Assembly (NCBI GenBank): GCA_934365155.1
Contig: CAKRMZ010000002.1
Location: 36,645 to 100,644, forward strand
Length of the DNA stretch: 64,000 nucleotides
Source: an uncultured Eubacteriales bacterium
Lineage (GTDB): Bacteria > Bacillota > Clostridia > Oscillospirales > CAG-272
Direction: 5' to 3'
The position numbers and the translations under genes are program-made. The notes under the pieces are model-generated. The model saw only the letters and a list, made by a program, of their open reading frames with translations, was not told the origin of the DNA and did no database searches. Shown here in pieces: positions 1 to 64,000 of this stretch; positions within the stretch are counted from its first letter, which is position 1; the number at the start of each line of letters is the position of its first letter.

Positions 1-1
1 T

Positions 2-64
2 CCGACTCCGGTTGCGGCTAAAATTATAGAGGAGAGTAAAAAGAACGCGGAGTCTGATGGATAA
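2..64 (+). CDS. 3' end of an unidentified upstream gene (partial, ...PTPVAAKIIEESKKNAESDG*)
   Basis: Frame 2 is open from the window edge to a TAA at 62-64. A strong hairpin terminator follows directly. There is too little sequence to name a product. Confidence 0.3.
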   Translation, partial: PTPVAAKIIEESKKNAESDG

Positions 65-90
65 AGCTTTGTTTGCATGTTGTCTTAAAT

Positions 91-131
91 AAAAAACCGA
101 TCGGAATGTGGTCACATTCCGATCGGTTTTT
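91..131. terminator. Bidirectional intrinsic terminator between convergent genes
   Basis: aaaaaaCCGATCGGAATGTG-gt-CACATTCCGATCGGttttt. The arms are a perfect 14-bp inverted repeat flanked by an A-run and a T-run. Confidence 0.8.
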
Positions 132-1374
132 ATTCGCTTTCCAATATTTTCAAATCTTCTTCACTGATGTCTGCGTTAGCATTGTTTTTTCGAGGACGGG
201 TATGTCCGATGACAGTGAGGGTATCCCGATGAAAAAGTTTGGGTTGCTTTTGTTCATCCCGCAGTTTGACTTTTACCATTCCGGTGAGCGGCAGCGTTTC
301 GATTACAACGCCTTCTCCCTCCGGAGTAACGACAATGCTGTCTAAACGGGGCGTTTTTGCAATTTCCTCTTCATAGGTTTCATGCTCATATTTTAAGCAG
401 CACATGAGTCTGCCGCAGGTCCCTGAAATTTTAGAGGAATTAAGGGAGAGATTCTGTTCTTTGGCCATCTTGATCGAGACTTGGGAGAAATCATACAAAA
501 AGCTTTTGCAGCAAAGCGGACGTCCGCAAATGCCGAGTCCTCCTATAATTTTCGCTTCGTCGCGAATTCCGATTTGGCGAAGCTCGATGCGAGTATGAAA
601 GACGGAGGCCAAATCTTTGACCAAATCGCGAAAATCAACTCTGCCCTCTGCCGTAAAATAAAAGAGTAATTTGGAATTATCAAAGGTGTATTCTACATCC
701 ACAAGGTGCATGGGAATTTTGTGCTCCTCGATCTTTTCGGAACAGGTTTTAAAAGCCTCGCGTTCCTTTGCTTTGTTGGCAGTGAAGCGTTCTTTATCCG
801 CTTGATCCGCGATTCGTAAAACTCGGCGAAGCGGCAGAACAACTGCACTTTCGGATACCGTTCGGTTGGTGAGCACAGTATAACCGAATTCAATTCCTCT
901 GGCGGTTTCAACAATAACCGGTTCGCATTTCGGCACGGTTAAACCGCAAGGGTCGAAATAATAAATTTTGCCGTTATTTCGGAAACGCACACCGATTACT
1001 TCCACGGATGCTTCCGTGCTGCCGTTTTCATTATTTTGCAATGTGTCTTCGCTTACGAGAGTGTCGGTTTCGACCGGCGGAACACTGACGGTGTCAGACT
1101 CCTTTGCGGTCTGCATTTTTGCGACAGCGGATTCCGAAGCGCCACGATGCTTCGGCGACCGTTTGCGTCGGCGCTTTGATGAATGATTTTCTGCGCGGCC
1201 GGCGGAGTTGATTTTTTCCTTGTTTTCCGCGGACTCAGATACAGCCGAAGAATCAGAAACTTTGTGGGACGGATCGTTCGGAGACGTTTTTTTCTTCGGA
1301 AATCTTTTTTTATAAAAAGGCTTTTTCCCTTGTTTTTGCGTTTTTTGGATATCTTTTTGTTCGTTATTTTCCAT
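130..1374 (-). CDS. yaaT: PSP1 domain protein (YaaT/RicT-like) with a long basic/Ser-rich N-terminal extension
   Basis: The C-terminal two thirds carry the PSP1 signature (GICGRPLCCKSFL...SGTCGRLMCCLKYE). The gene lies directly downstream of holB, as in Bacillus. I prefer the ATG at 1374 (AGGAAAGGA RBS, just after the holB stop) over the ORF-track start at 1410. Confidence 0.85.
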   Translation of the reverse strand: MENNEQKDIQKTQKQGKKPFYKKRFPKKKTSPNDPSHKVSDSSAVSESAENKEKINSAGRAENHSSKRRRKRSPKHRGASESAVAKMQTAKESDTVSVPPVETDTLVSEDTLQNNENGSTEASVEVIGVRFRNNGKIYYFDPCGLTVPKCEPVIVETARGIEFGYTVLTNRTVSESAVVLPLRRVLRIADQADKERFTANKAKEREAFKTCSEKIEEHKIPMHLVDVEYTFDNSKLLFYFTAEGRVDFRDLVKDLASVFHTRIELRQIGIRDEAKIIGGLGICGRPLCCKSFLYDFSQVSIKMAKEQNLSLNSSKISGTCGRLMCCLKYEHETYEEEIAKTPRLDSIVVTPEGEGVVIETLPLTGMVKVKLRDEQKQPKLFHRDTLTVIGHTRPRKNNANADISEEDLKILESE

Positions 1375-1394
1375 TCTTTTTCCTTTCCTAAATT

Positions 1395-2393
1395 TTATAT
1401 TTTTTGCCACAAGTCAACGGCGAGTGCATTCAGCGCCGCCGCAATCGGAGGATTGGCGTTTTGTTGATTTTGATGCTCTTGTACAGCGGTATACCACCGG
1501 CAGAGAACTGCAGTCGGAAGTGTGGGGAGCAGGAGTTTTTCGTTTATGCCGCACTTTTGATATCGGATTTCCGCCGCAAGCAATTCTGAGGTCTTTTCCA
1601 AAAGATAAGCATAGTCTTCACGGTTTTTGACCCGTGAATTCAAATACAGCAGAATATTTACGAAAGACATGGCGGAGGAATCAAAAAGGCTTAAAAAGTG
1701 TTTGGCGGTTTCTTCGGCTTTGATCATACCCGAAGCAGGTGATTTCGCTTCACTGTCAAAATAAGCGATTGCTTTACCGATGCATCCCTCAAAAAGTTCA
1801 AGCAGCTTCTCGGTTTTGGAATTTTGCTTTTGAAAAACAGAAGCGATGCTTTCCGTTTGGGCACGCAAATACCGGAGCATTTCTTCGTTGGATAGCGGTT
1901 CCGTGGAAAGAATTTTGCAACGGGAGCGTATGGTTTCCAATAGGTTTTGAGCACGGTCGACAATTAAAAAAAATACGCTGCCTGCCGGGGGCTCTTCTAA
2001 CATTTTCAGTAAAGCATTCTGTGCTTGCACCGTCATTTTTTGTGCGGGCTTTATAATATACGCACGGATCTCAAGGTCGTTCGGTTTGATATAAAGGCTG
2101 TCCGCAATGCTTCGTATGGCGTCTACGCCGATGGTTTGTCGGTGATCTTTGGGACTTATGAAATGAACATCGGGCGATTCATGGCCTAAAATTTTTCGGC
2201 AACTTTCGCAATTAAGGCAAGGCTGATCCGAAGATTTACATGCCAGTGCTGCAATAAAGTGAATCGCGCAGAATGTTCGTCCGCTGCCCTCTTTTCCTTC
2301 GATGATATAGGCATGGGTGCAGGTATGATGAATCAGTTCTTTTTGAAATTGTGATTTGATGGTATCGTTTCCGAATATAGAATCAAAAGACAC
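1395..2393 (-). CDS. holB: DNA polymerase III subunit delta' (HolB)
   Basis: A clamp-loader AAA+ pattern is present: HAYIIEGKEGSGRT P-loop-like segment, CxxCxxC zinc module (CLNCESCRK) and SRC motif (IRSRC). The start is set at GTG 2393, behind GGAGGAAAGG. The track start at 2414 is possible. Confidence 0.85.
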   Translation of the reverse strand: MSFDSIFGNDTIKSQFQKELIHHTCTHAYIIEGKEGSGRTFCAIHFIAALACKSSDQPCLNCESCRKILGHESPDVHFISPKDHRQTIGVDAIRSIADSLYIKPNDLEIRAYIIKPAQKMTVQAQNALLKMLEEPPAGSVFFLIVDRAQNLLETIRSRCKILSTEPLSNEEMLRYLRAQTESIASVFQKQNSKTEKLLELFEGCIGKAIAYFDSEAKSPASGMIKAEETAKHFLSLFDSSAMSFVNILLYLNSRVKNREDYAYLLEKTSELLAAEIRYQKCGINEKLLLPTLPTAVLCRWYTAVQEHQNQQNANPPIAAALNALAVDLWQKI

Positions 2394-2598
2394 GATATTC
2401 CTTTCCTCCTGCACATTTTAAAGCGGTTCGCCGGACCGACATTTTTTTCATTCAAAGCGGAGAAGTGATAAAAAATACTTTTTTAACCATTTAATTATAC
2501 CATATATAAAAAGTGATATCAATATACTTTTTCGTCGAAACAAAATATCCAGAAATGTGAATATTTTGAAAACTATAAAGAAATCGGGTTCGGACGGC

Positions 2599-2627
2599 TT
2601 GACATAAAAAAATAAAGTGATTATACT
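2599..2627 (+). promoter_or_regulatory. Sigma-A type promoter for marR/ABC operon
   Basis: TTGACA (2599-2604), a 17-nt spacer, then TATACT (2622-2627). Confidence 0.6.
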
Positions 2628-2699
2628 ATATAAAGTAAACGCTTGATTGTTAAGCGCTTAATAATAAAAATAAAGAGGGTGTTGTATCTTTTGCGGGAT

Positions 2700-3236
2700 A
2701 TGAAATCATCAGAAAATCAAGCAGATTTGGCCCATGAGACGATTTCGCGTTTTATGGCAATTTGGGTGCTGCGCCGCTACGCCGTTCACAAGTCCATGGA
2801 CGGTGGAGGGCTTTATTTCGGGCAACTTCCGATTATGGAATTTGTGATGGAGAATCCGGGCTGCACGCAAGTGGAGATTGCGCAGAAATTGGGCATTACA
2901 ACCGCCTCGGCCTCTTTATCAACAAAAAGACTGCAGAATGCGGGGTTTATTTCCAAGCAGGTCGACAAAGAGAATTTGCGGTGCAATAGGCTCTATATTA
3001 CTCCTGCAGGAAAAAATGCTGCGTTGCAAAGCCGCGAAGTGTTTGACCGGGTTGACAGCAAGATGCTGAGCGGATTTTCGGATTCGGAATTAGAAACGAT
3101 GATTGCCTATTTCGGCCGGATTATTTCCAATTTCACCGACGGTTCCATGGAAAGGCTGGATAAATCAGCGGTTATGTCTATTAACGAGCAAATGGAAAAG
3201 ATCGGTGACGCAGGATGCCCAGAGGATACGGAATAG
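2700..3236 (+). CDS. MarR family transcriptional regulator
   Basis: A winged-HTH MarR pattern is present (GCTQVEIAQKLGITTASASLSTKRLQNAGFISKQVDKENLRCNRLYITPAG). The start is ambiguous: ATG 2700, or upstream TTG/GTG back to 2643. Confidence 0.8.
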   Translation: MKSSENQADLAHETISRFMAIWVLRRYAVHKSMDGGGLYFGQLPIMEFVMENPGCTQVEIAQKLGITTASASLSTKRLQNAGFISKQVDKENLRCNRLYITPAGKNAALQSREVFDRVDSKMLSGFSDSELETMIAYFGRIISNFTDGSMERLDKSAVMSINEQMEKIGDAGCPEDTE

Positions 3237-3300
3237 CATTTCTGCTTATTGAAAGACGGCAAACAATGAGAAGACTAAATCGGAGAAAGGAAATATATTT

Positions 3301-5043
3301 ATGATAAAACGGCTTTTCGGTTGTGTTCGAGAATATAAAAGAGCAACGGTTCTGACATTGATATTTATTGTTCTCGAAGCGGTGATTGAAACGTTCATAC
3401 CGTTCATAACCTCGGATCTTGTCAACCGGATCGAGGGCGGGACTACCGTCGGTGTGATTGTAAAAATCGGATTGGTTTTATTTGCAATGGCGATTTTGTC
3501 GCTTTCCTGCGGCGGAATTGCAGGCTTTACCTGTGCCAGGGCTTCGGCCGGATTTGCTAAAAATCTGCGCCACGACATGTTTGAAAGAATACAGAGATAT
3601 TCTTTTGAGAATATTGATAAATTCTCTTCCTCATCCTTGGTTACGCGAATGACAACAGATGTCAGCAACGTGCAAATGGCATTTATGATGATCATACGCA
3701 CGGCGATTCGTGCGCCGCTGATGCTGATTTTTTCAATTGTGATGGCCTATATTTTAGGCGGAGCTTTGGCGACCTCTTTTGTTGTTATTATTCCGCTGTT
3801 GGTCTTCGGCCTTATCATGATTGCCAGAAAAGCGATGCCCGCTTTTCGGCGAGTGTTTAAAAAATATGACCGTTTGAACGAATCCATCGAGGAGAACGTT
3901 CGTGGGATGCGCGTGGTGAAGGGATTCTCCCGCGAGGAGCACGAAAAAGAAAAATTCGGCGCGGCGGCAGAAGATATCCGCAAGGACTTTACCCGTGCGG
4001 AACGCATTGTGGCGCTGAATATGCCTTTGATGCAGTGCTGCCTTTATTTTAATATGATTTTTGTGCTTTTGGTCGGTTCCCGCTTGATTATAACCAGCGG
4101 TGCGCAAACCATCAATGTCGGCGAAATGTCAGCGATGCTGACCTACGGTGTGCAGATTTTGATGCAGCTGATGATGATTTCCATGATTTATGTGATGCTC
4201 ACCATGTCCGGCGAATCGATGAAACGAATTGATGAGGTGCTTACCGAAATACCGGCTTTGCAAAATCCTCAAGCGGCTGTGACGGAAGTTCCGGACGGTT
4301 CGATCGATTTTAACGGGGTTTCCTTTAAGTATTCGGAAAAAGCTGCCAAATACGCTTTGGAAGGGATTGATTTACATATCCGTTCCGGCATGACGGTCGG
4401 TATTTTGGGCGGAACCGGATCCAGCAAATCCACATTGGTTCAGTTGATTCCGCGTTTATATGATGTCACCGAGGGAAGCGTTTGCGTGGGACATACCGAT
4501 GTCCGCGATTATGATATTGAAGCGTTGCGTTGCGCGGTGGCGATGGTCTTGCAGAAAAACTTGCTCTTTTCGGGAACCATTAAAGAAAATCTGCGTTGGG
4601 GTAATGAAAACGCGACGGATGAAGAAATTATAGAAGCCTGTCGTTTGGCGCAGGCAGATGAGTTTGTCCGTTCATTCCCCGACGGTTACGATACCAAAAT
4701 CGAACAGGGCGGCACCAATGTTTCCGGAGGGCAGAAGCAACGGCTTTGTATTGCTCGTGCATTGCTGAAAAAACCGAAAATTTTGATTTTGGATGACTCG
4801 ACCAGCGCCGTTGATACCAAAACCGACCTGCTGATTCGAAAGGGATTTCGTGAATATATTCCGGAAACGACCAAAATTATTATTGCCCAACGAGTGGCGT
4901 CGGTTGAAGATGCCGATCTGATTTTGGTGATGGATAACGGGCGTATTGTTGACAAGGGTACTCACGCGGGGCTTCTTGATCGCTGCGAAATCTATCGTGA
5001 AATCTATTTCCAGCAGACGAAGAAAGCGGGGGATGAGAAATGA
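3301..5043 (+). CDS. ABC exporter, fused permease/ATPase subunit (heterodimeric multidrug-type)
   Basis: An N-terminal six-helix TMD is followed by an NBD with Walker A GGTGSSKST, signature VSGGQKQR and Walker B ILILDDSTSAVD. Confidence 0.9.
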   Translation: MIKRLFGCVREYKRATVLTLIFIVLEAVIETFIPFITSDLVNRIEGGTTVGVIVKIGLVLFAMAILSLSCGGIAGFTCARASAGFAKNLRHDMFERIQRYSFENIDKFSSSSLVTRMTTDVSNVQMAFMMIIRTAIRAPLMLIFSIVMAYILGGALATSFVVIIPLLVFGLIMIARKAMPAFRRVFKKYDRLNESIEENVRGMRVVKGFSREEHEKEKFGAAAEDIRKDFTRAERIVALNMPLMQCCLYFNMIFVLLVGSRLIITSGAQTINVGEMSAMLTYGVQILMQLMMISMIYVMLTMSGESMKRIDEVLTEIPALQNPQAAVTEVPDGSIDFNGVSFKYSEKAAKYALEGIDLHIRSGMTVGILGGTGSSKSTLVQLIPRLYDVTEGSVCVGHTDVRDYDIEALRCAVAMVLQKNLLFSGTIKENLRWGNENATDEEIIEACRLAQADEFVRSFPDGYDTKIEQGGTNVSGGQKQRLCIARALLKKPKILILDDSTSAVDTKTDLLIRKGFREYIPETTKIIIAQRVASVEDADLILVMDNGRIVDKGTHAGLLDRCEIYREIYFQQTKKAGDEK

Positions 5044-6983
5044 ATAAACAACCGAAAGGGATGCCTCGCGGCCCGATGAACGGTCACGGAAAACGAAAAT
5101 TCGATAAGCGTATATTCGGGCGAGTGGTGAAGCTTTTATTCCGTTCCTATCCGGTTCTTGTGCCGATTACGATTTTCTGCATTATCTTTTCTGCGATTGT
5201 TTCCTCCATTCCGTCTGTTTTTCAGGAAAAGGTAATCCGTGTTATCGAAGAATTTTTAAAAAGCGGCTCTACGGATTACGGAGCAGCGTCAAAGCAGATT
5301 TTACCGATGGTGACGATGCTTGCCGTGCTGTATGTAATTTCAATTGCCCTGATTGCGCTGTATCAACAGTTGATGGCTTTTATCACACAAGGCTTTTTGT
5401 GCAAGATGCGCCGAAAGATGTTTGACGGAATGCAGAATTTGCCGATTCGGTATTTTGATACGAATAAGCACGGCAATATTATGAGCCATTATACCAATGA
5501 TATTGATACCCTTCGTCAGTTGGTATCGCAGTCTCTGCCCAGCTTGCTGCAGTCGAGCATTATTGTTGTTTCTGTTTTGTTTATTATGCTTTGGTACAGC
5601 GTTTGGATGACCTTAGTGGTACTGTTAGGCGTTATTCTTATGGCCTTTGTTTCGGCAAAAATCGGCGGCGGATCGGCAAAATATTTTATTCGGCAGCAGG
5701 CTGCTGTCGGCAAGACAGAGGGATTTGTCCAGGAAATGATGAACGGGCAAAAAGTCATTAAAGTATTCTGCCATGAAAAAGAGGCCGAAGCGGATTTTAA
5801 CCGAATCAATGATGAGTTGTATGAAGATACATTCCGGGCAAATGCATATGCCAATACCTTAGGTCCTATCATAATGAATATCGGTAATATCCTGTATGTG
5901 CTTTGCGCGATGATCGGCGGTGTTTTCCTTGCCGTGAATATTTCGAATGTTTCGATTTCCGGTATGGCTTTCGGAATCAGTATTTTAGTTCCGTTTCTCA
6001 ATATGACAAAGCAGTTTACGGGAAACCTAAATCAGGTGTCGCAGCAGATTAACTCCATCGCCATGGGACTTGCCGGTGCACAGCGCATATTTGCGTTAAT
6101 GGATCAGTCTCCGGAGACGGACGACGGATATGTTACTTTGGTGGATGCGAATATTTCGCAAGACGGTACCATTACCGAGGCGGATCATCATACCGGACAT
6201 TGGGCATGGAAACATCCGCACGGCGACGGCACACTGACTTATACCGAATTGCGCGGAGATGTGCGTCTTGTTGATGTGGACTTCGGATATGAAGAGGGAA
6301 AAGAAGTGTTGCACGGCGTATCGGTTTATGCCGAGCCGGGTCAAAAGGTTGCTTTTGTCGGTGCGACCGGTGCCGGTAAAACAACGATCACTAACCTGAT
6401 CAACCGTTTTTATGATATTGCGGACGGCAAAATTCGTTACGACGGAATCAACATCAATAAAATCAAAAAATCGGATTTGCGACGTTCCTTGGGACTGGTG
6501 CTTCAGGAGACCAATCTTTTCAGCGGAACGGTAATGGATAATATCCGATACGGCAAACTCAGCGCAAGCGACGAAGAGTGTCGCCATGCCGCTGTTTTGG
6601 CCGGTGCGGATGATTTTATCAGCCGCTTGCCCAACGGATATGATACCGAGCTTTCCAATAACGGATCGAACCTTTCTCAGGGGCAGCGTCAGTTAATTGC
6701 CATCGCCCGTGCGGCAGTAGCAGATCCCCCGGTTATGATTTTGGATGAGGCGACCTCCTCTATCGATACCCGTACCGAGGCGATTGTGCAGCGCGGTATG
6801 GATAAATTGATGGAGGGACGTACGGTATTTGTAATTGCGCACAGACTTTCCACGGTAATGAATGCGGATGTTATTATGGTGTTGGACCACGGCCGCATTA
6901 TCGAACGCGGAGACCATGAAAAGCTGATGGCACAAAAGGGAGTGTATTATCAGCTTTATACCGGAGCGTTTGAATTAGAGTAG
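5040..6983 (+). CDS. ABC exporter, fused permease/ATPase subunit (partner of previous gene)
   Basis: A 4-nt ATGA start/stop overlap links it to the upstream gene. Motifs are Walker A GATGAGKTT, signature LSQGQRQL and Walker B VMILDEATSSID. Confidence 0.9.
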   Translation: MNKQPKGMPRGPMNGHGKRKFDKRIFGRVVKLLFRSYPVLVPITIFCIIFSAIVSSIPSVFQEKVIRVIEEFLKSGSTDYGAASKQILPMVTMLAVLYVISIALIALYQQLMAFITQGFLCKMRRKMFDGMQNLPIRYFDTNKHGNIMSHYTNDIDTLRQLVSQSLPSLLQSSIIVVSVLFIMLWYSVWMTLVVLLGVILMAFVSAKIGGGSAKYFIRQQAAVGKTEGFVQEMMNGQKVIKVFCHEKEAEADFNRINDELYEDTFRANAYANTLGPIIMNIGNILYVLCAMIGGVFLAVNISNVSISGMAFGISILVPFLNMTKQFTGNLNQVSQQINSIAMGLAGAQRIFALMDQSPETDDGYVTLVDANISQDGTITEADHHTGHWAWKHPHGDGTLTYTELRGDVRLVDVDFGYEEGKEVLHGVSVYAEPGQKVAFVGATGAGKTTITNLINRFYDIADGKIRYDGININKIKKSDLRRSLGLVLQETNLFSGTVMDNIRYGKLSASDEECRHAAVLAGADDFISRLPNGYDTELSNNGSNLSQGQRQLIAIARAAVADPPVMILDEATSSIDTRTEAIVQRGMDKLMEGRTVFVIAHRLSTVMNADVIMVLDHGRIIERGDHEKLMAQKGVYYQLYTGAFELE

Positions 6984-7031
6984 GACTTCGCATCTTGCGC
7001 GTTCCCGAATGGGAAATAAAATTGCAGATTC

Positions 7032-7075
7032 AAAAAACAGGATATGTGAAATCTCTCTTTCACATATCCTGTTTT
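7032..7075 (+). terminator. Intrinsic terminator after ABC operon
   Basis: AAAAACAGGATATGTGAAA-tctctc-TTTCACATATCCTGTTTTT. Confidence 0.8.
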
Positions 7076-7182
7076 TAAGTTTGTCCGGATGCTCCGAAAT
7101 GCTTGTATTTTTCGCGGAAAAGTGGTATACTACTAATATTAAACTTGTCAGGTTAAAACAAAAAACTACTGATGATGGTGAA

Positions 7183-8622
7183 ATGATGAAACATTTAAAA
7201 AGCACGCTCCGTTTTTTGGCTGTTATCGCAGTGTTTGCCGCTGCTTTTGCGCTTGGAATTTTTGCCGAGGACATTACATATTCAAAGGAAACATCGATTA
7301 TCATAAAAGGCGGCAGTACCGCTTCTATGCTGGATCGAAATGAATCCAGTTATATGGCTTTGACGGCGGAAGACAGTATTGAATTGCAAAACCCGAACGG
7401 GATAGCATCTGTTTATATATTATTTGATCGCTTGTGCGGGGAATGGAACCTAAAAAGCGGCAGTCAGACCGTTTCCGCGGGAACCAATGGCTTTTTACAT
7501 GAATATGTCGACGTCATGAAACAATTCGGCGGCCATGCACCTACATCGCTGACATTGCATTTTCCATCCGGCGCGCAGATTGCGGAAATATATGTTTTTT
7601 CCGAAGGAGAGCTGCCGGACTATGTACAGCTCTGGGAGCCGCCCTGTGAAAAGGCGGATCTTATGTTGCTTTCAACGCATTCCGATGATGAGCATCTGTT
7701 CTTAGCCGGAATCTTACCGTATTATGCCATGGCGAAGGGATATCATACACAGGTGGTTTATTTTACCAATCACTGGGATACGCATATCCGTGCGCATGAA
7801 CAGTTAAACGGACTGTGGAAAGTCGGCGTGCGGAATTATCCGATTATTCCCGAGTTTCCGGATTTGTACAGCACTTCGCTGGAGGGCGCGCAATCGGTTT
7901 TTTCGAACGCCGGATATAAAGAAGAGGATTTTATTGAATATTACGTTACCATGATTCGCCGCTTTAAACCGCTGGTGATTGTAGGTCATGATGAAAAGGG
8001 CGAATACGGTCACGGTGCGCATATTTTAAATACGTATGTTTTAAAAAAGGCGTTGGATTTGGCCGCGGATGAAACGGCTTACAGTAATTGCGGATATGAC
8101 GCATGGAATGTTCCGAAGACCTACTTGCACCTTTATCCGGAAAATCCGATCGTGATGAACTGGGATGAGCCTTTGGAGGCGCTCGGCGGCAAAACCGCCT
8201 ATGAAGTGGCCAGAGAGGGATATTTGGAGCATCATTCGCAGCATTGGATGTGGTTTTTCAGTTGGTTTATGGGAGAAAACTCCAGCCGGACAACCGCGGC
8301 ATCGATTGAAACGTACAGCCCTTGTAATTACGGTCTGTTTCGGTCTACCGTCGGCCTTGATACATTAAAAAATGACTTTTTTGAGAATCTTACCGTGTGG
8401 GATCGGCAGGATGCCGAAAATCCGGCGGACACTTCGGACGTGACGGAAACAGCAACCGACGCTTTGACGGATGCGCCGACCGGTGAGAAAGACTCCGGAA
8501 CGAACGCCGTTGAAGAGAAACATGTGTCTGCAAAAGGGCTGCGCTTGATTGGGCTAACGTCTATATTGGCTGTTGCCGCAGCGGTAATTTCTGTTCTTTT
8601 TGTGCGGAAAAAGAAGAGATAA
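7183..8622 (+). CDS. PIG-L/LmbE family deacetylase, extracytoplasmic, with N-terminal signal/anchor and C-terminal TM anchor
   Basis: PIG-L motif LMLLSTHSDDEHLFLAGILPYY plus a downstream YGHGAH. The N-terminus MMKHLKSTLRFLAVIAVFAAAFALGIFA is signal-like. An acidic Thr-rich linker is followed by LIGLTSILAVAAAVISVLFVRKKKR. The track start at 7009 lies inside the upstream terminator and is rejected. Confidence 0.75.
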   Translation: MMKHLKSTLRFLAVIAVFAAAFALGIFAEDITYSKETSIIIKGGSTASMLDRNESSYMALTAEDSIELQNPNGIASVYILFDRLCGEWNLKSGSQTVSAGTNGFLHEYVDVMKQFGGHAPTSLTLHFPSGAQIAEIYVFSEGELPDYVQLWEPPCEKADLMLLSTHSDDEHLFLAGILPYYAMAKGYHTQVVYFTNHWDTHIRAHEQLNGLWKVGVRNYPIIPEFPDLYSTSLEGAQSVFSNAGYKEEDFIEYYVTMIRRFKPLVIVGHDEKGEYGHGAHILNTYVLKKALDLAADETAYSNCGYDAWNVPKTYLHLYPENPIVMNWDEPLEALGGKTAYEVAREGYLEHHSQHWMWFFSWFMGENSSRTTAASIETYSPCNYGLFRSTVGLDTLKNDFFENLTVWDRQDAENPADTSDVTETATDALTDAPTGEKDSGTNAVEEKHVSAKGLRLIGLTSILAVAAAVISVLFVRKKKR

Positions 8623-8681
8623 GGGAACTTTTTGACAGAAGACGAGTCTAAACATCGACTATGAAAAATGAGGAGAAAAAT

Positions 8682-9752
8682 ATGCAGGCGGATCAAGTGT
8701 GCATTATCATCCCGTCGTACAATCCGGATGAAAAATTGCGAAGTGTAATTACCGATTTAAGCGCGGTCGGCTTTTCGGATTTTATTGTTGTAGATGACGG
8801 AAGCGCGAAAGAAACCCAGCCGTTTTTCCCGGTTGAGGGGGAATATCCCGGCGTGGTGCTTTTGCGTCATGAAGTGAATCGCGGAAAGGGCGCGGCGCTT
8901 AAAACGGCGTTTGACTATGTGTGTGCCAATCGCAAAGATTGCATCGGTGTGATTACGGTGGATGGGGACAACCAGCATCAGGCAAAGGATGTATGGAATT
9001 GTGCCGAAGCCATGTGCAGAACGAATCAGGTGATACTCGGAGTACGTGATTTTTCTCAACCGGATGTACCCCGGCGCAGCCGAATCGGAAATCGGATCAC
9101 ATCTTTTGTATTCCGGTTTGCATGCGGAATTCGGATTTCCGATACACAGACGGGACTGCGCGCTATACCGACGCAGTTTTTGCCGCTGTTTCTTACGGTG
9201 AGCGGCGATCGGTATGAATACGAAACCAACATGCTTTTGGAGATGAAAACCGAAAATATTCCTTTTGAAGAAGTGAAGATCACCACGGTTTATATTGAGC
9301 AGAACGCAACATCGCATTTTCATCCCATCCGGGATTCCATAAAAATTTACAAGCTGATTTTGAAATATATTTTCAGTTCTGCGATCTCCGCAATACTGGA
9401 TGTATTCTTGTTTTGGCTGTTTTCGGCTTTGTTTGGAAATTGGCTCGGAAATGCAACAATTCCCGTTTGTACGGTGGCGGCGCGCTGTATATCGGCGTTT
9501 ACGAATTTTCAGATTAACCGTCGTGTTGTATTCGGTCAGGGTGACATAAAATCCACACTGTGGAAGTATACTTTGTTAGCCTGCTGCCAAGTGGCAGCGT
9601 CGTCTGCACTGGTTTGGACAATCGCCAAATTATTCAACCAGAATGCCGCTATTATGACAACCATCTTTAAAGTTATTGTAGATTCCGTATTGTTCTTTTT
9701 GAGTTTCAAATTGCAGCAAAACTGGATTTTTAAGAAGGAGAAACGCACTTAA
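8682..9752 (+). CDS. Family 2 glycosyltransferase fused to a GtrA-like membrane domain (polyprenyl-phosphate glycosyltransferase type)
   Basis: GT2 N-terminus (VCIIIPSYNPDEKL, VVDDGS, TVDGDNQH). The C-terminal ~130 aa form four hydrophobic helices with a GtrA-like FTNFQINRRVVF motif. GAGGAG RBS sits 6 nt before ATG 8682. Confidence 0.8.
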   Translation: MQADQVCIIIPSYNPDEKLRSVITDLSAVGFSDFIVVDDGSAKETQPFFPVEGEYPGVVLLRHEVNRGKGAALKTAFDYVCANRKDCIGVITVDGDNQHQAKDVWNCAEAMCRTNQVILGVRDFSQPDVPRRSRIGNRITSFVFRFACGIRISDTQTGLRAIPTQFLPLFLTVSGDRYEYETNMLLEMKTENIPFEEVKITTVYIEQNATSHFHPIRDSIKIYKLILKYIFSSAISAILDVFLFWLFSALFGNWLGNATIPVCTVAARCISAFTNFQINRRVVFGQGDIKSTLWKYTLLACCQVAASSALVWTIAKLFNQNAAIMTTIFKVIVDSVLFFLSFKLQQNWIFKKEKRT

Positions 9753-9753
9753 C

Positions 9754-11121
9754 ATGGAAGATTTCGGTAAGAGACGAACGGCCAAACGTATGCCGAATAT
9801 GCAAAGCGATTCCGGCACCGGCAATAAAAAGTCTCAAGAAAATCAAAAATCGGAAGCACGGACTTCGGCTCCGCAACAGAATAAAACGAATTGCTACGGC
9901 GGAAAGGCAGATGCGAATTACGGTCAGCAGCTGCGCAAGGGAATGACGGAGCAGAGCGCTTTGTATAAAGCCGGAGCGCGAGTTGAAACGCAAAGGAATC
10001 CTGCCCGTACACACGGTTCCCCTCGTCGGAAACCGTCGCAGTCCACAGAGCAGAAAATCAGTGTCGCGTGCGTGGTTCGGCGAGTGCTTTTATGCATCGG
10101 CAGTGCAGTACTGTTTTTGTTGCTTTCGGTATATACGCTTTTGTTTTCCGTTGCTCACGGTCCGAGCAAAACCGTGCGAAACACATTGGTGCTGTCTGCC
10201 ATGCAGGCCAGCGCTACAAAATGGGTTCCGGGTTTGTTTTTGTCGGGGGATACCGTGCAGCAGATTTTGGACGAGAGCAAAGTCATTATCGTAGATGAAG
10301 TCGATATTAACGATTATAACCCCGTAACTCCGGACGGACAGAAGGACGAATGGGAAGATGCAATAGACGGAATGCGTTTGATTTATGATAACGGTTCGAC
10401 TTTTAAAGCATATGTTCTTTTAGTCAAAGATCCGTCACGGGTTTTTGTCGGTCCGAGTTTTGAGTACAGCAGCTCCGGATACGGCAAGCGGATTTTCGAT
10501 GCCGCTTCGATGGAGGGAGCTATCGCCGCTATCAATGCCGGAGAATATCCCGATAACGGTTTCAGTACCGGATCGGTTCCGCTCGGAATCACGTATTCGA
10601 AAGGAAAATTGGTTTGGGCGGACGGTTATACCGACCGTACCTTTATGGGCATGGACAATAATAATAAGCTGATTGTTCATGAGGGCATGAATAAAGCACT
10701 GGCAACCGAGCTTGGCATTCGCGACGGTGTTTCGTTTAAGACCGGCAATATATTAATCGACAATGACGGCGGTACCGTGAATTTCCATTATGCGGATGGA
10801 GATAACGGGGTAGCACAGCGCACCGCAATCGGTCAGCGGGTGGACGGAACCATTATCATGATTGTTACGGACGGACGTTCCGCAAGCAGCTTGGGCGCTA
10901 CGCGCAATGATATCATTGATATGATGAAAAAGTACGGCGCGGTCACGGCGGGAATGCTGGACGGCGGTTCTTCCAGTATGATGTATTACAAGAATTATTA
11001 CGAAAAATATGCGATCGATCAGGCTAATTTGGATTCCTGGCAGATGATGGGACTTGTCAATAAATATAAGGCTTTTACCAACCCGCGGTATATGCCCACG
11101 TTCTTTTTGGTAAAGGAGTAA
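9754..11121 (+). CDS. Phosphodiester glycosidase (NAGPA-like) family protein, copy 1, N-terminal basic tail + TM anchor
   Basis: C-terminal motifs are AQRTAIGQRVDGTIIMIVTDGR and GMLDGGSSSMMYY. One TM segment (LLCIGSAVLFLLLSVYTLLF) follows about 110 aa of K/R/Q-rich sequence. Confidence 0.75.
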   Translation: MEDFGKRRTAKRMPNMQSDSGTGNKKSQENQKSEARTSAPQQNKTNCYGGKADANYGQQLRKGMTEQSALYKAGARVETQRNPARTHGSPRRKPSQSTEQKISVACVVRRVLLCIGSAVLFLLLSVYTLLFSVAHGPSKTVRNTLVLSAMQASATKWVPGLFLSGDTVQQILDESKVIIVDEVDINDYNPVTPDGQKDEWEDAIDGMRLIYDNGSTFKAYVLLVKDPSRVFVGPSFEYSSSGYGKRIFDAASMEGAIAAINAGEYPDNGFSTGSVPLGITYSKGKLVWADGYTDRTFMGMDNNNKLIVHEGMNKALATELGIRDGVSFKTGNILIDNDGGTVNFHYADGDNGVAQRTAIGQRVDGTIIMIVTDGRSASSLGATRNDIIDMMKKYGAVTAGMLDGGSSSMMYYKNYYEKYAIDQANLDSWQMMGLVNKYKAFTNPRYMPTFFLVKE

Positions 11122-11127
11122 GATAAA

Positions 11128-12192
11128 ATGGTTTCTAAAACGAAAAAAATGCCGCTCTTTTACAAGATATTTTGGAGCGTGTGCGCAGCTCTTGTTGTCG
11201 TTTTGATTGTTTCTGTTTTTGTGTTGCGATCTGCTTTGGCTAATTATGAAAAATCCTTGCCGAAGAATGAAGCGGCTCGGGTTTTTGAAGAATTGTATGT
11301 CAATAAAGACAGCGCCGCACTGGCATCGGAAGTGCAAAAAAGCGCTTCGGAATTTAACCAACAAACGGATTTTGAGCCGATGATCCTTGAAAAATTATCA
11401 TCGGGAAGCCTTAGTTACAATTCGACGAGCTCTGCCGATGAAAACGAATATGCGTATTATGTAAAGGCAGACGGGAAACGGATTTCCAAGTTCATATTGG
11501 AAAAGGATGAAAAGAAAAGCTCCGGCGGATATGCGACCTATCATCTCGGAAAAGTAGAATTTTATTTTGATCAGAATGAATCCATTGAAATTACGGCACC
11601 GTCTCAATATGAGATTTTCATCAACGGTATTTCCGTCAGCCGGGAATACATTGTGGAAGATCATATCAAGACTAAAGTTTCCGGGCTGTTGCCGGACGGA
11701 GTGCCGGAACCGGAGAATGTTCGCTATCAAATCAGCGGTTTGACGGCAACACCGACGGTTACGGTAAAAGAGACCGGAGCAAATGTCACTGTCGACGGCT
11801 CTAGTTATACGGTCAGTCCGGCGGAAAACACCGAATTGCGGGATGCCTATTCGGATTATGCGATTAAAGCGGCGCAGACCTATGCTGCATATATGCAGAG
11901 CGACGGCAGCTTCGGCGCGGTTGCGAAATACTTTGAGGCCGGCACGGATCTTTATACAAGAACCAAAGTCGTAGAGAATTATTTTGTCATTTCTCATTCG
12001 GGCTACAGCTTTGAAAATGTACAGGCAAGTGAATTTTATGCTTATGATGAAAATACATTTTCCTGTCGGGTGTCCTTTGTACACCTGCTTCACCGTCCGG
12101 ATTTGAGCGACTACAAGGATTATTTTGACGTTACCTTCTTATTCCGCAAAGTAGGTAATCAATATTTGATTTATGATTGCTATACCAACTGA
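11128..12192 (+). CDS. Membrane-anchored hypothetical protein, copy 1 of a paralogous pair (NTF2-like C-terminus suspected)
   Basis: N-terminal TM (IFWSVCAALVVVLIVSVFVL). It shares motif strings with the 13240 gene (INGISV, Y[QR]ISGL, terminal G(N)QY..I). AAGGAG RBS. Confidence 0.6.
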   Translation: MVSKTKKMPLFYKIFWSVCAALVVVLIVSVFVLRSALANYEKSLPKNEAARVFEELYVNKDSAALASEVQKSASEFNQQTDFEPMILEKLSSGSLSYNSTSSADENEYAYYVKADGKRISKFILEKDEKKSSGGYATYHLGKVEFYFDQNESIEITAPSQYEIFINGISVSREYIVEDHIKTKVSGLLPDGVPEPENVRYQISGLTATPTVTVKETGANVTVDGSSYTVSPAENTELRDAYSDYAIKAAQTYAAYMQSDGSFGAVAKYFEAGTDLYTRTKVVENYFVISHSGYSFENVQASEFYAYDENTFSCRVSFVHLLHRPDLSDYKDYFDVTFLFRKVGNQYLIYDCYTN

Positions 12193-13243
12193 TAAAAGTT
12201 CAAAAGACGGTCAGGGTACCGAAAAAGAGAAATTGTTCATGCACACAGCTTGTCTGCGTGCATGGAGCATTATATGGCGCGCATTGTCCGTGTTCGGAGT
12301 TACTGTGGCGATTTGCTGTGTCGTGTGTCTCGGGATGGTTTTTATTTTAGTGAAAGGCCCGTCTTCCGAGGCACGGCGCTTGTTTGTGCTTTCGGTAAAA
12401 GAGACCAGTGCAGGCGGATTTTTAGCGCATATTTTTCTGAACGATGCGGAAGTTGAGAAAATTTTAAATCTCGGTAAATCCGAAACGGCGACCGGAAAAA
12501 CCGATGCTGCTTTGATCGAAATCCCTGAATATATGGATGTTCAGAGCACGAGAGATGACGATGTTGAAGTGATATCGGTTCATTATGCCGGCTCCGTCGG
12601 GAAAATGATGATTATAAAAAATCCGGCGCGTGTGATCCTTGGAATTCCCGATCGCTTCGGTTCGGATGCCAGCGGATTGACATTGCGTGACATGATAGAA
12701 AAGTACAATGCAATCGGCGGAGTAAATGCCGGAGGCTTCTGGGATCCGGACGGAATGGGAACCGGCGGCGTGCCGGACGGTCTGATTATTGAGGGCGGAA
12801 AGCTCTTGTGGGGAGACCGAAACACCGTGTATGATGTAATCGGATTGGACAGAGATCATATTCTCCATGTGGGGAAAATGACGGCACAGGAGGCGCTGGA
12901 CCGAAATGTTGAAAGTGCGGTTTCCTTCGGCCCGTCTTTGGTGATCAACGGACAGAAGCAAAACCGGTATCAAGCACTCGGCGGCGGTTTAAATCCACGC
13001 ACGGCGATCGGTCAACGTGCCGACGGGGCGATATTGCTGCTCACAATGGAAGGACGGCAGCTGGGAAGTATCGGCCTTACATACGATGATTTGGCCGACC
13101 TTATGGAGAGTTACGGAGCGGTGAATGCTGCGAACTTGGACGGTGGGTCCTCTACATTGATGATTTACCGAGGAGAAAACCAGATCACCTCTTCCTATAT
13201 ATTCGGTCAACGGAGATTGGCCAGTGCATTCTTGGTGAAATGA
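12173..13243 (+). CDS. Phosphodiester glycosidase (NAGPA-like) family protein, copy 2
   Basis: NPRTAIGQRADGAILLLTMEGR and ANLDGGSSTLMIY match copy 1. TM segment ALSVFGVTVAICCVVCLGMVFILV. The start could instead be ATG 12239. Confidence 0.75.
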   Translation: MIAIPTDKSSKDGQGTEKEKLFMHTACLRAWSIIWRALSVFGVTVAICCVVCLGMVFILVKGPSSEARRLFVLSVKETSAGGFLAHIFLNDAEVEKILNLGKSETATGKTDAALIEIPEYMDVQSTRDDDVEVISVHYAGSVGKMMIIKNPARVILGIPDRFGSDASGLTLRDMIEKYNAIGGVNAGGFWDPDGMGTGGVPDGLIIEGGKLLWGDRNTVYDVIGLDRDHILHVGKMTAQEALDRNVESAVSFGPSLVINGQKQNRYQALGGGLNPRTAIGQRADGAILLLTMEGRQLGSIGLTYDDLADLMESYGAVNAANLDGGSSTLMIYRGENQITSSYIFGQRRLASAFLVK

Positions 13244-14592
13244 GACTCAAAATGGAAAAAGAAGTTCAAAAATCGAGCCGACATTTCGGACGGAATCTCG
13301 GCATTTATGCGGCAGTTTTGGCTGCTGTTGCGATCATATTTTTGATATTTTTCTGGCTTTATATCCGTGAATATCAGATTTCCCGTCCGCAACAGGTAGT
13401 AGAAGATTTTATAAAGCAAAAGGGCGACGAATATTTCAGACAGCTTCCGGCGGAGTATACTGATGAAATCTTAACGGAATTTGAAACGAAGGAAGATGCG
13501 GCCGATGAGTTGGCCGGGCTTTCCTCCGCGGAAGTACAGTACTACCGCTTCGGGGAAAACGAATACCGAATCAGTGTCGGTCAAAAACCGATTCTGCGTG
13601 TTTTGCTTGAAACCGGAAAGAAAACGCGGCTGTTCGGCTTCTCTATCTATGGAATCTCCGATGTTTCCGTTTGTGCCGACGAATATCGAGCCCAGGGAAA
13701 TTCCGTTGATATTTTTATCCCCAATGATGCAAAGGCATTTTTAAACGGAATAGAACTGCAGGATCGGTATATACTAAAATCCCGAGTGGAATATGCCGAT
13801 ATCGGAGCGTTTGAGCGTAAGAAGGCCGAAAAGTATCTGCGCTGCTACCGAATTTCAGGCTTATTCTCGGAGCCTGAAATTAAAGTGGTGGGCGAGGACG
13901 GTCAGGTCCTTGAAGGACAGAAATCGGAGAACAGATATGTTTTTTCCGATTTGAATCTCAGCGCGCGAACACTATGGATTGCGGCTCCCAAGGAGGCAGT
14001 GATTTCCATAAACGGGATTTCGGTTACAGAGCAGTATCGTTCTTCCGATTCGGTGACAAGCGCACTGTACGGAGAGAGAGAGGATTTTGTGCTGTGGGAA
14101 ATTCCCGGCATTTACTTTTCCCCTGCGGTGGAGGCGACGGATTCGTCGGGTGCACCGATGGCTGTTTTTGCAAGCGGCGATGAATATGAAGTGGACTATC
14201 CTGCAACCGATACCGTGCCGGACCGCTTAAAAGCCATGGTGACGGATTATACGCACGCATATGTGAATTTTGTTTCATTTGGGTTCCAGAATTTAGATAA
14301 TAACTACTCTGTTGCCTGTAGCTATTTGGTTCCGGGCTCGGACGCGCGGCATATGCTTGCGGCCGGCTATGAGGGGATTCGCTGGAACAGTCCGATGACT
14401 CCGAAATTATCAAAGCTGCAAGCGGATCATTTTGTGAAGCTCTCAGACAACACTTACAGTGCAGCGGTGAAATATCACGGCACTCTTTCCGGGTACGGGC
14501 AAACCAATGAATTCGGCAGTACCATGCGGTTGCTCATTTCCTTTGATAACGGGCAATACCGAATCAGCCGAATTGTGATGACCCAAGAGTAG
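13240..14592 (+). CDS. Membrane-anchored hypothetical protein, copy 2 of the paralogous pair
   Basis: An ATGA overlap links it to the upstream gene. N-terminal TM (LGIYAAVLAAVAIIFLIFFWLYI). Motifs are shared with the 11128 gene. Confidence 0.6.
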   Translation: MRLKMEKEVQKSSRHFGRNLGIYAAVLAAVAIIFLIFFWLYIREYQISRPQQVVEDFIKQKGDEYFRQLPAEYTDEILTEFETKEDAADELAGLSSAEVQYYRFGENEYRISVGQKPILRVLLETGKKTRLFGFSIYGISDVSVCADEYRAQGNSVDIFIPNDAKAFLNGIELQDRYILKSRVEYADIGAFERKKAEKYLRCYRISGLFSEPEIKVVGEDGQVLEGQKSENRYVFSDLNLSARTLWIAAPKEAVISINGISVTEQYRSSDSVTSALYGEREDFVLWEIPGIYFSPAVEATDSSGAPMAVFASGDEYEVDYPATDTVPDRLKAMVTDYTHAYVNFVSFGFQNLDNNYSVACSYLVPGSDARHMLAAGYEGIRWNSPMTPKLSKLQADHFVKLSDNTYSAAVKYHGTLSGYGQTNEFGSTMRLLISFDNGQYRISRIVMTQE

Positions 14593-14681
14593 GGAGCAAA
14601 TCCGGATTCCATTTAAAAAGTGAAATTTAAAATATAAAGCATTGTATGATCAAATACGGTGTAAAAAGGAGGCTGTTTATC

Positions 14682-15536
14682 GTGAACAATACGCAGGATG
14701 GAATGCTGTTCCGTTCAAAATTACACGGCTACAGCAAAGAGGATGTCAACGCTTATATCAGTTCTATGAATGCAAATTTTGCAAGTCTTGAGGACGGCTA
14801 CAAGTCCATGATCAATCATCTCAAATTAGATGCGGAAAAGGCTGCCGAAAGCTTTAATGCGCGTTCTGCGGATTTTGAGAGTCAGATCAAAGATCTGAAA
14901 GCGGAGATTCAGGGAAAAGATGAGAAAATTTCCGAGCTGGAGAGCGATAACTGCGATTTGACAAACCGTGTCGAGGAATTGAAAAAAAGAATCGAGGAGC
15001 TTGAAGATCGGTTGCCTTTGTCTAAATTTTCCGGCATTTCCAATTCAGAGCCTTCGGGCAACAGTGTTTTTGGCTTGAACGACGCATCTCGTTTGTCTGC
15101 AAAGGCGCCGTCCGGACTTGCCAGAGAATTTCAACGGGCAAGCAGTTCAAATTTAAGCATTGCGGAGAAAGCGCGACTGTTTGACCGATTCTATGCACGT
15201 TTTCGCGATATTCTTATTGACGCCAAGGCACATGCGGACCGAATCGTAAAAGAAGCGCGGTTTCGTGCCCGCGAAATAGAGAATATGGCAGGCGCGCAAA
15301 AGTCGGAGAAAAAGGCCGGCGCTGCTTTCGGCGTATCGGACCAGTCAGCCTTTGAAAAAAACGATATTTACGGTTGTTTATCTTCCATGAAGGATTCCAT
15401 ACAGACGGCGATGAAGGATATTGATCAGCGTTTTCGCAGCGTGAATGAGCAAATGGAGAAGATCCGTTATGAAATGGACTGGAAATCCGAAAAATCCTTG
15501 GATGAAGACGGATGGAATGATTTTTCGGGAGTATAA
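14682..15536 (+). CDS. DivIVA-domain coiled-coil protein
   Basis: The N-terminus FRSKLHGYSKEDVNAYI matches the DivIVA/GpsB-type lipid-binding motif. A long heptad-rich segment follows (KDLKAEIQGKDEKISELESDN...RIEELEDRL). AAGGAGG sits 9 nt before GTG 14682. Confidence 0.7.
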   Translation: MNNTQDGMLFRSKLHGYSKEDVNAYISSMNANFASLEDGYKSMINHLKLDAEKAAESFNARSADFESQIKDLKAEIQGKDEKISELESDNCDLTNRVEELKKRIEELEDRLPLSKFSGISNSEPSGNSVFGLNDASRLSAKAPSGLAREFQRASSSNLSIAEKARLFDRFYARFRDILIDAKAHADRIVKEARFRAREIENMAGAQKSEKKAGAAFGVSDQSAFEKNDIYGCLSSMKDSIQTAMKDIDQRFRSVNEQMEKIRYEMDWKSEKSLDEDGWNDFSGV

Positions 15537-15539
15537 ACA

Positions 15540-16064
15540 ATGAAAAATTTTGATGCCAAAAATATTCGGGAATGGGCGCCGACGCTCCATGCCGGAGATG
15601 AAATTCTTCTTTCCGGACGTGTTTATGTAGCGCGTGATGCAGTACACAAACGGCTGATGCCACTGCTTGGAACAGACCAAATGCCGATGGATCTCCGAGA
15701 GGCCGTTATTTATTATGCGGGCCCCACTCCGCCGAAAAACGGCATGCCGACCGGTTCCTTCGGTCCGACGACCTCCTCGCGGATGGATTCTTTCGTGCCG
15801 GAAATGATGCGGGCGGGGCTGTGTGGTATGATCGGAAAGGGCGGACGAAGCGAAGCGGTTCGTGAAGCCATTCGAAAATATCGAGGTATTTATCTTTGCG
15901 CAGTCGGCGGGGCCGGCGCTTTGGCGGCAATGTGCACCAAAAGCCTTCGGGTTATTGCGTTTGAAGAGTTGGGATGCGAATCGTTAAAAATTGCTGAGTT
16001 TGAAAAGTTTCCGCTGTTTGTCGGAATTGATTCCGAGGGAAACAGCATTTTCGACCGAGATTAA
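15540..16064 (+). CDS. Fe-S type hydro-lyase beta subunit (fumarate hydratase class I / L(+)-tartrate dehydratase C-terminal domain)
   Basis: Family pattern AGDEILLSGRVYVARDAVHKRL...IYYAGPTP...GPTTSSRMD...GMIGKGGRS...AVGGAGAL...AEFEKFPLFV. Confidence 0.8.
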   Translation: MKNFDAKNIREWAPTLHAGDEILLSGRVYVARDAVHKRLMPLLGTDQMPMDLREAVIYYAGPTPPKNGMPTGSFGPTTSSRMDSFVPEMMRAGLCGMIGKGGRSEAVREAIRKYRGIYLCAVGGAGALAAMCTKSLRVIAFEELGCESLKIAEFEKFPLFVGIDSEGNSIFDRD

Positions 16065-16130
16065 CAAAAAAGCAACGGATGAGACGAGATTTGCCAAGGG
16101 TGCTTTCTGCGAAAGCCTATAAAAGCTGTG

Positions 16131-16165
16131 ATGGGGTTACCACATTTTTTGTGTGGTAACCCCAT
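16131..16165. terminator. Bidirectional hairpin between convergent genes
   Basis: ATGGGGTTACCACA-ttttttg-TGTGGTAACCCCAT. The arms are a perfect 14-bp repeat. Confidence 0.7.
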
Positions 16166-16171
16166 TGTGAT

Positions 16172-17104
16172 CTAACTAAGATATGCAAATACCTTGCCCA
16201 AATGGACATCAAAGCCAAGTGCTTGATACATTTTCTCGTCGCAGGGAGCACAGGTGACCGTCAGGCTGGCAAGGGCATTTTCTTTGCTCCATTTTTGTGC
16301 AGCTTGTGCCAGCATCTGGGCAATGCCTTTTCGGCGGAACACAGGTTCAATGTAGAAATCATCGAATATGCCGGTGTCGGTGCACGCAAAGGTGGAGAAG
16401 CATTTTGCAACGCTGCACATACCCACAGCCCGGTAACCACGCCTTGCCACAAAGAATGTGATATTTCCATCGCGGATTGCCCGGGTAAGCTGTTGTTGCT
16501 TTTCCTCGGTTGCAGCTTGCTCCCCGATCTCCTTCAAGAATCCGTTTTCCAGCTTCTTGAGTTGCCAGTCATCTGGATCTGTGAGGATTTCCACGGTTAT
16601 AGGAATATCCTCCGTCGGGGGCAGGATCATCAGCGGTTCGCCCCACTCGTCGGCCCCGTTCTCAACAAAGCCAATCGTTTCCCAAAAGTGTCGCCGTCGC
16701 TCGTTGCTGCCGTGGTTAAGCTCTGCATACAATGCACCGCGTTCTTTTGCCCAATCCAGCAGTACCTTTGCACATTCCTTGCCGGTTCCGTTCCCGCGAA
16801 ACTCCGGATAGACACAGTATTCCATGATGAAGCACTTGCCATCCTCGGAAGTGAAGATCACAGGCATGGTGAATCCAATATCCTGTCCGTCCCGTTGGAA
16901 GAACAGGAAGAAGCAGCGGTCCTGTGGTCTGCTGTAAATTTTCATTATGTGCTCATGATACTCCGAGCTAAGAAAGCATTCCAGCTCTTTTTTGCTTTGA
17001 GAATCCGGAAAAATATCCCGCTTGTGATAGGCATGAAGCTGCTCCCAAAAGGCGGCAACATCGTTTTTCGTGACTGCTTCACGGATGGTGATTCGGTTTT
17101 TCAT
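16172..17104 (-). CDS. Tandem-domain GNAT family N-acetyltransferase
   Basis: Two acetyl-CoA motif A copies are present (FRGNGTGKECAKVLLDWA and FRRKGIAQMLAQAAQKWS). GGAGG RBS. The 331-aa ORF on the opposite strand has no motifs. Confidence 0.8.
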   Translation of the reverse strand: MKNRITIREAVTKNDVAAFWEQLHAYHKRDIFPDSQSKKELECFLSSEYHEHIMKIYSRPQDRCFFLFFQRDGQDIGFTMPVIFTSEDGKCFIMEYCVYPEFRGNGTGKECAKVLLDWAKERGALYAELNHGSNERRRHFWETIGFVENGADEWGEPLMILPPTEDIPITVEILTDPDDWQLKKLENGFLKEIGEQAATEEKQQQLTRAIRDGNITFFVARRGYRAVGMCSVAKCFSTFACTDTGIFDDFYIEPVFRRKGIAQMLAQAAQKWSKENALASLTVTCAPCDEKMYQALGFDVHLGKVFAYLS

Positions 17105-17240
17105 TTAATTTCCTCCAATAGTATATTTGGAGGGCTAAGAAGCGTGAACCCTCCATACACGATTCATCTTCATAAAAACCACACCTTTCTTAAATAGATT
17201 TGTATTCAGATGCCTTTTACGGCATGGATACCTCAGTAAA

Positions 17241-18023
17241 TTACCTTCTCTCTGATCTGCGAATATGCTCCCGAATTTCTGCTTCATTTGCTTGACAATA
17301 GGAGTAGCTGTTTCGCATAAAGCTCTCTATGTTCTGACTTCTATACATGGCGTCCAGCGTATCGAGAATCGGCTTTCCATCTACCATCATATCGAAGAAG
17401 TAGGGGTAGATACAGCCGCCGTTTTCTCTTGGAAAGTAGGGATTGATAGAACGAAGTCTTTCATCCCTCATCACAGATTCGACTACCATCTCGCTCAGTA
17501 TCCACTTGAGCGATGGCCGCTCATATTCATTGTATTGATCCTCAAACAGTCTGTTCCATACAAAGAACCAAACAAAATGTACGATTTCGTGAATTCCTCC
17601 GCCAATGGCGCCTCTCTCGCTGTTCAAATAAAAGGTGTCGTAGCAGTGTTCTTTCAAAAAGCGAGGTTCAATAGGATTCAGACTGACATTGCACTGTATA
17701 TCATTAAACAGGCTTGCGCAATCCAGGCCAAAAGCATCTGACAGTGCTGCCGTGATCTGCTCCTTGCATATAGCCCAATGACAGGAATACAGCGCTGCCT
17801 TTCCATTGATCGTATTTTCCAGCTCCATATAAACAGCCCGCATCGTTCGTTCAATGTATTTCTTTCTCTCCGGAAAAGGCAGGCTTACAGCATAAACTTT
17901 ATCAAGTTGGGGATAGAAATGATATAAAGGTTCTGACCAAAAGGCCGACTCGTCCTCGGACTGAAAAGCCATAATTTGTTCAATCATATAGTTTACACCG
18001 GGGTTTACAAAGCTTACCTCCAA
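17241..18023 (-). CDS. Hypothetical protein with HExxH motif (possible zinc metallopeptidase-like fold)
   Basis: A 260-aa ORF with a GGAGG RBS 8 nt before TTG 18023. It contains GGGIHEIVHFVW (HExxH). I recognise no family. Confidence 0.5.
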   Translation of the reverse strand: MEVSFVNPGVNYMIEQIMAFQSEDESAFWSEPLYHFYPQLDKVYAVSLPFPERKKYIERTMRAVYMELENTINGKAALYSCHWAICKEQITAALSDAFGLDCASLFNDIQCNVSLNPIEPRFLKEHCYDTFYLNSERGAIGGGIHEIVHFVWFFVWNRLFEDQYNEYERPSLKWILSEMVVESVMRDERLRSINPYFPRENGGCIYPYFFDMMVDGKPILDTLDAMYRSQNIESFMRNSYSYCQANEAEIREHIRRSERR

Positions 18024-18452
18024 GCACTACACCTCCAATTCGTATAAAGCTATGATAATCCGAAATATCCACGATTTTATAGCGACAGACAGATATATCC
18101 TTCTGACGACCTTTTTCTCCGGTCCGGTGCCCAACCGGATATACCGAACACCACGATTGCGGCGCTCCGCCCGGATCGCTTCCGTTGCCGGTTTTGTCAT
18201 ACCTGTCCCGGCGAATTTGCGCCGCACGCGGAATTTATGAAGATAGGCGGCTTTCATAACCAAGCCGAAACCTCACGCATCACGGAGATCGCTTTTTCAA
18301 CCTGATTAAGGTTGATCTTTAATTCATATATAACAATCCCATCTTCTTAGTCAGCGAAAGCCTTCCCGCCGAAGCAGTTTCAAAAAGACCCCCTAATAAT
18401 TATAACAGCACAACAGGTTTTCCACACTTTTCTTGCATAAAGCAAAAAAGTG

Positions 18453-19781
18453 TTATCTGTTGCTTTTTTTATCGTTTTTTTGATGGGCCTTTTTCCAGTC
18501 TTTTATTTGTGACAGTCGCTTTTGGAATTTTTCTTCCGTACCCTGATCGGTCGGATGATAATATTCTTTCCCGAGAAGGGAATCGGGCAGACATTGCATC
18601 GCGGTGAGCTTTTCGGGGGCATCGTGCGCATATTGATATCCTTTGCCGTAATTCAGATTTTTCATCAGTGCAGTCGGTGCATTGCGGATGTGGAGCGGCA
18701 CCGGATCGGAAATCTGAGTCAGGGCATCTTTTTTTGCGGATTCATATGCGATATACAGAGCGTTGGATTTTGGTACAATCGACATATAAACTACGGCTTG
18801 TGTCAGATGAACCGAGCACTCCGGCATGCCGATAAAATGGCAGGCCTGATACACCGAAACCGCCATTTCCAAGGCGCGGGGATCTGCCAAACCGATATCC
18901 TCCGATGCAAATCGAACGAGGCGCCGCGCAATGTAAAGCGGGTCCTCTCCTGCCTCAAGCATTCGTGCTAACCAATAAACGGCAGCGTCGGCATCGGAAT
19001 TGCGCATGGATTTATGCAGTGCGGAGATTAAATTATAGTGTTCCTCTCCGTTTTTATCATAGAGAAGTGATTTCTTGGAGATGCACTGTTCTAATGTTTC
19101 CTGTGTGACCGTAATGGTGTTATCCCGGTTTTCTCCGTTTAAAACGGCCATTTCCAAGGTGGAGAGCGCTGTGCGTGCATCGCCGTTTGCAAAGGATGCA
19201 ATGCTTTGCAGAGTCTCCGGGCTGATGACGATGTTTTGATTGCCGAATCCGCGCGGGTCTGAAACGGCTCGGCGCAAAAGTGCGGTGAGCTCCTCCGTTT
19301 TTAAAGCTTGTAAAACAAAAACCTTGCAGCGCGAAAGCAGAGCGCTGTTGACTTCAAAGGACGGATTTTCCGTGGTGGCGCCGATCAATATGATGCTTCC
19401 TTTTTCTACAAACGGGAGAAAGGCATCCTGCTGCGCTTTATTAAAACGGTGAATTTCGTCCACAAACACAACGGTTCTTTCTCCGGACTGGCGATTTTCT
19501 TCTGCTTTTTGCATGACTGCACGGATCTCTTTGATGCCGCTGGTAACCGCCGAAAAATCAATGAAGGCGGCATGGGTTTGTTGCGCGATAATGCGAGCAA
19601 GCGTTGTCTTTCCGACGCCGGGCGGACCCCAAAAAATCATCGAGCACAGACGGTCGTTTTCAATCAAGCGACGCAGAATCTTTCCTTCCCCGAGCAGATG
19701 GGTTTGCCCCACATACTCACTGAGGGTCTGCGGACGCAGTCTTGCCGCAAGCGGCTGATTGGCATCTTTTTCGGTGCACAT
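18453..19781 (-). CDS. rarA: Replication-associated recombination protein A (RarA/MgsA AAA+ ATPase)
   Basis: [24 protein letters not shown], Walker A [9 protein letters not shown], Walker B [12 protein letters not shown], and the C-terminal MgsA region ([27 protein letters not shown]). The start is at ATG 19781, behind AAGAGG. The track's 54-aa N-terminal extension is rejected. Confidence 0.9.
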   Translation of the reverse strand: [442 protein letters not shown]

Positions 19782-19943
19782 GTTAAAAACCTCTTTTGAA
19801 TCATAATACGGGTGAAACCGGATAATTTCATTATAGATGCTGCAAAGCAGACTGTCAAGAAAATGCGTTCGGAAAGCGTGCAAAAAGGCATCACCGTTTG
19901 ATTGGTTTTTAATTTTAAAGAGGAGGCTTTCCGAATTTAGCAC

Positions 19944-19981
19944 AAAAGCCGTTTGGTTCTCGAAAGAACCAGACGGCTTTT
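19944..19981 (-). terminator. Intrinsic terminator after amino-acid ABC operon
   Basis: AAAAGCCGTtTGGTTCT-cgaa-AGAACCAgACGGCTTTT, immediately downstream of the stop at 19995. Confidence 0.75.
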
Positions 19982-19994
19982 AAATAAGATTTAA

Positions 19995-20738
19995 TTAAAT
20001 TACTTTGTTTAAGAAATCCTTGGTACGTTGTGTTTTCGGCGTGTCAAAAATTTCCGAAGGCGTTCCGTCTTCTATCATTTTTCCCTCGTCCATAAAAATG
20101 ACTCGGCTGGCCACTTCGCGGGCAAATCCCATTTCATGCGTTACAACGACCATAGTCATGCCTTCTTTGGCAAGGTTTTTCATAACCTCAAGCACTTCGC
20201 CGACCATTTCCGGATCCAGTGCGCTGGTGGGTTCATCAAACAGCATAACGTCAGGGTTCATACAGAGCGCACGAACGATAGCTACGCGCTGTTTTTGTCC
20301 GCCCGAAAGCTGTGACGGATACGCAAGGGCGCGATCTTCAAGGCCGACTCTTTTCAGCAAGGATAAGGCGTTTTTTTCTGCTTCGGCCCGTTTGATTCCC
20401 AAAATTTTGGTGGGAGCCAGGATCATATTTTTTAAAATTGTCATGTGCGGAAACAGATTAAAATGCTGAAACACCATGCCCATTTTCTTGCGGTGCTCAT
20501 TAATGTTAACAGAGGGACCGGTCAGATCAACCCCTTCAAAAAATATTTTGCCTTCCGTAGGAGTTTCGAGCAGGTTCAGTGATCGCAGGAATGTGGATTT
20601 ACCGCTGCCGGACGGTCCGATAACGACCACAACCTCGCCTTTGTGTATGTCAACGTCGATACCGTCCAAAGCTTTGATTTCGCCTTTGTTGTAATGAATT
20701 TTTAAGTTTTCGGTATGAATTAAAGCGTTATCGTTCAC
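19995..20738 (-). CDS. Polar amino-acid ABC transporter ATP-binding protein (GlnQ-like)
   Basis: [37 protein letters not shown]. Confidence 0.9.
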
Positions 20739-21462
20739 TGTTGCGAAGCCTCCTTTCGAGCATTCTGACTAAAAAGCTGAGAATCATAACAATGACAAGA
20801 TATATCAGCGCTACCGCAAGGAGAGGCAATGCCGATATGTAGGTTATAGATCGGATGATTTCTCCGCCTTTGGTAAGATCGGTGACACCTACATAACAAG
20901 CTACCGAAGTTTCTTTGAGCAGAACGATAAATTCGTTGGCCAATGCAGGCAAAACATTTTTTAAAGCCTGCGGAATAATAATATAAAGCATGGTTTGCGC
21001 GAAATTCAAACCGAGGGAACGGCCGGCTTCAAACTGTCCTTTATCTACAGCCATGATGCCCGAACGAATAATTTCCGCGACGTAGGCTCCGGAGTTGATG
21101 CCGAAAGTCAGCATTGCAATCGGAACGCCGTTGCGCGCCTTGACAAAAATAATAAAGAACATGATCATAATCTGAATCATGGCCGGTGTTCCGCGGATTA
21201 CCGTTAAATAGATTCTGCAAACAGCATTCAGAAACCCCAAAATGGTTTTTCCGAAGCTACGGTGCATGGTATTTCGGTTTTTATCGTAGGTAGAGCATAT
21301 AATTGCAACGACGATTCCGATGAGAATACCGAGTATGACTGCAACCAAAGCAATCTTTAGAGTGTTTGCCAAACCTTTAACGATATATTTCCAGTTGGAA
21401 TCTTCGATAAAGCAGGTAATAAAATCCTTTTTGATTTTATTAAACCATTCAAGCAGAGCCAA
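20728..21462 (-). CDS. Polar amino-acid ABC transporter permease (HisM/GlnP family)
   Basis: A multi-TM protein with the EAA-type loop ([21 protein letters not shown]). It overlaps the ATPase gene. Confidence 0.85.
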
Positions 21463-21498
21463 AAGTTTTCCCTCTTTTCATTTATTAAACAGCACAAG

Positions 21499-21525
21499 CG
21501 GGGCGAAGTATATTTGCTTCGCCCC
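21499..21525 (-). promoter_or_regulatory. Intercistronic hairpin between binding-protein and permease genes
   Basis: CGGGGCGAAG-(8 nt)-CTTCGCCCCG in the 92-nt gap. This is the typical position for differential mRNA stability or partial termination in ABC importer operons. Confidence 0.45.
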
Positions 21526-21554
21526 GTGTGATCGGTTATATGCGATGAATTGAT

Positions 21555-22349
21555 TTAGTCTGTGATGTACTTATCAACAATTTTCTTTACAGTACCGTCT
21601 TGAATCAGTTCGTCCAATGCGGTATTGATTTTGTTCAATAATTCGGTATTGTCTTTCGCAACTGCGATGGCGTACTCTTCTACTGTGTATTCGGTATCCA
21701 AAATTTTCAGGCCGGTATTGACACTAACCAATTTCTTCGCCGGTTCGTTATCCAAAATGACACAGTCAACCTGACCGTTTTTCAATGCTTCTACCGCATC
21801 GGTGGTTTTCGCAAAAGACTTAACGGTGCCGAGGCCTGCTTTTTCGATATCATCTGTTGCATAAAGGAAACCGGTGGTGCCGGACTGCGTGCCGACAATG
21901 TGATTTGCATTTTCACTCAGCAAATCATCTACCGAAGTGATCGGGCTGCCTTCTTTAACGATAATAACCTGAATACCGGTTGAGTAAGAAGTGCTGAAGT
22001 TTACTTGCTCTTTCCGTTTTTCGCTGGCGGTCATTCCGGCCATGCCGATGTCATATTTTTTGCTCTGAATTCCGGGGATAATCGCCTCAAAGTTGATATC
22101 GGTGATTTCCAGTTCCATATCTAATTTGTCGGCAATTGCCTGTGCAACCTCAACATCAATTCCGACCAATTTGTTGTTTTCATAATATTCGTAAGGAGGG
22201 AAAGTTCCTTCCGTCGCCATAGACAATATTGCTTCTCTGTTTTTGTCGTCTCCGCTTTTGTCGTCGTCTTCGGTATTATCTTTCTTTGCACAAGCAACCA
22301 TTGCAATAACCATGGTCAGTGCAAGAAGTGTCAATAAAAATTTTTTCAT
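21555..22349 (-). CDS. Amino-acid ABC transporter substrate-binding lipoprotein
   Basis: Lipoprotein signal MKKFLLTLLALTMVIAMVAC. A type-3 SBP pattern is present (FPPYEY, GIDVEVA, KKYDIGMAGMT). Confidence 0.85.
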   Translation of the reverse strand: MKKFLLTLLALTMVIAMVACAKKDNTEDDDKSGDDKNREAILSMATEGTFPPYEYYENNKLVGIDVEVAQAIADKLDMELEITDINFEAIIPGIQSKKYDIGMAGMTASEKRKEQVNFSTSYSTGIQVIIVKEGSPITSVDDLLSENANHIVGTQSGTTGFLYATDDIEKAGLGTVKSFAKTTDAVEALKNGQVDCVILDNEPAKKLVSVNTGLKILDTEYTVEEYAIAVAKDNTELLNKINTALDELIQDGTVKKIVDKYITD

Positions 22350-22399
22350 GATCTTATCTTCCTCTTTATTTTACAGAAATTTAATAATTGATGTGTGTT

Positions 22400-22428
22400 A
22401 TTCTATCATATTCAATATATCTTGTCAA
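22400..22428 (-). promoter_or_regulatory. Sigma-A type promoter of the amino-acid ABC operon
   Basis: On the minus strand: TTGACA, 17 nt, TAGAAT. Confidence 0.6.
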
Positions 22429-22558
22429 TAGACCAGCAAGAAAAATTTATAAAAATGTCGAAAAAACTGTAAAAAATACATAAAATTGCATTTCAAACTC
22501 CAAATTTAACAAAATGTGTGCATATTTATTCATTCAAAACCGCCGTTTCGCGATTATG

Positions 22559-22587
22559 TTGCAATTTGTGCCGGCGAGTGCTATACT
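22559..22587 (+). promoter_or_regulatory. Sigma-A type promoter of ygiQ
   Basis: TTGCAA, 17 nt, TATACT. It lies inside the ORF-track N-terminal extension, which argues for the downstream start. Confidence 0.55.
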
Positions 22588-22628
22588 ATTTACGATTTAA
22601 CGGGATAAAAGTTGCCGAAAAAGTGGGG

Positions 22629-24611
22629 GTGAAAAATTTGAAATCAACGCTGGAATCAAGATCGGATTTTTTGCCGATAAACCGCGAGGAGATGAATCAG
22701 CGCGGATGGACGGAGCCGGATTTTGTATATGTGACCGGAGATGCCTATGTGGATCACCCAAGCTTTGGGGTAGCTATTATTTCACGGGTTTTGGAAGCAA
22801 GCGGCTTTCGGGTGGCGATTTTGTCGCAGCCGGATTATAAGAGTAAGGATGCTTTTTTGGAATTCGGCCGGCCGCGGCTCGGATTTTTGGTGACATCCGG
22901 AAATATTGATTCCATGGTAGCGCATTATACTGCGGCCAAAAAGAGAAGGAATTATGATTATTATTCTCCGGGCGGACAGATGGGGCATCGCCCCGATCGT
23001 GCGGTTATTGTATATTGCAATCGCATTCGGGAGGCCTATGGGGATATTCCGATTATTCTCGGCGGACTGGAAGCGTCCTTGCGTCGGTTTGCCCATTACG
23101 ATTATTGGGAGAACCGGGTTCGCCGCAGCATATTAGTGGATTCTAAAGCCGATTTGTTGACTTACGGTATGGGCGAAGAAATTTTAGTGCGGATTGCAAA
23201 GCTATTGGACCGCGGTATTCCGATTCGTAAGATTCGGGATGTGCGCGGGACGGTATATCTGTGTTCGCCGGAGGACAAAGTGAACTTTGAGGTGGCGGGA
23301 CGGTTCGATTTTGACCGCTTAAAGACTGATAAAGAGGAATATGCACGTGCTTTTGCTTTGCAGTATCGGAATCAGGATGCGATCAGCGGCAAGGCCATAG
23401 TGGAATATTATGATGGAAAAATGCTGGTGCAGAATCCGCCGATGCCGCCGCTTGAGCGGGAGCAACTGGATTTTGTATATTCTTTGCCGTATATGAGAAA
23501 CTATCACCCGTCTTATGAAAAGGACGGTGGCATTCCCGCAATCAACGAGGTGCAGTTTTCCATTACGCATAATCGCGGGTGCTTTGGTGCCTGTAATTTT
23601 TGCGCGTTGGCCTTTCACCAGGGACGCACAGTGCGTTCCCGAAGCATTGAAAGTGTGGTGGAAGAAGCAAAAAAAATTACAGAGCTTCCGAACTTCAAGG
23701 GGTATATTCACGATATCGGGGGTCCTACCGCCAATTTCCGGTATCCGGCCTGTGACCGGCAAAAAACAGAGGGAGTATGTACCCACCGAAAATGCTTGGC
23801 GCCGAAGCCTTGCCCGAATTTGAAGGTCAGCCATACGGAATATCAAAAGCTGATTGAGTCGGTAGAGAAGCTTCCGCGAGTGAAAAAGGTGTTTATCCGT
23901 TCCGGTATTCGTTTTGATTATCTGATGGCGGATTCGAATGAAGACTTTTTTAAAAAGCTGGTTCGGGACAACGTCAGCGGACAGCTCAAGGTTGCGCCGG
24001 AGCATTGTTCCGATGCGGTGCTTTCCTGCATGGGAAAACCGAACTTCGGTGTGTATGAGCGATTTCGCAAACGCTTTTTTGAATTGACGCACAGTGTCGG
24101 CAAGGAGCAGTATCTTGTACCGTATCTGATGTCGAGTCATCCGGGCTCAACCTTGCGTGACGCCGTTGCATTGGCACAGTATTTGAAGCGGGAGGGATAC
24201 TCCCCGGAGCAGGTGCAGGATTTTTATCCGACTCCCGGGACGGCATCCACCGTGATGTACTATACCGGTATCAACCCGCTGACAGGAAAAAAGGTCTATA
24301 CACCGACCGATTATCATGAAAAACAGCTTCAGCGGGCGCTTTTGCAATATGCAAGACCGCAGAATGCCGATTTGGTGCGAGAGGCACTCCAAAAGTGCGG
24401 TCGCGAAGACCTGATCGGGATGGGAGCCGGATGTCTGGTGCGACCGAAAAACGCGCACGGTTCGCCCCGACAGGAATCTGCACATGCAAAGCAGAAAAAA
24501 ACGCTGCCGACGGGGAAAAACAGAACCGGCGGACAGAAAAAACGTTCCCGCGTCGCTTCCGGGAAGGATGTCTCGCTTTGCAAACACAAGGAGAAGGGAA
24601 AGCGCTCGTAA
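22629..24611 (+). CDS. ygiQ: YgiQ family radical SAM protein (UPF0313)
   Basis: Family N-terminus FLPINREEMNQRGWTEPDFVYVTGDAYVDHPSFG. Radical-SAM cluster motif CFGACNFCALAFHQG. Basic C-terminal tail. The start is GTG 22629 or TTG 22638. Confidence 0.85.
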   Translation: MKNLKSTLESRSDFLPINREEMNQRGWTEPDFVYVTGDAYVDHPSFGVAIISRVLEASGFRVAILSQPDYKSKDAFLEFGRPRLGFLVTSGNIDSMVAHYTAAKKRRNYDYYSPGGQMGHRPDRAVIVYCNRIREAYGDIPIILGGLEASLRRFAHYDYWENRVRRSILVDSKADLLTYGMGEEILVRIAKLLDRGIPIRKIRDVRGTVYLCSPEDKVNFEVAGRFDFDRLKTDKEEYARAFALQYRNQDAISGKAIVEYYDGKMLVQNPPMPPLEREQLDFVYSLPYMRNYHPSYEKDGGIPAINEVQFSITHNRGCFGACNFCALAFHQGRTVRSRSIESVVEEAKKITELPNFKGYIHDIGGPTANFRYPACDRQKTEGVCTHRKCLAPKPCPNLKVSHTEYQKLIESVEKLPRVKKVFIRSGIRFDYLMADSNEDFFKKLVRDNVSGQLKVAPEHCSDAVLSCMGKPNFGVYERFRKRFFELTHSVGKEQYLVPYLMSSHPGSTLRDAVALAQYLKREGYSPEQVQDFYPTPGTASTVMYYTGINPLTGKKVYTPTDYHEKQLQRALLQYARPQNADLVREALQKCGREDLIGMGAGCLVRPKNAHGSPRQESAHAKQKKTLPTGKNRTGGQKKRSRVASGKDVSLCKHKEKGKRS

Positions 24612-24680
24612 AGAGATTCGGATATTGATTTCCGATTTTCGTTGCACCTCTGGGAACATCGCACTCTTTTAAACGATAAA

Positions 24681-24720
24681 CTCCGCAGAGAAATTCATTT
24701 CTCTGCGGAGCTTTCTTTTT
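24681..24720. terminator. Bidirectional intrinsic terminator
   Basis: CTCCGCAGAGAAA-ttca-TTTCTCTGCGGAG followed by CTTTCTTTTT. Confidence 0.8.
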
Positions 24721-24736
24721 AATTGATTGCGATGGA

Positions 24737-25519
24737 TCAGGTCATCAGCGCTTCCTTTACGACTTCTGCTAAATGGCGATAGCCGTCATCATTCAGATGC
24801 AATCCCTCTGCATAATATTCGGGATGATCTTTGGTTGCACTGAAAATATCAATGAGTTCAAGGCCGAGTTCGGACGCAAGTTCATGTTGCATCGGAATCA
24901 TGTAATTTTCAAGACTGCTCTTGAAGTTATCGGCGCGGTCATAAATCCAAGGGGAAGTGCAGAGATAAATCTTCGGAGGGGATTCCAAGCTTTGAAGCTC
25001 CGAAATCATATATTTCATTCCCGCAAGGTAATTCTGCTTACCGCGCTCGGTATCGATGTCAAATTGCTGATAGGGGTTTGCGTCATTGGTGCCGAACATG
25101 ATAACGGCGACGTCCGGTTCGGATTTCATCGCATCGTTCCATTCGGATTCATAACAAAAGCACATCGCGGAGCCGGCCATTTTTGTGGCAACTGCTCCGC
25201 GTTTTGAGCAGTTGGATACAGAATAATGACTTCCGAGCATGTCCTGCAGTTGGGCCGGATAGCTTTTTGCAGTGGGATTGGACGCTTTGTCGCCCCAGGT
25301 CAGGCTGTCGCCGATGCAGGTGATGCGGACGGTCCTTCCGAGAGATTCATAGGTAACGGGCGGATAGTTAATCGGTCCTGACGGCATTGTTTGCTCCTTA
25401 TCTTCGCTTTCGAGTGAATCGGGATTGTCCGAAGTCTGTTTGCTTCCGCACGAAATCAGCCCCGCACATAATATCACGGCAAGAATTGCTGCTAAAAATT
25501 GAAATTTCGGTTTATTCAT
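24737..25519 (-). CDS. SGNH/GDSL hydrolase family lipoprotein
   Basis: Lipobox LISC after a signal peptide. Block I is CIGDSLTWG and block V is LHLNDDGY. Confidence 0.8.
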   Translation of the reverse strand: MNKPKFQFLAAILAVILCAGLISCGSKQTSDNPDSLESEDKEQTMPSGPINYPPVTYESLGRTVRITCIGDSLTWGDKASNPTAKSYPAQLQDMLGSHYSVSNCSKRGAVATKMAGSAMCFCYESEWNDAMKSEPDVAVIMFGTNDANPYQQFDIDTERGKQNYLAGMKYMISELQSLESPPKIYLCTSPWIYDRADNFKSSLENYMIPMQHELASELGLELIDIFSATKDHPEYYAEGLHLNDDGYRHLAEVVKEALMT

Positions 25520-25803
25520 GAAAACTCCTGATTTTCTAAAGCAGTTTGACCGTCGAAAACGGTAAAGCGCTGCGTTTAAATTTTGCTATATGTTGTAAAT
25601 ATTATAACATAGGAAACTGTAGCAGTGTTGCTAAAGATTATGTTTGAATTTTAGCAAAAATGACGGACGCTTTTTCATGCTGTCAGGCAGATTGTTCTGA
25701 GATTTTAAGCGGTTTCTTTTGGCGTGGAGACAAAGCGAGATGGTGGGAATGTTTCGGCGAAAAATGAATTCATGAAAATCACGGGATACGGCATAAATTT
25801 TCA

Positions 25804-25832
25804 TTGACAGAAGGTCTCGAATTATGTATAAT
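25804..25832 (+). promoter_or_regulatory. Consensus sigma-A promoter of the pur operon
   Basis: TTGACA (25804-09), a 17-nt spacer, then TATAAT (25827-32). Confidence 0.75.
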
Positions 25833-25874
25833 GAAAGTAGATTTTAATTTTAGATCCGAACAGTTGAATAAGCA

Positions 25875-25948
25875 TGGTTTTCTGTGACTGACGGAATGCG
25901 GAGTACCGCAAGGGAGCAGAAAATTGGTTTCGCCGACCGTCTGGGCAG
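25875..25948 (+). promoter_or_regulatory. ZTP (pfl-motif) riboswitch aptamer
   Basis: P1 is UUUUCU/AGAAAA. The aptamer contains GUGACUGaCGgAA, a P2 hairpin GCGG-AGUA-CCGC, GGGAGC, a linker, then CCGACCGUCUGGGCA. These correspond to the conserved GUGACUGGCG...GGGAGC...CCGnCCGCCUGGGCA blocks of the pfl motif. Confidence 0.8.
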
Positions 25949-25991
25949 TCATCCGTATGTAAAAGTAGGGGATGGTCTGCCCTATTTTATT
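25943..25991 (+). terminator. Riboswitch expression-platform terminator
   Basis: GGGCAGTCATCC pairs with GGATGG(T)CTGCCC across a 15-nt loop, followed by TATTTTATTAT. The 5' arm overlaps the aptamer's CUGGGCA element. Confidence 0.7.
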
Positions 25992-26027
25992 ATCATAAAA
26001 TTCAAGACGTCGGAGATAGGAGGAAAA

Positions 26028-26516
26028 ATGAAAAAGGTAGCGATTATTATGGGAAGCGACAGTGATCTTCCGGTGGTAAAAAAAGCGGTGGATACACTCA
26101 AGAGTTTCGGGGTACCTTATGAAGCCCATATCTATTCCGCTCATCGCAGCCCCGAGAAGGTTGCCGAATTTGTTAAGTCGGCACGGGACTCAGGCTTCGG
26201 TGTGATTATTGCTGCGGCGGGAATGGCGGCGCATTTGGCAGGAGCGGTTGCGGCAAACACAACCCTGCCGGTGATCGGAATTCCGTTAAAATCCGGATAT
26301 TTGAACGGCATGGACGCTCTTTTATCCACAGTACAAATGCCATCCGGCATGCCGGTAGCGACTGTGGCAATCGACGGAGCAGTGAATGCCGCTTTATTAT
26401 CGGTGCAGATTTTGGCGCTCGGCGATGAAACTTTGGAAAAAAAGATTGCCGATTATCGCAGAGAGAACACGCAAAAGGTCTTAGAAAAGGATGCAAAGGC
26501 TTCCGCGGAGCTTTGA
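26028..26516 (+). CDS. purE: 5-(carboxyamino)imidazole ribonucleotide mutase (PurE, class I-like)
   Basis: MKKVAIIMGSDSDLPVV, SAHRSPEKV, AAAGMAAHLAGAVAA, QMPSGMPVATVAI. The true start is 26028, behind GGAGATAGGAGG. The track start 25884 lies within the riboswitch. Confidence 0.9.
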   Translation: MKKVAIIMGSDSDLPVVKKAVDTLKSFGVPYEAHIYSAHRSPEKVAEFVKSARDSGFGVIIAAAGMAAHLAGAVAANTTLPVIGIPLKSGYLNGMDALLSTVQMPSGMPVATVAIDGAVNAALLSVQILALGDETLEKKIADYRRENTQKVLEKDAKASAEL

Positions 26517-26569
26517 ATATATAAACCATTTGCAAATAATGAATTTACAATAAAATGGAGGATACAATC

Positions 26570-27283
26570 ATGGAAAAAAGAGAACAGTTGTATGAAGGAA
26601 AAGCAAAAAAGGTATATGCGACCGATGATGAAAACTTATATATTGTTTCCTATAAGGATGACGCAACTGCCTTTAACGGGCTGAAAAAAGGAACCATTGT
26701 CGGCAAGGGTGTGGTGAACAACCGTATGTCTAATTTGTGCATGCAAATGTTGGAAAAATCCGGTATCCCCACGCACTTTGTAAAAGAGCTTTCCGATCGG
26801 GATACTTTGGTAAAAAAAGTTTCGATTGTTCCCTTGGAGGTAATAATTCGCAATATTTCCGCCGGATCCTTTGCCAAACGATACGGTGTGGAAGAGGGCA
26901 TCGTTTTTTCGGAGCCTACCATTGAATTTTCCTATAAGAATGACGATCTCGGAGATCCGTTAATTAACCGCTATCATGCGCTTGCTTTGGGATTGGCCAG
27001 CAAAGAGGAGATTCAAACCATTGAATCCATGGCTTTCCGAATCAATACACTCTTGAAAGAATATTTCAAAACCTTGGGCATTACGCTGGTTGATTTTAAA
27101 TTGGAATTCGGAAAGACGGCGGACGGCAATATTGTTTTAGCGGATGAAATTTCGCCGGATACCTGCCGCTTCTGGGATATTAAAACCGGAGAAAAGCTGG
27201 ATAAGGATCGTTTCAGACGGGATATGGGCGGCGTGGAAGATGCGTACCGTGAGGTGATGCGCCGCGTAATGGGAGAAAAATAA
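26570..27283 (+). CDS. purC: SAICAR synthase
   Basis: [10 protein letters not shown]...DDATAFNG...[19 protein letters not shown] sits 8 nt before ATG 26570. Confidence 0.9.
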
Positions 27284-28713
27284 TGAGCAAAATCAAAGAA
27301 GAGTGCGGTGTATTCGGGATATATTGCCAAAAATCGGAAAATGTTGCCGCCACCTGTTATTACGGCTTGTTCGCTTTGCAGCACCGCGGCCAGGAGAGCT
27401 GCGGTATCGTGGTGAATGACGACGGCGTTTTTCGAAGCTATAAGGATGAGGGCCTTGTGAACGATGTGTTTGGCACGTCGGTCATTGATCAGTTGGGCTT
27501 TGGAAATATTGCGGTCGGGCATGTGCGCTACGGAACGACCGGTTGCGGCGGAAGGCTGAATGCGCAGCCGATTGTGGTGAATCACATTAAGGGCAGCATG
27601 GCACTTGCCCATAACGGAAACCTGATTAATTCCGGTGAGCTTCGCTCGGAACTTGAGATGGAGGGCTCGATTTTCCATACAACCAGCGACACGGAGGTAA
27701 TCTCTTATATCATTACCAAAGAGCGCCTGGGGGCTCCCTCCATTGAAGAGGCGGTCAATCGGACGATGCACCGGGTAAAGGGAGCCTATTCACTGGTGAT
27801 TATGTCTCCGTCTAAGCTGATTGCAGTGCGTGATGAAAACGGATTCCGGCCTTTATGCTACGGAAAAACCGAAGACGGGTCTTATGTGGTTGCATCGGAA
27901 AGCTGTGCGTTGGATGCGGTCGGTGCTACCTTGATCCGCGATGTAGACCCCGGCGAAATTGTTGTGTTTGACAAAAACGGTGTTCGCAGCATTCGGGATC
28001 ATTGTGAGAAGGTGCCGAAAACACTGTGTGTGTTTGAATATATTTATTTTGCCAGACCGGATTCGGTGATCGACGGAAGCTCGGTCCATGAGGCGAGAGT
28101 CCGAGCAGGCAGCTTTTTGGCATTGGAGCATCCGGTCCAGGCGGATATTGTAATCGGTGTGCCGGATTCCGGATTGGACGCGGCGGTCGGGTATGCTCGG
28201 CAATCCGGCATTCCCTACGGCATCGGATTTATAAAAAATAAATACATCGGACGAACCTTTATTGCTCCGGGACAAAAGTCCAGAGAGGATAAGGTGCGTA
28301 TTAAGCTGAATACCATATCCCATGTCGTGAAGGGAAAACGTGTGGTTTTGATTGATGACTCCATTGTGAGGGGAACCACCAGCGGACGTATTGTCAAGCT
28401 GCTTCGCGATGCCGGCGCTACGGAGGTGCATATGCGTATCTCGTCGCCGCCGTTTTTGAACCCCTGTTATTACGGCACCGACATTGATTCAAGAGAACAT
28501 CTGATTGCCTGCCATCACAGCGTTGAGCAGATTGCTCAAATCATCGGCGTGGACTCTTTGGGATATTTGAATGTGGAACATGTGGATAAGCTGGCAAGCG
28601 GAAATTGCCGCGGATATTGTACCGCTTGCTTCAGCGGGAACTATCCTACCGAGATTCCGAGCGAATCGCATAAGAATCGCTTTGAGCGAAAAATCAGTGA
28701 AAAGAAGGACTAA
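27283..28713 (+). CDS. purF: Amidophosphoribosyltransferase
   Basis: Ntn-glutaminase start ...EECGVFGI, PRTase motif VVLIDDSIVRGTT, and C-terminal Cys ligands for the 4Fe-4S cluster. Confidence 0.9.
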   Translation: MSKIKEECGVFGIYCQKSENVAATCYYGLFALQHRGQESCGIVVNDDGVFRSYKDEGLVNDVFGTSVIDQLGFGNIAVGHVRYGTTGCGGRLNAQPIVVNHIKGSMALAHNGNLINSGELRSELEMEGSIFHTTSDTEVISYIITKERLGAPSIEEAVNRTMHRVKGAYSLVIMSPSKLIAVRDENGFRPLCYGKTEDGSYVVASESCALDAVGATLIRDVDPGEIVVFDKNGVRSIRDHCEKVPKTLCVFEYIYFARPDSVIDGSSVHEARVRAGSFLALEHPVQADIVIGVPDSGLDAAVGYARQSGIPYGIGFIKNKYIGRTFIAPGQKSREDKVRIKLNTISHVVKGKRVVLIDDSIVRGTTSGRIVKLLRDAGATEVHMRISSPPFLNPCYYGTDIDSREHLIACHHSVEQIAQIIGVDSLGYLNVEHVDKLASGNCRGYCTACFSGNYPTEIPSESHKNRFERKISEKKD

Positions 28714-28716
28714 ACG

Positions 28717-29757
28717 ATGAAAAAAAGTTTCAGTGAAAGTTATAAGGAAGCCGGTGTTGATATTACTGCCGGATACCGTGCGGTAGAGCTGATGAAGCAG
28801 CATATTCGGAAAACGATAACAAAGGGAGCTTTTTCGGATATCGGCGGCTTCGGAGGACTGTTTGAGTTGGATCTTGGCAATATCAAAAAACCGGTGCTGG
28901 TCAGCGGAACGGACGGTGTCGGCACCAAACTTAAGTTGGCCTTTTTAATGAACCGTCACAATACGGTGGGAATTGATTGCGTAGCGATGTGTGTTAACGA
29001 CGTAATCTGCTGTGGAGCGAAGCCGCTGTTCTTCTTGGATTATATTGCCTGCGGAAAAAACGTGCCGGAACGGATTGCAGACATTGTATGCGGCGTTGCG
29101 GAAGGATGCGTACAATCCGGGGCGTCGCTGATCGGCGGCGAGACGGCGGAAATGCCGGGATTTTATCCGGAGGACGAATACGATCTTGCCGGATTTGCTG
29201 TCGGAGTCGTGGATAAAGATAAAATTCTTGATAAAAATACGATGCGTGAGGGCGATGTTATGATTGCGTTGCCGTCAAGCGGTGTCCATTCCAACGGCTT
29301 CTCTTTGGTACGCAGAGTGTTTGATGTGGAAAATGCGGATCTTTCTCTGCCGGAAGAAGCACTGGGCGGTGCAAGCATCGGTGAGACCCTGCTTTGCCCT
29401 ACAAAAATCTATGTAAAACCGGTGCTTCAGCTGTTGGATGCTGTCCGGGTTCGTTCAATTTCGCATATTACCGGCGGCGGATTTTATGAAAATATTCCGC
29501 GTAGCCTGCCGGAAGGATACAGTGCTAAAATTGAGCGCAGTGCCGTTCGGATATTGCCCATTTTTGACTTGATTGCGCAACGTGGGGGAATTCCCGAGCG
29601 CGATATGTTCAATACATTTAATATGGGTGTCGGCATGAGCGTTGTGGTGGCAAAAGAGGATGCGGACCGCGCACTGGAGATTTTAAAAGAAAACGGTGAG
29701 GATGCATATATTTTCGGTGAAATTGTTCGCTCCGATGAGGGTGTGATTTTATGCTGA
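28717..29757 (+). CDS. purM: AIR synthase (phosphoribosylformylglycinamidine cyclo-ligase)
   Basis: YKEAGVDI...GGFGGLF...VSGTDGVGTKL...HITGGG. Confidence 0.9.
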   Translation: MKKSFSESYKEAGVDITAGYRAVELMKQHIRKTITKGAFSDIGGFGGLFELDLGNIKKPVLVSGTDGVGTKLKLAFLMNRHNTVGIDCVAMCVNDVICCGAKPLFFLDYIACGKNVPERIADIVCGVAEGCVQSGASLIGGETAEMPGFYPEDEYDLAGFAVGVVDKDKILDKNTMREGDVMIALPSSGVHSNGFSLVRRVFDVENADLSLPEEALGGASIGETLLCPTKIYVKPVLQLLDAVRVRSISHITGGGFYENIPRSLPEGYSAKIERSAVRILPIFDLIAQRGGIPERDMFNTFNMGVGMSVVVAKEDADRALEILKENGEDAYIFGEIVRSDEGVILC

Positions 29758-30383
29758 AAACGCGGATTGCCGTACTGGTTTCGGGCGGCGGAACCAATTT
29801 GCAGGCTCTGATTGACGCGCAGAAGCGTGGGGAGCTTCAAAGCGGTGAAATTTCCGTCGTGGTGTCCACAAAGCCCGGTGTGTTGGCACTGAGCCGCGCA
29901 GAAAATGCGGGGATCCGCAATGCGGTGGTATGCAGAAAGGACTGTGCCGATCAGGCGGAATTTGAGAGTCGGCTTTTGTCCATTTTGCAAGATGCTCAGA
30001 TTGAAATGATAGTGCTTGCCGGATTTATGAGCATTTTGTCTGCGGACTTCATTGCGCACTATGAGGACCGGATTATCAATGTGCACCCTTCGCTAATCCC
30101 CTCCTTTTGCGGAAAGGGATTTTACGGATTGCGCGTGCACGAAGCGGCACTGCGTTACGGTGTGAAAATTACCGGTGCGACGGTGCATTTTGTGAATGCC
30201 GTTCCGGATGGGGGAAAGATTATTCTGCAAAAGGCAGTGGAAATTCGACCGGATGACAGTCCGGAGAGTTTGCAACGCCGCGTGATGGAACAGGCGGAAT
30301 GGGTATTGCTGCCGCAGGCGACGCAGATGCTTGCGGAAGGTATTATGAAACAGAAGGAGCAAGGGAATGAGCAGCATTTATGA
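29751..30383 (+). CDS. purN: GAR formyltransferase
   Basis: IAVLVSGGGTNLQALID...INVHPSLIP...GATVHFV. It overlaps purM. Confidence 0.9.
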   Translation: MLKTRIAVLVSGGGTNLQALIDAQKRGELQSGEISVVVSTKPGVLALSRAENAGIRNAVVCRKDCADQAEFESRLLSILQDAQIEMIVLAGFMSILSADFIAHYEDRIINVHPSLIPSFCGKGFYGLRVHEAALRYGVKITGATVHFVNAVPDGGKIILQKAVEIRPDDSPESLQRRVMEQAEWVLLPQATQMLAEGIMKQKEQGNEQHL

Positions 30384-31116
30384 TTTGGAAAATATTGCGG
30401 ATATTCTGCAAAAGAACACGTATCCCGGACGGGGAATTATAATCGGAAAAACCGCAAACGGCAAAAAAGCGGCAATTGCTTATTTTATTATGGGACGCAG
30501 CGAAAACAGCCGCAACCGTATTTTTATCGAAAACGGGGCGGAGCTTGTAATTCATCCTTATGACAGGTCCAAGGTAGAGGATCCGTCCTTGATTATTTAT
30601 TCGCCGATTCGTTGCCTTGGGAACCGCTTGATTGTAACAAACGGGGATCAAACCGATACGATTTATGAATATATAAAGCAGGGCAAGAGCTTTACCGATG
30701 CGCTCTCTACCCGTTGCTTTGAGCCGGATGCTCCGAATTTTACCCCCCGTATCAGCGGGATTCTGTATTTTTCAAATCGCGATTTTTGCTATGAGATGAG
30801 TATATTAAAAAGTGCGGATGCGAAAGGCTCCGCATGCAACCGATACTGTTATTCTTTTGAACCGATTGCCGGAGTCGGACATTTTATACATACGTATTTG
30901 CACGACGGCAATCCGATACCGACCTTTTGCGGCGAGCCGGAACGCATTGAGATTCCCGATGATATTGATGATTTTTGCAATTCGATTTGGGAGAATTTGA
31001 ATGCCGAAAACAAGATTTCACTGTATGTCCGTTTTGTGGATTTAAGCAGCGGACACACGGAAAACCGTATGGTGAACAAGCATGTTGATATGTTGAAAGG
31101 AAAAAAAGTAAAATGA
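30367..31116 (+). CDS. purO: IMP cyclohydrolase, PurO-like (non-PurH type)
   Basis: YPGRGIIIGKT...AYFIMGRSENSRNR...TNGDQTD fits the archaeal-type IMP cyclohydrolase family. The gene sits immediately upstream of an AICARFT-only gene. Confidence 0.7.
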   Translation: MSSIYDLENIADILQKNTYPGRGIIIGKTANGKKAAIAYFIMGRSENSRNRIFIENGAELVIHPYDRSKVEDPSLIIYSPIRCLGNRLIVTNGDQTDTIYEYIKQGKSFTDALSTRCFEPDAPNFTPRISGILYFSNRDFCYEMSILKSADAKGSACNRYCYSFEPIAGVGHFIHTYLHDGNPIPTFCGEPERIEIPDDIDDFCNSIWENLNAENKISLYVRFVDLSSGHTENRMVNKHVDMLKGKKVK

Positions 31117-32297
31117 AAGAGTTTGAACTGAAGTACGGCTGTAACCCCAATCAGAAGCCGGCAAGGATTTTTATGTCAAACGGCGACTCGCTTCCGATTG
31201 AAATTTTGAGCGGCCGCCCGGGATATATTAACTTTTTGGACGCCTTCAACAGTTGGCAGTTGGTAAAGGAGCTGAAGCAAGCAACTCAGTTGCCCTGCGC
31301 AACTTCCTTCAAGCATGTCAGCCCGACTTCCGCCGCTTTGGGAATTGTGCTTTCCGATGCGCTGAAAAAGGCATGCTTTGTTGATGATATTGAAAATTTG
31401 GATGATTCGCCGCTTGCCTGCGCATATGCAAGAGCTCGCGGCACGGATCGTATGTCGTCGTTCGGAGATTTTATTGCACTGAGCGACCGTTGCGACGTTA
31501 CAACCGCAAAGCTGATCAAGCGGGAGGTATCGGACGGAATCATTGCGCCGGATTATGATCCGGAGGCGCTGGAAATCTTAAAAAGCAAACGAAAAGGAAA
31601 CTATAATATTATTAAAATCGATCCGGATTACATACCGAATCCGATTGAACGGAAAGAAGTTTTCGGCATTTGCTTTGAACAGGGCAGAAATAACTTTGAA
31701 ATTTCGCAGTCTTTGCTTGAAAATATTGTTACTGAAAATAAAAATATTCCGGAGAGCGCAAAAAGAGATTTAATCGTTGCGCTGATTACGCTGAAATATA
31801 CGCAGTCAAATTCCGTGTGCTATGCCGTGGACGGACAGGCGATCGGTGTCGGTGCGGGACAGCAATCACGCATTCATTGCACGCGCCTTGCCGGAAATAA
31901 GGCGGATAACTGGCATTTGCGCCAGCATCCGAAAGTGTTGAATTTGCCGTTTTTAGACAGTGTTGGGCGTCCGGAGCGGGATAACGCGATCGACGTTTAT
32001 ATTTCGGATGATTATGAGGATGTACTGTCGGACGGTGTTTGGCAGAGATTTTTCGCTTCCCGACCGGAAATTTTAAGCCGGGAAGAAAAAAAGGATTATC
32101 TCAGAAGTCTGAGCGGCGTTTCCGTCGGCAGTGACGCATTTTTCCCCTTTGACGATAATATTGAGCGCGCGCATCGCAGCGGTGTGTCGTATATCGCGGA
32201 ACCGGGCGGCTCGGTGCGCGATGATATTGTGATTGACGCTTGCAACAAATACGGAATTGCGATGGCGTTCACCGGAATGAGGCTCTTCCATCATTAA
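31113..32297 (+). CDS. purH: AICAR formyltransferase (PurH AICARFT domain only)
   Basis: LKYGCNPNQ...SFKHVSP...AVDGQAIGVGAGQQSRIHC...AFFPFDDNI...EPGGSVRD...MRLFHH. It has no MGS-like cyclohydrolase domain. Confidence 0.85.
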   Translation: MKEFELKYGCNPNQKPARIFMSNGDSLPIEILSGRPGYINFLDAFNSWQLVKELKQATQLPCATSFKHVSPTSAALGIVLSDALKKACFVDDIENLDDSPLACAYARARGTDRMSSFGDFIALSDRCDVTTAKLIKREVSDGIIAPDYDPEALEILKSKRKGNYNIIKIDPDYIPNPIERKEVFGICFEQGRNNFEISQSLLENIVTENKNIPESAKRDLIVALITLKYTQSNSVCYAVDGQAIGVGAGQQSRIHCTRLAGNKADNWHLRQHPKVLNLPFLDSVGRPERDNAIDVYISDDYEDVLSDGVWQRFFASRPEILSREEKKDYLRSLSGVSVGSDAFFPFDDNIERAHRSGVSYIAEPGGSVRDDIVIDACNKYGIAMAFTGMRLFHH

Positions 32298-32428
32298 TTC
32301 GAAAAAGGGATTGCGGTCGCCGGAGGCATGTTTATTCGGAGGATAAGAATTTTCGGTGATGCACTGCTTTGTGCGGCGAGAATCGCATTTTGTATTGATT
32401 ATGAACTGAGGAAGGAACCCGACAGATA

Positions 32429-33700
32429 ATGAAAATTATGGTAATCGGCGGCGGCGGCCGCGAGCATGCAATTATTCAAAAGTTAAAGAGCAGTCCGCGA
32501 GTTTCGAAGATGTATGCGCTCCCCGGAAACGGGGGAATTTCGGCGGATGCCGAATGTGTGGATATCGGGGCAAAAGATATTCCGGCCATCGTTTCGTTTG
32601 CACAAAAAGAGAAGATTGATTTTGCTGTGGTGGCTCCGGACGATCCGCTGGTTCTCGGTGCCGTAGACGCATTGGAAGCCGTCGGTGTTCCGTGCTTCGG
32701 ACCGACATCCGCCGCGGCGGAAATCGAGGGTAGCAAGGTCTTTGCAAAAAATCTGATGAAAAAATACGGGATACCGACTGCGGCATATGAAGTGTTCGAC
32801 GATATGGAAAAGGCGCTTTGTTATGTCAGAACGGCACCGATGCCGGTTGTGATTAAGGCAAACGGGCTGGCGCTCGGCAAAGGTGTTATTATTGCCGAAA
32901 ACAGATCCGATGCGGAACAGGCTGTACGCTCCATGATGGAAGAGCATGTGTTCGGCATGAGCGGCTCAAGCATCGTAGTGGAGGAGTTTCTTACCGGTCC
33001 TGAGGTTTCGGTTTTAAGCTTTACGGACGGGGAAACCGTTGTTCCGATGATTTCATCCATGGACCATAAGCGTGCGTTGGACGGGGATCGGGGTCTCAAT
33101 ACCGGAGGAATGGGAACGGTTGCGCCGAATCCGTATTATACACCGGAGATTGCCGATTGGTGTATGGAACATATTTTTCGCCCGACGATCGAGGCGATGA
33201 AAAAAGAGGGACGCACGTTTCGCGGATGTTTGTATTTCGGATTGATGCTGACACCGGCGGGACCGCGTGTAATCGAATACAATTGCCGTTTCGGAGACCC
33301 GGAAACGCAGGTGGTGCTGCCGCTGTTAAAGAGCGATTTGCTGGAAATTATGATGGCGGTTCAAAGCGGAAGGCTCAAAGAGATATCGGTAGAATTTGAA
33401 AATCGGAGTGCATGCTGTGTAATCTTGGCTTCCAAAGGCTATCCGGGAAAATATGAGAGCGGATGCCCTTTGCATTTGCCGAAAGCTGCGCCGGACTGTT
33501 TTATTTATGTTGCCGGTGCAAAAAAGAAGGACGGAATTCTGACGAGCGCGGGCGGGCGAGTGCTTGGGGTCACCGCAGTGGGTGATTCGCTGCCGGAGGC
33601 GATCCGGCGGGCCTATACCGTTGCAGATCGGGTTGATTTTAAAAACGGCTACTGTCGCCGTGATATCGGAAAACGTGCGCTAAAAGCACTCGAAAAGTGA
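32429..33700 (+). CDS. purD: Phosphoribosylamine--glycine ligase
   Basis: MKIMVIGGGGREHAI...PGNGG...ATP-grasp core...EYNCRFGDPE. Confidence 0.9.
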   Translation: MKIMVIGGGGREHAIIQKLKSSPRVSKMYALPGNGGISADAECVDIGAKDIPAIVSFAQKEKIDFAVVAPDDPLVLGAVDALEAVGVPCFGPTSAAAEIEGSKVFAKNLMKKYGIPTAAYEVFDDMEKALCYVRTAPMPVVIKANGLALGKGVIIAENRSDAEQAVRSMMEEHVFGMSGSSIVVEEFLTGPEVSVLSFTDGETVVPMISSMDHKRALDGDRGLNTGGMGTVAPNPYYTPEIADWCMEHIFRPTIEAMKKEGRTFRGCLYFGLMLTPAGPRVIEYNCRFGDPETQVVLPLLKSDLLEIMMAVQSGRLKEISVEFENRSACCVILASKGYPGKYESGCPLHLPKAAPDCFIYVAGAKKKDGILTSAGGRVLGVTAVGDSLPEAIRRAYTVADRVDFKNGYCRRDIGKRALKALEK

Positions 33701-33710
33701 GGAGCGGAAA

Positions 33711-36700
33711 ATGGTTTATCGAATTTATGTAGAAAAAAAGCCGGGATTGGATTATGAGGCGCAGTCTTTATATCGCGATCTAAAGAATTTAATCGGCATT
33801 CATTCTCTGAAATCCTTGCGAATGATCAATCGCTATGATGTCGAAAATATTGATGCGAAGCTATTTGAGGATTGCCGGTATCGGGTGTTTGCAGAGCCGC
33901 AGCTGGACCGTGTCTTAACGGAATTGCCCGCTATGCGAGGCACTTCGGTTTTTGCGGTGGAATATTTGCCGGGACAGTTTGATCAGCGGGCAGATTCAGC
34001 TGCTCAATGCATCCAGATTATTTCGCAAAAGGATAAGCCTTCGGTTCGCACGGCAAAGGTGTATCTTTTGGAAGGTGCACTCAGTGCGGAAGAGCTTGCG
34101 ACCGTGAAAAAATATGTGATCAACCCCGTGGAAAGCAGAGAGGCTTCGCTGGAGCTTCCGGACACACTGCAGACCGAATATGATCTTCCCGATACGGTAG
34201 AAACGCTGACCGGTTTTATCGGCTTTGACAAAGAGAGACTTCGGAAGTTCATTGAACAAAAAGGTCTTGCCATGGATCTTGACGATATTTGCTTTTGTCA
34301 GAAATACTTTATTTCCGAGCAGAGGGATCCTACGATAACGGAACTGCGAATGATCGACACCTATTGGTCGGACCATTGCCGCCATACGACATTCCTCACG
34401 AACATTGATCGTGTTTGGTTTGACGATCCGACGATTGCCGCAGCCTATGACGCCTACTGTGCGGAAAGAGAAAAATTAGGAAGAACAAAGCCGATTACTT
34501 TGATGGATATTGCGACATTGGCGGCAAAGGTGCTGCGCCGCGAAGGACGGTTAGAAAACTTAGACGAATCGGAAGAGATCAATGCCTGCACTGTCAAAAT
34601 TAGTGTTGAGGTTGACGGAACTACGGAGCCGTGGCTTTTGCTCTTTAAGAATGAAACCCACAACCATCCGACGGAAATCGAGCCCTTCGGAGGAGCGGCT
34701 ACCTGCATCGGCGGGGCAATTCGTGATCCGCTTTCCGGCCGTGCGTACGTTTATTCCGCTATGCGCCTGAGCGGAGCGGCAGATCCGAGAAAACCGGTGC
34801 AGGATACTCTCCCCGGCAAATTGCCGCAGCGCAAAATTGTGACAACAGCGGCAGCCGGATACAGCTCCTACGGCAACCAGATCGGTTTGGCAACCGGTAT
34901 GGTGGATGAGATTTATCATGAGGGGTATGCGGCGAAACGAATGGAGATCGGTGCAGTGATTGCCGCTGCTCCGGCAGAGAATGTTCGGCGCGAATGCCCG
35001 TGTGACGGAGATCGAATCATTCTGCTTGGCGGCCGAACGGGACGTGACGGCTGCGGAGGGGCGACCGGGTCCTCCAAATCCCATAACCTGCAGTCGATTG
35101 AAAACTGCGGTGCAGAGGTGCAAAAGGGCAATGCTCCCGAGGAGAGAAAGCTGCAGCGCCTTTTCCGGAATGCGGAAGCGTCGCGGATGATCAAACGCTG
35201 CAATGATTTCGGTGCCGGAGGTGTTTCCGTAGCCATCGGCGAGCTTGCAGACGGAATCGAGATTGATTTGGATGCGGTACCGAAAAAGTATGAGGGACTG
35301 GACGGAACGGAGCTTGCTATCAGCGAATCCCAGGAACGGATGGCCGTTGTAGTGGAGAGCGCCGATGTCGAGCGTTTTTGCTTGCTTTGCGATGCCGAAA
35401 ATATTGAGGCAACGGCGGTGGCTACGGTACGGAGCGAGCCCCGCTTGATTATGCGTTGGAAGGGAAAGAATATCGTAGATATTTCCCGTGAGTTTTTAAA
35501 TTCCAACGGTGCACCGAAGCATATTGATATTCATGTAGATTCGCCGAAGTCCTTTGATAAAGCGGTTGGGGAAGATTTTGAACGCGAATATAATGCTTTG
35601 GTTTCCGATTTGAATGTCTGCTCCAAACGCGGACTTTCGGAACGGTTTGATTCCACCATCGGAGCGGGAACGGTGCTTATGCCCTTCGGCGGTTTATATC
35701 AGCAGACGCCGATTCAGGCGATGGTGAATAAAATCTCGGTGGAGAAAAAGCATACCGATTGCTGTTCACTGATGGCTTGGGGATATAATCCGTATATTAC
35801 GGAAAAAAGTCCGTATCACGGCGCATATCTTGCGGTGATCGAATCGGTTTCAAAGCTGATTGCAACCGGTGCGGACTATTCGGATATCTATTTAACCTTT
35901 CAGGAATATTTTGAAAAACCGCGCAAGGATGCCCATCGTTGGGGTAAGCCTTTGGCTGCGCTTCTGGGTGCCTTCCGTGCGCAGATGGATCTCGGCATTG
36001 CGGCAATCGGCGGTAAGGATTCCATGAGCGGAAGCTTTGAGCAGATTGACGTTCCGCCTACGCTGGTTTCGTTTGCGGTTACGACCGACCGAACCGACCG
36101 TATTGTTTCGCCCGAATTCAAAAAAGCGGGTCACCGCACGGTATTGCTTACCCCGGAGTATGATGCAAACGGATTGCCGGTTGCACAAAGCTTTATCGCT
36201 CTTTGCAATCAGGTGAATGAGTGGATGCGGAAGGGCTATGCCGCCGCAGTTTATACGCCGACCTACGGAGGCATTGCGGAGGCTGTATTCAAAATGGGAA
36301 TCGGAAATCGCATTGGCTTTTGCTTTGACGATGCGCTTACCATGCAGGATATGTTCGGATATTGCTACGGCGCCTTCCTTGTCGAACTGACATCGGAGGA
36401 GATTTCCGGCGGGAAGCAGATCGGATATACCGAAGCCAGACCGGTCATTTCCTATCGCGGAAAGGAACTTGCACTTTCCGATCTTCAAGAAAAATACGAA
36501 TCGGTTTTGGAATCCGTATTCCCTTGCAATATCAAAACGGAGGAGAAAAGAGTTCCGATATTGGAATATCGTGCCGCCGGTTCAATCAAACCGAAGCTTT
36601 GCGTTGCAAAACCGCGGGTTTTGATACCGGTTTTCCCCGGCACAAACTGCGAATATGATACGGCGAAAGCGCTTCGGGATGCCGGCGCCGAACCGGAAAT

Positions 36701-37406
36701 CTTTGTGATTCGAACGCTGAGCTCTGGAGCAATTACGGAGTCTGTTGACGCATTTGAACAATCGCTTCGCAAGGCGCAGATGGTATTTATTCCGGGAGGA
36801 TTTTCCGGCGGTGATGAGCCGGACGGATCCGGAAAATTCATCACTGCATTTTTCCGAAACGAAAAAATCAAGGACGGCGTAATGGAATTGCTTCGTGCAC
36901 GGGATGGCTTGATGTGCGGAATCTGTAACGGTTTTCAGGCTTTGATTAAGCTTGGATTGGTTCCCTACGGTGAGATTATCGATACGGATGAAAACTGCCC
37001 GACACTGACATATAACACCATAGGACGGCATCAGTCCATGCTGGTTCGCACTCGCGTTGTTTCCAACAAATCGCCGTGGCTTGCGAATACTGCGGTCGGC
37101 GATATCTATACCGTGCCGGTTTCGCACGGAGAGGGACGCTTCTTGGCTGACGAGGATTTCATTCTGAAGCTTGCGAAAAACGGTCAGATTGCAACGCAAT
37201 ACGTGGATATGGACGGGGAACCGACCATGAAATTGCCGTTCAATCCGAACGGTTCGGTATTGGCTGTGGAGGGAATTACCTCCCCGGACGGACGCGTTTT
37301 CGGTAAGATGGGCCATTCAGAGCGAATTGGCAGCGGTCTCTACCGTAATGTAGACGGAAATTATGATATGGGAATGTTCCGCGCGGCGGTAAAATATTTT
37401 AGTTAA
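33711..37406 (+). CDS. purL: Phosphoribosylformylglycinamidine synthase, single-chain large form
   Basis: A 1231-aa protein with a PurS-like N-terminus, synthetase core (TYWSDHCRHTTF, NETHNHPTEIEPFGGAATCIGG) and a C-terminal glutaminase (GICNGFQAL...HGEGRF). Confidence 0.9.
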   Translation: MVYRIYVEKKPGLDYEAQSLYRDLKNLIGIHSLKSLRMINRYDVENIDAKLFEDCRYRVFAEPQLDRVLTELPAMRGTSVFAVEYLPGQFDQRADSAAQCIQIISQKDKPSVRTAKVYLLEGALSAEELATVKKYVINPVESREASLELPDTLQTEYDLPDTVETLTGFIGFDKERLRKFIEQKGLAMDLDDICFCQKYFISEQRDPTITELRMIDTYWSDHCRHTTFLTNIDRVWFDDPTIAAAYDAYCAEREKLGRTKPITLMDIATLAAKVLRREGRLENLDESEEINACTVKISVEVDGTTEPWLLLFKNETHNHPTEIEPFGGAATCIGGAIRDPLSGRAYVYSAMRLSGAADPRKPVQDTLPGKLPQRKIVTTAAAGYSSYGNQIGLATGMVDEIYHEGYAAKRMEIGAVIAAAPAENVRRECPCDGDRIILLGGRTGRDGCGGATGSSKSHNLQSIENCGAEVQKGNAPEERKLQRLFRNAEASRMIKRCNDFGAGGVSVAIGELADGIEIDLDAVPKKYEGLDGTELAISESQERMAVVVESADVERFCLLCDAENIEATAVATVRSEPRLIMRWKGKNIVDISREFLNSNGAPKHIDIHVDSPKSFDKAVGEDFEREYNALVSDLNVCSKRGLSERFDSTIGAGTVLMPFGGLYQQTPIQAMVNKISVEKKHTDCCSLMAWGYNPYITEKSPYHGAYLAVIESVSKLIATGADYSDIYLTFQEYFEKPRKDAHRWGKPLAALLGAFRAQMDLGIAAIGGKDSMSGSFEQIDVPPTLVSFAVTTDRTDRIVSPEFKKAGHRTVLLTPEYDANGLPVAQSFIALCNQVNEWMRKGYAAAVYTPTYGGIAEAVFKMGIGNRIGFCFDDALTMQDMFGYCYGAFLVELTSEEISGGKQIGYTEARPVISYRGKELALSDLQEKYESVLESVFPCNIKTEEKRVPILEYRAAGSIKPKLCVAKPRVLIPVFPGTNCEYDTAKALRDAGAEPEIFVIRTLSSGAITESVDAFEQSLRKAQMVFIPGGFSGGDEPDGSGKFITAFFRNEKIKDGVMELLRARDGLMCGICNGFQALIKLGLVPYGEIIDTDENCPTLTYNTIGRHQSMLVRTRVVSNKSPWLANTAVGDIYTVPVSHGEGRFLADEDFILKLAKNGQIATQYVDMDGEPTMKLPFNPNGSVLAVEGITSPDGRVFGKMGHSERIGSGLYRNVDGNYDMGMFRAAVKYFS

Positions 37407-37421
37407 ACAGAGGTATTTCCG

Positions 37422-39089
37422 ATGAAAACAGATATTGAGATTGCGCAATCGGTAACGATGCAGCCGATTACCGAGATTGCAAAAGCAGCGGCAATTGAGG
37501 AGCAGTATTTAGAGTGTTACGGCAAATATAAAGCCAAAGTGGATCTTTCCTTATTGCGTGACAGCACCAAGAAGGACGGGAAACTGATTTTAGTAACGGC
37601 TATGACCCCGACTCCGGCAGGTGAGGGAAAAACAACCACGACAATCGGTCTGGCGGACGGGATGCGCAGAATCGGGAAAAACGTGGTTGTGGCTCTTCGG
37701 GAGCCTTCTCTCGGACCGGTATTCGGTGTCAAGGGCGGCGCGGCCGGCGGCGGCTATGCGCAGGTGGTTCCGATGGAGGATATCAATCTGCATTTTACCG
37801 GGGACTTTCATGCGATCGGTGCGGCCAACAATTTGCTTGCCGCGATGCTTGATAACCATATTTATCAAGGAAATCGTTTGAATATCGATCCTCGGCGTAT
37901 CACTTGGAAACGCTGCGTAGACATGAATGACCGTCAATTGCGATTTATAACAGACGGATTGGGCGGACGTGTGAACGGTGTTCCCCGGGAGGACGGCTAC
38001 GATATTACGGTTGCATCCGAAATTATGGCGGTGCTTTGTCTTTCTTCGTCTGTTGCCGACTTAAAAGAGCGTTTGGGCAGAATTATTGTAGGATATACTT
38101 ACGATGAACAACCGGTAACCGCAGGGGACCTTCATGCGCAGGGAGCCATGGCGGCGCTGTTGATAGACGCACTGAAGCCGAACCTGGTGCAGACTTTGGA
38201 GCATACACCGGCTTTGGTACACGGCGGTCCCTTTGCCAATATTGCACACGGCTGCAATTCGGTGACGGCAACTAAGTTAGCATTGAAGCTCGGGGATTAT
38301 GCGATCACCGAAGCCGGATTCGGTGCGGATCTCGGTGCGGAGAAATTTTTGGATATCAAGTGCCGTTTTGCGGGACTGCGTCCCTCTGCTGTTGTGGTTG
38401 TCGCAACGATTCGAGCTCTGAAAATGCACGGCGGTCTGGATAAAACCGAACTCAAAAATGAAAATTTAGAGGCTTTAAAGCAGGGGATTCCGAATTTGCT
38501 TCGTCATGTTCACAATATGAAGGAGGTATATCACCTCCCGTCTGTTGTGGCGGTGAACCGCTTCCCGACCGACACGGATGCCGAGATTCGCTTGGTAATG
38601 GAGAGCTGCCGTGAGCTCGGTGTGAACGCGGTGCTTTCCGATGTATGGGCCGAGGGAGGCGCCGGAGGCGTCGAATTAGCCAAAGAGCTTGTCCGACTTT
38701 GCGACGAGCCCAATGACTTCCAATTTGCCTACCCCTTAGACCGGAGTATCGAAGAAAAAATTGAGATGATTGTGAAAAGAATTTACGGCGGCGACGGGGT
38801 TTGTTTTACTCCGACTGCCAAAAAACAGATTGCAAAGCTTCGGGAAATGGGATTTGAACATGTGCCGATATGCATGGCAAAAACGCAGTACAGCTTCTCG
38901 GATGATCCCTTAAAACTCGGGGCGCCGGAGCATTTTACCGTCACGGTACGAAATGTGAAGATTTCGGCGGGTGCCGGATTTGCAGTGGCCTTGACAGGGG
39001 ATATTATGACCATGCCGGGACTTCCGAAAATTCCGGCAGCGGAACGGATCGATGTGGATGATAACGGGAAAATCAGCGGTTTGTTCTAA
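37422..39089 (+). CDS. fhs: Formate--tetrahydrofolate ligase
   Basis: DIEIAQ...[16 protein letters not shown]...[19 protein letters not shown]...[12 protein letters not shown]. Confidence 0.9.
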
Positions 39090-39151
39090 ACAGACTCCGA
39101 TTTGCCGGGATTTTTTGAGAAAACACGGCTTTGGGTGTTTGAAATTGCAAT

Positions 39152-39196
39152 AAAAAGGGGAGACTGCTTCTTAAGTGAAGCGGTCTCCCCTTTTTT
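39152..39196. terminator. Bidirectional intrinsic terminator (ends pur-fhs operon and the small minus-strand gene)
   Basis: AAAAAGGGGAGACTGCTTC-ttaagt-GAAGCGGTCTCCCCTTTTTT. Confidence 0.85.
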
Positions 39197-39224
39197 GAAA
39201 GCGTTTGCTGTGTTAGGGCTCTTT

Positions 39225-39434
39225 TTAACGGCGTGAGCAGCCGCAGCCGCAGCCGGTATTGTTGTTGCTGTTATTATTATCGTCTCTGCTTCCGCAGCGA
39301 TTGCAGCTATTGTGATTTGTGTTGCTACCGCCGATGTTATTGCCGGGACAGTTTGATTCGGATTCTTCCGAACCGCAGCGGCAAAGCAGGAAGCCGGCTA
39401 CAACAATAGCAGTAAGAATGCAGGATTGGTTCAC
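39225..39434 (-). CDS. Small membrane-tethered Cys/Asn/Gly-rich protein (unknown function)
   Basis: The ORF has an AAAGGAA RBS before GTG 39434 (alternative TTG 39455), its own promoter and a terminator. One hydrophobic helix (CILTAIVVAGFLLC) is followed by RCGSEESESNCPGNNIGGSNTNHNSCNRCGSRDDNNNSNNNTGCGCGCSRR. Confidence 0.5.
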   Translation of the reverse strand: MNQSCILTAIVVAGFLLCRCGSEESESNCPGNNIGGSNTNHNSCNRCGSRDDNNNSNNNTGCGCGCSRR

Positions 39435-39508
39435 GATATCGTTCCTTTCTTTCAAGAAATAGTAAGACGTTCCGGTCGCTTTATCTTGGAAAAGGCCTTA
39501 CAGTGTTT

Positions 39509-39537
39509 ATAGTATGCAAAAAATAAAAAAATGCCAA
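39509..39537 (-). promoter_or_regulatory. Candidate promoter of the small Cys-rich gene
   Basis: On the minus strand: TTGGCA, 17 nt, TACTAT. It lies back-to-back with the csoR promoter. Confidence 0.45.
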
Positions 39538-39546
39538 CTGAAGCTA

Positions 39547-39575
39547 TTGACATATACCCCACAGGGGTATATAAT
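39547..39575 (+). promoter_or_regulatory. csoR-copA promoter with embedded CsoR operator
   Basis: TTGACA (39547-52), a 17-nt spacer, then TATAAT (39570-75). The spacer is the perfect inverted repeat ATATACCCC-aca-GGGGTATAT (39552-72), the GC-tract dyad typical of CsoR operators. Confidence 0.8.
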
Positions 39576-39618
39576 AACGGTGAAACCGGAACATACTGAA
39601 TACAGGGAGGAAACGGAA

Positions 39619-39915
39619 ATGGAAAAAGAATGCTGCAAACGGATTAAAAAGCGATCCTCTGAAGAATATGAACGACTGATTCATCGCTTAAATCGGATTG
39701 AGGGACAGATTCGCGGTATTCGAAAAATGGTGGAGCAGGACGCATACTGTGCGGATATTCTGGTCCAGTCGGCGGCGGTCAATGCCGCTTTAAATTCCTT
39801 TTCCAGAGAATTGCTTTCAAATCACATTAAAAGCTGTGTAGTTGCGGATATTCGGAAGGGCAATGAGGAAAAAACAGACGAATTGATTTCACTTTTAAAA
39901 AAGTGGATGCGATAA
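39619..39915 (+). CDS. csoR: CsoR family copper-sensing transcriptional repressor
   Basis: LIHRLNRIEGQIRGIRKMVE, with C-H-C ligand positions (YCADIL; HIKSC). AGGGAGG RBS before ATG 39619. Confidence 0.9.
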   Translation: MEKECCKRIKKRSSEEYERLIHRLNRIEGQIRGIRKMVEQDAYCADILVQSAAVNAALNSFSRELLSNHIKSCVVADIRKGNEEKTDELISLLKKWMR

Positions 39916-39946
39916 AGATCGCCGAAACGGAAAGGAGTTGAACGAG

Positions 39947-42448
39947 GTGAAACAATATCAAGTTACAGGAATGAGCTGTGCTGCCTGCAGTGCGCGGGTA
40001 GAACGCGCGGTTCGCGCCGTCAAAGGCGTGAAAGATTGTTCGGTCAATCTGTTGACACAGTCTATGTCTGTGGAAGGTGATGTATCGAGCGATGTCATTA
40101 TCTCGGCAGTAGAGGCGGCAGGCTACGGTGCAGCATTGAAGGACGGTATGCAAGCGGAAAATCAGAAAAATAAAGCTGCAGACTCTTCCCGAAAAGAGAT
40201 CTCCGCTTTGGCTACCCGTCTGATTATATCCCTTGTTTTTTTGGCCGCACTGATGTATATTTCGATGGGGCATATGATGTGGTCTTGGCCGCTACCGAAG
40301 GTGCTTTCGGAAAATCATTTGGCTCAGGGGATTTTGCAGATGCTGCTCTGCATTGCCGTGATGGTCGTCAATCAACGCTTTTTTGTCAGCGGTGTCCGGG
40401 CACTGAAAAACCGCTCGCCCAACATGGATACGTTGATTTCCTTAGGATCGGCGGCTGCTTTCGGCTACAGTGTATATGCGCTGTTCCGTATGACCGGCAG
40501 TCATGAGGATGCCATGAAATGGATGCACGAATTCTATTTTGAATCCGCGGCGATGATTTTAACATTGATTACACTCGGAAAAATGCTGGAAGCCCATGCC
40601 AAGGGCAAAACAACCGATGCCATAAAAAGTTTGGTTAAGCTGCGCCCCGATACGGCCAGCGTGCTGCGGGACGGCCAATTCGTGAGAGTTTCCGTGGATG
40701 AGGTTCGCATCGGAGACGAATTTGAAGTGCGCCCGGGTGAGAGCATTCCGGTAGACGGAACGGTATCGGAGGGTAACAGCACAGTCGATGAGTCGGCGCT
40801 GACAGGCGAAAGTGTTCCGGTAGACAAGGCTCCGGGCGATTCTGTTTTTGCGGCTACCAAAAACAGCTCCGGATATTTGCGCTGCCGCGCGGATCGGGTC
40901 GGTAAGGATACGACGCTTTCGAAAATCATTCAGATGGTCAGCGATGCTTCTGCCACAAAGGCACCGGCGCAAAAAATCGCAGACCGGGTTTCTGCCGTTT
41001 TCGTACCCGTCGTATTGGCAATTGCCGCGGTGACAATTGCGGTATGGCTGATTTGCGGCTACAGTGTGGGGTTCGCTTTGGCAAGAGGAATTTCCGTGCT
41101 GGTTATATCCTGCCCGTGTGCGCTGGGACTTGCGACCCCGGTGGCTATTATGGTAGGCAGCGGAGTCGGTGCCAAGCACGGAATCCTGTTTAAAACCGCT
41201 GTTTCGCTTGAACAGACCGGAAAGATGAAAATTATTGCTTTGGATAAGACCGGAACCATTACACAGGGAGAACCCGATGTGACCGATGTGCTGGCCGAAT
41301 CCGAAGAGAAGCGAGAAAAGCTTTTGAAGAGCGCGCTCAGCTTGGAATCCAAGAGCGAGCATCCGTTGGCCGGAGCGGTGGTACGCTATTGCTCCGAAAA
41401 AGGCATTGTCGCGGAAAATGCGGAAGAATTCACGATTCTGCCCGGCAGCGGACTTTGGGGTCTTGTCGGAGGAAAGCGTATCTACGGAGGAAAACTTGCG
41501 TGGATATCGACACTTTCTTCTGTGCCGGAGTCCGTGCGACAAAAAGCAAAAGAGCTGTCCGCCGCCGGTAAAACTCCTCTCTTCTTTGCCATGGAGCAAG
41601 AATTTTTGGGTATCATTGCCGTTGCTGACACGATTAAGCCGGACAGTCCCGAGGCAATTCGGACGCTTCGGAATATCGGCATGGATATTGTGATGATTAC
41701 AGGGGATAATGAAAATACGGCTCGTGCTATTGCGGCAAAAGCAGGTATCGAAAATGTTGTGGCCGGGATTCTTCCGGACGGCAAAGAAGAAACGGTACGC
41801 ACATTGAAAAAGCAGGGGGCTGTTGCGATGGTCGGTGACGGAATCAATGATGCCCCGGCGTTGACCTCCGCCGATATCGGAATTGCAATCGGTCGCGGCA
41901 CGGATGTTGCGGTGGATGCCGCCGATATTGTTCTGATGAAAAACAGTCTTATGGATGTGGCCGGTGCGGTGCAGCTCAGCCGTGCAACGCTGCGAAATAT
42001 CCGCGAGAATCTGTTCTGGGCATTTTTCTACAATACACTCGGTATTCCGCTTGCCGCCGGCGTATTTATTCCTATTTTTCTCTGGCAGCTTAACCCAATG
42101 TTCGGTGCCGCCGCCATGAGCCTTTCCAGCTTTTGCGTGGTTATGAACGCTCTGCGTCTCAATTTTTGGCATTATCCGAAAATGAGGGGAAAGGACCCCA
42201 AAGAAGAAAAAAATGATCGTATATCCAATATACAGGAGGAATTGCATATGGAAAAGAAATTTAATGTTTCCGGTATGATGTGTTCGCATTGTGAATCCAG
42301 AGTCCGCGCGGCCCTTTTGGAGCTTGACGGCGTTGCGGATGCCGTTTGCAGCGCAAAGGACGGTACGGTTCGCGTTACACTGCGTACGGAGGTTTCGGAT
42401 CAGGCACTGAAGGAATGCATTCAGAAGGCCGGATATAGCGTGCAATAG
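39947..42448 (+). CDS. copA: Copper-translocating P1B-type ATPase with N-terminal and C-terminal HMA domains
   Basis: N-terminal HMA motif GMSCAACSARVE, TM CPC motif (SCPCALGLATP), DKTGT, GDGINDAP, and a C-terminal HMA motif GMMCSHCESRV. The start is GTG 39947 (GGAG 9 nt upstream) or TTG 39938. Confidence 0.9.
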   Translation: MKQYQVTGMSCAACSARVERAVRAVKGVKDCSVNLLTQSMSVEGDVSSDVIISAVEAAGYGAALKDGMQAENQKNKAADSSRKEISALATRLIISLVFLAALMYISMGHMMWSWPLPKVLSENHLAQGILQMLLCIAVMVVNQRFFVSGVRALKNRSPNMDTLISLGSAAAFGYSVYALFRMTGSHEDAMKWMHEFYFESAAMILTLITLGKMLEAHAKGKTTDAIKSLVKLRPDTASVLRDGQFVRVSVDEVRIGDEFEVRPGESIPVDGTVSEGNSTVDESALTGESVPVDKAPGDSVFAATKNSSGYLRCRADRVGKDTTLSKIIQMVSDASATKAPAQKIADRVSAVFVPVVLAIAAVTIAVWLICGYSVGFALARGISVLVISCPCALGLATPVAIMVGSGVGAKHGILFKTAVSLEQTGKMKIIALDKTGTITQGEPDVTDVLAESEEKREKLLKSALSLESKSEHPLAGAVVRYCSEKGIVAENAEEFTILPGSGLWGLVGGKRIYGGKLAWISTLSSVPESVRQKAKELSAAGKTPLFFAMEQEFLGIIAVADTIKPDSPEAIRTLRNIGMDIVMITGDNENTARAIAAKAGIENVVAGILPDGKEETVRTLKKQGAVAMVGDGINDAPALTSADIGIAIGRGTDVAVDAADIVLMKNSLMDVAGAVQLSRATLRNIRENLFWAFFYNTLGIPLAAGVFIPIFLWQLNPMFGAAAMSLSSFCVVMNALRLNFWHYPKMRGKDPKEEKNDRISNIQEELHMEKKFNVSGMMCSHCESRVRAALLELDGVADAVCSAKDGTVRVTLRTEVSDQALKECIQKAGYSVQ

Positions 42449-42457
42449 TAAAAAGAT

Positions 42458-42505
42458 CCATTCGGAGGACTGTTTTCTTGTCTTCCGAATGGGTCAATTT
42501 TTTTT
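42458..42505 (+). terminator. Intrinsic terminator after copA
   Basis: CCATTCGGAgGAC-tgttttctt-GTCtTCCGAATGG followed by GTCAATTTTTTTT. Confidence 0.8.
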
Positions 42506-42562
42506 ACTTAATATGGGAAAAAGTCGAATTCGAATAAAAGCGGCTGCAATTTTGTCATACAC

Positions 42563-42591
42563 TTGACAAATCGCATAAAATTGGGTACAAT
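42563..42591 (+). promoter_or_regulatory. Sigma-A type promoter of sanA/GT2 operon
   Basis: TTGACA, 17 nt, TACAAT. Confidence 0.6.
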
Positions 42592-42674
42592 ATGGTTTAC
42601 AGCATGTTTTGAAAAATTAAGGTATTGTTCTGAGGATGACGGGGCGGCTCCTTGTCTCAGGAAAGGAATCAACT

Positions 42675-43409
42675 ATGGCCTCCAAAAAAAGAGTACTGTG
42701 GAAACGTTTGCTGTTTATTTTTTTTGCGTTGCTTTTGTTCGGATTTCTTGTTTTGATTGGTTTGAATTTATATATTCGCGGACAAACCCAAGGCTATATT
42801 GTTTCTGTTGACGAGGCAAAATCATTATCAGACGTTGACTGCATTTTGGTGCTTGGATGTGCCGTTCGGGGTGAGACTCCCAGCCTGATGTTAAAGGATC
42901 GGCTGGACCGTTCGGTTGAGCTTTTTCATGAAGGCGTTTCCTCCAAATTGCTTATGAGCGGTGATCATCGCGGACCGGATTATGATGAAGTCAATGTAAT
43001 GAAAGCATACGCTGTGAATCAGGGAGTTCCTCCCGAGCTTGTCTTTATGGATCACGCGGGATTTTCAACGTATGACAGTGTCTATCGTGCATTGCACGTA
43101 TTCGGAGTGAAACGCATGATTATTGTTTCACAAGAATATCATTTATACCGTGCCCTCTATATTGCACACAGCTTAGGCATTGATGCGTATGGGGTTTGCG
43201 CGGCGGACATTTCCTATCGTGGCGATTTCTACCGTGAAGCGCGGGAAATGGTTGCCAGAGTCAAAGACTGTGTATTGTGTCTTTTTAAGCCGACTTCCGA
43301 ATATTTGGATGATTTTACTCCGATCAGCGGAAACGGCCATATCACCGATGACGGAACAAATTATAAATCCATGCGTCCAATCTCTGAGAGAATGCTCATT
43401 TTGTCATAA
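42675..43409 (+). CDS. sanA: SanA/YdcF (DUF218) family membrane-anchored protein
   Basis: An N-terminal TM is followed by DCILVLGCAV...SLMLKDRLD...LLMSGDHR...YDEVNVM, the DUF218/SanA pattern. Confidence 0.75.
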   Translation: MASKKRVLWKRLLFIFFALLLFGFLVLIGLNLYIRGQTQGYIVSVDEAKSLSDVDCILVLGCAVRGETPSLMLKDRLDRSVELFHEGVSSKLLMSGDHRGPDYDEVNVMKAYAVNQGVPPELVFMDHAGFSTYDSVYRALHVFGVKRMIIVSQEYHLYRALYIAHSLGIDAYGVCAADISYRGDFYREAREMVARVKDCVLCLFKPTSEYLDDFTPISGNGHITDDGTNYKSMRPISERMLILS

Positions 43410-43455
43410 TAACGAGACAAAAAATTTATTGAAAATTACACGGAGTATCGTGCTC

Positions 43456-44721
43456 ATGCTAACCGAAATTATTCGATCGATCAATGCGGCGATCGGAATA
43501 GCCTTTTTTATATGTTATTTTTATCAGCTGGTCTACATATTTATTCCCTTTATAAAAAAGGAAAAGCCGCATCGCCCTGTTTCTTTACACCGATTTGCGG
43601 TTCTGATCTCCGCCCGGAATGAACAGGCGGTTATCAGCCATTTGATCGGCAGTATCAAGAATCAGGATTATCCTCAGGATCTTATTACTATTTTTGTTTG
43701 TGCAGACAATTGCGCGGATCGCACCGCTGACCGTGCGCGTGAGGCCGGCGCTGTTGTATACGAGCGAAACGATTTGGATCATATCGGCAAAGGCTGGGCT
43801 TTAAATTTCCTGCTTTCGAAGATTGATACGGATTACGGAATGGATGCATTTGACGGTTATTTTGTTTTTGATGCGGATAACCTGTTGAAATCCAACTATA
43901 TTACGGAAATGAATAAGACTTTCTGTGACGGATATCGGGTAATTACCAGTTACCGCAATTCCAAAAACTACGGAGATAACTGGATTTCCGCCGGTTACGG
44001 CTTATGGTTTTTGAGAGAATCTAAGTTTTTGAACCATTCCCGCATGCTGCTTGGCACCAGCTGTTCTGTCTCCGGAACGGGCTTTTTCTTCTCTTCCGAG
44101 GTCCTCAAAAAGATCGGAAATTGGAATTTCTTTTTGCTTACAGAGGATATTGAGTTTACCACTTACAATATCTGCGAGGGAGAAATTATCGGATATTGCA
44201 AAGACGCTGTGGTATATGATGAGCAGCCGACCAAATTTATTCCCTCTTGGAATCAGCGCATTCGGTGGTCCAAAGGCTTCTTGCAAGTTTTCGGAAAATA
44301 CGGCAAAAGGCTGTTGAAGGGAATTTTCTGTAAGCGGAGCTTTTCTTGCTTTGATATGACCATGGTTACCATGCCGGCAATGGTTTTAATGAGCGTTGAG
44401 ATTTTGCTGAATTTTGTAATGGGCTTTATTCAGTTGAACCAGGGCATGACGTTTTTAAGCGCTTTTACGGATTTCTTCTTTGTACTGCTAAATAAATATC
44501 TGCTGATGTTCTTTGTCGGTGCGTTAACCACAATTACGGAATGGAAATATATCCGTGCTACGGTTTTTAAGAAAATTCTGTATATGTTTACTTTCCCGAT
44601 TTTCTTATTTACATATATTCCGATTGCGGTTGCTGTTTTATTCTGCAAAGTGGAATGGAAGCCGATTTCTCATGATGTCGGACTTTCTGTAGAGGAATTG
44701 GAATCCAGACAATTCAAATAA
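43456..44721 (+). CDS. Integral-membrane family 2 glycosyltransferase with Q(R)xRW motif (processive beta-glycan synthase type)
   Basis: FAVLISARNEQ, VCADNCADRT, FDADN, TEDIEF and NQRIRWSKG, with N-terminal and multiple C-terminal TM helices. ATG 43456 sits 10 nt after GGAG. The track start 43180 lies inside sanA. Confidence 0.8.
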   Translation: MLTEIIRSINAAIGIAFFICYFYQLVYIFIPFIKKEKPHRPVSLHRFAVLISARNEQAVISHLIGSIKNQDYPQDLITIFVCADNCADRTADRAREAGAVVYERNDLDHIGKGWALNFLLSKIDTDYGMDAFDGYFVFDADNLLKSNYITEMNKTFCDGYRVITSYRNSKNYGDNWISAGYGLWFLRESKFLNHSRMLLGTSCSVSGTGFFFSSEVLKKIGNWNFFLLTEDIEFTTYNICEGEIIGYCKDAVVYDEQPTKFIPSWNQRIRWSKGFLQVFGKYGKRLLKGIFCKRSFSCFDMTMVTMPAMVLMSVEILLNFVMGFIQLNQGMTFLSAFTDFFFVLLNKYLLMFFVGALTTITEWKYIRATVFKKILYMFTFPIFLFTYIPIAVAVLFCKVEWKPISHDVGLSVEELESRQFK

Positions 44722-44744
44722 ATCGAATTTGCACAGAAATGAAT

Positions 44745-44792
44745 AAAAAACTCCTTTTATGATCACAGCTTTGTGATGTAAAGGGAGTTTTT
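44745..44792. terminator. Bidirectional hairpin terminator between convergent genes
   Basis: AAAAAACTCCTTT...ATCACA-gctt-TGTGAT...AAAGGGAGTTTTT. Confidence 0.7.
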
Positions 44793-44846
44793 ATGCTTTA
44801 AATTGCGGAAGATCCGGACATTAAAAGCGAGAAACAATCAATGAAA

Positions 44847-45845
44847 TTATTGTTTCTCCGTAACCCGGTTCTCGACAATCGGTATTCCTTTGTCAAAGCT
44901 TAGCGCGTTGTCAAGAGTAGTGCGGCTGATCGCTTCTAAGGCCTCTTTGGTGAAAAATCCTTGGTGTGAGGTGATGATTACATTGGGAAAGGACAGCAGC
45001 CGTGCGGTAACGGAGCTGTGCATAATATCGTCTTCCCGGTTTTCGAATACATTCGCCTGTTCTTCTTCATAAACATCAAGACCGACTCCCCAAAATTTAA
45101 ACTGACGAATTCCCTTAATCAAATCCTCTGTGCTGATCAGGGCTTCTCGGGAAGTATTTACCAGAATGACACCGTCTTTCATTTTCAATATGGCGGCAAT
45201 GTCAATCATATGATAGGTTTCTTCGTTAAGCGGGCAGTGCAGAGAAATCAAATCGCTTTGGCGCAAAAGCTCCTCTAAGGATACATATCGGACAAAGGGA
45301 AGGTCCTCTCTCGGATATTTGTCGGTAGCAATTACCGTCATGGAAAGACCGTTGCACGCACGTGCCATTGCCGCACCGATTCGGCCTGTCCCTACAATCC
45401 CGGCTGTTTTGCCGGCAAAGTTGACTCCCGTCAGTCCCGTTAAGCTGAAATTGTTTTCCCGAACCTTAATATAGGCCTTATGAATCTTTCTGTTCACGGC
45501 AAAGGCCAAAGCCAATGCATGCTCGGCAATGGCCTCCGGCGAATAGGCCGGCACTCGCATGACGGTGATCCCGTATTGCTGAGCTGCGGCTAAGTCGATG
45601 TTGTTGACTCCGGCACATCGCATCAAAATCAAGCGAACTTCTGCCGCAGATAGGCTTTTCATCACATCTTTATTCCCGCTTGATGCGACAAACAAGCATA
45701 CGGCATCGTAGCCCTTGGCCAGTGCAGCGGTTCTCGGTGAAAGATCTGTTTTTAAATAGTCGATGGAAATATTCGGGTATTGCGGCAGTATCCGATCGAA
45801 CGACTCGATATCGTAGGGCTGTGCATCATAAAATAAAATTTTCAT
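44847..45845 (-). CDS. ldhA: D-lactate dehydrogenase / D-isomer-specific 2-hydroxyacid dehydrogenase
   Basis: MKILFYDAQPYD..., NAD fold GIVGTGRIGAAMA, and catalytic region LVNTSR...DVYE...ITSHQGF. Confidence 0.8.
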   Translation of the reverse strand: MKILFYDAQPYDIESFDRILPQYPNISIDYLKTDLSPRTAALAKGYDAVCLFVASSGNKDVMKSLSAAEVRLILMRCAGVNNIDLAAAQQYGITVMRVPAYSPEAIAEHALALAFAVNRKIHKAYIKVRENNFSLTGLTGVNFAGKTAGIVGTGRIGAAMARACNGLSMTVIATDKYPREDLPFVRYVSLEELLRQSDLISLHCPLNEETYHMIDIAAILKMKDGVILVNTSREALISTEDLIKGIRQFKFWGVGLDVYEEEQANVFENREDDIMHSSVTARLLSFPNVIITSHQGFFTKEALEAISRTTLDNALSFDKGIPIVENRVTEKQ

Positions 45846-46051
45846 AGTGTTTCCTTGTTTTCAGAATTTAACGGTGGGCAGGTATCGGCAAGCATTTGCG
45901 ATAAAAATAATCCGCTCTCTGTAAGGGATTCCCATTCTGTCGGTCATTCATGCACCGTGCGTATGAAAAATACGATTCCGCCGTCAAAGGATGATGCCTT
46001 GATGATTTTCACGGTCGCGGCTCCGGCAAATTTTTTTTTGCACAAATCAAT

Positions 46052-46091
46052 AAAAAAACGGTCGCACCTTTTAAAAAGGTACGACCGTTTT
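46052..46091. terminator. Intrinsic terminator downstream of pfkA
   Basis: AAAAAAACGGTCGcACCTTTT/AAAAGGTaCGACCGTTTTT. Confidence 0.7.
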
Positions 46092-46199
46092 TATTGCTGT
46101 TGCTTTTTTCCGGCATTTTGTGGTTGAAGCCGGGATTTTTTCATAGTATATAAAACGGATTTATTCTATATGACTGAAACGCAAAGAAAAATATAATCC

Positions 46200-47165
46200 T
46201 TAAACGATGATTGCTTTTTCAACATCATACATTTCTTCATCTAACGCATAAGTCATAGCCAGTGCCTCGTCAATACCGATATCGGTAATCAGACCGTTTC
46301 TGCTGCACATTACTCTTTTTGTCTTTCCGTCAATCAGAGCGTTTACCGCATGAACTCCCATCATGCTGGCCATGACGCGATCCCGTGCCGAAGGGCTTCC
46401 GCCGCGCTGCACATGCCCCAAAACCGTTACTCGGGTATCCACACCCGTCGCTTCGACAATCTCTGCCGCAACTTCATTTGCATTTGCGGTTCCTTCCGCT
46501 ACAATCACGATATGATGATTGCGTCCCCGCAAACGGTTCTGACGCATGACGGCAAAAACTTCTTTTTCCATATTTAATTTCTTTTCCGGAATCAGAATTG
46601 CGGTTGCCCCGCAGGCAATACCTACATATACAGCCAAATTCCCGGAGTTGTGTCCCATCACCTCTACGACGCTGCAGCGTTCGTGGGACTGCATGGTATC
46701 CCGCAGACGGTCAATGGATTCCAAAGCCGTATTGCAGGCGGTATCAAAGCCGATGGTATAATCCGTGCAGGCAATATCGTTGTCAATGGTTGCGGGAATT
46801 CCGATTACATTAATACCGGCTGTAGAAAGGTCACCGATTCCGCGAAAGGTTCCGTCGCCGCCGATGGCGATAATGCTGTCGATATCCCGATAACGGCAAA
46901 TTGCGGCTGCCTTTTCAACGCCCTCGGGGGTTTTGAATTCTTCGCATCTGGCAGTATACAGCATTGTTCCGCCTTTTGAGTTGATTCCGTCCACACTGCG
47001 GGCATCCAACTCAATCATATCGCCGTTGATCAACCCGTTGTATCCGCGGCGAATTCCGAGGCACGCAATTCCTTTTGTCGCACAACTGCGTACCACTGCA
47101 CGAATGGCCGAGTTCATTCCCGGCGCATCTCCGCCGCTTGTCAAAATACCGATTCTTTGTATCAT
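46200..47165 (-). CDS. pfkA: ATP-dependent 6-phosphofructokinase
   Basis: IGILTSGGDAPGMNSAIRAVV...IGGDGT...PATIDNDI...MGHNSG...LGHVQRGG. Confidence 0.9.
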   Translation of the reverse strand: MIQRIGILTSGGDAPGMNSAIRAVVRSCATKGIACLGIRRGYNGLINGDMIELDARSVDGINSKGGTMLYTARCEEFKTPEGVEKAAAICRYRDIDSIIAIGGDGTFRGIGDLSTAGINVIGIPATIDNDIACTDYTIGFDTACNTALESIDRLRDTMQSHERCSVVEVMGHNSGNLAVYVGIACGATAILIPEKKLNMEKEVFAVMRQNRLRGRNHHIVIVAEGTANANEVAAEIVEATGVDTRVTVLGHVQRGGSPSARDRVMASMMGVHAVNALIDGKTKRVMCSRNGLITDIGIDEALAMTYALDEEMYDVEKAIIV

Positions 47166-47232
47166 ATCATCATCTCCTAAGATTGTTATTTACTGTTTTT
47201 CAGTGGGGAATATCATAAAAATGATTGCCGTG

Positions 47233-48051
47233 TTAAGCCAATTTTGTTGGATGATTGGGAGAAGCCACGTCAAAGCTGAAACGGAGATTTGCCGTTTGCT
47301 GTGCCAATTTCGCGCAGCAGCAAGAGTAAGCAAGCTCCGGCGTGTTGTTCCTTTCCGACAGATGCCCCAGAAGCACATGCCGTGTGCCGCTCTGCGCCAG
47401 TTCACAAAGTATTTCCGCACAGTCGTCGTTTGAGAGGTGTCCCCGCGGGGAGAGAATTCGCTGTTTCAGGATATACGGATAATTGCCGGTAATCAGCATT
47501 TCCCGGTCATGGTTGGATTCCAACAGAACGTAGTCGCTTCCGATCAGCTCTCGCCGGATCTCCGTGGAAATATGTCCGATATCCGTGGCAATCGAGATCC
47601 TTATTCTGCGGTTATTCCCGATGTTCAATTCAACCGTATATCCTACACTCATATTGCTGTCATGCGGAGTCAAAAATGAATGAATATGCAATCGGCCGAT
47701 TTCGAGCTCATATAAGGGGGGATGGGTTATCAGAATCGAAGGATCTTCCAATAGGGCGGATAATTTTGCGGCGGAAGGATTCGTGATGTGAACCGGTATA
47801 TGATATTTTTTGGCGATAACCGGTATTCCACGAATATGGTCGGAATGCTCGTGGGTAACGAGTATGGCCTGAATATTTTTGATATCGGTTCCGATGCTAC
47901 AAAGCGCGGTTTGAATCGATTTTGCACAGGCTCCCGCATCAATCAGGATTTCATTTTCTGCGCAACGGATATAGGCGGCGTTCCCTTTTGAGGAAGAGAA
48001 CAAAGTATATGCACAAAAATCAACAGGGTAATCTTTATCTGAAACAATCAT
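47233..48051 (-). CDS. MBL-fold metallo-hydrolase (YycJ/WalJ-like)
   Basis: LVTHEHSDHIRG motif and size fit the family. An ATGA overlap links it to yfhO. Confidence 0.75.
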   Translation of the reverse strand: MIVSDKDYPVDFCAYTLFSSSKGNAAYIRCAENEILIDAGACAKSIQTALCSIGTDIKNIQAILVTHEHSDHIRGIPVIAKKYHIPVHITNPSAAKLSALLEDPSILITHPPLYELEIGRLHIHSFLTPHDSNMSVGYTVELNIGNNRRIRISIATDIGHISTEIRRELIGSDYVLLESNHDREMLITGNYPYILKQRILSPRGHLSNDDCAEILCELAQSGTRHVLLGHLSERNNTPELAYSCCCAKLAQQTANLRFSFDVASPNHPTKLA

Positions 48052-50819
48052 TTTTCATCCTCGGGGTTTGTTTCTTCTGCAGTTTGAGGAGCTTCCGTGT
48101 TTGAAAATTCCGTCTCGGCAGGCTCAAATGCGGAAGCGTCTGGAGAATCGTCCTCTAAATTGATGCTCGGGAAAAAAGCGGCCGGCTTTAGGACGCGCGC
48201 ACGGCGTCTTCTTAAAGCTGAGGAAATAATCCATGCGGCAGCGAGCAACACGATTCCTCCGGCGGATACCATCGCTCCGATGATTACGCACTTCGGCATA
48301 TATCGCAAGGTAATTGTATGCTCTCCGGTGCTTATCTGTTCGGCATCAATTGCCAAGAGCGCGCCTAAATTGCGTGTAATCTCAACCGGAGTTCCGTCAA
48401 TTTCCACATGCCAGCCTTCATCATACGGAATCGATGTGAAAATTGCATTTTTCTCTTCGGTTACGGTAATGGTGCCGTTGATATGGGTATCGTCATAGTC
48501 GGTGATCTGAATGGGATTGCTTCCGATCTTCTCCATTACATCCGCAAAAACCTTTTCATCCAAATACCAGAAATAGCTGCATTCCGTTCTATAATATACT
48601 TCTTTGTCTTCCAAGAGCTCCATGGTCACATACATATATTGTTCGGCATGGTTATTTCCCAGCGACATGATGCGCCGTCCTTCGTTCCCGAAATAATTTC
48701 CCAGTGAAACCCCGTTTTTCAAGATTTTGGTTTCGCGGTGATATGAGGTAGGGAAATAAAGATACATTTCATTGTCATTGGGGACGTGAATTTTATATAC
48801 GATCTTGGAGGTTTTGCCGTTATCGGCACTTTTGACGGAGATGTGATTTTCAACATAGGAAACCGTGCAGTTTTCATAATTGGTATCCGTCGGTTGAACC
48901 GGTACAAATAAATTTACCGGTTCATCCAGTCCTAACATTGCGCCGCAAAGTGCGTTCATTCGATCCATCGGTGTGTTATATGCCTCAAAATCAACAGTCA
49001 GCATTTTTTCATTCGCGGCGTATAGAATTGCTTGGCAATACGGGTTTTCTACCGTGAATATATCGTCGTTTTTATACTCTGTCGTCTGATACAGTCGGCT
49101 GACATTGCGAGAGGAATCTGTGATCACATATTTGATTCCGAGCAAGGAGTCGGATACCGGGGTTCCGCCGAGATATTTCGACCAATGGGAACGGGAGGCA
49201 TAGCCCATATTACACAAAAAGTCAATTACCGAGGCATTGAGCGTTGAGGTGGAATTAGAAAGTCCTTTAAAGCCTAAGGCCATCGGGTCATTTACTTTGC
49301 GGTGAATCGTCTTTTCCATCCGAAACAGACCGGTGTCTTCTTCTTGAATGGTGTCAACCATATCCTGAAACCGCAGCACAAAATCGCGATAGGTCGAACG
49401 GTCGGAAAATACAACATCTTTATCCAACTGCTGCAAATTATAAAGACCGGATAAAAACAATTCAAAGCACAAAATAATAGCAATTACCGCTCTGCCGCTG
49501 GCTCCCAAATTATCTCTGTGCTGGCAAAGCAAGGCCAAAGCATAAACAAAAAGCATTAAGAGTGACAGCCAGATCGTTGCAAAATCAAGAACAAAGCTGT
49601 AATGCAGCTTTTGTACAATCATGACAACAAAGGCTAAAATGGCGCAAACCGCGACGGTTTTTCGATATCGTGTTTCTTTCAGCCGTATAAAGGCTTCGTA
49701 GGAAAGCAAAATTACCATGGCACAAAAGATGAAGCTGTAACGGTAATTCAGCCAATTCGGCCTTGACATTCCATGCCAGAAAATATCGATGGTAGACAGA
49801 TTGAAAGAAACAACCAACACTCCGAGGAGAATAGCAGATCCGATTTTTTTCTTGAGCGGAATTTCTTTTGATGTAAAATACAGCGGGAGCATAATCAGGC
49901 AAAGCACACTGCAGTAAACAATGGGAAGGCCTTCGGGCTGTACCGTATCATAGGCGGACGGCAGCATTTTGACAAACAAATCCAAAAAGTCAAATTGCTG
50001 ACTGGGGCCATAATTGGTATCCTGAAATCCCGTTTTTCCGAAAGTAAGGGAGTAATACGCCGGCAGAATAATAATTGCGGCAATCATGACGGCAATGCAG
50101 GAAAACAGTGCAAAACGCCATGCAGCGGAAAACATTTTCTTGAAATTATCCGCCGCGTAATTTGAAAAATAGTAATAAATTGCATAAATTGCACTGAAAA
50201 TACCGACCATATATCCGATATAGAAATTCGTGATAAAAGTTGCGGCAAGACAGATGCAATATAGTCCGAAGCGGTGATGATCGATTAAGCGTTCAATGCC
50301 GAGCAAAACCAGCGGGAATAAGATTAGCGCGTCCATCCACATCACGTTCATGGACTGTACCACGGTGTAAGACGTTAAAGCGTATATGGTCGAAAAAATA
50401 ATAATGTTGATTTTTTTGGAGGGATGAGCTGTTTGCAGATAAATTCCAAAGCTTAGTCCCTGGCAGCCGACCTTTAAGAGGATGATTAAAAAAAGAGCCT
50501 CGGTAATCATATCCTCCGGGAACAGGGCAACCAAAATCGAAAAGGGGCTGGACAAATAATATGCGAACATTCCCAAAAACTCTCCGCCCAGCGCGCGGCT
50601 CCAAGAATACAGCAGACTGCCGCCTTTGAGGATAATATCTCTTAAGCCTTGGAAAAAATATACATACTGCCCGTTCAAATCCAAAACCAAAACCGAATTT
50701 TCACCGAAGGGGAATACTTCCATTGCCGCATAAATCAAAAACATCAGGATCAGCGGAAGCAAAAAGGCAACAGAAAGGTAACCGTAGGTTTCGAAAAAGC
50801 GTTTGAGGCGGCTTTTCAT
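48048..50819 (-). CDS. yfhO: YfhO family membrane protein (GT-C-like extracytoplasmic glycosyltransferase)
   Basis: A 923-aa protein with about 14 N-terminal TM helices starting FPFGENSVLVLDLNGQYVYFF, a large extracellular domain, a final TM and an acidic tail. Confidence 0.8.
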   Translation of the reverse strand: MKSRLKRFFETYGYLSVAFLLPLILMFLIYAAMEVFPFGENSVLVLDLNGQYVYFFQGLRDIILKGGSLLYSWSRALGGEFLGMFAYYLSSPFSILVALFPEDMITEALFLIILLKVGCQGLSFGIYLQTAHPSKKINIIIFSTIYALTSYTVVQSMNVMWMDALILFPLVLLGIERLIDHHRFGLYCICLAATFITNFYIGYMVGIFSAIYAIYYYFSNYAADNFKKMFSAAWRFALFSCIAVMIAAIIILPAYYSLTFGKTGFQDTNYGPSQQFDFLDLFVKMLPSAYDTVQPEGLPIVYCSVLCLIMLPLYFTSKEIPLKKKIGSAILLGVLVVSFNLSTIDIFWHGMSRPNWLNYRYSFIFCAMVILLSYEAFIRLKETRYRKTVAVCAILAFVVMIVQKLHYSFVLDFATIWLSLLMLFVYALALLCQHRDNLGASGRAVIAIILCFELFLSGLYNLQQLDKDVVFSDRSTYRDFVLRFQDMVDTIQEEDTGLFRMEKTIHRKVNDPMALGFKGLSNSTSTLNASVIDFLCNMGYASRSHWSKYLGGTPVSDSLLGIKYVITDSSRNVSRLYQTTEYKNDDIFTVENPYCQAILYAANEKMLTVDFEAYNTPMDRMNALCGAMLGLDEPVNLFVPVQPTDTNYENCTVSYVENHISVKSADNGKTSKIVYKIHVPNDNEMYLYFPTSYHRETKILKNGVSLGNYFGNEGRRIMSLGNNHAEQYMYVTMELLEDKEVYYRTECSYFWYLDEKVFADVMEKIGSNPIQITDYDDTHINGTITVTEEKNAIFTSIPYDEGWHVEIDGTPVEITRNLGALLAIDAEQISTGEHTITLRYMPKCVIIGAMVSAGGIVLLAAAWIISSALRRRRARVLKPAAFFPSINLEDDSPDASAFEPAETEFSNTEAPQTAEETNPEDEK

Positions 50820-51072
50820 ATTTTAAACCCTCCATCCCAAAAAGTGCAAACGTTTTTGAAGAAAATGTTTTCTAATCAATATATAAGGTGCACTCAGAAT
50901 TTTTAAATGAAATATCCGATAAGGAATATACGCAAAAAAACTTATCTCAAATATTATAGCACTTTTTCTTCGTTTTTTGCAATAGTAAAGCGGTGCTTTG
51001 CTGTTTTTTTCAAAAGTTCGCAAGAGGTTTATGTATAAACTTCCCATCCTTGGAATTGTTCACAAAATATAC

Positions 51073-51101
51073 TTGCACAAACTACCGAAAACAAGTATAA
51101 T
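51073..51101 (+). promoter_or_regulatory. Candidate sigma-A promoter far upstream of rnj
   Basis: TTGCAC, 17 nt, TATAAT. It would give a leader of about 320 nt. Confidence 0.45.
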
Positions 51102-51426
51102 AAAATAGAAATGTTATCGATATTCATCTTAAATAAGAAGCTTTTCCGTAATTTTACGAATTAATCTGTATTTGGGTAATGTTTTTTTACAGAATTCTCT
51201 GCTGCTTGCAATTCTGTATTACATATAATATTGATCATAAAAAACAGAATATCCATTGCATTAAAGAGGATGATTCTTTCTTAAGGCATGTATTGTTTTT
51301 TGCATTTTTATCGGAATATATCCTCAAAATCTACCCTACTTAAAATACAACGCAACCGCTATGCCCTTTTTTAGATTTCGTTTGCAAGACGGAACTCGGC
51401 TCAAGGTTTGCGAGAAAAGGAGAACT

Positions 51427-53376
51427 ATGACAAAAGTAAATTCAACAGTTTCAGAATCCGCCGACTCGGTTCAGAAGACAAAACCGACGCAAGGCACGAA
51501 AGAAAAAACAGCAGCGCGGCGTACACGCCGGAATCCGGCAGAAAAAAAACCGATAAATGCGGTTTTTTCAGCTCCGGCAAAAACACAAAAGAACAAAAGC
51601 GCAGGAAAATCCAAAAAAGAAATGATTTCGGACAGTATGGTTCCGCCGCTTTTGCCGAAGAGAAACGAAAACAAAAAGAGTCGGTCGAAAAGATCCAAAA
51701 AACGTTTTCCGGCCGGAAAACTTAAAATTATTCCGCTGGGCGGACTGAGTGAAATCGGGAAAAATTTGACAGTAATCGAATATGAAAACGATATTATTTT
51801 GGTCGATTGCGGTATGGGATTCCCGGATGATGATATGCTCGGAATTGATCTTGTAATTCCCGATATTACCTATCTTGAAAAAAATGCCGACCGCGTGCGT
51901 GCGATTTTTTTGACGCACGGGCATGAAGACCATATCGGCGGCATCCCCTATTTCCTTAAGAAAATCAATGTGCCGATTTACGGAACACGGCTTACACTCG
52001 GAATTTTGGAAAATAAATTAATTGAGCACGGCCTTGATAAAAAGGCAAAGGTTATTTGTGTCAATGCCGGCAGTACAGTGCATTGCGGGTGCTTTGACGT
52101 GGAATTCATCCATTCCAATCACTCGATTGCCGATGCGGTCTGTCTGGCCATTTCCACTCCGTTCGGAAAAATTGTGCATACCGGAGATTTTAAGATTGAT
52201 GTTTCGCCGGTGGAAGGCTCTATGATAGATATCGCACGTCTGGGACAAATCGGCAACGAAGGTGTATTGCTTTTAATGAGTGATTCTACCAATGCCGAAC
52301 ATCCCGGAAATACGCCGTCGGAACGGACGGTCGGAGCCTCTTTGGATGAGATTTTTGAGCGTAATAAAACCAAACGGATTATTATTTCCACTTTTTCTTC
52401 CAATGTTCATCGCGTTCAGCAAATTATCAATGCTTCCGTCCGTTTAAACCGTAAGGTAGCAATTACGGGACGCAGTATGATCAATGCGGTCGGGGCCGCG
52501 ATTCGTCTGGGATATATGAATGTTCCGGACGGAGTCTTGATCAATATTAACGATATCAGCCGGTACAAACCCGATCAGCTTACCCTGATCACCACGGGCA
52601 GCCAAGGTGAATCGATGTCGGCACTGTATCGGATTACCTTTGACGATCATGATAAGGTGGAGCTTGGAAAAAACGATCTTATTGTAATCAGTGCCTCTGC
52701 CATTCCCGGAAATGAAAAATCGATCGGAAAACTGATTAATGAACTGATCCGCCGCGGCGTAACGGTTTTACATGATGCCGTCGCAGAGGTTCATGTTTCC
52801 GGTCACGCTTGCCAGGAAGAAATAAAGATGATGATGGCGCTGACCCGACCGAAATATTTTATGCCGGTTCACGGTGAATACCGTCATTTGCAGGCCAATC
52901 GGGAGTTGGGTTTGTATATGGGCATTCCGGACTCCAATATTTTCATTTCCGATATCGGAAAGGTTCTTGAAATTGATCGTGACGGTGCCAGACTCAACGG
53001 TACCGTTCCCTCCGGCCGCATTTTAGTTGACGGTTCGGGCGTCGGCGATGTCGGCAATGTAGTTCTGCGTGACAGGCGGCATTTGGGCGAAGACGGCGTG
53101 ATTATCATGACTTGCACAATTAATTCCACAACATCTGAAATTGTCGCCGGACCGGAAATTTTCACCCGCGGATTTGTATATGCACGCGAATCGGAAGCCC
53201 TAATGGAAGAAATGAGTGAAATATCTCTGAATGTTCTGCAAAAATTTATTGATAACAATCGCTGCAACGACTTCAGTCAAATGAAAAACAAATTGAAAGA
53301 GGAGCTCGGTCGGTTTATTTATGCGCAAACCAAACGTCGGCCGATGGTGATGCCTATCATTCTCAGAATGGAATAA
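51427..53376 (+). CDS. rnj: Ribonuclease J with ~110-aa Lys/Arg-rich N-terminal extension
   Basis: The core begins LKIIPLGGLSEIGKN, with THGHEDHIGG and beta-CASP and C-terminal domains. AAAGGAG RBS before ATG 51427. Confidence 0.9.
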   Translation: MTKVNSTVSESADSVQKTKPTQGTKEKTAARRTRRNPAEKKPINAVFSAPAKTQKNKSAGKSKKEMISDSMVPPLLPKRNENKKSRSKRSKKRFPAGKLKIIPLGGLSEIGKNLTVIEYENDIILVDCGMGFPDDDMLGIDLVIPDITYLEKNADRVRAIFLTHGHEDHIGGIPYFLKKINVPIYGTRLTLGILENKLIEHGLDKKAKVICVNAGSTVHCGCFDVEFIHSNHSIADAVCLAISTPFGKIVHTGDFKIDVSPVEGSMIDIARLGQIGNEGVLLLMSDSTNAEHPGNTPSERTVGASLDEIFERNKTKRIIISTFSSNVHRVQQIINASVRLNRKVAITGRSMINAVGAAIRLGYMNVPDGVLININDISRYKPDQLTLITTGSQGESMSALYRITFDDHDKVELGKNDLIVISASAIPGNEKSIGKLINELIRRGVTVLHDAVAEVHVSGHACQEEIKMMMALTRPKYFMPVHGEYRHLQANRELGLYMGIPDSNIFISDIGKVLEIDRDGARLNGTVPSGRILVDGSGVGDVGNVVLRDRRHLGEDGVIIMTCTINSTTSEIVAGPEIFTRGFVYARESEALMEEMSEISLNVLQKFIDNNRCNDFSQMKNKLKEELGRFIYAQTKRRPMVMPIILRME

Positions 53377-53422
53377 AACGAAATAAAAATTCGACAAATC
53401 TTAGATAAAAAAAGAGGGTCTC

Positions 53423-55750
53423 ATGAAATTACAACAGGCAGATATCGTCAGCTTCGGAAAATTTAATCAGTGTAAATTTGACTTTTCTGACGGGATGAAT
53501 ATTGTCATGGGCGAGAACGAATCCGGGAAAAGCACCTTGCTTGCTTTTATCCGATATATGTTATGGGGCTTTTCTTCCAAGGCTGATCGCGTTCGATATT
53601 TGAATTTTCATACCGGCTATGCTGCCGGAAACCTGATGTTGGATTGCGACGGGATCGAATACCGTATTGAACGGAAAACACTGCCGGTCGGTGACGGAAC
53701 GGACGATAAGCAAAGCTATCGAGAGACCGTCAAGCTGATTGATCTCTCCACCGGCTCCGTCTTGCCGAAAATCAAATCTCCGGGAGAATATTTTTTCGAT
53801 GTTGATGAATCGCTTTTTACGCAATCCTGCTTTGTGGCGCAGTTGGATACTTTAGAAGTCGGTTGCGGTGATATCATGCAGGCCATTGAAAACATCTTAT
53901 TTTCCGCAAGTGAAGAAATCAGTGTAAAAAAAGCCCGCAAGCGGCTGGATGCTGCCCGTGTGCTTCTTCTGCACAAAAATGCAAAGGGAGGCATGATTGC
54001 GGATCTGAGTGATCAACGGGATCGGATATACACCGCTCTGGAGCAAGCCAAAAATCAAAATATTGAGCGCCAGCAAATCGAAAGCGCGCTGTGCGGCATG
54101 AAGCAAAAAAGAGATTTTAATCGCGAGCAGAAAATTCTCCGCAAGGAAAAATTAGATGCATGTGCGTTGTTTGCCGATTGGCAGGATTATCAGACCGGAG
54201 TATCGCTGAAGAAAAAATATGACGATGTAATCCGAAGCCAAAACGTGCTTCGGGATGAATTTGCGCAAAAGGGTTTCACGGCAGAGACCGTAGATGAAAC
54301 GTATTTGCAAAATCTTCAAAAAGCCAAGTTGGAATACCAATTTGCGGAGCGCAGTTTGCAGGATACACAAGCTGAATATGCTCTGTGTAAAAATCAATAT
54401 GAAGCGCAAAAAAGTCGTTACACGCAAGTTTATTCCGATATGGATCCCGACGTCTACAAAAAAAGCCTTGAAGAACTGAGTACCGTAAAAAAACGCAGGA
54501 AGGCATGTGTTTTCGGTACTTGTATCTTGGCAATCCTTTTGCTTTGCTGTCTCGGCGGTATTTTCATTTTTCGTCCTTTGCCTTTTCCCGTTTCCGTAAT
54601 TCTGTCAGGTTTTGCTGCCCTTTTCGGCATCGGTGCTTTTGTTTCCTTTTTCGGTGTGCTTCGGTGCCACCGCAGACAAAACCGGATTTTTGAAATTTTT
54701 TCGTCGGTTCCGTCCGATGGATTGGAATCTCATGTGAATCAGGCTTTTCAACACAAAGCGGAAATCGATCGTCTCGAGGATACGTTGAACCGACTTTCAA
54801 AAAGGCAGGAAGAAAAGCAAAGAGATGCAAATGAAAAAGCAGAGATTGTTCAGCATATTCTGCAAAACGCAGGAATTCAAATCGATATTACATCAAACGA
54901 TCCGGATCAGGTGGAAACGGAGATTCGATCCTTCTTAAAGGCACAGCAGATATTGCGTGCCGAAGCGGAAAAATACTTACTTGCTTATCAAAATATTATT
55001 TTGCCGGAATCCTTTTCGCCGGAGCACGCCAGCGAATGTTTGGCTGCTTTTTCCCAAAAATATCCGGAGGTTGATTTGAAAGCAACAGACACGGTTGTAT
55101 TAAAGCGGGAATATGATTTTTATACTCAAGCCGGCGATATGCTGGAAGAAAAAATTGCGGAGGCCGAGAAAAAAATTGCTGCGCTTTCGGCAATTGCGGC
55201 AAATCCTGCGCAGCTGCAGGAAGAACAGACTGCACTGGAGGACCGCATTCAAAAGCTTTCTCAAAGGCACGCTGCTATTGTCGCCGCAGACGAAGCGTTG
55301 GCCGAAGCCAGCCAAAAGCTGCAAAACAGTGTTTCGCCGCGTCTTTCCGAAATGTCCGGCAGCTACATGAGTGCACTGACGGACGGAAAATATACTAAAA
55401 TCGGATTTAATTCCGATTACTCCCTCAATTATTTTGACGGTACCGAGACACATGATCTTGTCTTTCTAAGTCAGGGCAGCAAGGATGCTGCCTATATCAG
55501 CCTGCGGCTTGCGCTGGTTCGGCTGATTTATCAAAAGACACTACCGCCGCTTTTTTTGGATGAAAGCTTTGCCCGTTTAGACAACGTACGGCTCAAAGCA
55601 GTATTGCGCTTGCTTGCCGAAAATCAAAAGGATTTTCAAACCTTTATCTTCACTTGTCATGAGCGTGAAAGTATTGAGGCGGAGCAATTTTCAAAGGTTC
55701 ATGTTTTACATTTGAACAACGAATCCTCCGAATTGTGCGGAACAAAATGA
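53423..55750 (+). CDS. YhaN-like AAA/SMC-type ATPase with central transmembrane hairpin
   Basis: N-terminal Walker A GENESGKST, long coiled coils, a central hydrophobic pair (CVFGTCILAILLLCCLGGIFIF / VILSGFAALFGIGAFVSFFGVL), and C-terminal LSQGSKD plus LFLDESFARLD. Confidence 0.7.
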   Translation: MKLQQADIVSFGKFNQCKFDFSDGMNIVMGENESGKSTLLAFIRYMLWGFSSKADRVRYLNFHTGYAAGNLMLDCDGIEYRIERKTLPVGDGTDDKQSYRETVKLIDLSTGSVLPKIKSPGEYFFDVDESLFTQSCFVAQLDTLEVGCGDIMQAIENILFSASEEISVKKARKRLDAARVLLLHKNAKGGMIADLSDQRDRIYTALEQAKNQNIERQQIESALCGMKQKRDFNREQKILRKEKLDACALFADWQDYQTGVSLKKKYDDVIRSQNVLRDEFAQKGFTAETVDETYLQNLQKAKLEYQFAERSLQDTQAEYALCKNQYEAQKSRYTQVYSDMDPDVYKKSLEELSTVKKRRKACVFGTCILAILLLCCLGGIFIFRPLPFPVSVILSGFAALFGIGAFVSFFGVLRCHRRQNRIFEIFSSVPSDGLESHVNQAFQHKAEIDRLEDTLNRLSKRQEEKQRDANEKAEIVQHILQNAGIQIDITSNDPDQVETEIRSFLKAQQILRAEAEKYLLAYQNIILPESFSPEHASECLAAFSQKYPEVDLKATDTVVLKREYDFYTQAGDMLEEKIAEAEKKIAALSAIAANPAQLQEEQTALEDRIQKLSQRHAAIVAADEALAEASQKLQNSVSPRLSEMSGSYMSALTDGKYTKIGFNSDYSLNYFDGTETHDLVFLSQGSKDAAYISLRLALVRLIYQKTLPPLFLDESFARLDNVRLKAVLRLLAENQKDFQTFIFTCHERESIEAEQFSKVHVLHLNNESSELCGTK

Positions 55751-55788
55751 TTTTTTCTTTTTAAAATTGACATTCCGTTTTACAGGAT

Positions 55789-55835
55789 AAAACAGGAGAG
55801 GTCTCTCTGTGAAGAAGAGACCTCTCCTGTTTTTT
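55789..55835. terminator. Bidirectional intrinsic terminator
   Basis: AAAACAGGAGAGGTCTCT-ctgtgaaga-AGAGACCTCTCCTGTTTTTT. Confidence 0.85.
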
Positions 55836-56379
55836 ATTGAATACGGTATTCCTGGTAGACCTTGCCGTTTAGATCCTTCCAGAGGAACACCCCGTTTTCG
55901 ACGGTCATGTATCCGTGTGGACTGTTTTCTTTCGGAATGGAGACGGAGCCCGGATTCATATAGATAAAGTTTTCATGTTCAATGCATTTCGGAACATGGG
56001 TATGCCCGCACAGCAAAATATCGCCGTGATGCAGGGGAGGAAGCTTTCCCTCGTTAAACACATGTCCGTGCGTTGCGTAAATGATTTGATTGCCGATATC
56101 CAATACGGCATAGTCCGCAAGAATCGGGAACTCAAGCACCATTTGATCCACTTCGGTATCACAGTTTCCTCGAACGCAGAGAATATCCTCTTTCATTGCG
56201 TTCAAAAGCGGAATCAGGGTCTTGGGAGCATATTCCTGCGGCAGATCGTTTCTCGGTCCGTGGTAGAGAATATCTCCGAGTAAAATAAGGCGCGATGCCT
56301 TTTCCTTTTGATATTGTTCAATGAGCTGTCGGCCGTAGAAAGCGCTGCCGTGAATATCCGATGCAATCATCCATTTCAT
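55834..56379 (-). CDS. yfcE: YfcE/MJ0936 family metallophosphoesterase
   Basis: MIASDIHGS, LGDILYHGPRN, RGNCD, THGH and CGHTH motifs. AAGAGGA RBS before ATG 56379. Confidence 0.85.
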   Translation of the reverse strand: MKWMIASDIHGSAFYGRQLIEQYQKEKASRLILLGDILYHGPRNDLPQEYAPKTLIPLLNAMKEDILCVRGNCDTEVDQMVLEFPILADYAVLDIGNQIIYATHGHVFNEGKLPPLHHGDILLCGHTHVPKCIEHENFIYMNPGSVSIPKENSPHGYMTVENGVFLWKDLNGKVYQEYRIQ

Positions 56380-56453
56380 AGATGAAATCCTCTTTTCTAT
56401 GATATTTTTCAATCAATTCCCGATTTTCCCTATGAGTCGGGAGCGATATTAGC

Positions 56454-56482
56454 AAAAAAAGCACGCTTCGACGTGCTTTTTT
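56454..56482 (-). terminator. Terminator downstream of tRNA-Gly
   Basis: AAAAAAAGCACG-cttcga-CGTGCTTTTTT. Confidence 0.65.
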
Positions 56483-56483
56483 A

Positions 56484-56557
56484 TGGAGCGGGCAACGGGA
56501 GTCGAACCCGCCTAATCAGCTTGGGAAGCTGAAATTCTACCGATGAACTATGCCCGC
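56484..56557 (-). tRNA. tRNA-Gly (anticodon CCC), CCA encoded
   Basis: The reverse complement GCGGGCATAGTTCATCGGTAGAATTTCAGCTTCCCAAGCTGATTAGGCGGGTTCGACTCCCGTTGCCCGCTCCA folds by hand into a 74-nt cloverleaf. It has a 7-bp acceptor stem, a TTCGA T-loop and the anticodon loop TT-CCC-AA. Confidence 0.9.
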
Positions 56558-56574
56558 CTAAAATAGTATGCTTT

Positions 56575-56603
56575 ATTATATCACCGGTAAAGCAAAGTTT
56601 CAA
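56575..56603 (-). promoter_or_regulatory. Promoter of tRNA-Gly
   Basis: On the minus strand: TTGAAA, 17 nt, TATAAT, about 17 nt upstream of the mature 5' end. Confidence 0.6.
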
Positions 56604-56692
56604 TATTTTTCCGAAAAAAACTGTTAAAAAATTACAGTTGTGGAATGCGTGTATGCAGTATGCATACGGTTACGCAAAAAAAGTGTCACCTC

Positions 56693-56721
56693 TTGTCAAA
56701 ACAGATAAAAAATGGTATAAT
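56693..56721 (+). promoter_or_regulatory. Promoter of the riboswitch-led surface-protein operon
   Basis: TTGTCA, 17 nt (ending in TGg), then TATAAT. Confidence 0.6.
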
Positions 56722-56745
56722 ACCTCTAATTGAATAGTTACGAGA

Positions 56746-56929
56746 AGATACGGTTTGAAAAGTTGTAAGCTGAGTAGATGAAAAGGAAATCCGGTTCGAA
56801 TCCGGAACAACCGCCATTACTGTATTTGACGAGATAAAAAACACAAAAAAGCACTGCGGTCAGTCTGTCCGTGTAAAATGTTTTTGTGAACGATCCGTTG
56901 TATCATAAGTCAGGATACCTGCCGTATCT
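56746..56929 (+). promoter_or_regulatory. Cobalamin (B12) riboswitch aptamer, somewhat divergent core
   Basis: P1 is AGATACGG (56746-53) / CCGTATCT (56922-29). The core AAAAGGAAAUCCGGUUCGAAUCCGGAACAACCGCCAUUACUGUA follows the pattern AGGGAA..GGUG.GAAUCC...CCGCCACUGUA. The 3' B12 box AAGUCAGGAUACCUGCC resembles E. coli btuB ...GAAGACCUGCC. Confidence 0.8.
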
Positions 56930-56960
56930 TTTAGGTTTAACACAGCTTTGGTGAGAAGAG

Positions 56961-57014
56961 TGCAACCGTTTTATTGCCGCACGTCGGCGTCGGGTTTGCA
57001 TTCTTTTTTGTTTT
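56961..57014 (+). terminator. Riboswitch expression-platform terminator
   Basis: TGCAACCG...GCCG-cacgt-CGGC...CGGGTTTGCA followed by TTCTTTTTTGTTTT. Confidence 0.65.
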
Positions 57015-57112
57015 AGATTCCCGATGTTTTCGTGCCGTAATAAAAGGGTGATAGGTTCTTTTGAGAGAAACCGAAGTGAGAAAATTTTCTATTCGGTAAG
57101 GAGGGATATGTA

Positions 57113-57295
57113 TTGACATCAGACGAAAAGATATTCTGGGCGGAAGAGCTTTTGCGTCAAAAATACAGTCAATTAGGCAGACTGCCCCGAAAAAATGATT
57201 TCGATGATGCGACTTGTTCCCGAATCAAGGCTTTTCTCGGTCCGTGGCCAAGGGCATTGGAAGCTGCCGGAATAAAAGAAGCCAAAAAAAGATGA
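57113..57295 (+). CDS. 60-aa protein resembling a single homing-endonuclease-associated (HEARO/HNH_repeat-like) helical repeat
   Basis: Strong RBS TAAGGAGGG 9 nt before TTG 57113. The sequence LGRLPRKNDFDDATCSRIKAFLGPWPRALEAAGI follows the pattern G+xPxxxxF.......I...FGxWxxALxxAG. Confidence 0.55.
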   Translation: MTSDEKIFWAEELLRQKYSQLGRLPRKNDFDDATCSRIKAFLGPWPRALEAAGIKEAKKR

Positions 57296-57449
57296 GGCCG
57301 GAAGATCAAAAGAAGATTTTATTTCCATACGAAAAATCCATGCTTTCGGGTATGAAACATTCATAGCGGCGGTCTGACGCAAAATAGGGCATTCACACAG
57401 AAAGCCCTTGAAACAAAAATACGGATTACTCTATCGGAAGGAGCAAAAA

Positions 57450-60400
57450 ATGAAAATAAGATGGAAACAAATATTGGCCGGGTTCCTTACATTCATGATG
57501 ATAATATCGGTCATTCCGTTGACGGTATCGGCAACCGAAACGGAGCGGACAATTACGACATATGAAGAATTAAAGCAATTTGCAGAAGAGGTAAACCGCG
57601 GCAACACATTTGAGGGAACAACCGTTATTCTTGCCGCAAATATAGCACTCGGCGGGGAGAGCAACCCGTGGACGGCAATCGGAACAGCTTCGGCACCGTT
57701 TAAGGGGACCTTTGACGGCGGATACCATGTGATCAGTGAACTTTCTGTTTCCTCCGGCTCGTGCGTCGGGTTCTTCGGCAACGTCAACGGAGGAACAGTT
57801 AAGAATTTAGTGATAAGAGGCAGTGTCAGCGGTTCATCCGAAGTGGGGGGGATCGTTGGCAGCCTGACAAACGGAAAGGTGATAAACTGCGGTAACGAGG
57901 CGGATGTATCCGGCGGACGAGGAGTCGGCGGCGTGGTTGGCTCGGTAAACAATGACTGCATCATCAGCGGCTGTTATAATACCGGAACGGTCCGTGCAAC
58001 AACCGGCTATATCGGAGGAGTTACCGGCGAACACTGGAAAACCGGTACTTTGGAAAACTGCTATAATGTCGGCGCGGTATCGGGACCGGCAACGGTCGGC
58101 GGCGTGGCCGGAGGACATCAGGCTGCAAATCCCGTGCTTACCAATTGCTATAATGCGGGAAAGGTAACAATTTCGGAAGGCGGCAGCGGAACCAGAGTCG
58201 GTGCGGTGCTCGGTGGAAACCGGGGAGGAACGAACACAAACTGCTACTATCTTGCCGGAACGGGATCAAATGAAAAAGACGGCATTACCGAGGTGAGCGC
58301 TATTGAGGCATCCAAACTCGGAGATGCATTTCAAGCAGGGGAAGACGGAGTGCGTACCGCCGTACTTGTATGGGAAAGCATGATTTGCAAGGATGCTCCC
58401 GTTCGTCCTGCTTTCATAGAGCGTACGGCGCTTTCCGCACAGCTTGCCGGATATATTAAAGAGGCAATCAACAGCAAAAAGACAAAGGCCGGGGTCGGCA
58501 ACGGAAGCTTGCTCGGAAGTAAGGCTTATTTGTCCGGTGCAAGCTCTACGGACACAGACTGGATGGCGCTTGCTATGGGGCGCTTCGGTTATTTTGATGC
58601 GGAAGGGTACCACTATCTTGCGGATGATGGAACCGGTTATGCGGATTATCTTGCCGCAATGAAAGCATACATTGAAAAAACATATCAGGAAAACAACGGC
58701 ATTTTGCACCGGGTGAAAGCGACGGAATGGCACAGAGCGGTTGTGGCGATTGCCGCACTCGGCGGAGATCCGACCGCATTCGGTGTTTATAAGGGTTCCG
58801 CAATTGATCTGATTGCAGACGGCAGCTATAACAGCCCATTGCAATCCGGCCCCGGCACACAGGGAATTAACGGTTGGATTTGGGGACTGATTGCAATGGA
58901 CACGGGAATGTATGACGTTCCGGCGGAAGTCAAGTATTCCCGGGATACCTTTATTAAAGAAATCCTGAAAATGCAGCTTACAGACGGTGTGAACGGCAAT
59001 GAATACGGCGGATTTGTGCTCGGCGGTTTTGGTTCAAAATCCGATGTAGATATAACGGCTATGGCGATTCAGGCACTGGCGCCGTATTATACCGATGATA
59101 CTGTTTATACCTATATAAATGAAAATTCCAAAAAGGAAGTCACCAAAACCGTGCGTCAATGTGTGGATGAGGCTCTTGACTGTCTTGGTTTGATGCAAAA
59201 CGCAAACGGCGGATTTTCCTCTTGGAATACCGAAAATGCAGAGAGTATTGCGCAGGTTATCGTTGCGCTGTGCTCGGTCGGAATGGATCCGGCAAAGGAT
59301 GAGCGCTTTATCAAAAACGGCAAAACGCTTCTTGACGCGATGCTCCGTTTCCGGCTTTCGGACGGTGGATTTTGCCATGTCGTGGGCGACGGCGGAAATT
59401 CCATGGCTACGGATCAGGCGACATATGCGCTTGTTTCCTATTGGCGGTACGAAAACGAAATGCGATCCCTTTACGATATGCGTGCGGTCCAAAGCCAATC
59501 CGATCAGTTGCTGATCAAAGAGGCGATTGCCGCAATTTACGCAGCCGAAGATCCTGCTGACGCAAGCTTCAAAGCACAACTGAAAACAGCTCTTGCCGCT
59601 TTTCGTGCCGTACCGAAGAATGAACGGCGTTATGTCAGAAATTATGCTACGCTTGCTTCGATGATTGACATGATCGGCGGTGAGGCGGCGCTGGATACCG
59701 ATACGCCGTACGTTGTTTCGATTGAGGTGACCAAACAACCGGATAAAGTCAGTTATTATGAGGGAGAGCACTTTGATCCTGCCGGTATGATTGTGACCGC
59801 GCGGTACAGCGACAGCAGCACAAAAGTTCTGACCGATTATAAGCTGTCGGAAAATGCAGGACTTGCACTTTCTGTCGATACGGTTTATGTAGTCTACGGT
59901 ACGCTGAAAGCTCCTGTTTCGGTTTCCGTGCGGGAAAAGTTACCTTGGGACGGAGAGGGAACGAAAGATTCACCGTATCTTATCAAAACAGCAGAGGATT
60001 TAAATGCACTGGCTCAATATGTCAATTCCGGCAAGAGCACGACCGGTCAATATTTTTTGGTGACGGCGAACATAGACCTCAGCGACTGTGAAAAATGGAC
60101 GCCGATCGGACAGAGAAGCAGCAGACAGTTTGACGGCATTTTTGACGGACAGGGTTATGCAATTGACAATTTGTATGCTGTAAGCGGAGGATTGTTCGGC
60201 TATGCCGGAACCAACGCCGTAATCCGGAATGTCGGTGTTGCAAGCGGAGAAATTAATGCTGCCAACCGTACCTTTATCGGAGGGATTGTCGGATGGAGTA
60301 ACGGAGCCGACATTATTAACTGTTGGAACGGAGCGAATATCCTTTGCAGCGGCTATAGCGGAGGTATTGTCGGCACAGTGCGCGACGGCGGAAAGAGTAC

Positions 60401-61601
60401 AGTGAAGGGTTGCTATAATATCGGTACGATAACAGCTTCCGACACAAGAGTCGGCGGTATTGTCGGTCACCTTGGCTCAACCAACAGCGAAAAAACCAAT
60501 GAAGTTTTAATCCTTGATTGCTATAATGTCGGTACTATTACCGCTGCTGACGTTGCCGGAGGTATTGTCGGACAGGCGCAGAACGGACATGTTATTCAAA
60601 ATTGTTATAACGTCGGTACAATCAGTGTAAACGGTGTCAATATTCTCAGCGGCGCGGGCAGCATTGTCAGCGCTACGACACGGAATAACCAGATTATTAA
60701 TTGCTATTATAATTCCGAGATTAATTCTGTCGGCATTTCAAACGGTACGCAGACCGCAACCGGAAAAACAACGGCAGGAATGAAAGAAGACGCATTTTTA
60801 GCGCTTCTCGGTGAAGGATTTAAAAAAGACAGTTATGCCATTGTAAATAACGGATACCCGCTTGCCGTATGGCAGAAAACCGAGGAGGCAGATGCCGTGG
60901 ATGCCGTGATTGCGATGATTGATGCGATCGAAGAGGTAACTCTCGAACGTGCACCGGAAATCGTCGCGGCAAGAAGTGCTTATGATGGCCTTGACAGTAC
61001 GTTAAAACCTTATGTTTCGAATCTTTCTGCATTAGAGGAAGCGGAACAGACGCTTGCGGCAATGCAAGCCTTAGAGCAAGCCAAAAATGAGGCGCTTTGG
61101 CAGCTTGAAAACTATAAGGATCCGTCGGAATATCGTAAGGATCAGCAAAACGAGCTTGCCGATATCATTTCCGATTGTTGTACCTCCATTTCCGAGGCGA
61201 CGGATATAGACGCCGTAGCTGCCGCACTCGCATCGGCAAAAGCAAAGCTCGACAGTATTCCGACAAATCGGGAGCTTACAGATCGGGAGGCGGCAAAAGC
61301 GGTTTCCGATCAAATCGATGCGATCGGAGAGATTGGTCTTGATAAAGAAGCTGCGATCCGCACCGCACGTGCTGCGTATGATGCACTGACCGATACGGCA
61401 AAAGCATTCGTCGGTAATATCGATGTGCTTGAGAATGCGGAGAAAGCGCTTGCAGTTTTGAAAGAATCGGAAAGCAAAGGGAACGATAACGGTTCTTCTC
61501 CGACGACCGGAGACCGTGACGCTGTTCTGCCGTGCCTGTTAATGCTGATAAGCCTCGGCGGTGTTATCATTACAAGAAAAAATAAGAAAACCGGTATTTG
61601 A
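57450..61601 (+). CDS. Cell-wall-anchored (SPxTG) mosaic surface protein: signal peptide, GLUG array 1, alpha/alpha-toroid (prenyltransferase/transcobalamin-alpha-like) domain, Big_3-like Ig domain, GLUG array 2, helical repeats
   Basis: GGAAGGAG RBS before ATG 57450. Signal peptide MKIRWKQILAGFLTFMMIISVIPLTVSA. Repeated (V/I)GG(I/V)(V/A/T)G GLUG-type motifs occupy 57.55-58.38 kb and 59.95-60.83 kb. Toroid repeat motifs are WMALAMGRFGY, QGINGWIWGLIAMD, DITAMAIQALAPYY, NGGFSSW and SDGGFCHV. The sorting signal is SPTTG (61497-61511), then a TM and RKNKKTGI. Confidence 0.85.
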   Translation: MKIRWKQILAGFLTFMMIISVIPLTVSATETERTITTYEELKQFAEEVNRGNTFEGTTVILAANIALGGESNPWTAIGTASAPFKGTFDGGYHVISELSVSSGSCVGFFGNVNGGTVKNLVIRGSVSGSSEVGGIVGSLTNGKVINCGNEADVSGGRGVGGVVGSVNNDCIISGCYNTGTVRATTGYIGGVTGEHWKTGTLENCYNVGAVSGPATVGGVAGGHQAANPVLTNCYNAGKVTISEGGSGTRVGAVLGGNRGGTNTNCYYLAGTGSNEKDGITEVSAIEASKLGDAFQAGEDGVRTAVLVWESMICKDAPVRPAFIERTALSAQLAGYIKEAINSKKTKAGVGNGSLLGSKAYLSGASSTDTDWMALAMGRFGYFDAEGYHYLADDGTGYADYLAAMKAYIEKTYQENNGILHRVKATEWHRAVVAIAALGGDPTAFGVYKGSAIDLIADGSYNSPLQSGPGTQGINGWIWGLIAMDTGMYDVPAEVKYSRDTFIKEILKMQLTDGVNGNEYGGFVLGGFGSKSDVDITAMAIQALAPYYTDDTVYTYINENSKKEVTKTVRQCVDEALDCLGLMQNANGGFSSWNTENAESIAQVIVALCSVGMDPAKDERFIKNGKTLLDAMLRFRLSDGGFCHVVGDGGNSMATDQATYALVSYWRYENEMRSLYDMRAVQSQSDQLLIKEAIAAIYAAEDPADASFKAQLKTALAAFRAVPKNERRYVRNYATLASMIDMIGGEAALDTDTPYVVSIEVTKQPDKVSYYEGEHFDPAGMIVTARYSDSSTKVLTDYKLSENAGLALSVDTVYVVYGTLKAPVSVSVREKLPWDGEGTKDSPYLIKTAEDLNALAQYVNSGKSTTGQYFLVTANIDLSDCEKWTPIGQRSSRQFDGIFDGQGYAIDNLYAVSGGLFGYAGTNAVIRNVGVASGEINAANRTFIGGIVGWSNGADIINCWNGANILCSGYSGGIVGTVRDGGKSTVKGCYNIGTITASDTRVGGIVGHLGSTNSEKTNEVLILDCYNVGTITAADVAGGIVGQAQNGHVIQNCYNVGTISVNGVNILSGAGSIVSATTRNNQIINCYYNSEINSVGISNGTQTATGKTTAGMKEDAFLALLGEGFKKDSYAIVNNGYPLAVWQKTEEADAVDAVIAMIDAIEEVTLERAPEIVAARSAYDGLDSTLKPYVSNLSALEEAEQTLAAMQALEQAKNEALWQLENYKDPSEYRKDQQNELADIISDCCTSISEATDIDAVAAALASAKAKLDSIPTNRELTDREAAKAVSDQIDAIGEIGLDKEAAIRTARAAYDALTDTAKAFVGNIDVLENAEKALAVLKESESKGNDNGSSPTTGDRDAVLPCLLMLISLGGVIITRKNKKTGI

Positions 61602-61610
61602 AAGGAATGA

Positions 61611-61634
61611 GCATGCGGCAAAAATGCCGCATGC
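61611..61634 (+). repeat. Perfect 10-bp stem / 4-nt loop intercistronic hairpin
   Basis: GCATGCGGCA-aaaa-TGCCGCATGC, lying between the stop at 61601 and the RBS at 61651. No U-tract follows. Confidence 0.7.
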
Positions 61635-61666
61635 CCCTTTCCCACTTGAACGGAGGAATTTATAAG

Positions 61667-63193
61667 ATGAACATCAAAAAGCGGATGACCGCTTTTGTGT
61701 GTATGTGTTTAATACTGATTCTGTCTGTTTTGGCTGCCTTATCGGTCACTGCGGCGACCGGCCCGACACTCAGCACGACATTGACGGATCATCTTGTTCA
61801 GCGCGGCAGCAAAAAGACGTTTGATGTTTGGGCGCGGAATGCCTCCGGCAATAAGATTAAGGCGGTTGTTAAGCTGAACGGACAAAAGCTTGAACCGACA
61901 TGGGATGATAACGAAAAAACCAGCTATACGCTGATATTTACCAAAGAGGGTGAAAATATTGTCAGTGTTTCCGCATCATCTGACGGCGGAAAGAAAAAAG
62001 AATTAAGCTATCATATCACCTATTGTAAAGCGAATGATGGCGATGTAATCGGCACGGCTGTATGGAGCGTTGAAACCTTCAGCCTCGGCTGCGGCTATTT
62101 GATTTACCCCTTGGAGGTTCCGATATATGAGGGAGAAAACGCGGCCGAACAGCTGATTCGTTTGCTCCATGAAAACGGCTTTGTCGGTTATTATGGTGGC
62201 GATGTGAAGAAATCTTTTTATCTTGCCTATATTGCAGACGGTACGGCATGCGGAGAAAGGTACAATACATATCGGAAAAGCGGCGTTCCGAATGCGCCGC
62301 GGCAATTGAATCTTTTTCCGTCTGTTCCTTCGCTCCTCATCCCATACCTGCGGGATACCATGACTTTTTTCGACCCGGAGGATTATACAAAAAACTGGAC
62401 CGGATATCTCGGTGAGTTTGCAATAACGAATGGTTCCGGATGGATGTACTGTGTGAACAACGTTTTTCCCAATGTCGGATTTGCAGACTGTTATCTTTCC
62501 GACGGAGATGTGGTCCGTGTGCAGTTTACTCTGGGATACGGGGCGGATATTGGCGGTGGCAGCGCAATGGGGAATTCGGGAAGTGTGATGTCCGGTTCCT
62601 ATTATTTAACAGCGAATAAAGATGTGCTGACAAAAGCAATCAGTTCTGCACGTGCTTCGGGATTTCTTAGCCGCAGCAATGTAAAAGCGGCCTATGATAA
62701 TGCTTTAAAGGCGGCAGCTACGTTGGATGCTGCCCAGGATAAAATTGATGCCGCGGCAAATGCACTGCAAAATGCGCTTGCTTCTCCGTCTCCGGATAAA
62801 ACGGAGGACGAAGATAACAGCGGCAACACGGAGTATATTCCGAGAGAAACCGACAGAATTCCCGATACGGCGGACGGTGCCCATCGTGAAACCGATGCGA
62901 GCGCCTCTGCCGACGATCCAAAACTTACATCTACCCCGGAAAATACAAACACATCGGATTCATTCGCGATCTCCGATCGGGGAACCGTTACGGGTATCGA
63001 CAAAATAGATACCGCAAGCGGGCAAACGAAAACGGATACCCTTTCGGGGAAATCTTTTAGCACAGCGGCCGTGATCGGGGTATCGGTGATTATTTGTATT
63101 GTTGCGCTGATAGCGGTAGGGCTGATTATTCGGATACGGAAAAAGGAAAAGAACAGCACCCATGTTGACCGGGGAGGGAAATCGGACGGATGA
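61667..63193 (+). CDS. Secreted, C-terminally membrane-anchored protein with Ig-like N-domain and DUF4430 (transcobalamin/intrinsic-factor beta-domain-like) domain
   Basis: CGGAGGAA RBS. Signal peptide MNIKKRMTAFVCMCLILILSVLAALSVTAA. The DUF4430-type segment runs from GTAVWSVETFSLGCGYLIYP to GEFAITNGSGWMYCVNNVFPNVGFADCYLSDGDVVRVQFT (~62050-62545). A low-complexity acidic linker is followed by the C-terminal TM AAVIGVSVIICIVALIAVGLII and RIRKKEK. Confidence 0.8.
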   Translation: MNIKKRMTAFVCMCLILILSVLAALSVTAATGPTLSTTLTDHLVQRGSKKTFDVWARNASGNKIKAVVKLNGQKLEPTWDDNEKTSYTLIFTKEGENIVSVSASSDGGKKKELSYHITYCKANDGDVIGTAVWSVETFSLGCGYLIYPLEVPIYEGENAAEQLIRLLHENGFVGYYGGDVKKSFYLAYIADGTACGERYNTYRKSGVPNAPRQLNLFPSVPSLLIPYLRDTMTFFDPEDYTKNWTGYLGEFAITNGSGWMYCVNNVFPNVGFADCYLSDGDVVRVQFTLGYGADIGGGSAMGNSGSVMSGSYYLTANKDVLTKAISSARASGFLSRSNVKAAYDNALKAAATLDAAQDKIDAAANALQNALASPSPDKTEDEDNSGNTEYIPRETDRIPDTADGAHRETDASASADDPKLTSTPENTNTSDSFAISDRGTVTGIDKIDTASGQTKTDTLSGKSFSTAAVIGVSVIICIVALIAVGLIIRIRKKEKNSTHVDRGGKSDG

Positions 63194-64000
63194 ATAAAAG
63201 AATTGTCGGTGCGGCACTATGTATCTGCTTGTTGCTATCTTTGTTTTGTATATTTTCGAATGCGGCAAGCGCGTCCGACACAGCGCTGTCGGTAGCAAAA
63301 GAAATTATTGCATGGAAAAAGGCGGATAACGGTGCGGCCCCGGAGGATGATCTTATCAATGAAAAGTATCTTGCATTGGCCGGCACGACTCCGGGAGATT
63401 GGTATCCGATCGCGCTCGGCAGGCTTGGTATCACCGACAACAATGCAGGATATCTTTCCGTTATCAAGGATCAAATTGAAAAGCGTTACCGGAGTCCCGG
63501 CAAGCTCAGCGCCGCCAAGGCCACGGAGTGGCACCGTATTGCGTTGGCAGTTTTGTCAATGGGCGGCGATCCGACGCAATTCGGTTCGGATGAAAACGGG
63601 AATCCGATCAATCTGATTGCGGACGGCACCTACAACCGCGGGAGGACGGCATCGCTCGGCAGGCAGGGAATCAACGGCTGGATATGGGGCTTGATTGCTC
63701 TTGACAGCCTGCGATACGAAGTGCCGGTAGATGCTTACTATACGCGGGATGACATTATAATCGAGATTTTGAGGCAGCAGCTTTCGTCCGGAGGGTTTGC
63801 ACTCAGCGGCAAAACGGCGGATCCGGATATTACGGCGATGGCGATCCAAGCGCTGGCTCCGTATTATAACAGCGAAAAGACATATACGTATACACAAAAG
63901 GAATCGGGACGGGAGCTTAGCCAAAATGTTCATACGGTTATTGAGGAAGCTTTGTCATGCCTTTCCCTTTTGCAGCTTGACACCGGCGATTTTGAGAGCT
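63190..64000 (+). CDS. Secreted alpha/alpha-toroid protein, paralogue of the central domain of the 57450 gene (partial, runs off window)
   Basis: This ORF is not in the supplied ORF track because it has no stop inside the window. I hand-translated it from ATG 63190, which forms an ATGA overlap with the upstream stop: MNKRIVGAALCICLLLSLFCIFSNAASA...KATEWHRIALAVLSMGGDPTQFG...QGINGWIWGLIALDSLRYEVP...DPDITAMAIQALAPYYNS... Confidence 0.8.
   Translation, partial: MNKRIVGAALCICLLLSLFCIFSNAASASDTALSVAKEIIAWKKADNGAAPEDDLINEKYLALAGTTPGDWYPIALGRLGITDNNAGYLSVIKDQIEKRYRSPGKLSAAKATEWHRIALAVLSMGGDPTQFGSDENGNPINLIADGTYNRGRTASLGRQGINGWIWGLIALDSLRYEVPVDAYYTRDDIIIEILRQQLSSGGFALSGKTADPDITAMAIQALAPYYNSEKTYTYTQKESGRELSQNVHTVIEEALSCLSLLQLDTGDFES

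Follow-up and report, generated by a model that had tools for sequence, protein, structure and literature searches.

We describe a small open reading frame (ORF) that lies divergently beside the csoR-copA operon of a human-gut Acutalibacteraceae/Oscillospirales lineage, and we tentatively read it, with a probability of roughly 0.45, as a real, lineage-restricted (orphan) small gene that may encode an exported or membrane-anchored, disordered Cys/Asn-rich peptide; this reading does not imply control by CsoR. Overall, the balance tips slightly towards the ORF being a real translated gene, because start signals and a hydrophobic N-terminus rarely combine by chance. Speaking against a real gene are the low-complexity sequence and an n-region that carries no net positive charge. 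In our assessment the start-region tests outweigh the negative evidence, most of which is absence of data.

In the window (the whole stretch of 64,000 nucleotides of DNA that was analysed), the ORF occupies the minus strand at 39225-39455, in a 529-bp spacer between fhs (formate-tetrahydrofolate ligase; 37422-39089, plus strand), which is itself preceded by purine-biosynthesis genes, and csoR (39619-39915, plus strand). It extends for 76 aa from a TTG codon (39455) to a TAA stop (39227-39225), or for 69 aa (39225-39434, minus strand) if translation begins at an in-frame GTG. GTG39434 is the more likely start, because it is the only one with a Shine-Dalgarno-like site: AAAGGA at 39443-39448 (minus strand), with the core AGGA at 39446-39443, embedded in AAAGGAA and separated from the GTG by an 8-nt spacer. 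At a distance suitable for the ORF there is a sigma-70-like promoter candidate, TTGGCA-17-TACTAT (39509-39537, minus strand), which is defined by its consensus match alone (9 of 12 positions) and which we count in favour of a real gene. A second promoter-like site, on the plus strand and also matching at 9 of 12 positions (TTGGAA-16-TATAGT, 39486-39513), lies upstream of the main csoR promoter and overlaps the -10 region of the minus-strand candidate.

On the other side of the ORF, 29 nt downstream of its stop, a hairpin with 19-bp arms (39152-39195, both strands) forms a bidirectional intrinsic terminator in common with fhs. Its minus-strand fold is strong (-32 kcal/mol, z = -6.9) and is followed by the U-tract UUUUUAUU, and the hairpin can therefore terminate both fhs and the small ORF. 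The ORF of 69-76 aa, its ribosome-binding site, its promoter-like elements and the shared terminator had all been described in a first-pass annotation of this DNA, and each of them is borne out here. The terminator stem is polymorphic among strains, with variants at 39160, 39161 and 39190. A39161G and C39190T keep the pairing as G-U in the plus-strand (fhs) RNA and give an A-C or C-A mismatch in the minus-strand RNA, a hint that selection may bear chiefly on the fhs orientation of the terminator. G39160A puts an A-C mismatch into the plus-strand RNA of the stem. The possibility that the ORF region is instead an RNA element was considered and rejected: Rfam gave sub-threshold chance matches on the terminator only, and the fold z-scores of the region (-1.35 for the minus strand, -0.31 for the plus strand) are not significant.

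The length of the ORF is no greater than expected by chance, since 24% of dinucleotide shuffles of the 529-bp spacer contain an ORF that reaches 76 aa or more, and 36% contain one that reaches 69 aa or more. It may accordingly be asked whether the ORF arose by chance in non-coding spacer DNA. On this view, the 300 bp that separate the fhs terminator from the csoR promoter would be filler of low complexity, which the acquisition of the csoR-copA module may have left behind, and the gene-like signals would be coincidental. We hold this to be a genuine possibility, although we lean against it. The whole-codon log-likelihood of the ORF is low, as a chance ORF would predict: at 0.054 it falls at the 6th percentile of real 76-codon segments (mean 0.26) and at the 94th percentile of off-frame segments. 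Synonymous-codon choice, which is partly driven by the TGC-GGC repeat, is at the 28th percentile of real gene segments and above 96% of off-frame segments. The whole-codon score is thus equivocal, and the synonymous choice leans to coding. The G+C content of the ORF region, 0.49, is also coding-like; it compares with 0.40 and 0.37 for windows that contain spacer (39450-39749 and 42450-42749, respectively).

It is the start region that fits a chance origin least well. Of 3000 dinucleotide shuffles of the spacer, one placed a Shine-Dalgarno-like site before a start that also led into an N-terminal hydrophobic window with a Kyte-Doolittle mean of 2.5 or more, and the hydrophobic window alone reached 2.5 in 0.6% of spacer shuffles; such p-values are optimistic, because the features were picked after the sequence had been viewed. 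None of 150 off-frame ORFs of 60-130 aa had a 13-residue mean of at least 2.5 within the first 32 residues. By the same rule, a Shine-Dalgarno-like start was present in 30 of the 42 long ORFs in the window (71%) and in 13 of the 150 off-frame ORFs (8.7%). The window has 15 intergenic gaps, and of all their ORFs of 30 aa or more only the small ORF has both a Shine-Dalgarno-like site and a hydrophobic N-terminus. The opposite strand was also considered. At 39237-39356 the plus strand contains a stop-bounded frame of 40 codons, rich in Ala, Ile and Val (AAAAAAGIVVAVIIIVSASAAIAAIVICVATADVIAGTV), with a codon score (0.27) higher than that of the ORF itself; it was rejected as a gene since no ATG, GTG or TTG start follows the upstream stop, and it is probably the mirror image of AAY, TGC and GGC codons.

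The 76-aa product, MKERNDIVNQSCILTAIVVAGFLLCRCGSEESESNCPGNNIGGSNTNHNSCNRCGSRDDNNNSNNNTGCGCGCSRR, contains nine Cys residues, eight of them from C25 onward, and its Cys density of 12% is diluted by Asn-rich low complexity. A hydrophobic segment, C12-C25 (CILTAIVVAGFLLC; 39381-39422, minus strand), is predicted to be a signal-peptide-like h-region or a short membrane anchor. Its 13-residue Kyte-Doolittle mean is 2.82, and its uninterrupted run of 13-14 residues would better suit the h-region of a signal peptide than a full transmembrane helix. The segment is followed by a tail rich in Cys, Asn, Ser and Gly (C25-R76; 39228-39383, minus strand), in which the eight Cys are arranged as C25-R-C27, C36, C51-N-R-C54 (a CxxC at residues 51-54) and C69-G-C71-G-C73 (CGCGC, residues 69-73). 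The earlier picture of one hydrophobic helix and a tail of about 50 aa with eight Cys therefore stands as to the presence of both parts, whereas the hydrophobic run is short for the full transmembrane helix. AlphaFold2, run on the single sequence without an alignment and thus a weak test, modelled a helix at residues 7-23 and gave pLDDT < 50 for residues 23-76, which is consistent with an intrinsically disordered tail.

The two possible starts differ in what precedes the hydrophobic segment. A cleavable Sec-type signal peptide would have an n-region with positive charge, followed by an h-region of 7-15 residues. From the TTG, the n-region is MKERND, with a net charge of 0; from the GTG, which is the start associated with the Shine-Dalgarno site, the charged n-region is missing altogether. 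C25-R-C27 fits the -3/-1 small-residue rule of signal peptidase I, and the peptide may be exported and released, or kept anchored. No lipobox ([LVI]-[ASTVI]-[GAS]-C, of the PROSITE PS51257 type) is found in the translation of the ORF, because position -1 is Leu (F-L-L-C25) or Arg (L-C-R-C27) and not Gly, Ala or Ser; C12 lies too near the N-terminus and is preceded by N-Q-S. Within the ORF, inverted repeats of 12-13 nt, 85-92% complementary (39257-39268 with 39397-39408, and 39301-39313 with 39403-39415), pair codons of the hydrophobic segment (T-A-I-V-V-A) with the reverse complement of codons of the Asn-rich tail (S-N-N-N-T). They may have arisen by chance in low-complexity DNA, or may be the trace of an old inverted duplication.

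The layout of a hydrophobic run and then Cys-Gly-Ser-Glu-Glu-Ser is that of lipoproteins in this clade, as is seen in the N-termini of a GDSL lipase in this window (LISCGSKQTS) and of a solute-binding lipoprotein upstream of csoR in another Acutalibacteraceae genome, L057 (LSACGSDDS). This raises the question of whether the ORF is the decayed 5′ remnant of a lipoprotein gene, consisting of a former signal peptide and Ser/Asp/Glu linker from which the lipobox has been destroyed and the body lost. The segment ending in FLLCRCGSEESES can be aligned with the corresponding segments of the two lipoproteins (ending in MLSACGSDDS for the 500-aa L057 protein), the product finds its best NCBIfam match in the YhcN/YlaJ lipoprotein family, whose N-terminus it matches at a non-significant E = 0.12, and a single T insertion paired with a single C deletion separates TGC-CGC (Cys-Arg) from GCC-GCC (Ala-Ala), with which an L-A-A-C lipobox would be regained. 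The likeness is, however, limited to generic features of signal peptides, and neither a donor gene nor a homologue was found in the protein-database searches. Moreover, 49 further codons follow the Cys and end just before the terminator, which is tidy for a deletion scar, and G+C and codon choice are still coding-like. We consider such a remnant improbable. With regard to L057, the gene divergent from csoR (2325-3827, minus strand) encodes a 500-aa lipoprotein that is solute-binding-like in appearance, and its signal peptide (CIICGVALLISMLSACGSDDS) is the sole sequence in 80 csoR loci that aligns with the small ORF. This tblastn match upstream of csoR was rejected as a relative of the ORF, as it corresponds to the signal peptide of an unrelated protein.

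No homologue of the product was detected in any of the collections searched. A word-index search of 5.8 billion protein clusters gave none and did not retrieve the product itself; full phmmer against 1.84 billion representatives gave 0 matches; and there was none in JGI metagenomes, viral contigs (six-frame), or plasmids and phages (tblastn). Pfam contained 0 families at E <= 1, and the sole PDB match was an L37e zinc ribbon at E of about 0.5, which is not significant. Around the 80 csoR loci of other GTDB species, tblastn and ORF mining showed no similar ORF (about 85 loci when the nearest relatives are included), and the Cys-rich ORFs upstream of those 80 csoR genes are unrelated junk. The two nearest CsoR relatives have upstream spacers of about 200 bp with no small ORF. 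When the 529-bp spacer was compared by blastn with the window and the collected loci, there were chance matches of 13-18 nt alone. Nor was the ORF ever called by gene callers in the same-species contigs examined, where the 529-bp gap is left empty, and the exact product is absent from recorded called genes.

These absences agree with a chance ORF, and so does the difference in fhs and csoR synteny in the nearest relatives, from which it follows that the fhs-csoR junction is young. The same facts limit what the absences can say. The nearest Fhs relatives are at most 85% identical and have other genes downstream, the nearest CsoR relatives are at most 73% identical, and neither neighbourhood matches; the lack of conservation is only weakly informative because the sampled relatives include no close sister species with the same synteny. 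Formally, then, the ORF is not conserved, which is an outcome that the first-pass annotation had named as counting against a copper-related gene, and the weight of that outcome is reduced accordingly.

Comparison within the species draws on 17 independent contigs that are 99.3-99.9% identical and fall into three haplotype groups. The spacer is 529 bp in all of them, and none of the 13 contigs that cover the ORF fully has an indel or a disrupted frame in it. Three variants lie within the ORF: TCG to TCA, synonymous (5 of 15 contigs); TGC to TAC, Cys51Tyr, which breaks the CxxC (5 of 14 contigs) and is fixed in one of the three haplotype groups; and AAC to ACC, Asn5Thr (1 of 15 contigs), which would fall in the spacer between the Shine-Dalgarno site and the GTG if the latter is the start. 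The presence of Cys51Tyr in a third of strains argues against the CxxC being essential. The pN/pS of the ORF is 0.53, based on 3 changes only, as compared to 0.17 for purL, fhs, csoR and copA together, and the two non-synonymous changes and one synonymous change have about the same likelihood in a neutral model as in a constrained one. A chance ORF would thus be compatible with the variation, including the loss of a Cys. SNP density is 3/231 (1.3%) in the ORF and 9/298 (3.0%) elsewhere in the spacer, a non-significant difference (Fisher p = 0.24), with values of 0.6-1.3% for genes.

The terminal Cys-Gly run is encoded by a perfect hexanucleotide repeat, (GCAGCC)x3.2 at 39237-39255 (TRF, 100% matches), whose minus strand specifies G-C-G-C-G-C. 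The (GCAGCC)x3 repeat had been pointed out in the first reading of the sequence, together with the suggestion that its number might vary among strains. The repeat is there, but the variation is not: copy number is constant in 13 full-length strain sequences, and (GCAGCC)x3 is identical in 14 of 14 covering contigs, unlike what would be seen at a contingency (phase-variable) locus.

The copper operon next to the ORF, and the CsoR operator, were soundly identified in the earlier annotation. CsoR matches PF02583 (E = 1.9e-30); copA (39947-42448, plus strand) encodes a Cu(I) P1B-ATPase with HMA domains at the N- and C-terminus; and the csoR promoter (39547-39575, plus strand), which agrees with the consensus at 12 of 12 positions, holds the CsoR operator ATATACCCCACAGGGGTATAT (39552-39572) inside its spacer. 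The operator agrees at 20 of 21 positions with the published consensus ATATACCCCTNAGGGGTATAT, which is that of streptomycete type-2 CsoR, and includes the TAC-N9-GTA motif of the G-tract pseudopalindrome that is typical of CsoR operators; the contacts of both CsoR tetramers lie within this consensus (PMC3902906). With up to 3 mismatches allowed, it is the sole such site in the 64-kb window. The distance between the operator palindrome and the -35 hexamer of the minus-strand promoter candidate is 14-16 bp, in agreement with the figure of about 15 bp given previously, and the two divergent -35 hexamers stand back to back, 9 bp apart.

Several additional observations concern the operon and its flanks. 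Some public gene calls extend CsoR to 122-133 aa by taking upstream starts (133 aa in L098, L101 and L103; 122 aa in L102). The additional codons of the 133-aa form, from an ATG at 39514 (39514-39915), would read across both the operator and the promoter of csoR; the 98-aa CsoR that begins at 39619, behind a strong GGGAGGA ribosome-binding site, is the sensible form. Downstream of copA there is a DUF218 gene and then a family-2 glycosyltransferase gene. By longest-ORF coordinates these two (42636-43409 and 43180-44721) overlap by 230 nt, because the first possible start was taken; public calls start the glycosyltransferase at about 43452.

Given this location, a copper-specific function comes readily to mind, with the product acting as a membrane-tethered, metallothionein-like Cu(I) sink or chaperone together with CopA, and possibly co-regulated through the CsoR intergenic region. 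The ORF is divergent from and adjacent to csoR-copA, with the closely spaced -35 hexamers noted above, and its tail has eight Cys, including the CxxC and CGCGC. The operon here has no separate copZ gene, and one of the two nearest relatives examined (L108, 72% CsoR identity) has a 65-aa HMA (CopZ-like) gene directly after copA (6016-6213). There are also precedents in the membrane-anchored chaperone CupA and in the small, unannotated Cu metallothionein MymT (PMC7558416). We nonetheless consider a copper function of this kind unlikely. The ORF is absent upstream of the roughly 85 other csoR-copA loci, 5 of 14 contigs have Tyr in place of C51 of the CxxC, and no metallothionein, HMA or cupredoxin model in Pfam, NCBIfam or PDB was matched by the product. 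As for regulation, the single operator of the 64-kb window lies within the csoR promoter spacer and does not overlap the candidate promoter of the ORF, as it would in a member of the CsoR regulon; it is centred about 60 bp upstream of the presumed transcription start of the ORF. Repression of the ORF by CsoR is not expected, on geometry alone, because the operator is wholly within the csoR promoter and the contacts are within the consensus; occlusion of the ORF promoter is likewise not expected at that distance. Of the earlier proposal of a copper sink or chaperone, then, the position beside csoR-copA stands, while the absence of the ORF at other csoR loci, the operator outside the ORF promoter and the C51Y change in about a third of strains tell against it.

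A more elaborate version, which we regard as a long shot, would have the ORF be a recently born species-specific gene, either de novo or heavily remodelled, whose disordered, thiol-rich tail, either exported or tethered to the membrane, buffers Cu(I) or other thiophilic metals at the envelope beside a CsoR-CopA system that lacks CopZ, in effect a family-less, membrane-tethered metallothionein.

The small size of the product, its richness in Cys and its Gly/Cys-rich C-terminus could also suit a precursor of the RiPP or bacteriocin type, in which the Cys would be modified after translation. The first-pass annotation had suggested a RiPP-like precursor while remarking that no modification enzyme is nearby. 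The remark is upheld by a Pfam scan of the neighbours over about 10 kb on each side, and for that reason the suggestion finds no support. This distance takes in purine-biosynthesis genes, fhs, csoR-copA, DUF218, GT2, a dehydrogenase, pfk, an MBL-fold gene and yfhO, but no radical-SAM enzyme, lanthipeptide synthetase, cyclodehydratase, peptidase-ABC exporter or immunity gene. Furthermore, no precursor family in NCBIfam or Pfam is matched, and the N-terminus is a hydrophobic signal rather than a leader. We judge a precursor of this type highly improbable.

For the orphan small gene that we favour, the following scenario may be proposed, in which we infer the transcription, translation, export, topology and any thiol or metal chemistry of the product from the sequence. 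The ORF would be transcribed from a weak promoter of its own, of the sigma-70 type (39537-39509), which stands back to back with that of csoR, and transcription would end at the hairpin in common with fhs; translation would begin at GTG39434, behind the AGGA Shine-Dalgarno site. The 13-14-residue hydrophobic segment would then take the N-terminus into or across the membrane in the manner of a Sec signal, with C25-R-C27 as a possible site for signal peptidase I. The remaining peptide of about 50 residues, disordered, thiol-rich and composed largely of Asn, Ser, Gly and Asp, would be released or held at the membrane surface.

If the gene is real, it would be one more instance of an unannotated, lineage-specific small exported protein in a gut anaerobe, and small genes of low complexity and high Cys content would be seen to escape standard gene callers. 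If the product were to bind copper as well, it would be a new, family-less metal buffer of the envelope beside a copper-efflux operon. At best, the ORF would represent a family-less, lineage-specific small exported protein from a single species, and its value is that of a candidate and not of a discovery.

Finally, we compare the ORF with known systems. By the tests that were run, it belongs to none of the following: metallothioneins, lipoproteins, the CsoR regulon, cupredoxin-type chaperones, RiPP precursors and contingency loci. Partial resemblances to several of these are nevertheless evident. CopL is a surface Cu-binding lipoprotein and an example of the lipobox type. Bacterial lipoproteins such as this one have, in order, an n-region, an h-region, Cys-Gly-Ser and an acidic or Ser-rich linker, as does the small ORF, but the latter differs in having no Gly, Ala or Ser at -1 and no mature domain after the linker. 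The L37e zinc ribbon has the arrangement CxxC-x14-CxxC, which is mimicked by C51-x2-C54-x14-C69-x-C71 of the ORF; the database match is that with E of about 0.5, the intervening loop in the ORF is an Asn run, and C51 is Tyr in a third of strains. The metallothioneins SmtA and BmtA are likewise short and Cys-rich, and the ORF product could, like them, form metal-thiolate complexes; the zinc-finger-like fold of SmtA is absent from the ORF, and neither Metallothio_Pro or any other Pfam family nor a PDB structure is matched significantly.

The two closest parallels come from copper systems. CupA shares with the ORF a single N-terminal membrane anchor (predicted in the present case), Cys ligands and a place beside copA and the repressor (PMC7558416). 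CupA is, however, a folded cupredoxin-like beta-barrel and is co-transcribed within its operon, whereas the ORF is divergent, has its own candidate promoter and is predicted to have a disordered tail; no cupredoxin domain of the CupA type was matched, and the single-sequence AlphaFold2 model, a weak test, has pLDDT < 50. MymT is cytosolic and copper-induced and has no hydrophobic N-terminus, in contrast to the signal-like N-terminus, the Asn-rich tail and the lack of an operator in its own promoter that characterize the ORF. Otherwise, MymT of M. tuberculosis resembles the ORF in its small size, its Cys richness, its initial lack of annotation and its link to a CsoR-family response (PMC7558416), and each of the two has motifs of the CxxC or CxC type. 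MymT, the Cu(I) metallothionein of mycobacteria that belongs to the RicR (CsoR-like) regulon, provides a precedent for a small Cys-rich gene that had gone unannotated (PMC7558416).

Follow-up and report, generated by a model that had tools for sequence, protein, structure and literature searches.

A class-I-like corrinoid riboswitch whose terminator overlaps its P13 hairpin: a candidate ON switch ahead of putative B12-binding surface proteins in gut Clostridia

The window (the whole stretch of 64,000 nucleotides analysed here, from contig CAKRMZ010000002.1 of an uncultured Eubacteriales bacterium) ends in an operon of at least four genes that is preceded by a promoter and a riboswitch leader. 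The main features are, all on the forward strand:

56693-56721 (+): sigma-70-type promoter, TTGTCA-17 nt-TATAAT, with a TG upstream of the -10 hexamer (11 of 12 matches)
56734-56940 (+): class-I-like corrinoid aptamer of family RF00174, having both a P2 arm and a long P6 extension (covariance-model match)
57098-57295 (+): ribosome-binding site AAGGAGGG and a 60-aa ORF (TTG at 57113 to TGA at 57295) with an HNH_repeat (PF18780, E 3.8e-10), the first gene under the predicted control
57450-61601 (+): 1383-aa surface protein that carries a signal peptide and GLUG repeats, with an alpha/alpha-toroid-like domain at its centre and a membrane anchor at the C terminus (ORF and domain search)
61598-63193 (+): 531-aa protein that starts with an Ig-like domain, matches DUF4430 (PF14478) at 30 bits where the cut-off is 23.8, and ends in a membrane anchor
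63190-64000 (+): fourth gene, running off the window, whose secreted product is paralogous to the 1383-aa protein in the toroid-like domain (45% identity over 256 aa, E 1e-61)

The promoter is near consensus, and one related lineage (L003) has a similar one (TTGCAA...TGGTATAAT) in the equivalent place. Because the leader (56693-57112) is 100% identical among three independent metagenome assemblies, the variants described below are not sequencing errors.

The genes behind the leader recur in relatives. Orthologs of the small HNH_repeat protein (70-84% identity) occupy the same position, and the protein is always present in the family, at a length of 60-100 aa. Relatives of the 1383-aa protein carry a dockerin in place of the anchor, and in L098 an ECF transporter follows the same leader. 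In searches of PDB sequences neither the DUF4430 protein nor the toroid region had a significant match. For the DUF4430 domain, the closest structural matches of an AlphaFold2 model are transcobalamin and its beta domain, intrinsic factor and haptocorrin, though at weak E values (0.014-0.18). These matches come only from the isolated domain, as Foldseek results for the whole gene-3 model are dominated by the Ig-like domain. The likeness to these B12 carriers concerns two parts, the DUF4430 domain resembling the transcobalamin beta domain and the toroid-like domain being found in genes 2 and 4; here, however, the two domains sit on separate, surface-anchored bacterial proteins. The operon likely encodes B12-binding surface proteins.

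The leader contains a genuine vitamin-B12 (corrinoid) riboswitch, as the first-pass annotation had called it, and this riboswitch is of class-I-like type. A covariance-model search matches RF00174 (Cobalamin) at 56734-56940 (+) with 63.4 bits against a gathering score of 31.5 (E 2.5e-13, or 2.1e-15 when the local stretch alone is searched), and the match spans the full length of the model (positions 1-189). Aptamers of sister lineages score 45-103 bits, which places the window's in the middle of the range. As a cobalamin riboswitch the element is ordinary: Rfam finds it directly. Its parts are as follows:

56742-56754 (+): P1 5' strand GAGAAGAUACGGU, pairing with 56921-56933 (covariance-model alignment, as for the other parts unless stated)
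56787-56789 (+): J3/4, AAA for the consensus GAA, with A56787 a lineage-specific G-to-A change
56795-56801 (+): L4 loop UUCGAAU, of T-loop type, holding the GGUU variant
56811-56816 (+): L5 loop CCGCCA, of which CGCCA (56812-56816) is the proposed kissing-loop strand
56823-56906 (+): P6 extension, which keeps GCACUG (56851-56856) and has UGUAAAAUG (56872-56880) in place of the GGGAAGG-type module (local end in the alignment)
56907-56923 (+): B12 box AAGUCAGGAUACCUGCC, including J6/3 AUA (56915-56917) and the P3 3' strand CCU
56921-56933 (+): P1 3' strand GCCGUAUCUUUUA

All helices of the four-way junction core (P3, J3/4, P4 with its T-loop, P5/L5, P6, J6/3 and the B12 box) align, the sole substitution in the J3/4 of this core is the G-to-A change, and the A-U-A of J6/3 is retained. 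The closing P1 reported earlier (AGAUACGG/CCGUAUCU) is contained in the P1 given above, and the 3' B12 box is found where it had been recognised. Compared with characterised class I (Cbl-I) members of RF00174 such as those of T. tengcongensis and E. coli btuB, the window shares the full-length match, the P1-P6 junction core, the P2 arm, the L4 T-loop, the B12 box, the J6/3 adenines, a long P6 extension and an L5 that is available for kissing. It differs in the A at the first J3/4 nucleotide, in a P5 of two A-U pairs, in an L5 with kissing bases CCA for CCG (matched by UGG in L13), and in a P6 module (GCCACUG...GGGAAGG) that is only half recognisable.

The core had also been described as non-canonical, and this holds in part. 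GGAAA for GGGAA is present and corresponds to A56787, and GGUU for GGUG is present in L4. The reported 2-nt insertion in CCGCC-AU-UACUGUA vanishes in the covariance-model alignment, which passes through the stretch without a gap: P5 is AA/UU, two A-U pairs replacing u-a and G-C, and L5 is CCGCCA replacing CCCCCG. Most deviations are family traits, since GGUU in L4, the A-U pairs of P5, L5 CCGCCA and AGUCAGGAUACC are common to about 18 sister lineages. We therefore rejected GGUU as the mark of a variant class: L4 UUCGAAU is shared by the whole sister family, including a 103-bit member, and is a tRNA-like T-loop sequence, UUCGA being ordinary in T-loops. Only two deviations are specific to the lineage. 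The first is A56787, the position being G in all scored aptamer-bearing sister lineages except L002 (U). The second is the P6 extension, which is also the largest departure from the model: a local end skips 30 model positions (gCCACUGg...cCGGGAAGGc). The 84-nt extension and the P2 arm are class I features, and GCACUG and an A-rich internal loop remain, but relatives keep the module as CCAUUGG...GAGAAGG where the window has UGUAAAAUG at the GAGAAGG site.

Downstream of the aptamer the leader can form three hairpins:

56934-56967 (+): P13, with helices GGUU/AACC, CAC/GUG and CUUU/GAAG and apical loop GGUGA (minimum free energy fold of a transcript ending at 56970)
56953-57014 (+): predicted intrinsic terminator T1, with outer stem GAGAAGAGUGCAACC pairing with GG-UUUGCAUUCUUUU, a nested hairpin at 56975-56989 and a U tract at 57001-57014 (folding, conservation)
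56965-57050 (+): H3, a hairpin of the read-through transcript in which 56965-56994 pairs with 57020-57050, leaving the T1 3' arm and U tract in the loop (folding)

T1 is predicted to be an intrinsic (Rho-independent) terminator, consisting of a stable hairpin (-21.7 kcal/mol, z -3.16, 1 of 200 shuffles as good) and a U tract, UUCUUUUUUGUUUU, directly 3' of it. This agrees with the two-tier hairpin and the terminator-type expression platform of the first-pass annotation. A simple terminator scan did not list T1, because the nested hairpin exceeds its loop limit of 8 nt. Across lineages T1 is 91% paired, with two pairs showing changes on both sides; the nested hairpin covaries (GCCGC/GCGGC, GCUGC/GCAGC) while its sequence is not conserved. 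By our reading of the alignments, the U tract is kept in most lineages and weak in three (L012, L003 and L010). H3 is more stable still (-37.6 kcal/mol, z -6.0, none of 200 shuffles as good) and can form only past the termination decision; an analogous pairing appears in relatives. It was first noticed through a chance miRNA alignment.

P13 presents at its tip a sequence, L13 (UGGUG, 56949-56953), that is complementary to L5 (-7.0 kcal/mol), and by this complementarity the two loops are a candidate kissing pair. Among 18 lineages, L5 has the same sequence in every one that contains it. L13 reads UUUGGUG in 14 of them, UUUGGCG in two and UUGGGCG in two; each variant preserves at least 4 bp with CGCC(A), with duplex energies from -7.0 to -8.9 kcal/mol. 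The last three positions of L5, canonically CCG, are the functional kissing bases in Priestia megaterium metE (PMC10653944). Relative to that riboswitch the leader shows a matched double change by model position, L5 going from CCG to CCA and L13 from CGG to UGG. Since L5 never varies, true L5-L13 covariation is absent: L5 variation was found neither in 83 loci from genome and metagenome scans nor in 15 from exact-protein look-ups. The P13 helix is paired in 97% of cells across 18 sequences, against 42-51% with the partners slid. All of its changes preserve pairing (CAC becomes CAU, UAC or CGC in several lineages and still pairs with GUG); they are one-sided, with no pair changed on both sides in these sequences. 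We also considered the terminator itself as the P13 equivalent, with the L5 complement inside T1, and rejected this, as the conserved AUUUAUC of its internal loop has no complementarity to L5.

The 3' strand of P13 (56955-56967; GAAG.GUG.AACC) lies inside the 5' strand of T1 (56953-56968), and because this strand is shared the two hairpins cannot coexist. Folding reflects the competition: a transcript ending at 56970 has P1 and P13, one ending at 57014 has P1 and T1, which has replaced P13. Left to itself P13 is weak (-5.1 to -6.5 kcal/mol) and does not outdo shuffled sequence (z +0.16), and it is weaker than T1 in 11 lineages as well. A P1 switch, in which the P1 3' strand pairs with the T1 5' strand, was tried as antiterminator and set aside as too weak for the main switch (helix -2.8, at best -6.7 kcal/mol). 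This was the best alternative, and the window holds no stronger antiterminator.

The closest known counterpart of this arrangement is the cobT riboswitch of Alkalihalobacillus halodurans, the only known activating corrinoid riboswitch, in which mutations showed activation with P13 and terminator mutually exclusive (Procknow et al. 2023, mBio, PMC10653944). In the published sequence its P13, UGAGG[CAUGGCAUAC]CCUCA, overlaps the cobT terminator (-13.2 kcal/mol). Both leaders have a weak P13 that presents the L5 complement, an L13 containing UGG, and a P13 3' strand that is at the same time the 5' strand of a stronger intrinsic terminator. Differences are nonetheless considerable: activation was demonstrated for cobT and is read here from sequence design, the window's P13 consists of three short helices and its two-tier T1 encloses about 25 nt, the cargo consists of putative surface proteins for corrinoid binding and not of cobT, most relatives of the window add a second terminator, and the two aptamers are not close relatives by sequence.

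By analogy with this one characterised riboswitch we infer the regulatory sign, and tentatively favour, at somewhat less than even confidence, that corrinoid turns the genes on through transcription attenuation at T1, with a kissing-loop-locked P13 as antiterminator. The class-I-like riboswitch would then govern the operon of at least four genes as follows. Without ligand, the newly made 3' arm of T1 would displace P13 and transcription would stop at the U tract. With corrinoid, the L5-L13 kissing loop would lock P13 and block T1, so that RNA polymerase could read into the genes; after read-through the very stable H3 may take up the T1 3' arm. We consider this sign more likely than the transcriptional OFF control that the first-pass annotation had deduced from the terminator, because the P13 3' strand is the T1 5' strand, as in the activating cobT design (PMC10653944), and the anatomy does not support OFF control.

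Repression by corrinoid would be the classical arrangement and comes second in our estimate, as a serious possibility of lower probability. Corrinoid would here promote T1 (and T2, the second terminator, in relatives) and shut down a capture or uptake operon; either P13 would serve as antiterminator by default while no ligand is bound, or the kissing helix would stack on the T1 5' strand and nucleate T1. The cargo suits this well, as it resembles corrinoid capture and uptake functions, which are classically B12-repressed, and nearly all tested corrinoid riboswitches repress (PMC10653944). The T1 5' strand (AGAAGAGUGC) follows directly on, and is contiguous with, L13 UGGUG, which makes coaxial stacking on T1 geometrically conceivable, so that a kissing helix could favour T1 instead of blocking it. 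Activation is further weakened by the reliance of its sign on a single characterised example, by the z-score and one-sided changes of P13, and by a kissing loop in which L5 never varies. Against repression, only one hairpin carries an L5 complement in its loop, and T1 uses the 3' strand of that hairpin; known structures and genetics have the ligand stabilise the L5-L13/P13 unit. Moreover, at -5 to -6.7 kcal/mol an antiterminator that gets no help cannot withstand T1 (-21.7 kcal/mol), and therefore the ligand-free RNA should terminate.

Further comparisons are with the repressing riboswitch of P. megaterium metE (PMC10653944) and with the yvrC riboswitch of B. subtilis (PMC7367189). With these the leader shares a kissing-loop-dependent P13 and termination as read-out; the window's J6/3 AUA is also that of yvrC, and some relatives have, like yvrC, a linker hairpin between P1 and P13. 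In contrast to both, the window's only terminator overlaps P13 and does not lie downstream of it, and there is no separate antiterminator of comparable strength in the window. The picture differs in relatives: 16 of 18 lineages have T2 before the small ORF, and the P13 3' strand has a possible partner in the 5' strand of T2, as in metE. [quoted passage not shown] The window and L002, however, lack T2 and still have L5, L13 and T1, and regulation at T2 would leave the conserved T1 and its U tract without a role, while T1 would abolish expression in the ligand-free state. If corrinoid activates, T2 could instead be a fail-safe in most relatives: once freed, the T1 5' strand is a possible partner for the 5' strand of T2, and the fail-safe might therefore fire only if T1 had formed.

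Which corrinoid is sensed is a separate matter and compatible with either sign. The first-pass annotation had taken the core deviations as signs of a variant class with altered selectivity. Such a shift, for instance towards cobinamide or another upper or lower ligand, we regard as rather unlikely. Most of the deviations it relied on are family-wide, occurring in the 103-bit member as well, the supposed insertion is absent, and the J6/3 adenines and A-rich internal loop are retained. The idea keeps some ground in the two lineage-specific changes: solved structures place both beside the adenosyl pocket, and a shift in selectivity therefore keeps some probability; selectivity cannot be read from sequence (PMC7367189). 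In yvrC, G44 forms a non-Watson-Crick pair with the J6/3 adenine A106, which is stacked on the adenosyl group, and conserved P6-extension adenines buttress the adenosyl pocket in class-I structures (PMC7367189). A56787 would be the equivalent of G44, going by our matching of the numbering, and together with the altered P6 module it might tune which corrinoid is sensed. The family also holds two aptamer types, GGGAAUC...CAGGAUACC with the module and GGGAAAUC...CAGAAAACC without it, and the sole known activating riboswitch prefers cobinamide (PMC10653944).

That the riboswitch is decaying, with T2 lost, J3/4 and the P6 module damaged, the ligand response gone and T1 left as a constitutive partial attenuator, is improbable: T2 is indeed missing, and the first J3/4 nucleotide is other than G, in the window and L002 and in no other lineage, L002 is so diverged that cmscan gives no match at E <= 0.1, and the window's P6 module is skipped by the model, but the window's score is mid-range for the family, P1, the T-loop, L5, L13, P13, the B12 box, the J6/3 adenines and the downstream ORFs are intact, L5 and L13 are kept even in L002, and a large intact operon would stay silent if its aptamer were dead and a strong terminator the default.

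Extended to the relatives, the activating reading becomes a little more tentative. The leader would belong to a widespread family of natural ON corrinoid riboswitches in gut Clostridia, with the T1/H3/T2 cascade as a double check in most members, and HNH_repeat proteins with transcobalamin-like binders or an ECF transporter would be induced by a corrinoid, perhaps an incomplete or non-preferred one. If true, this would be the second natural activating corrinoid riboswitch and the first ahead of capture or uptake genes. A conserved and abundant riboswitch family of gut bacteria that works in this way would make ON control by B12-type cofactors a regular strategy and supply natural parts for corrinoid biosensors, and induction in place of repression would change models of gut B12 competition. 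The cargo itself suggests that gut Firmicutes carry on their surface a corrinoid capture system not yet described, for which the candidate components are the transcobalamin-beta-like DUF4430 protein, the toroid-domain surface or dockerin proteins, the ECF transporter of one relative and the HNH_repeat protein. The relatives are metagenome-assembled genomes of Clostridia, Ruminococcaceae and Lachnospiraceae, and one homolog is named Faecalibacterium.

The cobalamin riboswitch of the window is genuine and of a known family, and its aptamer is routine: the Rfam covariance model RF00174 matches at full length at 56734-56940 (+), with 63.4 bits against a gathering score of 31.5 (E 2.5e-13, or 2.1e-15 with the search confined to the local stretch). 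P1 and the B12 box, which the first-pass annotation had called clear, are both confirmed by this alignment.

Elements of the leader in the window
56693-56721, +: near-consensus promoter just upstream of the aptamer (TTGTCA, 17 nt, TATAAT; TG ahead of the -10 hexamer)
56742-56754 / 56921-56933, +: P1, GAGAAGAUACGGU paired with GCCGUAUCUUUUA (model alignment)
56907-56923, +: B12 box, AAGUCAGGAUACCUGCC (model alignment)
56934-56967, +: hairpin P13, pairs GGUU/AACC, CAC/GUG and CUUU/GAAG, apical loop GGUGA
56953-57014, +: terminator T1, -21.7 kcal/mol, z -3.16, 1 of 200 shuffles as good; nested hairpin 56975-56989; tract UUCUUUUUUGUUUU
56965-57050, +: hairpin H3, -37.6 kcal/mol, z -6.0, 0 of 200 shuffles as good; first spotted via a chance miRNA alignment

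The same alignment bears on the core, previously described as non-canonical. The first nucleotide of J3/4 is indeed A56787 (GGAAA for GGGAA), and GGUU does replace GGUG, in the L4 loop. The 2-nt insertion proposed in CCGCC-AU-UACUGUA is not there: the model aligns this stretch column for column. In addition, P5 consists of two A-U pairs (AA/UU for uG/Ca) and L5 reads CCGCCA for CCCCCG. The largest departure from RF00174, which the first-pass annotation had not noticed, concerns the P6 extension, where a local end passes over 30 model positions (gCCACUGg...cCGGGAAGGc); GCACUG is kept at 56851-56856 and UGUAAAAUG (56872-56880) replaces the GGGAAGG-type strand. The J6/3 adenines A56915 and A56917 are retained, as is the A-rich internal loop. 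Three independent metagenome assemblies show 100% identity over the leader (56693-57112), and the variants are therefore fixed in the species and no errors.

Related leaders were collected from genome loci via the 1383-aa downstream protein (n = 3), from metagenome loci via alignment of the small first ORF (n = 80) and through exact look-ups of small-protein homologs (n = 15 further loci). About 18 lineages are left once near-duplicates are dropped, with one and the same leader design throughout. Sister leaders score 45-103 bits on RF00174, which places the window mid-range. GGUU in L4, the A-U P5, CCGCCA in L5 and AGUCAG(G/A)A.ACC are family traits, all of them carried by the relative L012 at 103.2 bits. 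Judged by these sequences, most of what made the core look non-canonical marks a lineage within an otherwise normal family of riboswitches; what stands as window-specific is A56787 and the P6-extension module. J3/4 starts with G in all aptamer-bearing lineages except the window (A) and the relative L002 (U). UUCGA is the classical tRNA T-loop sequence. L4 is likewise handled as a T-loop position in the B. subtilis riboswitch paper (PMC7367189).

Some relatives diverge further. Lineages L090, L091, L093 and L095 share GGGAAAUC in J3/4 and CAGAA(A/C)ACC in the B12 box, and their P6 extension is short and lacks the GCCACUG/GGGAAGG module; they still reach 45-49 bits on RF00174, and this aptamer subtype may be a selectivity variant inside the same operon family. 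L002 has a riboswitch-like leader (9395-9745) with L5, L13 (the P13 loop) and T1 kept and the core altered (AAGAUAAUCC, CAGAAUACC). It has neither the small ORF nor T2, a second terminator of the relatives, and cmscan finds no match to RF00174 even at E <= 0.1; this leader is either decayed or re-specified. A GC-rich hairpin of 60-100 nt is inserted between P1 and P13 in three lineages (L003 3960-4020, L005, L010 2733-2830), an arrangement that recalls the linker hairpin P8-P9 in B. subtilis yvrC.

Class-I structures show the upper-ligand pocket opened by conserved P6-extension adenines, which stack on those of J6/3 (PMC7367189). G44 of B. subtilis yvrC, which pairs with J6/3 A106 beside the adenosyl group (PMC7367189), would be the first J3/4 nucleotide, going by the numbering (P4 has 5 bp and L4 begins at U52). 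A56787 and the altered module would therefore both border the upper-ligand pocket. Altered corrinoid selectivity of the window aptamer is possible, selectivity being a property that is not readable from sequence (PMC7367189).

Directly after P1, all lineages share the consensus (A/U)GGUU-N3-CAY-..CUUUGGUGAGAAGAGUGCA(A/G)CCG. UGGUG (56949-56953; the P13 loop and its closing U) complements CGCCA of L5 (56812-56816), with a duplex energy of -7.0 kcal/mol in the window. Among the 18 lineages L13 reads UUUGGUG in 14, UUUGGCG in two and UUGGGCG in two, and the UUUGGCG variant is a perfect 5-bp complement of L5 (-8.9 kcal/mol). Kissing in P. megaterium metE works through the three final bases of L5, CCG, and through CGG in L13 (PMC10653944); the homologous window positions are CCA and UGG, a matched change. 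L5 itself shows no variation across the family, hence the kissing loop is without true covariation. P13 pairs in 97% of cells over the 18 sequences against 42-51% with the partners slid, and all its variation preserves pairing (CAC to CAU, UAC or CGC against GUG), with no two-sided changes among these sequences. P13 alone (-5.1 kcal/mol, z +0.16) folds no better than shuffled sequence, and support for it is comparative.

The two-tier terminator with U tract reported earlier holds up as T1, which a simple terminator scan missed because of its loop limit of 8 nt. Its pairing is conserved (91% of cells, both-side changes in two pairs), and its energy across lineages is -19 to -26 kcal/mol where the whole hairpin is captured (-20 to -27 in a separate set of folds), with -3 to -7.5 for P13. 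The 3' strand of P13 falls within the 5' strand of T1 (56953-56968): a transcript ending at 56970 is predicted to fold into P1 and P13, one ending at 57014 into P1 and T1. No alternative antiterminator was found in the window, the best pairing (P1 3' strand with T1 5' strand) reaching -6.7 kcal/mol. Pairing in H3 takes in the interior of T1 with the top of its 3' arm and leaves the U tract in the H3 loop; formation has to wait until that tract is passed, which restricts H3 to read-through transcripts. H3-like pairing is also present in relatives.

T2 (AAUCUGUUGUACUCUUUU...AAAGAGUAUUUUUU) is strong and lies just 5' of the small-ORF ribosome-binding site in 16 of the 18 lineages (L001, L003-L012, L087-L097; e.g. 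L087 ~1120-1185). It is missing in L002 and in the window, where a remnant GGUUCUUUUGAGAG is seen at ~57055-57068. The 5' strands of T2 and T1 are complementary, a pairing that several full leaders adopt in their minimum-free-energy folds. In the L012 cluster (52 distinct sequences, human gut) within-species polymorphism is centred on two T1 3'-arm positions beside a bulge (CGGUGCAC, CGGGGCAC, CGUUGCAC, CGAUGCAC), and T1 is without a good U tract; this suggests that T1 is under relaxed constraint where termination falls to T2.

Two corrinoid riboswitch designs were dissected by Procknow et al. 2023 (PMC10653944); in the repressing one, that of P. megaterium metE, the ligand-free antiterminator consists of the P13 3' side and the terminator 5' side. 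In A. halodurans cobT, the one corrinoid riboswitch known to activate, P13 and the terminator exclude each other, and P13 serves as the antiterminator once the kissing loop stabilises it (PMC10653944). In its sequence (Table S1, PMC10653944) a short P13, UGAGG[CAUGGCAUAC]CCUCA, overlaps a terminator of -13.2 kcal/mol. The literature searched yielded no second natural example. The window resembles cobT in that its kissing-loop hairpin is weak, its default terminator is strong and the two have a strand in common; given this cobT-type design, ligand binding would therefore most likely prevent termination. The transcriptional OFF control proposed by the first-pass annotation thus faces a likelier opposite sign, in view of the strand shared by P13 and T1. 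By this analogy we tentatively favour an ON switch, at somewhat less than an even chance. With ligand, P13 would block T1 and H3 would next remove the 3' arm of T1; the T1 5' strand, now free, would bind the T2 5' strand, and transcription would run past both terminators. In the ligand-free state T1 would form and terminate, and any leak-through would leave T2 free to fold.

An OFF switch is a serious possibility that we rate lower. Genes for corrinoid capture and uptake are classically repressed by B12, and the cargo resembles such genes; UGGUG is moreover contiguous with the T1 5' strand, and stacking on T1 is conceivable. It is because of this type of cargo, the invariant L5 and the contiguity of UGGUG with T1 that the choice is close to balanced. 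The ON switch is ranked first mainly because T1 would have no role if T2 were the regulated terminator of an OFF switch: the conserved hairpin and its U tract would be left idle, and would terminate the ligand-free transcript. Decay of the riboswitch is improbable, for although T2 is absent from both the window and L002, and neither starts J3/4 with G, the window has an intact core and kissing loop, and its P13, T1 and downstream ORFs are intact as well.

A stand-alone HNH_repeat (PF18780) protein of 60-100 aa is the first gene in every lineage but L002 (window 57113-57295; L001 176-466; L003 4203-4424; L084-L098). It has 2536 homologs at E <= 1e-3, with 69-100% identity in the top 120. The genes that follow vary: GLUG/toroid/dockerin surface proteins or an ECF transporter, the latter behind the same leader and small ORF in L098. 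In the window, the third gene (61598-63193) matches DUF4430 (30 bits, cut-off 23.8), a domain of the transcobalamin C-terminal region (PMC4350170). For an AlphaFold2 model of this DUF4430 domain (pLDDT 82), the best PDB matches are only transcobalamin, the beta domain of transcobalamin on its own (TM 0.62 on the target), haptocorrin and intrinsic factor, with probabilities of 0.84-0.99 and weak E-values (0.014-0.18). The second and fourth genes (57450-61601, 63190-64000) have a common toroid-like domain (45% identity, E 1e-61) with a weak Prenyltrans match. On these models, genes two to four resemble a split, surface-anchored, transcobalamin-like putative corrinoid binder of a Gram-positive gut bacterium. 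Literature searches for DUF4430 with cobalamin returned nothing on bacterial corrinoid binders, and those for transcobalamin-like proteins with riboswitches found nothing. The conserved expression platform together with this cargo makes a worthwhile and directly testable lead.

Elsewhere in the window, a tRNA-Gly (anticodon CCC; 56484-56557, -) with a promoter-like site at 56603-56575 is divergent from the riboswitch promoter. A ZMP/ZTP riboswitch (RF01750, 64.8 bits, gathering score 39) is found at 25874-25953 (+), 5' of a run of + strand ORFs.
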